Shown here: piece by piece, positions 1 to 64,000 of the stretch
Layout: each line of letters begins with the position of its first letter
Position numbering within the stretch: position 1 is the first letter of the stretch
DNA from: Iphione sp. A-MEVVRFRX5
Lineage: Eukaryota
NCBI GenBank assembly: GCA_976226885.1
Contig: OZ320316.1
Coordinates: 117,304,001 to 117,368,000 of the forward strand
Length of the DNA stretch: 64,000 nucleotides
Reading direction: 5' to 3'
Program-made: the position numbers and the translations under genes
The notes under the pieces: generated by a model
Told to the model about the DNA's origin: nothing
What the model saw: the letters and a program-made list of their open reading frames with translations, nothing else
Database searches by the model: none

Positions 1-12539: not shown

Positions 12540-12680
12540 GTGAGATACATAATCTCGTGCTTGGCTGTATGGGAAACATACCCACGGCTTGCAGTAGTCA
12601 CACTCGGCTGCGCCTCGTGTGCTACTGCAAGCCGTGGGTATATTTCCCATACAGCCACGCACTCGTTATGTATCTATCAC
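12540..12680. repeat. 141-bp near-perfect hairpin with centre ACTCGGCTGCGCCTCGTG
   Basis: Arms AGATACATAA/TTATGTATCT, TGGCTGTATGGGAAA/TTTCCCATACAGCCA, ATACCCACGGCTTGCAGTAG/CTACTGCAAGCCGTGGGTAT. Confidence 0.93.
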
Positions 12681-12839
12681 TAAAACCTCTACCAACACCT
12701 TAGACAATGAATAACCCTCCAAACGCTCTGTTAGGGAGTAGTGGTCGCCCTAAAACCTCTACTAACACCTTAGACAATGAATAACCCTCCAAACGCTCTG
12801 TTAGGAAGTAGTGGTCGCCCTAAAACCTCTAGGTATGCA

Positions 12840-12980
12840 AAGTGTTGAGGTAGGGCCTGGGGCCCCCCCTAACTGTGTGAAATTGAGAACGGCCTCAGGC
12901 CACAATTCCAAATACGAATTATCCCAAATCCGAACGATTTTGGCAGAAACGGCGATCGTTCGGTTTTTGAGTTCTCTCTG
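12840..12980. mobile_element. Truncated inverted copy of the 49736-50153 MITE
   Basis: 12913-12980 is the near reverse complement of 49736-49800 and ends CTCTCTG|TA. Confidence 0.75.
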
Positions 12981-13310
12981 TATCTCACTAGCAAATCCGA
13001 ACCATTTCAAGCAATTACTCCGGTAGGTGAACAACCTCACAGATTACCACGCTTAGGTTTTATATGAAATAACATACTTTACTAGTCGATCTGCACCTGC
13101 TGCTACCGGCCCACCCGGCGGACCTGAGCTACCCTCTAGCGGCGCCAGGTGTAAACCCCTGCCGCTGTACCTCCCTTAACGTGGTGTGTTCCTAGATGTC
13201 ACCTAGTTACCAGAAGATTCATCTCCACGGGCCTCTAATCACGTGGTACCTTTACGGAGGATCTGAAGCGACCAAGAGCGCCCTAGCCGGTGTAGGGTGG
13301 CGACACCTAC

Positions 13311-13559
13311 CTTCCTCGCTGTTGTAGAAGTAGTAGACTTTGGTCCACGAGTAGTGTTTGATGATGTCGATGAGAGCTCTGGAGTAGAGGGGCCTCATGT
13401 AGATCTCATAGCCCAGCTCCTGGCCACTGACGTTCACCGCCGTACTCGGCGTGACGAACGGCATGTGGAAGGTGGAGGTGAAGGAGCGCAGGATGGGCAG
13501 GGTCACCACCGAGTGCGCCCCAAACAAGGCGAAGATGCCATTGGCCATCTGCGAGCAGA
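13311..13559 (-). CDS. GRIA-like: gene A exon 3 (ICSQMANGIFALFG...FHMPFVTPS...YMRPLYSRALIDIIKHYSWTKVYYFYNSEE)
   Basis: CTGTTTCAG acceptor, G|GTAGG donor, 249 nt phase 1-1; aligns by eye to AMPA ATD CSQ..G..A.FG / H..F.TPS / MRP...AL..I..Y.W. Confidence 0.95.
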
Positions 13560-13574
13560 CTGAAACAGAGCGAC

Positions 13575-13995
13575 AGTACCCACATCAAGGGTCACTCTAG
13601 GGGGACTGAGCCTAATCCACATACCGACACTAGGAACCCACATCAACGCTCACTATAGGGGGACTGAGACTACACCACATACTGACACTAGGTACCCACA
13701 TCAACGGTCACTCTAGGGGGACTGGGCCTGCACCACATACGACACTAGGCACCCACATCAACGCTCACTCTAGGGGGACTGAGCCTACTGCACATACCGA
13801 CACTAGGTACCCACATCAAGGGTCACTCTAGGGGGACTGAGCCTACTGCACATACCCACACTAGGTACCCACATCAACGCTCACTCTAGACGACTGAGCC
13901 TACACCACATACCGACACTAGGTACCCACATCAACGCTCACTATAGGGGGATTGAGCCTACTCCACATACCTACAGTAACCACAACAAGGGTCAC
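13575..13995. repeat. 58-bp minisatellite next to the exon 3 acceptor
   Basis: CCCACATCAA recurs at 13579, 13637, 13695, 13752, 13810, 13868, 13925. Confidence 0.95.
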
Positions 13996-14290
13996 TCTAG
14001 GGCTTCTTTAACTATAGACTGCTCCTCTCCCGCTTGTGTGTAGGGCCAAGCTCGGCTGACTGCTTGGTCTGGTGAGGGTTATCTCACGTTCTGTGCTTGT
14101 AAACGGTACTGTTTAGTGGTGAATAGTTATGTTTTATCCATTTGTAAACTGTTGTAACTCGTGGTGTTGAGTATAGTTCTCATGCTTTGATTCTAAACCA
14201 TACTCAATGGGGATAGCAGGCGTAAGGGTCTTTCATTCTCTAATCTTACACTGTATACAGTTAAGGTGTGCAAGGGAGTGCGGTACTCAC

Positions 14291-14440
14291 TGGTGGTGCT
14301 GAGAGAGTAGCTGTCGTTGACCTGGATCTTCTGTGAGTTGGCGTCCAGCTTGATCTGTTGTTCCGACTCTGAGTTTTGGTTCATGATCTCATAACTGAAC
14401 GTGGATCTCATGTCTGGTGAGGTGTCGTCAAATATTGCGC
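14291..14440 (-). CDS. GRIA-like: gene A exon 2 (GAIFDDTSPDMRSTFSYEIM...NDSYSLSTT)
   Basis: TTTGACAG acceptor, A|GTGAGT donor, 150 nt phase 1-1; GAIF...DSY motif of iGluR ATD. Confidence 0.92.
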
Positions 14441-14459
14441 CTGTCAAAGGGAGAAGACC

Positions 14460-14785
14460 ACGGTGATTCACAAGAAGGGCAGGGTGACTCACAAGATGGG
14501 CAGGGTGATTCACAAGAAGGGCAGGGTGATTCACAAGAAGGGCAGGGTGATTCACAAGACGGGCAGGATGGTTCACAAGACGGGCAGGGTGGTTCACAAG
14601 AAGGCCAGGGTGATTCACAAGACAGGCAGGGTGATTCACAAGAAGGGCAGGGTGATTCACAAGACGGGCAGGGTGATTCACAAGATGGGCAGGGTGATTC
14701 ACAAGAAGGGCAGGGTGATTCACAAGATGGGCAGGGTGATTCACGAGAAGGCCAGGGTGGTTCACACCGAGGCCAGGGTGGTTCA
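14460..14785. repeat. 21-bp minisatellite next to the exon 2 acceptor
   Basis: Unit GATTCACAAGAAGGGCAGGGT. Confidence 0.97.
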
Positions 14786-15239
14786 CAGTATGAAAAGCAA
14801 GAACAATCTGTAAACCTCTCATCTCTTAAACTCTAGGTAGTATAGGAGTTGGGGATATGGGGAAGGAAGCACAGGTGGGAGAAGTAGTAGATCGCAAGTA
14901 GTATAATGTGCAGGCAAGGGTACGGCCTTCAATATTTGATTCGTCTATATGATAAGCCCTACTAATTCTTAGTCTCTCTGACCTGAACCATTGTCCTACT
15001 CTCTGTATACCGTACTTTAATCTTCAGTCTATGACTTGTTTATAACCTGTATACTCACCCTCAATCTCTATAAGCTTTCTCCTCGTCAGTCTCTACCTCA
15101 CCCTCGAGTCTGTATATAACAGCCCTATTGTCTGTTTAAGCTTCAACTATTCCTTATCAGTCTAAACCTGGTCATAGGCTCTGTACACACCATTCCTCCC
15201 CCCAACTCTATTATGTATCCCTCTTCAGGGAATGCCTCA

Positions 15240-16085
15240 CCATATGCTCTGTATACTCATATTACCTGGATTTCTGTAAAATCATACTGCTCAGCAGTCA
15301 CAGCCTTACCATATACTCCCTTTACTATCAGCCGCTTGTTCTCTGCATCACCTTATCTATCCCTCATCAGTCTAAGCCTTACCTTATACTCCCTTTACTA
15401 TCAGCCGCTTGTTCTCTGCATCACCTTATCTCTCGACAATCTGACGCTTATCTTATACTCCATTTACTATCAGCCCCTTGTTCTCTGCATCACCTTATCT
15501 ATCCCTCATCAATCTAACCCTTACCTTATACTCCCTTTACTATCAGCCGCTTGTTCTCTGCATCACCTTATCTCTCGGCAATCTGACGCTTATCTTATAC
15601 TCCATTTACTATCAGCCCCTTGTTCTCTGCATCACCTTATCTCTCGACAATCTGACACTTGCCTTATACTCTCTTTACTATCAGCCCCTTGTTCTCTGCA
15701 TCACCTTATCTCTCGCCAATCTGACGCTTACCTTATACTCCATTTACTATCAGCCCCATGTTCTCTCTATCAACTTACCTATCCCTCTTCAGTCTAAGCC
15801 TTACCTTATACTTCATTTACCCTCAGTCCCCTGTTCTCTGTATCACCTTATCTATCCCTCTTCAGTCTAAGCCTTGCAATATACTCCATTTACTATGAGC
15901 CCCATGTTCTCTGTATCAACTTACCTATCCCTCCTCAGTCTAAGCCTTGCCTTATACTCCATTTACTATCAGCCCCTTGTCCTGTGCATCACCTTATCTA
16001 ACCCTCGTAAATCTAACCATTACAATATACTCCATTTACTATCAGCCAATTGTTCTCTGCATCACCTTCTCTATCCCTCGTCAGG
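15240..16085. repeat. Composite about 60-70-bp minisatellite
   Basis: Recurring CCTTATACTCCATTTACTATCAGCCCCTTGTTCTCTGCATCACCTTATCT. Confidence 0.9.
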
Positions 16086-16102
16086 CTAGACATTATCATA
16101 TA

Positions 16103-16575
16103 CAGTGAATACTCCAAATTGGAACACACACCATTTCAGACAAAAAACGTTCGGATTTCTGATATTTTGGATTTCAAATAGTGGCCAAATTCATCAAAAA
16201 ATCGGCAAAACTCAGCCAAATTCATCCTAATATTGGCAAAACTCAGCCAAACTCACCCATAGTCGCCAAAACAGATTGTTTTTTGGCAAATTGGTGGGAG
16301 AGTGGCGAATGGCGGACTACACGTGGAGGAGGCATGAATTCGTCAATGAGTAGCTCCATTCCTTTGATTTATGACAAATTGGGGAATTCTCCAATGAGCA
16401 TTCGGATTTTCAGCATTATTTGAATGTCTCTACGCAAAATAAGAGGATTCAAATTCGGAAATATTCGGAATATTTCTGTTATATAGTAGCTAAATAGAGA
16501 AAAACAATTGGTTGCAGGATAAAGTTTTTGGATTTCAGAAAATTCAGTTTTGGAATGAGCGGTTTTTGAATATCC
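16103..16575. mobile_element. Related pogo-like MITE fragment (a similar left end at about 11184)
   Basis: TA|CAGTGAATACTCCAAATTGGAAC start; TTCGG/CCGAA motifs; no intact right TIR. Confidence 0.45.
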
Positions 16576-16984
16576 TCAGCCCCCGTACTCTAGAACACCT
16601 TATCTATCCCTCGTTAGTTCACGCCTTGCCATACTCTTGGTAGGCTCCCATCAGCTTATACTCCGTATACTATGTCGCCACTATTTTCACTGTGTTAACA
16701 TCATTGCCAGCGTCCCTACGATCTGACAGCCTCTCCCAAGCTACTCAGCCATGCATGAGTGACTCTCACTAATTAGGTCAGGAGCTCCTTCCGTGTGATG
16801 TACTTAACTATGCATGAGTGAGTCAAGTAGAACTAATTATGGCGAGAGTGAGCTACGCTGGGGCAGAAGGTTTGGAAACAGGTGTGTGTGTTGGGGGTGG
16901 GGTGAAGGCCAGACAGCGGAGTAAATTATTACAGGAGCAAAGGGACAGATCTCCAAGTAGAGGAGGACAGAGGCAAGCTATTAT

Positions 16985-17370
16985 GAGGGGAAGGAGGAAG
17001 AGAGAGAGAGAGAGAGAGAGAGGGGAAGGAGGGGGAGGAGGAGGAGGAGGAGAGGGAGGAGGAAAGAGAAGTAGGAGGGAGAAGGAGGGAAGATGAGGAA
17101 GCAGGGAATGAGGAGGGGATAAGAAGGAGGAGGAGGAGGAGGAGGAGGAGGAGAAGGAGAAGGAAGGAGGGTGAGGAGGGAGGGGAGGATGTAAGGGCAG
17201 GGAGGAAGAGGGCAGGGAGAGGGGAGAGGAGGGGAGGTAGGAGGAGCAGGAGAGGGGGGGGAGTAGGAGATGGAAGAGGAGGAGGAGAAGAAGGAGGAGA
17301 AGAAAACAGGAGAAAAGCAGAAGGATGTAGAAGAGAGAGGAAGGTCAAACAGGGAGGAGGAGACGAGGTG
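16985..17370. repeat. (GA)n/(GGA)n purine tract
   Basis: Direct reading. Confidence 0.95.
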
Positions 17371-18109
17371 GAGGAAGTGATAGAGAAATGTTGGCATTCA
17401 ACTAAAATTTGACAAAAGATGAAGTAGTGAATGTGACTATACGCTCGGGCGATGGAGAGTCTGTAGGTATATACCAATGGGAAAGAGAAAATGGCCATTA
17501 AAGGGTTGACAGAAGTAATTAGGGATAGATTTATGGAGGAACAAGGAAAGTATCTTATTTGCAAGATGTTTCTTGACAGAATACCTTAATGATTGCGGGT
17601 TAAGTGTCCCCACGAAAGAGATAAACAAGGAAAGACAAACATATAACATTGAATGGGTAATGTGGGAAAAATGCATATCCTAGGATATGTATACAGTAGA
17701 AAGATGCCGGGAGCGTTATATGAGAGACTAACGTATACTAGAAGGGATCTATGGGAGAAAGGCTTATATGATAAACAGGTAATATATGATCCATGGCGTC
17801 TCAAGTCCTCCCTCCCTATCCCTGGGCCTCTCTATGTCCCACACGAACAGTTTCCTCTTACCTCGTGCGCGTGCATGAACAGTATAGTTAACCTTTCACG
17901 ATATGATCTAAGCATTACGCATATGTCTTATATCTAGTTTATGTAGTTTTATTTCGCAGGGATTAGACTGCGCTGATATAGAAGCTTTATTCTAATAACC
18001 AACTACAGGAGAGGGTAAGTGATATAAACGTAATGAATTAGTAGGTTACATGAAAGGAAAAGTAACAAAGTGCTTATATGCTAGAAGGCTAATGGCACAG
18101 TTACATAAG

Positions 18110-18650
18110 AAGGAGTGCATATACTTGGAGGGGTATATACTGGTAGGGACATATACTAGAAGGGACATACACTAGAAGGAGTATATACCGGTAGGGACCT
18201 ATACTAGAAGAGTATATACCAGAAGGGGTATACTCTAGGAGGGGCATATACTAGAAGGGGCATATACCAGAAGGGGTATATACCGGTAGGGACCTATACT
18301 AGAAGAGTATATACCAGAAGGGGTATACTCTAGGAGGGGCGTATACTAGAAGTGGTATATACCAGTAAGGACATATACTAGAAGGGACACATACTAGAAG
18401 GGCATATACTAGAAGTGGTATATACCGGTAGGGACAGATACTAGAAGGGGCGTATACTAGAAGTGGTATATACCAGTAAGGACATATACTAGAAGGGACA
18501 TATACTAGAAGGGGCATATACTAGAAGTGGTATATACCGGTAGGGACATATACTAGAAGGGGTGTATACTAGAAGTGCTATATACCAGTAAGGACATATA
18601 CTAGAAGGTGTATGTACTAGATGGGGCATATACTTCCAGGGTATATGCTG
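18110..18650. repeat. 16-17-bp minisatellite ATATACTAGAAGGG(G)CA
   Basis: Direct reading. Confidence 0.92.
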
Positions 18651-20019
18651 GATGGGTTTCTTAGATATACACGTTATATGCAGATTAATAGTATGGTAAT
18701 AAACTAGGCTTTCATTAAATCCACTTCGGTTATTAAGAGGAGTGGGGGGCCAATTGGGGGGAGGAAAAAGGCTAAGGCCAAGGTCAAGGGAAGGTAACTT
18801 GCACATGTGTGACATCACGGTCTGTACAGACAGCATCTCACCAATAATCACCAGGGATCCTATTAGCAAAATGGGAGTAAGGTAGAACTCTCTGAATCAA
18901 AGAAAGGGATAGGAAAACGTACAGGGACAGAAGGAAAGATAGAGTGTAGATAATGAGCCACAAATAGAGGGACCGACCAGCACACAGAGTGAAAGGGTTT
19001 CTGATATGGCATCCGCACCATGAACAGGGGAGAAACAGGTAGTCAGAGTGAAAGAGGTTCCAATAGACCATGTGTAAGGCCCTATTCACATGTATGCATT
19101 TTCCAACGTATATGTTTACGGACCCGTACCCGTATTTTACCAACCCCACTAATCTTTATGAAAGCATTCAGATGTACACATAGACATGTTTCTCTACATG
19201 TAGGCACACATAGACGTATCTTCCGAAATTGTCCTGGAGTTATTTTCTATGTGTACAGATGCATAGTCTACGGGAAGCTATGGTGAGGAGACATCTGGAT
19301 TTACATGCTAAGATGCCTAGCAGGAGGTACTTCATACCTCCGGACTGGTAGACACAGCTTTCATCAAAAGTCATACAGATACATGTGAATCGTCCCTTAA
19401 AGGGTAGGGGTAACAGACAGTCAGAGTGAAAGACGTTTTTATATGGCACAAGCGCCTTTGGCGCCTGCCTTATCAGGTGGAGGGATGTGATGTTGGTAAT
19501 AAAACTTGGGGGAGGGAAAGAGAGAGAGAGAGAGCAATACATCTTTTACAACCCTCGGTTCTGCTTCACTGAACAGAGAGGGTAGGAATACACCTCTCTG
19601 TGTAGAAAGTAGGGCTACATGTCATATGCTTTTTAGTAATTTAAGCATTTTACATATACAATAGATGAATAATCATCCTTCTTTTATCCACCAATATCAT
19701 TATGCATGAAGTCCTAACAAAAATAATGAATTTTGGTATAATCACATCAGAATGAGATGGCAGCCCCCAAGGCTGGACTACTTTCAGGCAACGTTTTATA
19801 TAGGTAGTGTAAAAAGCTGACAGGGAGAGACAGACGGACTGATACGCCATGTTAGGGGGGGGGGGGTTTACTGACGTCAAGGAGACAGCAGGAGGGACTA
19901 AAACGACGCCTACAGATACACGGACAGTCGGGTGGTATAGAAGAGCGCGGACAGCCGGGTACTTGGCGTTCACTCAGGCATAACCGCTGAAAACAAAGGT
20001 GTGAAGTAGCGCTAACACA

Positions 20020-20021
20020 TA

Positions 20022-20073
<52 letters not shown>

Positions 20074-21140
20074 TAGAGGGAGGGAGAGAGAGAGAATGTG
20101 TGTGTATTCACACACAAGAGAGAGATATCCATACACATATCTACACACAAGTGCATACATACCCATACACAACACAAAGGTGCATACACCAAAACACATC
20201 TGTACACACATCTATACACACAACTACACATACATCTATACACTGTACAAAGGTGCATACACCAATACACATTCAAATACACACCTATACACCCAACTAC
20301 ACACATATCTATACACCACACAAAGGTGCATACACCAATACACATCCATACACACACCTGTGCACCCAACTACACACATATCTATACACCATACAAAGGT
20401 TCATACACCAATACACATCCATACACACATCTATACACACAACTACACACATATCAAAAACAGATACACCTACACATATCCATACACACATCTGTTACAC
20501 ACATTTTTACACACAATTAAACAAATATAAAAAAAACTCAACTACAACTACGCACATATCAAAGACACATAGACCTACACACATCAATACACACAACTAC
20601 ACACATATTAAAGACAGATACACCTACACATATCCATACACACATCTATTACACACAACTACACATATATCAAAGACACATACACCTACACATATCTATA
20701 GACAGATCTATTATGCAAGGCTACACAAATATATATTGACTCATACACCTACATGCATCCATACAAATATCTACAGACACAACTACACACAAAGACAGAT
20801 ACACCTATACATATTTATACACCCATCTATACACACAACTACACTCATATCTATAGGCACATACACTTACACATATCCATACAGACATCTATTACACACA
20901 ACTACACACATGTCTATAGAAAGTACAAAGACACAAACCTACACTCATTTATACACACAACTGTATACATATCCAAGACACATACACCTATACAAATCCC
21001 TACACCCATAAGCTTGCACACATATCTTACATCCTTATACATATGAATATACTTACACATCTACATATCAACATATACAGTGGCATGTACAGCCACATAC
21101 ACATACTACAGACACTTACACCTCCATACACATATACTTA
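20020..21140. repeat. (GA)n followed by AC-rich composite satellite
   Basis: Direct reading. Confidence 0.92.
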
Positions 21141-21406
21141 TGTAGACATTATTACAGATACTCACTCACCTACAGTGGGAACAAAGCATACATGTATATG
21201 GTAATGCTACTTGACAGTTTGCTTTCAGCGGTTCCGCCTGAGTGCACATGGGTGTGACGTAGCTCCGCGCTCTTCCATAGAGACCGACACACACAAACAT
21301 GGGTGGGCGCGGCCTGCCACAGACAGCTGTCAATCAACAGTCACAAGCAGCCGATAGGCGTGGCTACCGGCTCTGGCTGGCCAGTGCTGCCTCCTGGTGG
21401 ACTTAC

Positions 21407-21497
21407 CGATAGGTAAACGCTCGGTGAACGCGTCTACGAAACCGCCGCCGATCGCACAGACGACGACGATCAGCGCCAAAGCCGGAAGTGTGCGCAT
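21407..21497 (-). CDS. GRIA-like: AMPA-type iGluR gene A, coding exon 1 (signal peptide MRTLPALALIVVVCAIGGGFVDA-FTERLPI)
   Basis: ATG in AAGATGC context; hydrophobic leader with V-x-A cleavage site; donor G|GTAAGT at 21406; 91 nt, phase 1, joins exon 2 as LPI-G-AIFD as in AMPA ATD starts. Confidence 0.9.
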
Positions 21498-21769
21498 CTT
21501 GACGTCCGGTTTCCAGTCACGTGGGTATGAAGTAGACACGAGTGCTCGGTGGAGATAGAAGGGGAGGGAGAGAGGTTCCTGGGTCGGGTGAGGATGGACG
21601 CTGGGTGGACGCTGGGTCGTATACAGTAGTAGGTGGGTGGTGGTCGTTGGTTGTCGGGTAGTGGTAGTGGTAGATGGGAATTTGTTCCAACTGGGAAAAA
21701 GGGGTGATCAGGTCCGGGCTGGCTTTCTGTGTCGGGTTCAGGCCCGGAGGAGTCTGCTGTTGGACAGTT

Positions 21770-22470
21770 ACGGGGTTAGGGGGCAGGGGGGTCCAAGTGA
21801 GCGTCTGTGGCTGCTGCTGCTGCTGCTAGGCAGGCGGGCGATCTGCTTCCGGTCTCGAGGCTCCAGGAGCACACTGACCATATCGTCGCCCCGCTGCTGC
21901 CGCCGCCTTTACCGCCGCTTCCGCTACTGTCGCCGCCTCGCCGCCCGTTACCGCCGCTAGCGCCGATCGTCGATCTCACCGTCAGCGCTTCCGTCGTCTC
22001 CTTCCTCCGACGCGCCGCCGCCGCTCCGCTCCATGGACGGCCGCACGCCGCCCGCCGCCCGCCACAGCCGTCAGCCCGCCACAGCCGCTGGCTCCGCCGC
22101 CACCGCCGCCGCCACCGTCGCCGCCGTCGCCGCCGGTCGCCGCCGGTCGTCAAGCCGCCGCCGACCCTGCCTCCCGCCGGTTGATGTCAAGCGCCCTCCG
22201 GCGGAGAGAAGTGAGAGCGCTCCGGTGACTGCAGTGTCGTCGGTCGGTCGGGCGCCCGGCTGCTACTGAGAGCCCCGCAGTCCGGGACGACGCGAGGCGG
22301 CGAGGAGGACGGCGAGGTAGGAGCGGCGAGGGGGAGGGGGGCATTAGCATGGGCGCGAGGGAGGAGGGGCCAGAGGGGGAGGGGGAGGGAGGGAGGGAGG
22401 GACGAGCAGATGGCTTGACGCTCGGCCCATGCGCGCATAGATTAAAACGTGCGACATAGATGGCGCCACT
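21770..22470 (-). promoter_or_regulatory. CpG/GC-rich 5' leader and proximal promoter region of gene A
   Basis: Dense CpG, (GGC)n and (AGC)n tracts immediately upstream of the ATG; TSS not determinable. Confidence 0.6.
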
Positions 22471-22684
22471 GTGTCTGCGGAGTCAGCAGCAGCAGCAGCA
22501 CTGGATGAGGGGGAAGGAATAAAAGAGGGAGAGAGTGAGGATGAAGAGAGGATGCAGGGCGAGAGAGGTGGGTTAGGGGAAGGAGACTAACAGGGGCAAC
22601 AAGATGAGGAAAATTCTACATGAAGACAGAGTGAAGCAGTGAAGAATCGGCAAAGAATGCTTAAGAGAGAAAGAGAGAGCGAGG

Positions 22685-22737
<53 letters not shown>

Positions 22738-23699
22738 GGGACGCAGAGACAGGGGACAGGGGAGTGAAAAATAAGAATAGGGTAGGAAGAGTCAGGCGGA
22801 GTCGGAGACACAGAATGGAGGTGAGGGGAAATCCTGATGAATTGTGTACACATATATGATAGAAAAAGGCATCTAACAAACTTGTGTGACATGAGTAGAA
22901 TTCGACAGGGTAAAACCGTCTATTGTGTACGACTAAATACTGGGAGGCGAGGGAAGAATGGTGAGAGGTGCGGATCTAAGTAGAAACTGTGTCCGACAGA
23001 AAGGCAGGGATATGAGACACACCTACATGTCCACACGGAACAGTAGCCAGCCACTAGAACGGGAAGAATAGGGGTAATTCGCACCAAAACAAGCCTGCTA
23101 CATAACCAACTCGTACCAACTTAGGCGTACCAACTGGCGGCATGACCTGCGTGACCCCTCAGTCTCGGTACTGCGCCCTCATACAGTCAGCCATGGTTCA
23201 TTATTAAGACAGGCGATGCAGCAGGTAGTTTACCATGTAAAGACCGTAGTAGGAGGTGACCGCTGGGGAGAAGCTTGCACGTCCCTTCTATGCGCCTCCA
23301 TCCAGTCTCATAATATATACTTAAACACCCTTGGAATGTTGTCTGTTCCCTGACCTCTGTCTCTCCCATCCTTTTCGTGTGCACCTCTACACAGTTTGTA
23401 TGTATTTCCTCTGACAGGTTCTACCCCCCTGTCCCTTTACACATATCATGTACCTTGTAATATCTCTCCTATAGCCCGGATTCTCACATCGTATTTATGA
23501 ACCCCTCGTATGTCTCTGTGTCCTGATAGTGTACCTCTCCAGCCCCTCTCACTTAAATGCACCTTGTATGTCGTTTTCCTGAAGAACCCTCACACCTTTT
23601 GAACCCTTCTCACATCATATTTATGGGCTCCTAGTGAGCCTGCTCTCCCTGGCCTCGGGCCCTCTCCAAGCCCTCTCACACATACTTTTGGAGCACTCT

Positions 23700-24510
23700 C
23701 TCGGTTCAGCGTAAACCTTACACATCTGCTCGCTGACGCTAGTGCTGAGCTGCTCCGCCATCTGCCTCCCTACCATCTGCGCTCTGGCCTCCTGCTCCCC
23801 TGCCATCTGCCCACACTGCTGCTGCGGGTAATGTTGAGTGATGTCGTGTCTCTACAATGTTCGCATGGGATGTTGATGAGGAGGCAGAGAAGAGGGAGAA
23901 AGGGGGGGGGGGCGCCAGAAGAGAGGCAGGAATGGGAGTGAGGGGAGGAGGACCCAAACTCTGTCTGCGGCCACTGTTAAAAGTGCATAATTTATGTTAA
24001 TGTGAGGGTCCCGCGCACCTCCGCAGACGCCGTGCGCAGCTCCCCCCTCCCCTCTCCCTCCCCCTGCCTCCCCCTCCCCCTCCCCCCTCCCCCGGCGAGC
24101 AGCTGCTGGGTCTCCGCGGTGTGTGCAGATGGCCAGCTGCTCGCTCTTTAAGAAGCAGGTGCTGGTGTCGCCGGCTGTCCTCCACCTCCTCCTCCTCCCC
24201 TCGTCCTCCTCCTCGTCCTGCTCCTAGCTGCAGTGATGGCGATGGTGATGAGCCTGTAATGGTAAGGACCCCCCCACCCCCACCCCCGCCCCACCCGTCC
24301 TCCCATACCACAGCCTGGGCCTGGAGCACACATATTCGAGTTATATACACCGCCGTGTACAAACAAACATAGAACATGTCCGCCCTCTCCCTCACCTTCA
24401 GGTAAAACGCTGAAATATCCCCGAACTCCTGGTCGCGCTTCCCTGGGATAGGTTTAAATAGTACAGGATAACAGAGAGAGACGGAGGGGGAGTCCGTTTA
24501 TAAATAGCTA
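23700..24510. promoter_or_regulatory. Second GC-rich block upstream of gene A; candidate distal promoter or non-coding first exon
   Basis: CATCTG E-box cluster 23723-23809; AT box TTTATAAATA at 24497-24506; minus-strand donor-like GAAG|GTGAGG at 24395. Confidence 0.35.
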
Positions 24511-24704
24511 ATGACCGACACATTTGTCATGCCTCGCTCTTACACAAGGCCCTTCATGTTTCTTTGTGTTCTCTAAATGCGGCCAGGCTCTTTATTTTTG
24601 ACGAGGTGACAGTTAATGTTTTTTTTCGATCTACAACAGCAGTGCTCTAGTTGCTAAAAATGTCAAGAACCAACGCCACCCTTCCGACCCTAACATATAA
24701 CCAA

Positions 24705-24744
<40 letters not shown>

Positions 24745-25296
24745 TGGGATGGGGGCTAATTATATCCGCTCTGTAAAAGCCGCAATGAGAACCAAACTCC
24801 TACGATTGTTGTATTTGTCAAAGCTAATTGGTGTAACTACACATCATGGCGTGCTGCCCACCAATGCATACAGAAACGCACACCACAAGCAAACTACAGT
24901 AAGACGGAAGAGAAGAGGAAGACGTCTCTACTCCCTACATTTGATGTACAGTCATACAATAAGTTATTGATTGTTTTTTATGAGATGATTCGGATATTCA
25001 TGTTTTTGTCGTCGGTAAGTATACTTGAGATACATCCCTTGGTACAGGTGTAAGTCATAATAATCTCATGATTAGTCCGTACTTGTTAGCCTTTATGCAA
25101 TGAGCATGTAAGAATACATTGTCCGTTTTGATTTGTAACGAACATTAAACTACCCCTACAACCCCTCTCTCTCTATGTTCCTACCATCCCCCCGAGCCCG
25201 TTATATCGCGTAATAGTCTCAGTCGTTCTCTGTTATTTTGAGTGTGTTGTTGTCGTTTTTCTTGTGTTTACGCTATGGTTCAGTGCATTTTTAGCT

Positions 25297-25371
25297 GTCT
25301 GCGGCCGGTTTCGAACCCGGGTCCGTCGTGTCCGTAGAGGTTGGCGCTCTTACCGACTGCGCCACGAAGTC
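25297..25371 (-). ncRNA. tRNA-derived Pol III promoter cassette (degenerate cloverleaf) at the Crypton 3' end
   Basis: A-box TGGCGCAGTCGG, GCGC/GCGC D-stem, B-box GGTTCGAAACC; no pairing anticodon stem, so not a functional tRNA. Confidence 0.65.
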
Positions 25372-25467
25372 TAGTCAATGAACTGGCCAATTGTACTGAT
25401 CTTATGTAGTTGTTTTTTGATTATATATGTAAAGAATAAGACTTCTTCAACTGTCACTGTTTATTTC

Positions 25468-26720
25468 TCAAGGAAATTGCATTGCATATTTGACTTTGTT
25501 TTTTTTTATGATGACAAGTTTAACCTCCTCTGGTATAGAAATGGTTATAGTAGCTTTTTCACGTCGAGGTCTTGTTTCTTGTTGTAGAACCCTGTCTGCA
25601 GCTCGGATTTCTTCCTCATCTGAGAGATCGAGGCCAAGATCTAATGTTGGTTGTTCCACTGGTATGCTGATTGGTGGTCGTGGTGGTCTTGGTTGCGGCT
25701 CTCTAGGAGTTGAAGCCATTTGTGGTGTGGAGACAATATTGGTTGATGATGGTGGCCCTTGTGGAACCTCTTGAACTACCCTGGAGACCTTTGGTGGGCG
25801 AATTTCCTCTGCTGTGGGAGGTGGGCGAATTTCCTCTGCTGTGGGAGGTGGCTCGGTGACAGTGGTTGCAGGTGTATCCGAGACAGTGCTAGGCAATGGT
25901 GGTTGTAGAGCATCAGAAATTTGATGTTGGAGGGATTCATTTACTCTCTTGTATGCCCTGATAGCAGAAGATTTATGACCACTGCGAGTGGCAATTGCTT
26001 GGTCATCTAAATTGGCTTCATAGAGGCGGGTACATAAGGTAGCTTTACCGCTATGCCCTGTAATATTACGACCCTCCATATTGATACCCGCCTCTATGCA
26101 CATCCTAGGCAAATACTTCTCTAGTGTATGTTGCCCTATCGGCTGCATACTGAAAGATATTTTTCCCAATAAGTTTGGCATGGGGCGCCTATAAAATCGT
26201 CCCAATTCTGGAATGTGATTGAGATATTTCTTAAAAAATGCTACAAGACATCGTGGGTGTCCAGGCTTGCTGAAATGGCGTACAAAACGAGGCTTCGATG
26301 TACAGTCTAGGGCGCCTGTTATTGTTTTTGCTAGTCGTCCGTGATATGTAATAAATTCACGGTTGTCATCCCCAACCCCTAGAGTGAATTGATTAGCCTC
26401 TAGATGCAAATGCTCATCTTTCGCCCGAAAACCAAAGAGCTTGCAGTTATAGAAATACACTCCATAACTAAGCCCTTTAGCTGTCTGATCATTAATCACC
26501 CCCGAATCCCACAATCTTTGTTCATCTGATGGAGTAATTATATCAGCTCTTCTCGTGTGTACCCCTAAACCCTCTGCTATCAATTCTTTTCGACGAGCGT
26601 CAAGGGCATCACGAAAGGTTTTGAAAAATGGATCTTGTTTTTTAAGTAACCACACATCCCGTTTGCCTAGCACGTCTCTGATATAGCGCTGGAGACCAGC
26701 AGCTATGTTGGTGAGAGAAC
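25468..26720 (-). CDS. Crypton YR exon 3, catalytic domain (GSLTNIAAGLQRY...FGFR...FYRRP...GHSGKAT...SGHKSSAIRAYKR...)
   Basis: TATTTTGCAG acceptor, phase 1; total CDS 1779 nt = 592 aa with no internal stop; R...HxxK...H...Y recombinase-type residues. Confidence 0.9.
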
Positions 26721-26908
26721 CTGCAAAATACAAAGAATTCACTCTGGTATAGCAATTGGAACAAAAATATTATAATACAATTGATTAGCAATTGGAACAA
26801 TAATATTATAATACAATTGATTTTGTAAAATGTTTTTTTTGGTTGGACATAATACTATTGTTCAGGTTTAAGGCATATTGCATATTTTTACAGACGCCAA
26901 ATGTTTAC

Positions 26909-27262
26909 CAGGAGGATACGGAGTGCCATCTTTCTTGGATATTTCAGTTATGAAATGCGCCAACCAATAGTCCAGAAGATATAAATCGCTATGATCTAAG
27001 AAGGGCGCCGGCCAGTTCACATCCTCTTGACTATCTTGATGCCAATTTCTCCATTTGCGCCATTCTCTGTATATGTCGACTGCCCACTGGCTAGCATGTT
27101 TTGTATTTTTTGGAATTCGCTTCTGGATTCTAGCCTTCAGCTCATCCTCTGTATGCACAGTCTTGAATCGCCCTGGATTTGTAGGAGGCTCGATGGTTTG
27201 TGGCTCGATGGTTTGTGGCGGACAAGCTGGTAGAGACGGTGGTTGCACTCTGGCTTGGTTTT
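26909..27262 (-). CDS. Crypton YR exon 2 (ENQARVQ...RIPKNTKHASQWAVDIYREWRKWRN...LDYWLAHFITEISKKDGTPYPP)
   Basis: GTTCTCCAG acceptor, G|GTAAAC donor, 354 nt phase 1-1; IP.NT...WA...W and F..E..K.DG.PYPP typical of Crypton/ZMYM-type YR N-domain. Confidence 0.85.
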
Positions 27263-27398
27263 CTGGAGAACACAAAGTGAAATGATATAACATAAGAAAT
27301 ATTATTTTCTAAATTTTTGACCATGTTACCAACTGAACCAAATTTCCCTATACCAATACATAATGTTACTATTTTTTATATTATTAAGCAATACCTAC

Positions 27399-27570
27399 CC
27401 TGAGTTTCGGTTTGAAGCGCTGATCGGAGAAGAGCATTGTCACTGTCTTCTATCGGAAAATCGTCACCAGCACCTTCTGCTGACGGATAATTTGATATAA
27501 TTTCTGTTTGGGATAAAGTGCTTTCATCCAAACGAGAAGATTCAGCCTGCGAAGTATACTGTTCAGACAT
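27399..27570 (-). CDS. Crypton YR exon 1 (MSEQYTSQAESS...LQTETQ)
   Basis: ATG at 27570, CAGG|GTAGGT donor, 172 nt phase 1; acidic low-complexity N-terminus. Confidence 0.7.
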
Positions 27571-28105
27571 GATGCTTCAATGGAGTTGTGTCTTCTGCAG
27601 AGGTCGTATCGAAATACAAAGTAATCGTTATAGATTTGTGCTTTTTATACAAACCTGGCGGACTTCAATGGAACCTCTTCTGCCAAAATTACAAATTGGT
27701 AGTTTCTATAATCACCCCAATGTATCTTGATCGATTTTCACCAGTACACCTGAGTGATTTTACAATTGAATTCTTACATAACAATTCGCTCGGCCGCAGT
27801 AGAATTATGGTGCCCAATTGTCTAGGGGCCCTTGCCAAATTACTTCCAACACCCAAAAACCTTCTAGACTTTTACTTCAAACGTACCAAAACCTTGTAGA
27901 CTTTTACTTAAAACGTACAAAAACCTTCTAGACTTCATCTCCCAACATACAAAAACCTTGTAGACTTTTACTTCAAACGTACAAAAACCTTCTAGACTTC
28001 AACTCCCAATTTACTTTAAAAGCCACCTCGTCTATCGACTCGGTGGACCAATGCTTCTTGACTGGGTCGGCACATCGTACAGTTGTAGGGGGGGGTAGTT
28101 TAAAT

Positions 28106-28211
28106 TAGATAAGGTACCTCGTCCTCATCGTTACGGGCATAATAATACACTCGTCGCTCCGCGAAGCTCGTGTATTATAGCCCGTAACGATTCGGACTCG
28201 TACCTTATCTA
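28106..28211. repeat. Terminal hairpin of the Crypton element
   Basis: Nested arms TAGATAAGGTAC/GTACCTTATCTA, ATCGTTACGGGC/GCCCGTAACGAT, TAATACAC/GTGTATTA around the centre ACTCGTCGCTCCGCGAAGCTCGTG. Confidence 0.9.
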
Positions 28212-28559
28212 CTACATATTTAGGTGTTTGATATGTATTACTTGTTCGCTTTTTTTGTCAACACAATATTATTGCTACTGACTTTTTAGGTAATGTGAAA
28301 TTATCACCTTCTGCTTAGCATTTAATGAAACGATTTGTAACGGTTTAATTAAGACTTGCTTACATTGTTCTAATGTTCTCACTTTATCAGCTTCTACTGT
28401 GTCGTCCCAGCCCTTAGTGGAGTGAGTGCCTCCTAATCTTTAACTGCAAGATAATATGGAGGCTTATCTGGCTGTTCATGCTGTGAAGATACGGTATGGT
28501 ATTCCAGATGATGACAATATGTTAATGTAACTGTAGAGATTCCAAGATGGTGATAGTAT

Positions 28560-28920
28560 ACTGGCAAAACTGGATGGTGTCCTGGATAGTGACAGCATAG
28601 GGATGTAACTGGATGGTGTCCTGGATAGTGCCGGCATAGGGATGTAACTGGATGGTGTCCTGGATAGTGCCAGCATAGGGATGTAACTGGATGGTGTCCT
28701 GGATAGTGCCAGCATAGGGATGTAACTGGATGGTGTCCTGGATAGTGCCAGCATAGGGATGTAACTGGATGGTGTTCTGGATAGTGCCGGCATAGGGATG
28801 TAACTGGATGGTGTCCTGGATAGTGCCAGCATAGGGATGTAACTGGATGGTGTCCTGGATAGTGACAGCATAGGGATGTAACTGGATAGTGTCCTGGATA
28901 GTGACAACATAGAGACATAA
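28560..28920. repeat. 39-bp minisatellite
   Basis: Unit GTAACTGGATGGTGTCCTGGATAGTGCCAGCATAGGGAT. Confidence 0.96.
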
Positions 28921-30799
28921 CTGGCTGACACGACATACAGAAAACTGAACTTACCAGTGGTCTGGTAGTGCATCAACAGAGTTTCAATGACAACTCTTGC
29001 TTGTGTTTTGTCTGTCCAACTCAATCCTGTGCTTTATCATTGATGACTTGTGTTAATGTGTGCAAAACTCCTGGTGTCCTTGGCTGCCTGTAGGGAGGAG
29101 GATTCGTATGTGCCTCTGTGGGAGTCGGTTTCAGCATAGTGAAATGTGTTTGAATCCGTTTATGTAGTCCCATTTGTTAATAAAACATGCACCCCAATCA
29201 TCCCTAAGATTTGACCTTAGGCTGTGTTCAACTATATCTGGATTTTTCTGTTTCATGTCCAGAGCCAGATGCAGAGATTTTCCGAGCCTATACTAATCCA
29301 TTGTTGGTGTTTCCATGTCCGCATGCAGGTGCAGAGTTTTATTCATCCCACATGGAAACAATCCAGACCCCGACGCAGATTCCCATAGAAGGCACTGGTT
29401 AAGAGACATCTGCATACCATACGGTGGCAATTAAAATCACAAAACAGCAGGAGGTACCTCTGCGTCCGCACATGGGTGCGGATTTTTTGTCCGTTTAAAT
29501 GTGAACAGTGCCTTACCCCCACGGCAAGTACCGGGTACACAAGGATAGTGGTTGACATTGCCCACCTCGACCACACACATTCCTTATAGGTCACCAGTCA
29601 ATCTCTTCTGGCCCAGTCTCCACCACAGCACGCTAGATAATAGATGGAGACCACCCTTCCACTAATATACTAGCATTACCCACGGGTGTCCCTCCTCCCC
29701 TCCTTCAGTCTCAGGGCTGTAGCAAGTGACCTATGGTCATCAGATGCCTGCTCTAGGTCGAGGTCATACCGGCTGACATTTGGCATTTATTAAGGAAATC
29801 CTCCGAGCCTCGAGGGATGAGCTAACAATATCAAGGTCTTCACAGCATACCTGTCACCTGCCAATGCTGGGGACTCCAGCAACACCCTGCTGTCACAAGT
29901 AGGCTGTGACTACTGTCAGAGCAAATCACCATAAGTGGCTCTTCCGGCATCAGTATCTGTCACGGCAAACCGGGTCTAGTGGCTGTCATTTCAGTACACG
30001 TACTACGGTCTTTAGTTTCTGTCAATTCTGGTAAAACCAACGCTCACATGAACCTCCACTTCGCTGTACTTATTAATGCCAGTGGTCTCTGTCCCTGCCA
30101 TTCCTGCGCTGGTTCTCTGTTGTGAGAGCTGTCACTGCCTGCTGTCACTGCCTGCTGTCACCGCCTGCTGTCAGTGCTAACCAGGGTGACACTACTAAGG
30201 GCATTTCTAGCTTAATTTATTGACGAAATACTGGAGGCTGGAAATACCACTACACTCAGAAACTCCCGAAAGTGTTGTTTAAATCAATCCTGAGATGTGT
30301 AAGTCGTGTCACGGGGGCAGCGCAACGCCCTCTCCTGGCTCAAATGCAGGTCACGTGTATTGCTTTATGTCCCACGTGACCACGGCTCTAAGTCAGAAAG
30401 GAAAACCGCTTCCTTTCATCTATCGAGTTTCCGGAAATCGTAGGGAGAGAAGAGTAGGAAATATGCTGAATTTGCTAAAAATGGTTCCTATGGCAACCAG
30501 ATTCGTATTTAAAGACATGGCCTCTCCCTAATTAATCCTTACACTTTAGTCTTATACATCAGCAGACGCTCGGACAGAAAATGGCTAGTCCCGACTGGCG
30601 TGGATTCTAATACTGAACACTATCCTTCTATGTGTCCGGCTTGTTCCAGGCATGAGCCGTATTCCTCTTCTGCCATTCTGATGTGTTAACTGTGCATCTC
30701 CCGCATCCATGTATTCTATCTCTATCTGAATTCCTCTCCTGGACCGCTGTCCCCTTGCACTCCTTGTCCCCATCCCTTACCCCTCATAACAATCACACC

Positions 30800-31795
30800 T
30801 AACCTCTTGACATCTCACCAGTCACTATGTGGGAGCAGCGAAGAATCCCCTTTACCTCTCCTTGACCACTCAGTCCCCTTTCAGCCCTTTCTCTCATCCC
30901 TTACTCTCCATTACAACCACCTACACCCGACTACTGTCCCACCAGTCACTATGTGGGATCAGCGAAGTATCCCCTATACCCCTCTTAGACCACTCTGTCT
31001 CCTTTTATCCCTATCTCTCATCCCTTACTCTCCATGACAACCACCCACCCTCAGCTACTGTCCCACTAGTCACTATGTAGGATCAGCGAAGTATCCCCTA
31101 TACCTCCCCTAGACAACTCTATCCCATTTCACCCTTTTCTCTCATCCCTTACTCTCTATGACAACCACCTACCCCAGCTACCATTCCACCAGTCTCTATG
31201 TGGGGTCAGCCAAGGATAGCTTTTACCTCTCCTAGACCACTCCGTCCCCTTTCACACCTATCTCTCATCCCTTAGTCTCCATGAGAACCACCTAGCCCCA
31301 GCTACTGCCCCACCAGTCTCTATGTGGGATCAGCCAAGGATCCCCTATACCTCCCCTAGACCACTCCGTCCCCTTTCACCCCTTTCTTTCATCCCTTAGT
31401 CTCCATGACAACCACCTACCCCAAGCTACTGTCCCACCAGTCTCTATGTAGGATCAGTGAAGTATCCCCTATACCCCTCTTCGACCACTCCATCCCCTGT
31501 CATCCCTATCTTTCATCCCTTACTCTCCATGACAACCACCTACCCCCAACTACTGTCGGACTAGTCAGTATTTGGGATTAGCCAAGGATCCCCTTTACCT
31601 CTCCTAGACCACCCTGCCCCTGTTCACCCCTTTCTCTCATCCCTTTGTCTCCATGACAACCACCTACCCCCAGCTGCTGACCCACTAGTCACTATGTGGG
31701 ATCAGCGAAGGATCCCCTTTACCTCTCCTAGACCACCCTGTCCCCGTTCACCCCATTCTCTCATCCCTAACTCTCCATGACAACCACCCACCCCT
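30800..31795. repeat. About 124-bp tandem repeat, about 8 copies
   Basis: GACAACCACC recurs at 31036, 31160, 31407, 31531, 31655, 31779. Confidence 0.93.
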
Positions 31796-33859
31796 GACGT
31801 AGTAGCATCCTGAAGGATTCCCCCTCTGACCGTTGGATCACGGCTTGCCTAGACGCTAGACTCTTACATTATGCATGGTCAGGGCCTGCCCACCTGTCAC
31901 GTGGGGCCCGGGCTGTTTTTCCTGTGGATCCCGCTGGTGGGGAATATAGCGATATTTCACTTGTCTCTCTCCTGCTCGACTGAGTGATGGAGAATGCCGT
32001 GTATTGGTTCCCCTTCAAACCACTAATATGTTTCTCTGTCCCTTCTCCTGTCGCTCTGTGAGTCTCCACCCATCTGCCCCCTTACGTGCATTGGTCGTGT
32101 GACCTTTGGGTCTGTCTCTTGTCATGTAAAAACATGATCACTGCACATTGCCACATTTCTGGACATTATCCAGTCAAATTCACGGGATTTAGCACTTTTT
32201 ACACCGTCTAACATATGTTCATTCACATTCTTTTAGTTAAAATCACACTCACACACTGCTATCCGTTGTTATGCGGCGCATACAAACGCAAGGCCAGTGG
32301 GCTCCTGTATGCGTGGGTGTGCAGGAGAATTCCGACCAATACACCCGCATGTATACACACATCCCGGCCGATGGGGAACCCGGCCTACTGGAGGCGCCCT
32401 TTAGAGGCCTGGTGGTGTCATGGCGGACGAGACCGAGTGGGACGGCCGTAGCCCCGATTTAAAGACCGGTCTATTCGTGTAGGATCATACCGCGCGTAGA
32501 GAACGGTGAGGACGGTGCGGGGGTGAAGTGCAAGCAGTGTCCTAGCTCCATCCTCAGGTACATCTCCGACATTGCAGAGGCATCAACGATTCGAATAATG
32601 CTTACTTCGCTCAAAATATCCAATATGAAGCGCTTTATAAACGAGCTGAAGAAAAAGCCTTCGAAAGCCTCTTACAAACTTAGGTCGTCACTAAAATGTC
32701 GATATCCTATCTGAGGAGTGCATGAACTAAATTCAAATTCGAATTGTAAACCGTTCCTTTTCACCCTCTGCCCTCATATCTTGCCTACCGTCTCTCTGTC
32801 TGTCTGATTTTCTGTCCATTTGTCTGTCTTTCCATCTTTCTGTCTGTCTATCCGTCCATCTGTTTGTCTGTCTGTCTATCTATTTGTATGTCTGTCATTG
32901 TGTGTATATCTATCTGTCCATCCGTCTGCCTGTCTGCTTGTCTGTCTGTGTGTCAGTGAACATTCCCTTACAGGCTCTCTGCTCCTCTTTTACCCGCCGT
33001 CGTCTGTTTGCTACCGTCGCGTGACACACCAGCACTTCCCCCCAGCCCTGCCCCCCTCCCCTTCGAACCCTCCCATATTCCCACCAACCCATACCGACCT
33101 GTCAACTTGCGAGTTGCCCGGAAACGCCATGGGAGCCATTCACTGCACAACTCTCGGCCAAATCTCGCCTGCGCGAGATTCCAATCACACCTATTGGACG
33201 GCTACTTCCGCCTCGCGCGGGTTTCCGCGTTGGGCTCCGATCGTATCGTCCTCACGCGATCGTCGAATGCCAGTGGCCAATCAAAAGTCGCCTTTCCATT
33301 CTGCCCGGAGAACGGCACATGATAATTGACCAACAGTTGGCGCACTTGCTGGTGAGTGCGGAATCAATGGTCGGGACAGAGAGGGCGGTTAATTGTAGTT
33401 TGCTGGTGATGTCTGTGAGAGCTTCTAGTAACGATAGCTGCCTTCGACCCTGATAGATACGTACCTATTCCTCCCTTCTACAAATGAATGACATTCGCTG
33501 GTCTGTTTCACCGGGAACCGACCAAAGAATAAGAAACCACTGAAGTCGACAGGCTGTTGGTCAAATATCTAAGCGAGAAGAGGGGCGCGCCTATACGCTC
33601 TCCTCTAACCACCTTAGAACCGTCGCTCAGGGTCGGCCCCAGTTACCCCGGCGAAAACACTCCTCTACAACGTTCCTCTTTTTCCAATCACGTGACTATC
33701 AGGACGTGCATGTGGTTTCCTATGAGGGTACCCAGCAGTAACTGCGGTAACCTCTTCAGCCAATCACATTGCTTGGCGGTGTTGTGTGTGAGACTGACTT
33801 TTCGACGGCTGGTCTGATAGAACAATTACTGATGGCGATTGAATTGATTTGAACCCAGA

Positions 33860-35075
33860 CAAGTTTGGGTATAGATACACAGATATACAGACACAGACAG
33901 ACTGGGATATAGATACACAGACACACACAGAGACAAGCTGGGATAAAGATACACAGATATACAGACACAGACAGACTGGGATATAGATACACAGACACAC
34001 ACAGACAAGCTGGGGTATGGATACACAGATACAGACAAGCTGGGATATAAATACACTGACACAAACACAGACTTACTGGGATATACAGTACACTCCCTGC
34101 CTGCGGACACATCTCGAAAGCGGACACGTCTCCAATGCCAACGATTTGACGCAGAACGAAATGATTTCCTAGTGTTTCCTATTATAAGCTCACATCTCTA
34201 ATGCGGATGGCAAAATTTAGAAAACGCCCCCCTATGGACACCTCCCAGACCCCTCTCAGAAGTCATTTTCAAAGGTTGTTGTGCGAATTTGGGGCCTCTC
34301 AGCCCCCCTGACACCCTCAAAGAGTAGGATTTTACACCTCTGTATATGTTTTCGCGCGAATTTGGGACTGCAGGGAAGCCTCAGAAGTCATTTTCTAAGG
34401 TTGTTGTGCAAATTTGGGGCCTCTCAGCCCCCCTGACACCCTCAAAGAGTAGGACTTTACACCTCTGTATATGTTTTTGAGCGAATTTGGGACTGCAGGG
34501 AGGCCTCAGAAGCCATTTTCAAAGGTTGTTGTGCGATCTCCAATGCGGACGCGTCTCAAATGCGGACGGTTTGGATCAGAACAGTGGGTGTCCGGAATGG
34601 AGAGAGTGTACTGTAGATACACAGACACACACACAGAGACAAGGTAGGATAAAGATACACAGACACACAGACACAGAAAAGCTGGGCTATGGATACACAG
34701 GTACAGACAAGCTGGGATATAGATACACAGACACATAGAGAAAGAAAAGCTGGGATACTGATACATTGATACACAAGTGCAGACACGCTGGGATATGGAT
34801 ACACAGACACACACAGCCAAGCTGGGGTATGGATACACAGACACAGACAAGCTGGGATAAAGATACACAGACACAGACACAGAAAGCTGGGCTTTGGATA
34901 CACAGCTATAGACAAGCTGGGATATAAATAAACTGACACAAACACAGACAGGCTGGGATATAGACACACAGAGACAAGCTGGGGTATAGATACACAGACA
35001 CAAAGACACAGAAAAGCTGGGGTATTGATACACTGACACACACAGACAAGCTGGGGTATGGATACACAGACACTC
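33860..35075. repeat. GATACACAG/CAAGCTGGGATA satellite interrupted by a MITE
   Basis: Same satellite on both sides of 34086-34613. Confidence 0.9.
34086..34613. mobile_element. Tc1/pogo-type MITE, TA target duplication
   Basis: TA|CAGTACACTC...CGGACAC and GTGTCCGG...GAGTGTACTG|TA; internal CGGAC repeats and a 120-bp duplication. Confidence 0.8.
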
Positions 35076-35774
35076 AAGCAAACATGAGGAAGAAGGAATA
35101 TGACAAAATAGAGAAAGACAAATAGGGACAGAGAAAGAGAGAGAGGGATAGAAGACTAGGGGAACAGCAAAACTTTAAAAAAAATCTATAATCTGTTAGT
35201 AAAAATAGTTCATCCTGTTCCATGACATAGAATCTAGTTGTACGTCACATCAAATCATTTCAGTGAAACCAAGAAAGGCCATTGATTGTATTGTGTAACT
35301 CACGTCGAGAAAGCCTTCGTAGTAATTCACAGTCTTAAAATATTCATGCCGTTTAAGGATGGAGACAATCACTTTGTAAATGTAATGCTTTTCCTGAACA
35401 AACGCTGTGATGACCAGTAAATCCGTGCAGGCAGAATGCAGCCTCGCTACTCTCCAAGCAGAGGCATGGCATGAGGAGGTGTGCTTACCTTCTCACTTCT
35501 CCATCACATCTTCCATTCTGTCTCATGTTTGTATCATTGTTCTTACTTCTCCCGTTCCGCTTCTCACCTCTCCCTTTTCTTTGTGCTATTTTCTCTCTTC
35601 TCCCTCCTCTTCTCACCCTTGAACCTGTTCCCTAACCCCCATTCTCGCTGTTTCCCTGTCTCTCTCGTGTAAGCTCATCCTTCCTCCCTTCTAAAGTGTC
35701 ATCTCCTCCCAGTTCTCTACATCTCATAGCTTCATTTCTTCCCTCTCCTCTGCCTCCTTGTCCCCTTCCTGTAA

Positions 35775-36085
35775 CCCCTTCCTCCACTCTGTGTCATCCC
35801 TTCTATGTCTACTCCTGCCCCCTTCTCGTTCCTCCATTCTGTATCGTCCCTCCTATGTCTACTCCCGCCCCCTTCTCCTCCCTCCACTCTGTGTCGTCCC
35901 TCCTATGTCTACTCCTGCCCCCTTCTCCTTCCTCCATTCTGTATCGTCCCTCCTATGTCTACTCCCGCCCCCTTCTCCTCCCTCCACTCTGTGTCGTCCC
36001 TCCTATGTCTACTCCTGCCCCCTTCTCCTTCCTCCGTTCTGTATCGTCCCTCCTATGTCTACTCCCGCCCCCTTCTCCTCCCTCC
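35775..36085. repeat. 50-bp minisatellite, about 6 copies
   Basis: CTATGTCTACTCC every 50 nt from about 35801 to 36051. Confidence 0.95.
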
Positions 36086-49589: not shown

Positions 49590-50372
49590 TATATATATGT
49601 CAGTTATCTGGGCTACTGTCTGGGGTACAGCATTCACATACTCATAAGACTCATATAATTATATATATGTCAGTTATCTGGTCCAGTGTCTGGGTTATAG
49701 CAGTCACGTCATTGTAAGACTCATATGATTATATACAGAGAGAATTCAAAAACTGAACGATTGCCATTTCCGCCAAAATCATTCGGTTTTGGGAAAATTC
49801 AGATTTAGAATAGCCTAAGGCCACTTGCAAATTTAATCAGTTAAAGGGGGCCCCATGCCCTACCTCAACAGTTTTCATACCTGCAACATTAAATAAATTA
49901 TGTAATTAAAACAAAAAATCATCTGAAAATCAGTGAAAACTTTCCTAATTTGTCCGAAAATCGGCAAAACTCAGCAAAATACATCCAAAAATGGGCAAAA
50001 ATGGTCCAAATTTGTCCAAAAATCATTCGGATTTTGAATAGAATCATTTGGTTATATGAGTGTCTAATTAAGGAGAAACGTTTGGTCCCCAGAAATATTG
50101 TTCAGATTTGGGATAATTCGGTTTTTGAGTGTTCGGTTTTGGATTAACCTCTGTATATATCTATATGTCAGTTGTCTGGACCGGTGTTTGGGGTATAGCA
50201 GTCACGTCATTGTAAGACTCATATGATTATATATATATATGTTAGTTATCAGGGCCAGTGTCTGGGGTATAGCAGTTACGTCATTGTAAGACTCATATGA
50301 TTATAAATATATATGTTAGTTATCTGGGCTAGTGTCTGGGGTATAGCAATCACGTCATTGTAAGACTCATGT
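49590..50372. repeat. About 70-bp tandem repeat interrupted by a MITE
   Basis: GTCAGTTATCTGG...GCAGTCACGTCATTGTAAGACTCATATG on both sides of 49736-50153. Confidence 0.88.
49736..50153. mobile_element. Tc1/pogo-type MITE, TA target duplication
   Basis: TA|CAGAGAGAATTCAAAAACTGAAC and GTTCGGTTTTGGATTAACCTCTG|TA; inserted in an about 70-bp tandem array. Confidence 0.75.
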
Positions 50373-50894
50373 AACGCATATCACAGTAACATGCCATCAC
50401 AAAGCACCTCAACACTTGCATATCATGGATAATGATCCTGCACCGACTGGATATTGTACTTCGATTCCTACATCGCAATGGACGTCGCTCCAAACGAAAT
50501 GTTCTATTTGCAGCCGAGGCGCCAGGAAAGCCTAGAATAGCTGGTTGCAGTAGGGTGACCGGTATCTTCAGCGGTCCGTCAATGCATAGATGTCTTAAGG
50601 TAGACATGCAAAGAATGCATGTCACTTCACAGGTAAAGCATGCTTTAGGCACCTGATCACTAGAGAGCAGGCATGTACGCACCCAAGGTAACCAGAACCT
50701 GAAGATGTCCTTTCGCCGCGCTGTGCCCCCCTGCGTCATAATACAGGCATGAAATGACTTAGCAATTAGCCCAATCATCCTGGCTGTACATTTCTTTGCG
50801 TACTGCAAATTTAATTTAATTAAAAAGTATTGATTAATGATTTCAATATCCTACTGTAAAGACCCTCCTCCTTGTAATATGAGTGTGTGAACAA

Positions 50895-51310
50895 ATATTG
50901 CTGATAAGTGAGAGCGACACTCATCCTGACAGTGACAGTGTCTCTGACAGTGACACCTCCCTGACAGTGACAGTGCCCCTGACTGTGACAGTGACACCCT
51001 CCCTGACAGTGACGGTGCCTCTGACAGTGAGAGTGTCACTGACAGTGCCACTCTCCCTGACAGTGACAGTTCCTGAGACAGTGAGAGTGTCACTGACAGT
51101 GCCACCCTCTCTGACAGTGACAGTGCCCCTGACAGTGACACCCTCCCTAACAGTGACAGTTCCCCTGACAGTGACACCCTCCCTTACAGTGACAGCACCT
51201 CTGACAGTGACACCCTCCCAGTGACAGTGTCCCTGACAGTGACAGCCTCCCTGACAGTGACACCCTCCCTGACAGTGACAGGGTCTCTTACAGTGAGAGT
51301 GACACTGACT
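50895..51310. repeat. CCCTGACAGTGACA-type minisatellite about 20 nt from the donor of the flip/flop-homologous exon
   Basis: Direct reading. Confidence 0.93.
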
Positions 51311-51331
51311 CTATGCGTGTGAATGGCTTAC

Positions 51332-51443
51332 CTTACTCTCCCCGTCCTGGCCGCATTCTCCCTTATCATACCACCATTTCTTGTGAAGCTTCTGCAGCTC
51401 TCCTTCTTCACGTAATTGCAGCACAGCTAGACTTATCAGCTCT
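51332..51443 (-). CDS. GRIA-like: gene B exon homologous to the vertebrate flip/flop exon ([38 protein letters not shown])
   Basis: CTGTCTTTCAG acceptor, AAG|GTAAGC donor, 112 nt phase 2-0; [19 protein letters not shown]; absent from the ORF track. Confidence 0.95.
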
Positions 51444-53254
51444 CTGAAAGACAGAAGCTTAGTGAGGGAAGGAGTCTTCAGACAAACCTGCGGATATGTG
51501 GCTTGAATCGATCTATTCCATCTATTGTTTACAATAACTGTGTTAATGTGACCAATTTACCAATCATACGCCTAGTACAAATAGGACTATGTATCTTAGA
51601 CCATTCTGCGTAGCTGATCTTTCTACCGAAAATACTGATCAATCAATCTCCGTTCAACTTTCAACACTACGTAAGAAATGTATATCTTTACACACAAGCT
51701 GAAGTCCCTGAGATTAACTCTCTCCGGGCGCGACTGATCAGACAGATAGTCTCCCTAATCCATTCTATCTACAGGAATGTACAGAGCATGCAGGAGGGGA
51801 TTCTTCTTTCATTAGATTATTCATACATCCTAGACATACGACCTGTATCTGACACGCCACTTAACTGATATACTGACTCTATATCCAGGTATGTGGGTTG
51901 CTTCAGACTCTCCCCAGTTCAATGCCGTCACCATAACACCCGATTTATTGCGATGAAGCAAGGGATACCTGATCATGTTTTTTACAGGGTGGTCTGGGTT
52001 GATATCCTGGGTATCACCAGACATTCCTTGACATGCCTTCTCCATGTTAACAGGAGGCACGTAAGGGAATGTAGCGTTCACATGATGATCATGTGACCCA
52101 CATTTTCGTACTGGTTGTTATATCAATCAGATGTTTACATCATGTATGAGCATGCCCCACTTCTGTCTTGTTTGACTGCAGTATTATTCGTGAGATGAGA
52201 AGGAGAGCAGGACATTGTGGAATGTCTGTTGGGGACTTCCAGGATAAAATTCTGTGCATGACATAAGAATAGTGGCGATCGCCATGACCAAGGTCGTGAA
52301 GGACAAGAGGAAAAGGCACCCTTGATTCTGGGTGCAGCTTATCATACAAGCTAGGGCCCTTTTGCAAGAGTTCTTTTAGTGAGGCTATTCAGACTGTCAC
52401 TCAGTTTGAATGATGTGGGGAAAGTGACACGCACAACCTGAATAGTGATAACACGTACGGAACGAGTGGCAAGTTTCCTCCACATTCCTCCACATCTCAA
52501 GTCAATCTCAGACCATTATCTTTCGGCCAATTCATGTTATGTTATAATCTGGGCCCATCTCTATGTCTGAATTTCAGTCCATCTCGGACCGTAATTTTTT
52601 CCTCCTATGATTTAGATCCATTTTCATGGGTGTATCTAGCTGTCTAGGAGTCCCGCCTCCAGCCCCATACTACATGGAAAGGGTCTCATTCTTTCTCCTA
52701 ATTCCACGTTTTCCTGTACACCCATACATGGGATCCGGGATAGAAAGCTTCATACATGGAGAGTTTAATGGTGGACGTGTCACCTTGAAGGTGACCTTGA
52801 AAGATGGACGTGATTGATGTGAGACGCCGATCCTCTCGGTAGTTTCTAAACTCACGTCGTTTTAAGAAAGATAAAAATGGACTGGTAAAATACGAGGCTG
52901 GGCGGCGCCATTTGTCACGGAGGGCGGAGGGCGCACCACTGGCCCTTCTCCTGGGTCAGCCCATCTGTCACAGGCCGCCGGTTATTTACATCCGGGCCAC
53001 ACTGGAGGTCACGTGATTAATCAACAACGAGTGAGGGCCGCTCTGATTGGCCGGTAGCTCAGATACCACGTGAGTTCTGATAAACTGGCAGTGACGTCAG
53101 AACTCGTAGTTTTCGTGGAATGGTGGAGACAGCATTTCCCTCCGATATCCCTCCTTCCATTCTGATTCCAAAGTCACTCTTCTTTCCTCTCTTTCTCCGT
53201 CTAATTTATCAAGACGTCCTTGTGCTGGTTCTTTCATTTAACCTCCCTCCCTCT

Positions 53255-54170
53255 CTACCCACCCCATCCTCCCTATATCCACCCTGTCCTCTCTACCCAC
53301 CCCATCCTCTCTACCCATCCCGTTCTCTCTACCCACCCGGCCTCTCTACCCACCCTGTCCTCTCTACCCACCCTGTCCTCTCTACCCACCCTGTCCTCTC
53401 TACCCACCCCATCCTCTCTACCCATCCCGTTCTCTCTACCCACCCGGCCTCTCTACCCACCCTGTCCTCTCTACCCACCCCGTCCTCTCTACCCACCCCG
53501 TTCTCTCTACCAACCCCATCCTCTCTACGCACCCCATCCTCTCTACCCACCCCATTCTCTCTACCCAACCCGTCCTCTCTACGCACCCCATCCTCTCTAC
53601 GCACCCCGTCCTCTCTACCCACCCCATCCTCTCTACGCACCCCATCCTCTCTACGCACCCCGTCCTCTCTACCCACCCCATCCTCTACCCAACTCTCTAC
53701 CCACTCCATGTCCTGTCTACCCAATCCCCCTCTACCCAACTGTTCCTCTCTACCAATCCCATCCTCCATACCAGCCCTCTCCTCTCTTCCCACCCTGTCC
53801 TCTCTACCCGTCCCATCCTCCCCATCCAGCCCCTCCTCTCTACCTGTCCCTTCCTTCCCAACCACCCTGTCCTGTCTATCCACCCTCTCTTCTTTACCCA
53901 TCCCGTCCTCCCCACCCATCCCGTCCTCTCTACCGGTCCCATCCTCCCCATCAATCCCGTCCTCTTTACCCATCCCGTCCTCCCCACCCATCCCATCCTC
54001 TCTACCCATCCTGTCCTCCCCACCCACCCTCTCCTTTCTACCTGTCCCATCCTCCCCACCCAACATGTCCTGTCTATCCATCCTCTCCTCTTTACCCAGC
54101 CTGTCCTCTCTACCTGTCCTGTCCACCCCACCCACATTGTCCTCCCTACCCAACCTCTCCTCTCCCACTC
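53255..54170. repeat. 18-bp minisatellite (CCCTGTCCTCTCTACCCA) abutting the S2-exon donor
   Basis: Direct reading; degenerates toward the exon. Confidence 0.95.
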
Positions 54171-54172
54171 AC

Positions 54173-54420
54173 CTGAGGTCCGATCCCAGCGGGGTGGCGA
54201 TTCCGTAACCCTTGGAGTCGAGGTTCCCTCCCACCTTCATCGTGTTACAGGGCTTCCGCTGGTTGTAGTAGTCGTTCATGGTGGACTCCAGCAGGAAGGC
54301 ATACTTGCCCTTCGAGTTTCTCACCCGGTCCACACCGTCCTCTGTCGTCTTGACAAATACGGTGGGTTCTGCTGACGTCATGAACGCCCACATCCGCTCG
54401 TATACGGCGATCTTGGAAGT
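54173..54420 (-). CDS. GRIA-like: gene B S2 exon ([11 protein letters not shown]...[47 protein letters not shown])
   Basis: TTTTCTCTTCAG acceptor, AG|GTGAGT donor, 248 nt phase 0-2; LLESTMN and [20 protein letters not shown] are AMPA-diagnostic. Confidence 0.97.
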
Positions 54421-54439
54421 CTGAAGAGAAAAAAACAGT

Positions 54440-54605
54440 CAGTATGACTTAGGGGAGTACGCAAGATCTATGGAGAAAGAGAGGGGAGTCAATGTGCCTT
54501 ACGGGAGTGTTAGAGGCCTAGAGAGACAGAGAGGGGAGTCCTTGTGACTTAGGGGAGTGCGAGAGGACTAGAGAGACAGAGAAGGGAGTCTGTGTGACTT
54601 CGAAG
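54440..54605. repeat. About 50-bp repeat x3-4 next to the S2-exon acceptor
   Basis: GGGAGTC-type motif at about 54484, 54534, 54583. Confidence 0.8.
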
Positions 54606-54717
54606 AGATATTTGACACGGAAAGACACCTTAAATATGCACTTAGTAGAATGGAGTGCAGCTCGTCAAACGCTCTCCATTGGCACACACATACACACTGG
54701 GATACCAGGACACTAAC

Positions 54718-54916
54718 CTTGAAGAAGTTCTTGGTGGAGCCTGAATCCAGGGTGCCATATTGGATCTCGGTCTGCTTGGCCAGGTCGTCGGCCGACTCGA
54801 TAGGCGTGAGCATCCTCTCGACGGTCAGGAAGGCAGCCAGGTTGGCTGTGTAGGACGAGATGATGATGAGAGTGAAGAACCACCACACGCTCCCGACGAT
54901 TCGTCCAGACATTGAC
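54718..54916 (-). CDS. GRIA-like: gene B M3 exon ([35 protein letters not shown]...[13 protein letters not shown])
   Basis: GCGCAG acceptor (weak pyrimidine tract; CTAAC branch-like motif about 45 nt upstream), AAG|GTTAGT donor, 199 nt phase 2-0; SYTANLAAF gate motif, GST. Confidence 0.97.
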
Positions 54917-57900
54917 CTGCGCATCACCACCATGACGACGACGACGACAAGGTCACCGGATGTTAGCCAAACGACGCCGGGCCGGAAGTAGGCGTGAAGG
55001 ACCGGAAGAAGGTCGGTCGATGAGGATATTCGGGGGAGAGAGGCATTAGAAGGTATACGTTAGTGGACGTCAGTGACAAGGAAGACAGAGAGGGGATGCC
55101 TACTTTAGAAGAGGAGAGTGACTGCGCAGGAGTGAGAGTTGGTATGAGAGGGAGCGACCTCTGACGACGAAAATACTAGTGAGCTGTCCCTCTCTACGAA
55201 CACACCATCCCTACCATCCTCCTTCTCTCTCCGCCTCGGCCTTCCACGGAACCTCTCCATCTCTTTCTCTCGGATTCCATATCTCTATCTTTTTCTGGGC
55301 CCTTCTCTTACAGTCCTTCTTCTCTGTCTCCTTCACTAAACGTCCTTGTTCTGCTTCTGTCTGCTCCCCACTACGATTCCTCACAGATTCGTCAGTCAGG
55401 CCCTCTCAACCACCTTCAACCACCTTTTTCTTTTTCTTTCCATCAATCTCTTTCTCACCCTTTCTCCTTCTCTATCCGGTTCTGTCTCTTTCTCTCGTTC
55501 TCCCTCTCTGTCTTGTTCTCTTTCGTTCTCCCTTTCTGTTTGTTTCACACTCACGCTTTCCATGGAGTTTATAATGACATTCTTCTAGGTTCCCTTGTTG
55601 GATATGTTCGCTATTCTTGTCCCAGTTGACCAATGATTACTCTGTGTCCCTCTCTTTATAACCATCCATCTTGTCTCTGTCTCTGCCATGTCGGTCTCTC
55701 ATTTGTCTCCTTCTCTCTCTCTATCCTCTCTATAATCACAGAGAATCAGTCTCCTTCTCTGTGTCCATCCCTGTCACCCTCCTGCCCATTGCATTGTAAC
55801 ACCTGTCTCTCATGTGTCGCTGTCTCCTTCTCTCTTTCCCTTCTTGTCCACTCTACAGTCACACTGTGTCAGTCTCTTTTGTGTCTGATTCCTTGCCTTA
55901 TCCAGGCACATCCTTCTCCATTTATGAGAGTGATGTCTGGCTGGCTACCAACAGTTCATCCGCGACATTTGACTTCCCTTTCCCGATTCTTTGCTTTCTC
56001 ATTCCTGCCTTTCCTATGTCCAAGACCCTTCAGTTCTCTCTCTTATATCCTCCCTCGTATGTTCTTTGCCTCATACATAGACACAGAGCGACCTTTTCTC
56101 CCTCTCTGTTTCCCTGTCTCTCTGTCCGTCTCTCTCCCTCGCTCTTCCTATCTGCTTTTCTCTCTCTCATTCCCCCCCCTCTGCTCTTCTTTCGTCTCTA
56201 GCCTGTGCCTCATTTGTATACATAGGGTGACTTCTGCTCCCTCTCCCCCCTCTCTCTCTCCCTCTTTTTTCTGCTTCTCTCTCCCTCTCTCATATCCGCC
56301 CTCCTCTGTCTTCTTTCGTCTTCAGTTCTGCACCGCACGCGTACACTCATGGCAGTCACGTGATGTATAAAGCCTACCAGCTAGGCCCGTTGAAAAAGGA
56401 GGAGGAAGAGGAGAAGGAGGAATGAGCAACTATATCAGCTCGTACTCCTAGTTTTACAGACTTGGTTTTATTGAAAGGCATAGTTGGTGCTTGAGTCCCC
56501 GTCTCCTGGCTATCAACCAAGTGATCTCTGCTTTGACCTTGACCCTCTGCCCTCCTGAGGTCAGACTAAGCTGACAATGCTGAAAGGCACAGCTCAGCTC
56601 TCCCTGCTTGTCTATTTAGAATCCTCAAGACACATCACCTAGTGGTGGGGGCATTAAGGTCATTACCGTGAGCGTCCTGGAAACGGGGGGACGCACAGAC
56701 AGACGCAGGAGATATTTGAGGGCGATGGGCAGGGGAACTTTATCTTCTGATGAGACACAATGTCAAGAAGCGAAAGGGGATTTAGAAAAAGACTGGGACG
56801 ACAGACGGGTGAGAACGAGGCTGAAGGTGTGTTCAGGCTGGAAGAGGAGGTACACTCTCTCTCTTCGCTCGGCCCTCAGTCAATTAGGTCAGACATGCGC
56901 ACTGGGCGTTAGGAAGGCTAAGGGCGGCTGCCACGACACTAGAGAGAGAAAGAGAGAGAGAACCAATGGAGGAGGTACGGAGTTTGGTATGATTGGTAGG
57001 GTGAGAGGCAGAGAGTAGGAGCGTTAGAGTACGGGGACAGTAGCAGCCAACACGAGGGGATGGGGGAGGAGGAGGAGGAGGAGCGAGGAGCAGCAAGGAG
57101 AAACATAGAGAAGCTGGTCACATTTCCGCCAATCGTCCTCCGCAGGTTGCAGCCATGAGGCTCAGTCCAGCCTGCCTTCTCCGCTCCCAACGACTACTGC
57201 CGCGCTACCTAGCGGGCGCCGCTAGATCGACTTCCGGCGGCCATGGCGGCCGCAGTTACTGCTACAGGTCAACTAAATGTCACCATATTTTGTTTTTTAT
57301 CCACGCTAACCAACAAGCCCTCTTCTCTTTTAATAGGAGCTAACTTGCACTCTGTATAGATGCTGTCTTTATTACGATCGGAACACTTACTGACCTCTAG
57401 GAGAATACATGCTTTGGTTTACAAAATCTGGGGCGACACGGTACCTTTCATAGCTCGTTCTCTCTCCCTACTTATCCTTTCAGTAAACGATCACTTGGTC
57501 GTCAACAAAAGGCCATACCTACACACACCTCCACTTTCAGAGGCTCAAGAGTCATACAAAATAGAGTTGAGCACACAAAATACTTATCAAAATATCAAAG
57601 TCTGCAAATGTTACGGGCTCCAGCTTACGGAGAGGGGACACAAAATTGCAGCGTCTGTCTACGAATGTTTGCCTTTCAATAAAGAGGACCTATCTGGTCG
57701 CTGATTGGCTAGAACATGTCCTGGACCCTTGCAAAGACACACATTCCCCAAATGACAAAATCCCCCAAAATACGGTCGCCCCCTTCCATATTTGAAGGGT
57801 GGCTTTGTTTCCATATAAGGAGAAGGCGTCGCAGTTGGGAGGGAGGCAAAATGGGGGAGTAACCACAAGGATAAGGCCAGGTAAGAAAATGGAGAGAAAG

Positions 57901-60697
57901 AAAAAACTTTATATATATATGCATACTGAACGGCCTTCATATATAGAGGTACGGACCAAAGCAGGGAAATGATATATATATATATATATGTATACGGAAA
58001 CAACTGCTAGAAATAGATATATATGTGTGGATATATATAGAATATATATAGAGGGCCCGGGGTAGTGTACTTACAACTATAAGTCCGTGTAGAGAAAGCA
58101 TAGTGAGACGGGCCTGCCCCAATCAAGACCATAAGACACTTAATCAAAAGGGATGAAAATTAGCAGTAGATGCTACTATCAAATGAACCATGCTCTGACA
58201 CCGTAAAATGCTATGCACCAAGCTGTGATATTTCTACAAAAATTGAATGTGATTCCGTCGCATTAGTTCCTTCCGGATCCTGTACGCATTTAACGGTCTG
58301 TGCGATCAGGAATGTGGCAAAAGAGAATGCTTGTTTATCAATATAAAATATAATAATATATATAGACATATGTGTATGCATATACACGTGTCTGTATAAA
58401 CACACACATACGTCGCAGGACCTGGAGCCCTCTAGTGGGCAGCGGGGCTGTAACATCGATCACCCTACAGAGTGCAAGTGAGCAGTTGTGTGTGCACGTA
58501 TCGGCTAGGTACAAACAGGGCCAGCCAATGGGAGGCCGCGTGAGGCTAGTAGTTTATAGAAGTTCGGAGACGGGTTGGGAGCATTCGACAGAGAAGGAAC
58601 AAAATATGTGAGAGGGGGACCTGGTCAAAGTGGTCAATTTATTTTCTTGTTTCTGGTGTGACTCATAGAGAAAGAGGAAGTAGATCGAAAACGAAACAAA
58701 TGAAGATAGGCCAGAATTGGGAGCAGGCGTATCCTCTCTCTCTATCTCTCTACAGTAGTAGTCTCTTACTGAAACAGACAGGTTAACATTTCCAGTTTTC
58801 TCTCTCTTCTTTGTGTAGGGTTTCAGTGATCCCTGGGTGCGTTTGGTGGAAATATAGAGGGAGGGAGCAGAAAGGTATGGGACGCCTAGTGCGAGGGATG
58901 TTATGGGGTGCCAGGTACCTGAAAAAATGAGTGACAGCAGAGGAAGGCAGAGCAACTGAACCAAAGAAAGCAAGTGGCGTGTGTTTGAGGGCTGCCCGGT
59001 GCTCCCATCTGGTGGCAAGTGAAGAAACCATCGTCTATATACAACTACATCAGGTAGAGCTTCATGTGGGGGCACTTTACTCGTTGACCACGTGATCCTG
59101 GATCACGTGACTGCTTGACGTTATATGATACTACTCGGTCTTTACGGTACGAATAGTAGTGTGTGTTTCAATCTGCATGTCAACTCCATACCTGTATGTA
59201 CAGCAAACGTCTCACCTAACGTCCGTTAAACATTACTAATTAAGAGAGGCTCCGGAGGCAGCCGCACAGAAAAGGTCACGAGAAGGTCATGAGAAGGTCA
59301 TGGCAAACAAGATAAATGTAGGTAGATAATACAAGCTTACTTCAAGTCGGTCGCCTTAACTGCCGAATTATATGATAGAGTAATTTATATAATATGATAA
59401 TTGATGATAAGAATGATGAAAGAGCATTCCGCTTGCTAGGAGGCCATCATGGGGCATATGATGCACTGCTTAGTCCCGAGTCTGGCCGGCTGCATGCACG
59501 CGTCTCAAGCCTTAAGGTGCATATTAATATATATATATACACATATATACATATATATGCTGAGGTGTGGTTGTTGAGGCCCTCATTCTGACAGCAATCG
59601 TGTATAAGAAAGGAGGACGCGCCCCCGCCAGTCAGCAGCCCCTCCCCCCCACCTCCCGGCGACCAGGTCTACCTAGTAGGAAGGAGGAGGGGGCAGGTGT
59701 AGAAAATAACCATAAATATCTGCTGTGAAGGAAAACAAAGAGTGTTGGAAAGGAAGGGTGGAAGGGGGGGCAAGGGATGGGATCCGGTAGGAGAATTTAA
59801 ACTTTAACCAAGGAACTAGACTATAGATGAAAAGAAAGGGAGGAGTTCGTTATATAACAAATAAAACGTGTGGTAAAAGGTACACAAAAGGAGCGGGATC
59901 GTAGGATGGACGAGACTGGAAGTCCTGGGATTCCGGGCAACAAGAGTAGCATGGGCACTTAAGGAACCTGGGGAATGGAAGGAACCGCGGACTAGAGGAG
60001 TCCTAGCAAGAGGAGTAGCGGGACACCGAGGGAGCAGGACAAGAGGAAGCAGGGGAGTTAGAACTGGGCACAGAGAACCATGGAGGGGAAAGATTAGGCA
60101 CTGAACTGGGCACTAAAGGAGCAGCTTAAGAGATGTCGTTGAAGAAACAGGATAAGAAAGGTTACTGGCCAGAGGGGCAGTAAGTGAGAATGGAGAAGGA
60201 GAGACACGCAGAGAAAAGGGCAAACTGGGCCCCGAGAGACTAGGGCGGGGGCAGGAACCTCGGAGAGCCTCGGAAAAGAGATAGTATCAGTTTTTGGAAG
60301 ATAATTAATATCAGGAACAGGAGAAAAGAAAAAAAATTTACCATGAGAGAAGATGGAAAGAGTGAGAAGAACTGGGCCATGGAAGAGCCTAGCAAAGAGA
60401 AAGAGCTTGCCATTCATAGGAAGAAGGTGGAGCGGGGGGACTGCTGGGGCTGTCGTGGCAGTTGTCTGGATCCCGGGAGTAGAGGTGTTTGGCGGTGGCG
60501 AGGGGGGAGGGGATAAGGAGAGGGAAGGAGGGGAGTTTTGAGGATCTTGGTGGTGGTGGGTGGTGGTGGTGGTAGGTGGTGGCGGTGGTGGTAGTGGTGG
60601 TAGGTGGTGGTAGGTGGAGTGAGAGAGAGAGAGAGCAGCAGGCATGCAGGCGACCGAAAATGCGTACATGATGGGCTTGTATATGTAGAGAGGCTCA

Positions 60698-61210
<513 letters not shown>

Positions 61211-63227
61211 TCAGCGGGCGAAGGGCAAGAGAGTCATGTGATCAAACCACGGGAAGGTCGGCCTTAGAGTTACTTCGCGGTCAAATATTCACAGCTAAGT
61301 TAAATAGGCTTAAAAGAAACACTGCCCCGACCTGTCAAGGTCAAAGGTCAAAGTTTTATCTGTAGTGGGGGGAAGTTTATTTTTCCCGTCACAGTCAGAA
61401 TAAACATTGAGAAAAATGATGCCAAGTTGCGAAGAAAAGCACAAAATTGATTTTGGTTTCTTCTTTATCGCAAAGTAGACATTCACAGAATTATTGCTAG
61501 ACACATAAAACTAAGGACAAAAATAATCTAGTCTACAAAATTGGCAAAATGTTATCGCAAAGTTTCTGCAAAAGTAGAAAAGCAAATGTAACGAAATATG
61601 CTTCAACAAAAGTGAATGTTTTTCTTCTAGAGGTCGACATCAAGGTTATGGTTTTCTCTACTCACAGAAAATATAACAACAGACTTCAACTTGTGGACAA
61701 TAGGCATGAAAAATATACATAACCTTCACTGGGTGTATTAATAGGCATAAGTATGACGATATATACGAAAATATAGACAAGACCAGCTTATAATGTCATG
61801 GAGACTGAGAGGAGGTGAATGTAAGGTCAGTTGAAGGTCATCTCGGTCATTCCTGCTCCTTACCTTGCTGCTTTTGGTTAGAACGCCTCAAAAACGTCGG
61901 CTTGTCAAATAGGTTCATAGTATAAACTCCGCACATGAAGATATATCTAAATTCTAGTAAACTATTACGATTTATGGTGATATATCTAGATACAGGGCCT
62001 CCCCAAAATTTCTGTGTACAGATATGTTTCGAAACCTGACAAGAATCTGGGTTGATCAGCTTTTGTTAGGCCTAAAGAGTAAGCTTGTGGCCCGCTTGTC
62101 CAGTAGCATCTAGTCATGCATGCAGGTATCAGCAGCCCTCTGATTGGTTCATCATTCCCTGAGCAGCTCTCACTCGGGGCACTGCCACTAGAGCCTTTCC
62201 TGTAGCAGCAATATCAAATACTGAATACTCGGAATGACTAATCTGTAGTAGTAACAGCTACGCTGTTCTAAGGATGAAGCTGTGTAATTTTAATAACTAA
62301 ATCAAATATGGTGTTCAGTAAAATCTTATGTGCAGTAATAGCACCGTACACTACTTCCAGTAGAACTGACGGCTCGAGCCTTCTCATCATTACTAACTCG
62401 CAGTAGAAGCGCTGGTCTGTTTGATCAGTGCTGATGAATACGGATAGTCAACCTGCACTAGTAGCATCTACAGGTAATCGTTGTGTTCTACAGTGAGACC
62501 TCCTTCTTCAGCCACTACTGGGGCATGGCCGAATACCACATTCTACCAAGGTATTCCTTCCCCGTAATAGATGTATTTATTGGTTCTAAAACAGAGATTC
62601 CCCTGAGAGTTTCATGTCATGTCCTTGTAATTGGTGTATTCTATCAAAGCGATGAAAAACAACTCCATCTACAGTAGACAGAGAGAACTACGAAAGGGAA
62701 AGTGACAAAAACGAGTGGCCCAGTCTTCATTGGTGTCACATGACACAAGCAAGAGCCAGCGATTGGTTAAAACACATAGAAAATAAACCACGTGACGAAC
62801 ACGTGTTACCTTTGGAAGTAAAGCACGCAATAAACAATCTTATCGTAGTCAGACTGGCGCCTGCCCTCGGCCAGCCTCCATTAGGGAAGGGTCAGTATAT
62901 GGGTTACATATAGGGGCCTCAAAGGGAAGCTGTGCCACCTTGCAGGAGTGGAGGTTGTAAGCGAGGGGGGAGGGATCAGCGGCAAATTCATTCGATAAAA
63001 ACCGTCAAAGTTAAACCATGAAAAAAGATACATGCGCAAAAGACTTCTTCAGTGCTTCTCCTTTCAAAAATAGATAATTAGGTCACCTTTCAGCAGTTAA
63101 ATTAGTCGGCGATGGTTTAACCAGGCATTGTTAACATTATCTACGGAGTCCAGAAACTCTCATCAATGATATAATTCTACTTAAAACACCCCCCACACGC
63201 TACTCGGTGAGGGGACGGGCTACCTAC

Positions 63228-63440
63228 CCTATTGGTAAGTTCTCCGACCATTCCATTCCATGTGCCGTCCTGTTTCTTTTCGCCATATTTTCCATCTCCG
63301 ACAAGTCTTAGTATGTAATCAAAGCCCACAATGTTCGCCAGCTTCCTTGCCACGTCGGCACAGTAGCCCTCATAGCGCTCGTTGCCGATAAGGGGCGTGC
63401 CGTCATCCGGCTTCTTCTTCTGCATCAGGTACGGTGCAGA
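63228..63440 (-). CDS. GRIA-like: AMPA-type iGluR gene B, S1 exon (SAPYLMQ...ERYEGYCADVA...GDGKYG...GTWNGMVGELTNR)
   Basis: TTGCCTGCAG acceptor, AGG|GTAGG donor, 213 nt phase 0-0; YEGYC.D, DGKYG, WNGMVGEL motifs. Confidence 0.95.
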
Positions 63441-64000
63441 CTGCAGGCAAGAGGCAACACATGGAGAGACACATGAACACGATGTCATGCCTGCATCAGG
63501 TACGGTGCAGACTGCAGGCAAGATGCAATACATGGGAAGACACATGAACACGATGTCATGCCTGCATCAGGTACGGTGCAGACTGCAGGCAAGATGTAAC
63601 ACATGAAGAGACACATGAACATGATGTCATGCCTGCATCAGGTATAGTGCAGACTGCAGGCAAGAAGGATGCAACACATGGAGAGACACATGAACAAGAT
63701 GTCATGCCTGCATCAGGTACGGTGCAGACTGCAGGCAAGAAGGATGCAACACATGGGAAGACACATGAACACGATGTCATGGTGCATCAGGTATGGTGCA
63801 GACTGCAGGTAAGATGCAATACATGGGAAGACACATGAACACGATGTCATGGTGCATCAGGTATGGTGCAGACTGCAGGCAAGAAGGATGCAACACATGG
63901 GAAGACACATGAACAAGATGTCATGCCTGCATCAGGTACGGTGCAGACTGCAGGCAAGAAGGATGCAACACATGGGAAGACACATGAACACGATGTCATG
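63420..64000. repeat. 71-75-bp minisatellite containing the S1-exon acceptor plus 21 nt of exon; runs off the window
   Basis: TGCATCAGGTA.GGTGCAGACTGCAGG at 63421, 63492, 63563, 63634, 63709, 63783, 63853, 63928. Confidence 0.97.

Follow-up and report, generated by a model that had tools for sequence, protein, structure and literature searches.

Element 1, an insertion in the window (the whole stretch of 64,000 nucleotides of Iphione sp. DNA that was analyzed, to whose positions all coordinates refer), is probably a structurally complete, autonomous CryptonA transposon that moves by conservative recombination within a short core and carries a terminal hairpin as a cis-element, the folded sense strand most likely being the functional form of that hairpin. 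Its components are as follows:

25145-28215, minus strand: element 1, predicted autonomous CryptonA-type transposon (3,071 bp; boundaries good to ~4 bp)
28104-28215, minus strand: 5′-terminal hairpin (gene orientation), an imperfect palindrome of 112 nt
28082-28103, minus strand: internal site, consisting of core TTTAA (28099-28103) and repeat X (28082-28098)
27840-28009, minus strand: subterminal array of five 32-bp tandem repeats, lying between the gene and X
27399-27570, minus strand: exon 1 (ATG at 27570), with an acidic N-terminus and an LSQ motif common to relatives
26909-27262, minus strand: exon 2, N-terminal QRICH1-like (core-binding-like) domain
25468-26720, minus strand: exon 3, tyrosine-recombinase catalytic domain, Pro-rich tail and conserved C-terminal motif
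25297-25372, minus strand: degenerate tRNA-like piece 3′ of the gene, with B-box-like GGTTCGAAACC and A-box-like TGGCGCAGTCGG
25200-25216, minus strand: 3′ subterminal motif TACGCGATATAAC (sense strand)
25145-25162, minus strand: 3′ terminus (gene orientation), consisting of X′ (25150-25162) and core TTAAA (25145-25149)

In gene orientation, element 1 thus runs from the 112-nt hairpin through TTAAA, the 17-nt repeat X, the five 32-bp repeats and the gene to inverted X and TTTAA. The left end (TTAAACTACCCCTACAAC at 25145-25162) and its inverse (GTTGTAGGGGGGGGTAGTTTAA at 28082-28103), both described in an earlier, sequence-only reading, were read directly in the sequence and differ solely in a C4 versus C8 run, giving a subterminal inverted repeat of 17-21 nt. 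The same reading had placed a ~106-bp hairpin, ending at 28213, beside the inverse repeat; the hairpin does follow that repeat directly, but it measures 112 nt and ends at 28215. The left boundary of element 1 was set at the point where homology to the inner module of a second element (element 2, below) stops, and the right boundary by aligning six hairpins. The two junctions have ACAT (4 bp) in common and not the TTAAA core, so the crossover register of element 1 is uncertain. Neither a second copy nor an empty site of element 1 was found within the 64-kb window, where its flanks are unique, and none of the relatives exceeds 60% identity, which leaves the recent activity raised in the earlier reading no more than a possibility. 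Pfam searches of the large ORFs of the window gave no informative matches on host-gene context. The five 32-bp repeats may be promoter or accessory binding sites; they have homologous counterparts in 33-bp repeats of element 2 (12314-12400), while 59-bp repeats occupy the equivalent place in one relative (L006). Motif TACGCGATATAAC recurs in relatives, in the hairpin arm and the 3′ region. The piece 3′ of the gene is called only degenerate tRNA-like, since ARAGORN found no tRNA there, Rfam gave no match and tRNA models do not recognize it, and the Rfam tRNA match of the element 2 inner module was sub-threshold (14.7 bits).

The gene is read on the minus strand from exons 27570-27399, 27262-26909 and 26720-25468, which are the sole ORFs longer than 110 aa inside element 1 (ORF list, 24500-28800). 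The earlier claim of three exons with canonical GT-AG introns, compatible phases and 592 aa with zero stops was reproduced, and the exon 2/3 junction (PYPPG|SLTNIAAGLQRY) agrees with the uninterrupted Ptychodera flava protein P0007. Identity as a Crypton tyrosine recombinase, also proposed earlier, was upheld by profile search: exon 3 matches the Pfam families DUF3504 (3.9e-16) and Phage_integrase (8e-7), both above curated cut-offs, and exon 2 has a weak match to the QRICH1 N-domain. Only recombinase matches were obtained within element 1, with no ORF or Pfam match for a reverse transcriptase or a DDE transposase. The catalytic residues R98, K131, H222, H248 and Y256 (exon-3 numbering) are present, and the position of the second tetrad Arg (lambda Int R311) is occupied by K225, within an HSGK motif that is invariant in all 10 aligned relatives, a replacement that may affect activity. 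The DUF3504 and Phage_integrase matches mark the predicted protein as a CryptonA-type tyrosine recombinase.

Direct evidence on the extent of such elements comes from element 2, which interrupts a satellite array elsewhere in the window:

11545-12680, minus strand: element 2, a composite non-autonomous element in a 70-bp satellite (1,136-bp insert)
12540-12680, minus strand: element 2 hairpin, 141 nt
12525-12539, minus strand: element 2 core and X
11727-12521, minus strand: element 2 inner element-1-like module, with repeats and no hairpin
11545-11726, minus strand: element 2 CACGG-type 3′ tail
12681-12831 and 11464-11544, no strand assigned: 70-bp satellite units, the empty-site references for element 2

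Intact units of the satellite have the sequence GTCGCCC-TAAAA-CCTC; the sequence found at the left junction is GTCGCCC-TTAAA-GCACGG, and that at the right junction is ATCAC-TAAAA-CCTC. Comparing units with junctions shows that the 1,136-bp insert contains the hairpin, duplicates nothing and has CT(T/A)AAA in common with its target, where the crossover falls. The hairpin is therefore part of the element. Two earlier claims, that the inverted repeats and hairpin belong to the element and that no DDE-type target duplication is made, are borne out by this comparison. The suggestion that the three-part layout of element 1 recurs at 11545-12680 holds for the outer arrangement (TTAAA-GCACGG at the left, CCGTGC-TTTAA at 12530-12539, then the hairpin), but the element is composite and its outer ends are of another subfamily (CACGG type) than those of element 1.

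The same end structure extends well beyond the window. Nine relatives have a homologous hairpin upstream of their recombinase gene, and an intronic non-autonomous element (L003 at 4318-4907) supplies an eleventh example; the loci with hairpins homologous to that of element 1 are L001, L002, L003, L006, L007 and L010-L013. Relatives with this end structure come from molluscs, a brachiopod, an acorn worm and amphioxus (hosts include Ptychodera, Lingula, Branchiostoma, Mytilus and Ostrea), and the 11 hairpins in total, being related by descent, are not independent trials. In L001, L002 and L006, hairpin, core and X stand upstream of the gene and X′ and core downstream, with a short version of this arrangement in Lingula (L007); the internal-site arrangement of element 1 is also found in element 2, L001, L002, L006, L010, L011 and L013. 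A hairpin model (R1) built from six hairpins and then applied to newly fetched relatives located, in four of four new loci (Branchiostoma, Mytilus, Ostrea and the ENA contig L013), a hairpin on the strand of the gene and 75-480 bp upstream of it; three of these loci also had matching X/X′ repeats of 10-16 nt. Across the lineage the terminal hairpin ranges from 70 to 165 nt and the subterminal inverted repeat from 10 to 18 nt. No hairpin was found within 5 kb at the 5′ end of L003 itself or at L004, which retains the 3′ end motif, nor at L005, whose contig stops 94 bp upstream of the gene. A metagenome scan with the conserved hairpin pattern returned two matches, both non-palindromic and attributable to chance. 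From these sequence comparisons the hairpin is best regarded as a conserved, lineage-wide cis-element. The earlier proposal of a required terminal cis-element therefore stands as far as conservation goes (11 hairpins), but "required" is doubtful, given that the element-1-like module in element 2 has the repeats and no hairpin. A TTAA core flanked by inverted repeats, likewise proposed, is present in element 1 but does not generalize: relatives have TTATA, TTATC, TTGAA, TTAGA or TTTAG at the position of TTAAA, which is confined to the subfamily of element 1.

Conservation of the hairpin lies in its pairing. Folded as DNA, the element 1 hairpin reaches −34.4 kcal/mol (z = −10 versus shuffles); in the sense strand, tandem G·A mismatches form two loops within the stem, which is capped by a GGA triloop. 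In the covariation analysis 94% of cells were paired and compensatory changes occurred in 21 of 39 pairs, a level equaled by 0 of 500 shuffles, while sliding the pairing left ~35% paired. A 2-nt bulge near the hairpin base (GTGA-TA-GATA) is conserved. The two strands are not equivalent. Stem mismatches on the sense strand are mostly G·A (8) and G·T (7) versus C·T (2) and A·C (2), and the apex motif NN-GA-stem-G(N)NA-stem-GA-NN is found on the sense strand of 8 of 11 hairpins and on the opposite strand of none of the 11, the apex of element 1 being a variant with a 2-nt bulge. By DNA parameters the sense strand is the more stable in all 11 hairpins, with a gap that is small for some (0.2-1 kcal/mol, L006 and element 1). 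These asymmetries suggest that the hairpin works as a folded single strand; since tandem G·A mismatches and G(N)NA loops are confined to the sense strand, that strand is the most likely one.

It is also conceivable, if unlikely, that the palindrome never folds and acts only as duplex DNA, as inverted arrays of sites bound by dimers of the recombinase or by a host factor, comparable to the long inverted repeats on which FLP acts in the yeast 2-micron plasmid. Tyrosine recombinases normally use duplex sites with inverted arms, TACGCGATAT is present in both the hairpin arm and the 3′ subterminal region and resembles a protein-binding site, and two inverted junction copies in a circle would permit FLP-like inversion. 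However, stem sequences vary freely among lineages while pairing is kept, and wherever the symmetry fails, purine faces purine on the sense strand (CGAG opposite CGAG, GNA loops), with no instance of the mirror image. Such breaks are not what a duplex site with two-fold symmetry predicts, which counts against a purely duplex role. Rather improbable, in our view, is a function of the hairpin as RNA. Transcription of circles or tandem copies, or read-through transcription, might then yield a structured leader, a signal for processing or a precursor of small RNAs that regulates the element. All 11 hairpins do favor the sense strand of the gene, RNA, too, often contains tandem G·A pairs and G-N-N-A loops, and the strand gaps are larger with RNA parameters (1.6-17 kcal/mol). 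Yet no other part of the integrated element lies 5′ of the hairpin, which is therefore beyond the reach of an internal promoter, and its base adjoins the recombination core and repeat X. For the hairpins, Rfam offers as its sole match a miRNA far below threshold (39 bits versus 119 bits), and miRNA identity was rejected.

Two further explanations would dispense with a Crypton transposon altogether. That the gene is a domesticated DUF3504 host gene of the ZMYM/QRICH1 kind is very improbable. Databases do label relatives "ZMYM2-like", the nearest solved structure by sequence is QRICH1, and the second catalytic Arg is missing. Against this, domesticated Crypton-derived genes lose the catalytic Tyr (PMC3212892), and here the catalytic Tyr is retained, as are both His, the first Arg and the Lys, the gene is flanked by transposon ends common to a non-autonomous element with empty-site proof, and several divergent paralogues with an identical end type occur in one assembly. 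Finally, a piggyBac-like, DDE-mobilized unit with an unrelated foldback element alongside, which the TTAA adjoining both repeats of element 1 might bring to mind, is hardly credible: a DDE gene is absent, the element 2 insert contains the hairpin (which lies outside one repeat) and does not duplicate TTAA, hairpin position and orientation are the same in 10 other elements, and the non-TTAA cores of relatives at the equivalent position argue against piggyBac-like TTAA targeting.

For the preferred reading, an autonomous CryptonA transposon with a functional hairpin, the arrangement of the ends suggests how movement may proceed. The 5′ terminus would comprise a ~110-nt hairpin with arms Y and Y′, a short A/T-rich core and repeat X, and the 3′ terminus inverted X plus an identical core, the ends thus being asymmetric by design. 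End joining, as in the excised circle proposed for Cryptons, would create a junction X′-core-Y, predicted to read as the 3′ repeat, ~5 A/T bases and then the hairpin base GTAGTAGATA. The internal segment Y′-core-X would be an inverted copy of this junction, and the repeat beside the hairpin, earlier taken as a plain inverted repeat, is better read in that way. Integration would occur by conservative site-specific recombination inside the short core, creating no target duplication, as was seen at element 2 and as may be presumed for element 1. The hairpin, extruded or as single-stranded DNA, could present a duplex site in the manner of integron attC; alternatively, it could be a splint that holds both termini, like the internal complementary region of DIRS. 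More tentatively, it is possible, although we would not call it probable, that this widespread CryptonA lineage moves via a folded single DNA strand, with the sense hairpin and the junction copy juxtaposing the termini and presenting an attC-like site.

To our knowledge, no class of eukaryotic DNA transposons is less well understood than Cryptons, for which there is no transposition assay and whose ends are described as featureless. The Crypton recombinase is ancestral to the conserved vertebrate genes ZMYM2-4, QRICH1 and KCTD1. A deeply conserved end architecture would provide a first concrete handle on the movement of such elements, defining the DNA to place in an assay, the junction to seek in circles and the hairpin features worth mutating (the G·A loops, GNA cap, 2-nt bulge and X repeats). 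Should the strand asymmetry be a sign of recombination on single strands, the mechanism of integrons and a cholera phage would extend to animals, and it would be explained how the internal complementary region of DIRS arose; if the hairpin does work as a folded strand, tyrosine recombination at a single-strand site would be demonstrated for the first time in a eukaryotic DNA transposon, one that structurally links Cryptons to DIRS retroelements.

Like published CryptonA elements, element 1 has a single DUF3504-type tyrosine recombinase gene with an N-terminal QRICH1-like domain, and introns in some copies, non-autonomous derivatives, and short microhomology with the target in place of a target-site duplication are also common ground (PMC3212892, PMC13465315). 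In animal Cryptons no terminal repeats have been found, and Cryptons are described as being without inverted repeats (Kojima and Jurka, 2011, PMC3212892; Glomhopper paper, 2026, PMC13465315). In contrast, the lineage of element 1 has both a terminal hairpin and a subterminal inverted repeat, and it carries the sequence of its joined ends a second time, internally and inverted; its terminal repeats are a departure from the published description and not a ground for exclusion. Hairpins or palindromes at Crypton ends were not mentioned in the literature searched, Repbase reports aside. In DIRS-1, an internal segment is complementary to both termini side by side, that is, to the circle junction; DIRS-1 cannot do without this region, which operates on single-stranded intermediates (PMC7192593). 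Element 1 shares this junction-complement principle and has a related tyrosine recombinase. Unlike DIRS, however, it has no reverse transcriptase, RNase H or methyltransferase, its retained introns point to copying via DNA and not spliced RNA, and its complementary segment adjoins the 5′ terminus and so would form a hairpin with it. Identity as a DIRS-like retrotransposon was rejected, as no reverse transcriptase ORF or Pfam match was found and the resemblance stops at the junction complement. As at integron attC and CTX phage attP, an imperfect palindrome is combined with a tyrosine recombinase and one favored strand, and unpaired or extrahelical bases are conserved while stem sequence varies (PMC5027507, PMC4792948). 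Unlike attC, element 1 is eukaryotic, its hairpin is far longer and has no sequence relation to attC, and its recombination as a single strand would be by analogy. The FLP recombinase of the yeast 2-micron plasmid acts at two inverted repeats of 599 bp, far apart. Element 1 resembles that system in having a eukaryotic tyrosine recombinase and, on its predicted circle, two inverted target sites.

Element 1, a CryptonA-type tyrosine-recombinase transposon, lies at window positions 25145-28215, essentially where the sequence-only reading had placed it, with its gene on the minus strand. The proposed three-exon gene is borne out by enumerating splice sites and translating the product: the introns are of the GT-AG kind, and the spliced frame of 1,779 nt runs through 592 codons without a stop.

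Features of element 1, in gene orientation (window coordinates)
28215-28104, minus strand: imperfect hairpin of 112 nt, 5' start of the element
28103-28082, minus strand: TTAAA and the 17-nt repeat X, directly after the hairpin
28009-27840, minus strand: five 32-bp tandem repeats, between X and the gene
27570-27399, minus strand: exon 1
27262-26909, minus strand: exon 2
26720-25468, minus strand: exon 3
About 25372-25297, minus strand: degenerate tRNA-like piece, 3' of the gene
25216-25200, minus strand: TACGCGATAT-type motif, after the tRNA-like piece
25162-25145, minus strand: X inverted (X') and TTTAA, 3' end of the element

Exon 3 matches DUF3504 (3.9e-16) and Phage_integrase (8e-7), and exon 2 gives a weak match to the QRICH1 N-domain. 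The closest database relatives, at most 60% identical, are from Lingula, Ptychodera, Mytilus and large ENA contigs, and an uninterrupted Ptychodera protein confirms the exon 2/3 junction. Alignment with ten relatives and lambda integrase identifies the catalytic residues R98, K131, H222, H248 and Y256. Lysine (K225, in exon 3, 25468-26720) takes the place of the tetrad's second arginine and aligns with lambda integrase R311, and the HSGK motif that carries it is invariant across the lineage (9-10 aligned relatives). A variable Pro-rich tail precedes a C-terminal motif of ~25 aa (I/L-x-I/V-x-V/I-P ... I-x-K-x-G-K; 25471-25545) that is conserved among relatives and has no Pfam family. The coding sequence also contains perfect in-frame tandem duplications at 25793-25851 (27 bp x 2.2) and 27187-27219 (15 bp x 2.2), which are young events that preserved the frame.

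Because the hairpin is a palindrome, its inner arm, TTAAA and X together form an inverted copy of the joined 3' and 5' ends. The junctions of element 1 have just ACAT in common. The motif TA(C/T)GCGA(T/A)AT occurs in the hairpin arm and again ~55 nt from the 3' end (window 25200-25216; among loci of related recombinases, L001 3087 and 6572, L002 6344, and L003 4370, 4875 and 6370) and is a candidate accessory binding site. The surroundings are rich in satellites (28568-28924 and 13576-16088): a 39-bp minisatellite begins 350 bp beyond the right end, with 58-, 21- and 73-bp arrays close by. A separate, unrelated hairpin of 134 nt lies at 6591-6724 (45-bp stem, 39 matches).

Element 2, a non-autonomous composite (11545-12680), interrupts a 70-bp satellite whose adjacent units are intact and thus supply an empty site. 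An intact unit has the sequence GTCGCCC-TAAAA-CCTC, whereas the junctions are GTCGCCC-TTAAA-GCACGG on the left and ATCAC-TAAAA-CCTC on the right; the insert therefore spans the TTAAA repeat end through a 141-nt hairpin, which upholds the proposal that the hairpin belongs to the mobile unit. No bases were duplicated or lost, and CT(T/A)AAA is common to element and target, as a conservative tyrosine-recombinase crossover predicts. The hairpin, GCACGG-type X and 180-bp 3' tail of element 2 are like those of the L002 family. Positions 11727-12521 form an element-1-like module that is bounded by TTAAA-repeat ends and contains 33-bp repeats as well as a tRNA-like piece (14.7 bits), but has no hairpin of its own. 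Nested insertion, palindrome loss or chimera formation may account for this composite.

Conservation of the ends was assessed by retrieving the loci of related proteins. In L001 and L002 (from a single ENA assembly) and L006 (Ptychodera flava), a homologous 5' hairpin is followed by a short A/T-rich core and X, with X' and the core downstream of the gene. An intron of another Crypton, L003, hosts a 590-bp non-autonomous element with the same ends (hairpin, TATA-CCACGG) in reverse orientation (4318-4907). Lingula has a short version, and the hairpin is missing from some decayed relatives. Alignment of six hairpins shows invariant blocks (GT-RR-TAGATA, ACGAGT and TATCT-N-A-Y-TTA), 94% of cells paired and compensatory changes in 21 of 39 pairs; none of 500 shuffles matched the observed covariation, and sliding the partners gave ~35% pairing. 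The model built from these six, R1, was then run prospectively on Branchiostoma lanceolatum, Mytilus edulis, Ostrea edulis and one ENA contig. All four had a match on the gene strand, 75-480 bp 5' of the start, scoring higher there than on the opposite strand, and three had a matching downstream X' (10-16 nt) and core. Families vary in their core (TTAAA, TTATA, TTATC, TTGAA, TTAGA or TTTAG), and therefore TTAA, earlier taken as the core, is not the rule.

Two further observations concern the flanks and 3' ends of relatives. The P. flava copy has an 11-bp direct repeat, ACAGGATTTAC, on both flanks (L006 4682-4692 and 6649-6659), longer than the usual recombinase overlap. Several relatives carry a reversed CCAAT-like box, CTGATTGG, 15-30 nt ahead of the 3' repeat (L006, about 6615-6630; L010, about 6405-6415; L013, about 5790-5800; L011, about 7378), which in a circle or tandem copy would fall immediately upstream of the hairpin.

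All hairpins depart from perfect symmetry in the same manner. Near the base, five of the first six have CGAG opposite CGAG and hence tandem G·A pairs. The apex consists of a G+C mini-stem of 2-6 bp that is capped by GCA, GTA, GGA, GCCA, GTTA or GATA, with GA facing GA on its flanks. A strict search found this apex motif on the sense (coding) strand of 8 of 11 hairpins and on the other strand of none; over the whole 64-kb window it occurs 7 times with both strands summed. Element 1 has it with a 2-nt bulge. Element 2 and L006 have in common a 2-nt bulge following GTGA. Among stem mismatches read on the sense strand, G·A occurs 8 times, G·T 7 times and G·G twice, versus two each for C·T and A·C. 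Folding favours the sense strand in 11/11 hairpins with DNA parameters and in all 10 folded with RNA parameters. Because the hairpins have common ancestry, these amount to fewer than 11 independent observations. The pattern is nonetheless kept despite turnover of the stem sequences.

Terminal repeats were not found in animal Cryptons by Kojima and Jurka (PMC3212892), and a 2026 CryptonA paper describes Cryptons as lacking inverted repeats and does not mention hairpins (PMC13465315); the other literature searched yielded no account of terminal hairpins in Cryptons. Copying via spliced RNA is disfavoured, since several copies retain introns. X and the hairpin base would flank the crossover core as putative recombinase binding sites, and excision would yield a circle, the internal site being a mirror copy of its junction. 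In the hairpin, the sense strand would fold, either as an attC-like folded site or, compatibly with this, as a splint aligning both termini. The latter role would liken the Crypton hairpin to the internal complementary region of DIRS-1, which is essential and works on single-stranded intermediates (PMC7192593).

What the first reader, a model, noticed from the sequence alone, without database searches (positions are those of the whole stretch)
63420..64000. Minisatellite that clones the S1-exon splice acceptor: at least 7 decoy 3' splice sites, most followed by an immediate stop
Seen: each 71-75-bp unit carries the pyrimidine tract, CAG and the first 21 nt of the exon (SAPYLMQ). Decoy AGs lie at about 63512, 63583, 63654, 63729, 63803, 63873 and 63948, upstream of the true AG at 63441. 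Most units read TCT GCA CCG TAC CTG ATG CAG GCA TGA (SAPYLMQA*). Established: 3' splice-site choice usually favours the first suitable AG after a branch point. Inference: the true site must out-compete near-identical upstream copies. Decoy use would give NMD substrates or an ATD-only secreted protein, so array length could tune receptor dosage.
Basis: partly seen in the sequence, partly recalled or inferred. Interest (0 to 1): 0.75.

Follow-up and report, generated by a model that had tools for sequence, protein, structure and literature searches.

The report
Splice-acceptor "mirage" minisatellite in AMPA-receptor intron
An intron of a worm glutamate-receptor gene holds 11 extra head-to-tail copies of the gene's own intron end plus exon start; this repeat type is already known as a "mirage" minisatellite, is common in this genome, and shows no sign here of regulating the gene.

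Summary
A tandem array unique to this locus (units of 70-75 bp) runs from window 63420 to 64297, 297 bases past the window end. It has 12 units: the true acceptor of the S1 exon of a minus-strand AMPA-type glutamate-receptor gene, plus 11 decoys, 7 of them in the window at exactly the stated positions. Every decoy keeps the AG and the pyrimidine tract. Ten of 11 keep a consensus branch site. All 11 lead to a premature stop.

The functional reading (array length tunes receptor dosage) has no support. Three orthologous loci in other species keep the same exon junction and have no array there, so the array is a recent, lineage-specific addition. The same window holds two more junction-copying arrays in the neighbouring paralogue. 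One relative has its own such array at a different exon of the orthologous gene. This scan had already noted at least seven such arrays elsewhere in this genome.

The type is published: "mirage" minisatellites in amphioxus, and boundary-spanning VNTRs in human F7, IFI6, CBS, LMNB2 and PDGFA. In the cases tested, splicing was mostly normal.

The array is most likely a tolerated by-product of slippage. Use of the decoys could not be tested because no RNA run was listed.

The parts
63228..63440 (-). S1 exon (A_e) of AMPA-type iGluR gene A, 213 nt, phase 0. It begins SAPYLMQKKKPDD.
   Evidence: AG and GT flanks verified. Pfam Lig_chan-Glu_bd E 4.4e-19. The junction is conserved in three orthologous loci.
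63441..63442 (-). AG of the authentic 3' splice site
   Evidence: The homologous acceptor position is used in L010, L011 and L012.
63420..63490 (-). Unit u0: the authentic intron end (50 nt) plus the first 21 nt of the exon. It is the founding, exon-side end unit of the array.
   Evidence: alignment
63491..64000 (-). Decoy units u1-u7, with bounds 63491-63561, 63562-63632, 63633-63707, 63708-63781, 63782-63851, 63852-63926 and 63927-64000. Each carries a branch motif, a pyrimidine tract, an AG and a 21-nt exon-start copy. Units u8-u11 lie beyond the window at 64001-64300 (L004 1001-1300).
63411..63419 (-). AAG x3 purine-rich stretch that directly follows the duplicated 21 nt in the real exon only. 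It is the first sequence that distinguishes the true site from the decoys and is a candidate exonic enhancer (inference).
   Evidence: 'next' column
63226..63227 (-). GT donor of the S1 exon, 213 nt downstream of the true acceptor. It is 284-1015 nt from the decoy acceptors.

Best explanation
This is an acceptor-type 'mirage' minisatellite. A segment made of the last ~50 nt of the intron plus the first 21 nt of the S1 exon was tandemly duplicated. The duplication probably arose by slippage or unequal exchange between short TGCAG repeats, which lie just 5' of the array and at the end of every unit. Unequal exchange or conversion then expanded it to 12 units inside the intron. The extra copies are intronic clutter. 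The gene still uses the exon-side acceptor, which is the ancestral one. The likely reasons are that only this acceptor lies 213 nt from the exon's donor and directly next to real exon sequence (exon definition), and that any transcript spliced at a decoy carries a premature stop and would be removed by nonsense-mediated decay. The array is therefore a tolerated, probably length-variable by-product of a genome prone to minisatellites, not a dosage device. Shown: the anatomy, uniqueness to the locus, the premature stops, absence from orthologues, and recurrence of the type. Inferred: the founding mechanism, why the true site wins, and neutrality.
For: Array anatomy and register. Unique to this locus in the genome. 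All 11 decoys give stops. Units differ by 0-12 positions. The outermost unit u11 is the most divergent. Two non-adjacent pairs are identical (u9=u1, u7=u4). Variation concentrates at two CpG sites. This is the pattern of a real, turning-over minisatellite. The orthologous loci L010, L011 and L012/L013 have the same exon series and the same ...TSI[L/M/I]|SAPYLM junction. Their introns at this position are 1840, 1168 and 300 nt, with no array at this acceptor. The same kind of array occurs at two donor sites of paralogue B in this window and at the acceptor of exon A_c in relative L011. Minisatellites cover 19% of 70 kb here and lie closer to exon borders than reshuffling within each intron predicts: 6 of 28 borders within 35 nt against 1.65 expected, and 3 straddled against 0.05 expected. 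Literature: mirages in amphioxus Adh3, globin, TnC and PGBD5 do not disturb splicing by RT-PCR (PMC3087553; PMC3902484). In human F7, LMNB2 and PDGFA boundary VNTRs only the authentic site is used (PMC1557585).
Against: There is no RNA evidence for this locus, so silence of the decoys is assumed, not shown. All 11 decoys keep an intact AG and tract, and none has been disarmed. That leaves room for low-level use. In human IFI6 and CBS, the two pseudo-sites nearest the authentic site are used. The nearest decoys would define exons of only 284-426 nt, which exon definition would not obviously exclude.
Confidence: 0.75

Rival explanations
1. The array works as a dosage control. A fraction of transcripts is spliced at decoy acceptors, becomes an NMD substrate (or yields an ATD-only protein), and variation in copy number sets the productive mRNA level.
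For: The decoys are complete branch-tract-AG modules nearly identical to the true site. All give premature stops. Pseudo-sites in IFI6 and CBS arrays are used constitutively.
Against: The array is absent from three orthologous loci. The same repeat type occurs at unrelated junctions and genes in this genome, which fits a mutational process rather than a purpose-built regulator. Published mirages splice normally. There is no RNA data.
Confidence: 0.13
2. Assembly artefact: the repeat is an over-expanded or mis-joined stretch and does not exist at this length in the animal.
For: Only one haplotype or assembly could be inspected.
Against: The units are diverged (0-12 differences) with CpG-type changes and length variants of 70-75 nt. 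The longest exact internal repeat is 126 nt, which long reads span easily. The same architecture is seen in independent assemblies of a relative and elsewhere in this genome.
Confidence: 0.03
3. Exon or intron birth. The 21-nt exon-start copies (7 codons, in frame, followed in 8 units by a GC dinucleotide after CAG) are occasionally included as micro-exons, adding SAPYLMQ repeats. Alternatively the array is a step towards a new intron, as in the Rogers/Ebner model.
For: 21 nt keeps the reading frame. Each copy is bounded by AG and, in 8 of the 11 decoys, by CAG|GC. The intron-gain model from mirages is published.
Against: The GC 'donor' matches the consensus poorly. The insertion would fall in the first S1 strand of the ligand-binding domain. 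No relative has extra SAPYLM repeats. No RNA evidence.
Confidence: 0.02

Closest known systems
'Mirage' minisatellites of amphioxus (Adh3: Canestro et al. 2002, cited in PMC3087553; globin BflGb6/BflGb9: PMC3087553; PGBD5, TnC: PMC3902484)
   Same: A tandem array whose unit spans an exon-intron border. BflGb6 is also the acceptor type (intron 3' end plus exon 5' part). The AG signals are retained in the copies, the edge units are the most divergent, and there are signs of concerted turnover.
   Different: The host is a different animal (per earlier scan notes an annelid-type worm; I did not verify this). There are 11 decoys of about 73 bp. Normal splicing and length polymorphism were shown for amphioxus but could not be tested here.
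Human boundary-spanning VNTRs: F7 IVS7 37-bp repeat, IFI6 (6-16), CBS IVS13, LMNB2, PDGFA (PMC1557585)
   Same: The first monomer of a minisatellite spans an exon-intron boundary, so the authentic splice site is followed by identical pseudo-sites that mostly stay silent.
   Different: Those are donor-type arrays, where the most upstream site wins by 5'-to-3' scanning. Here the array is acceptor-type and the authentic site is the most downstream one, so a different selection logic is needed (branch-point choice and exon definition).
Intron gain by tandem duplication across proto-splice sites (Rogers model; discussed in PMC3087553, PMC4974935)
   Same: Duplication of a segment that contains splice signals.
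   Different: No new intron or exon has formed here. The junction is the ancestral one, shared with three relatives.

Membership tests
Mirage (exon-intron-boundary) minisatellite | Head-to-tail tandem array of minisatellite-size units | tested here: met
   TRF period 75, 12.0 copies, 89% matches, L004 420-1297
Mirage (exon-intron-boundary) minisatellite | The unit spans an exon-intron border, and the authentic junction is the end unit of the array | tested here: met
   Each unit is 50-54 nt of intron end plus 21 nt of exon start. Unit u0 is the real acceptor.
Mirage (exon-intron-boundary) minisatellite | Splice signals are retained in the extra copies | tested here: met
   11 of 11 keep the AG and the tract. 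10 of 11 keep a yUnAy motif 34-38 nt upstream.
Mirage (exon-intron-boundary) minisatellite | Local origin, not a dispersed element | tested here: met
   All 9 genome hits of the unit pattern lie inside the array.
Mirage (exon-intron-boundary) minisatellite | Regular splicing is undisturbed (RT-PCR in published cases) | not testable with these tools
   No RNA run was listed, and the single run search was used.
Mirage (exon-intron-boundary) minisatellite | Length instability and concerted evolution, with divergent edge units | tested here: inconclusive
   The edge unit u11 is the most divergent, and identical non-adjacent units (u9=u1, u7=u4) suggest turnover. No second haplotype or individual was available.
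Conserved regulatory unproductive-splicing (AS-NMD) element | Conserved across related species | tested here: not met
   The array is absent at the homologous acceptor in L010, L011 and L012/L013.
Conserved regulatory unproductive-splicing (AS-NMD) element | The alternative sites are used in RNA | not testable with these tools
AMPA-type ionotropic glutamate receptor (host gene) | Lig_chan-Glu_bd and Lig_chan domains; closest solved relatives are GluA subunits | tested here: met
   Pfam hits on exons A_e, A_f and A_g. Best PDB matches are GluA2/GluA4, E about 5e-52.

The most novel reading that the evidence does not exclude
The decoy acceptors are used at a low but real rate, so copy-number variation of this array acts as a natural cis-acting control on productive AMPA-type receptor mRNA through NMD. 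More broadly, this worm lineage may have a mutational process that preferentially seeds minisatellites at splice junctions, creating such controls genome-wide.
Probability: 0.1. Interest if true: 0.55.

Novelty: new member of a known kind. Interest (0 to 1): 0.25.

Why it matters
As a single locus it matters little. It is one more example of a repeat type described in 2002 and seen repeatedly in this genome. Its value is as a clean natural test case for acceptor choice: twelve near-identical branch-tract-AG modules in a row, with the most downstream one being the authentic site. This is the mirror image of the well-studied human F7 donor array. Together with the other junction arrays, it also adds to evidence that minisatellites in this lineage arise at exon borders more often than chance predicts. 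That pattern bears on how introns grow and how cryptic splice sites are tolerated.

Tried and rejected
1. RNA evidence. The look-up of sequencing runs on a 10-kb stretch with six exons listed no run. In hindsight a shorter, exon-rich query might have done better.
2. Dispersed-repeat or transposon origin of the unit. Rejected: the unit is unique to this locus.
3. A hidden gene or RNA in the array. There is no ORF running through the array on either strand (the longest is 107 aa, made of repeat units), and no Rfam family matches.
4. Selection on the decoys. The acceptor core has fewer variable columns than the rest of the unit, but the units are not independent copies. I draw no conclusion from this.
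5. Other arrays next to exons (13576-13975, 54437-54600, 53250-54164, 50925-51309, L004 3405-4081). These abut splice sites but do not include them, so they are not mirages.
6. The original mirage paper (PMC117041) is not held. It is cited only through PMC3087553 and PMC3902484.
7. Identifying the relatives from their accession numbers in papers gave no hits.
I redid the work from coordinates.
9. I first took the gene for a kainate-type receptor. The PDB ranking shows it is AMPA-type.

Full report
**What is there**

On the minus strand, window 63440-63228 is a 213-nt, phase-0 exon with AG and GT flanks. It encodes the start of the S1 ligand-binding lobe of an ionotropic glutamate receptor (Pfam Lig_chan-Glu_bd, E 4.4e-19). 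The next exon's best solved relatives are GluA2 and GluA4 (E about 5e-52). The gene (here "gene A") is therefore AMPA-type, not kainate-type as I first assumed. I searched the exons one at a time and built no joined protein model.

Directly upstream of the exon in gene orientation, Tandem Repeats Finder reports a 75-bp-period array at 63420-64000. I fetched the flanking genome as L004, where window position = L004 position + 63000. The array continues there to window 64297, giving 12.0 copies at 89% matches.

**Check of the observation**

Splitting at the acceptor motif gives twelve AGs. Four more lie beyond the window at 64022, 64097, 64168 and 64243.

- Each unit is 70-75 nt: 50-54 nt of intron end plus the first 21 nt of the exon.
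- Around the AG, the decoys match the true site for 10-12 nt upstream (5 nt in one unit) and 7-21 nt downstream.
- Their pyrimidine fraction over -25 to -3 is 0.71, against 0.75 for the true site.
- Ten of 11 carry a yUnAy branch motif 34-38 nt upstream, with no AG in between.
- In phase 0, eight decoys read SA[P/L]YLMQA then a stop. Three read 29-31 codons before a stop.
- A 41-nt unit pattern with up to 3 mismatches occurs 9 times in the 1.18 Gb genome, all inside this array, and the reversed control occurs 0 times. A 1-kb query finds only this locus plus a weak match (67% identity) to the paralogue's exon.

It is understated only because the window ends inside the array.

**Is it a real array?**

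- Units differ from each other at 0-12 positions, and lengths vary between 70 and 75 nt.
- Changes concentrate at two CpG sites.
- The outermost unit is the most divergent. Two non-adjacent pairs are identical (u9=u1, u7=u4).
- The longest exact internal repeat is 126 nt.

This is the signature of a real minisatellite that is turning over, not of an assembly stutter. I could not lay reads to prove it.

**Gene context**

I mapped ten exons of gene A and six of a tandem paralogue, gene B. All have verified AG and GT flanks. The exon upstream of the array is at 65416-65306 on the window scale and ends ...RIVTSIL. The intron is 1865 nt, of which the array supplies 857 nt. The same intron also holds two decayed, non-tandem copies of the upstream exon's end plus its donor. 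One of them abuts a dispersed repeat with at least 2,600 candidate copies in the genome.

**Comparative evidence**

A word search with the exon found ORF fragments that are 85%, 77% and 73% identical. Gene B's equivalent exon is much more distant. The contigs that carry these fragments (L010, L011, L012/L013) hold the same series of exons A_a to A_f and the same junction...TSI[L/M/I]|SAPYLM. Their introns at this position are 1840, 1168 and 300 nt. None has a tandem array at this acceptor. The acceptor at 63441 is therefore ancestral, and the array is a derived addition specific to this lineage.

**The type recurs**

- In this window, gene B has two donor-type arrays built from an exon end plus its GT. 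One is at 5874-6351 (period 53, exon ends at 6329). The other is at 7694-8406 (period about 151, exon ends at 8382, five extra donor copies).
- Relative L011 has its own acceptor-type array at a different exon of the orthologous gene: 65-nt units, with four extra copies of the start of exon A_c.
- Minisatellites cover 19% of the 70 kb examined.
- I reshuffled arrays within their own introns as a null. Six of 28 exon borders have an array within 35 nt against 1.65 expected (P about 7e-4). Three are straddled against 0.05 expected. This sample is small and was chosen after the fact.
- Earlier notes of this scan report at least seven other junction-copying arrays in this genome, and one reports the same enrichment.

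**What is known**

One of those earlier notes gave me the name. I checked it in the literature.

- Tandem repeats that span an exon-intron boundary were termed "mirages" in amphioxus Adh3. They were found again in globin genes, where BflGb6 is acceptor-type like this one. RT-PCR there indicated regular splicing, and the arrays showed length instability, concerted evolution and divergent edge units (PMC3087553).
- TnC and PGBD5 cases likewise give no aberrant mRNA (PMC3902484).
- In humans, the F7 IVS7 VNTR and arrays in LMNB2 and PDGFA use only the authentic donor. IFI6 and CBS also use the two nearest pseudo-sites (PMC1557585).
- The original 2002 paper is not held.

**How it most likely works**

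Founding (inference): a TGCAG pentamer lies immediately 5' of the array and at the end of every unit. This fits slippage or unequal exchange between short direct repeats, followed by expansion.

Tolerance (inference from general splicing knowledge): only the authentic acceptor sits 213 nt from the exon's donor and directly before genuine exon sequence, which begins with AAG x3. Exons defined from the decoys would be 284-1015 nt long. Any mis-spliced product carries an early stop and would be a target of nonsense-mediated decay.

I put 0.75 on a tolerated by-product, 0.13 on real dosage tuning, 0.03 on an assembly artefact and 0.02 on micro-exon or intron birth.

**What could not be done**

Whether the decoys are used therefore remains untested. 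No second haplotype or individual was available to test length polymorphism.

**Verdict**

It is a new member of a known kind and is common in this genome. The regulatory interpretation is unsupported. Interest is low to moderate, mainly as a natural twelve-fold test case for acceptor selection.

Noticed in passing
window 5874-6351 (minus strand, gene B): Donor-type mirage. The last ~21 nt of exon B_4 (which ends at 6329) plus its GT donor are repeated about 9 times with period 53, including a perfect copy near 6138-6110.
   Followed up: partly
window 7694-8406 (minus strand, gene B): Second donor-type mirage. The end of exon B_3 (which ends at 8382) plus its donor is recopied five times at a spacing of about 150 nt.
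   Followed up: partly
L004 2155-2220 and 1520-1585 (window scale 65155-65220 and 64520-64585), minus strand: Two decayed, non-tandem copies of the end of exon A_d plus its donor (G|GTRGGTAC kept) lie inside the same intron as the acceptor array. They may be remnants of an older donor-type array broken up by insertions.
   Followed up: partly
L004 ~2040-2168 (window scale 65040-65168): A dispersed repeat of about 130 nt has at least 2,600 first-look candidates genome-wide at 86-94% identity. Copies also lie in gene B introns.
   Followed up: partly
window 1-70000 scale, introns of genes A and B: Minisatellites (19% of the sequence) sit closer to splice sites than within-intron reshuffling predicts: 6 of 28 borders within 35 nt against 1.65 expected, P about 7e-4. 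Several begin 8-36 nt from a donor or acceptor without including it.
   Followed up: partly
L011 2680-3003: In a related species, the orthologous gene has its own very young acceptor-type mirage at exon A_c: 65-nt units, with four near-identical extra copies of the intron end plus the first 34 nt of the exon.
   Followed up: partly
window ~21400 to 1 and beyond (gene B) and 68429-48469 (gene A): Two tandem AMPA-type iGluR paralogues lie on the minus strand. Their S1 exons are only about 50% identical in protein, so the duplication is old.
   Followed up: partly
window ~44000-44270: A run of 245 N (a gap or masked stretch) lies between the two receptor genes.
   Followed up: no
window 63420-64000, plus strand: Read on the plus strand, each unit contains a good donor-like motif (CAG|GTACGG). 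It would matter only if there is antisense transcription. No plus-strand gene was seen.
   Followed up: no
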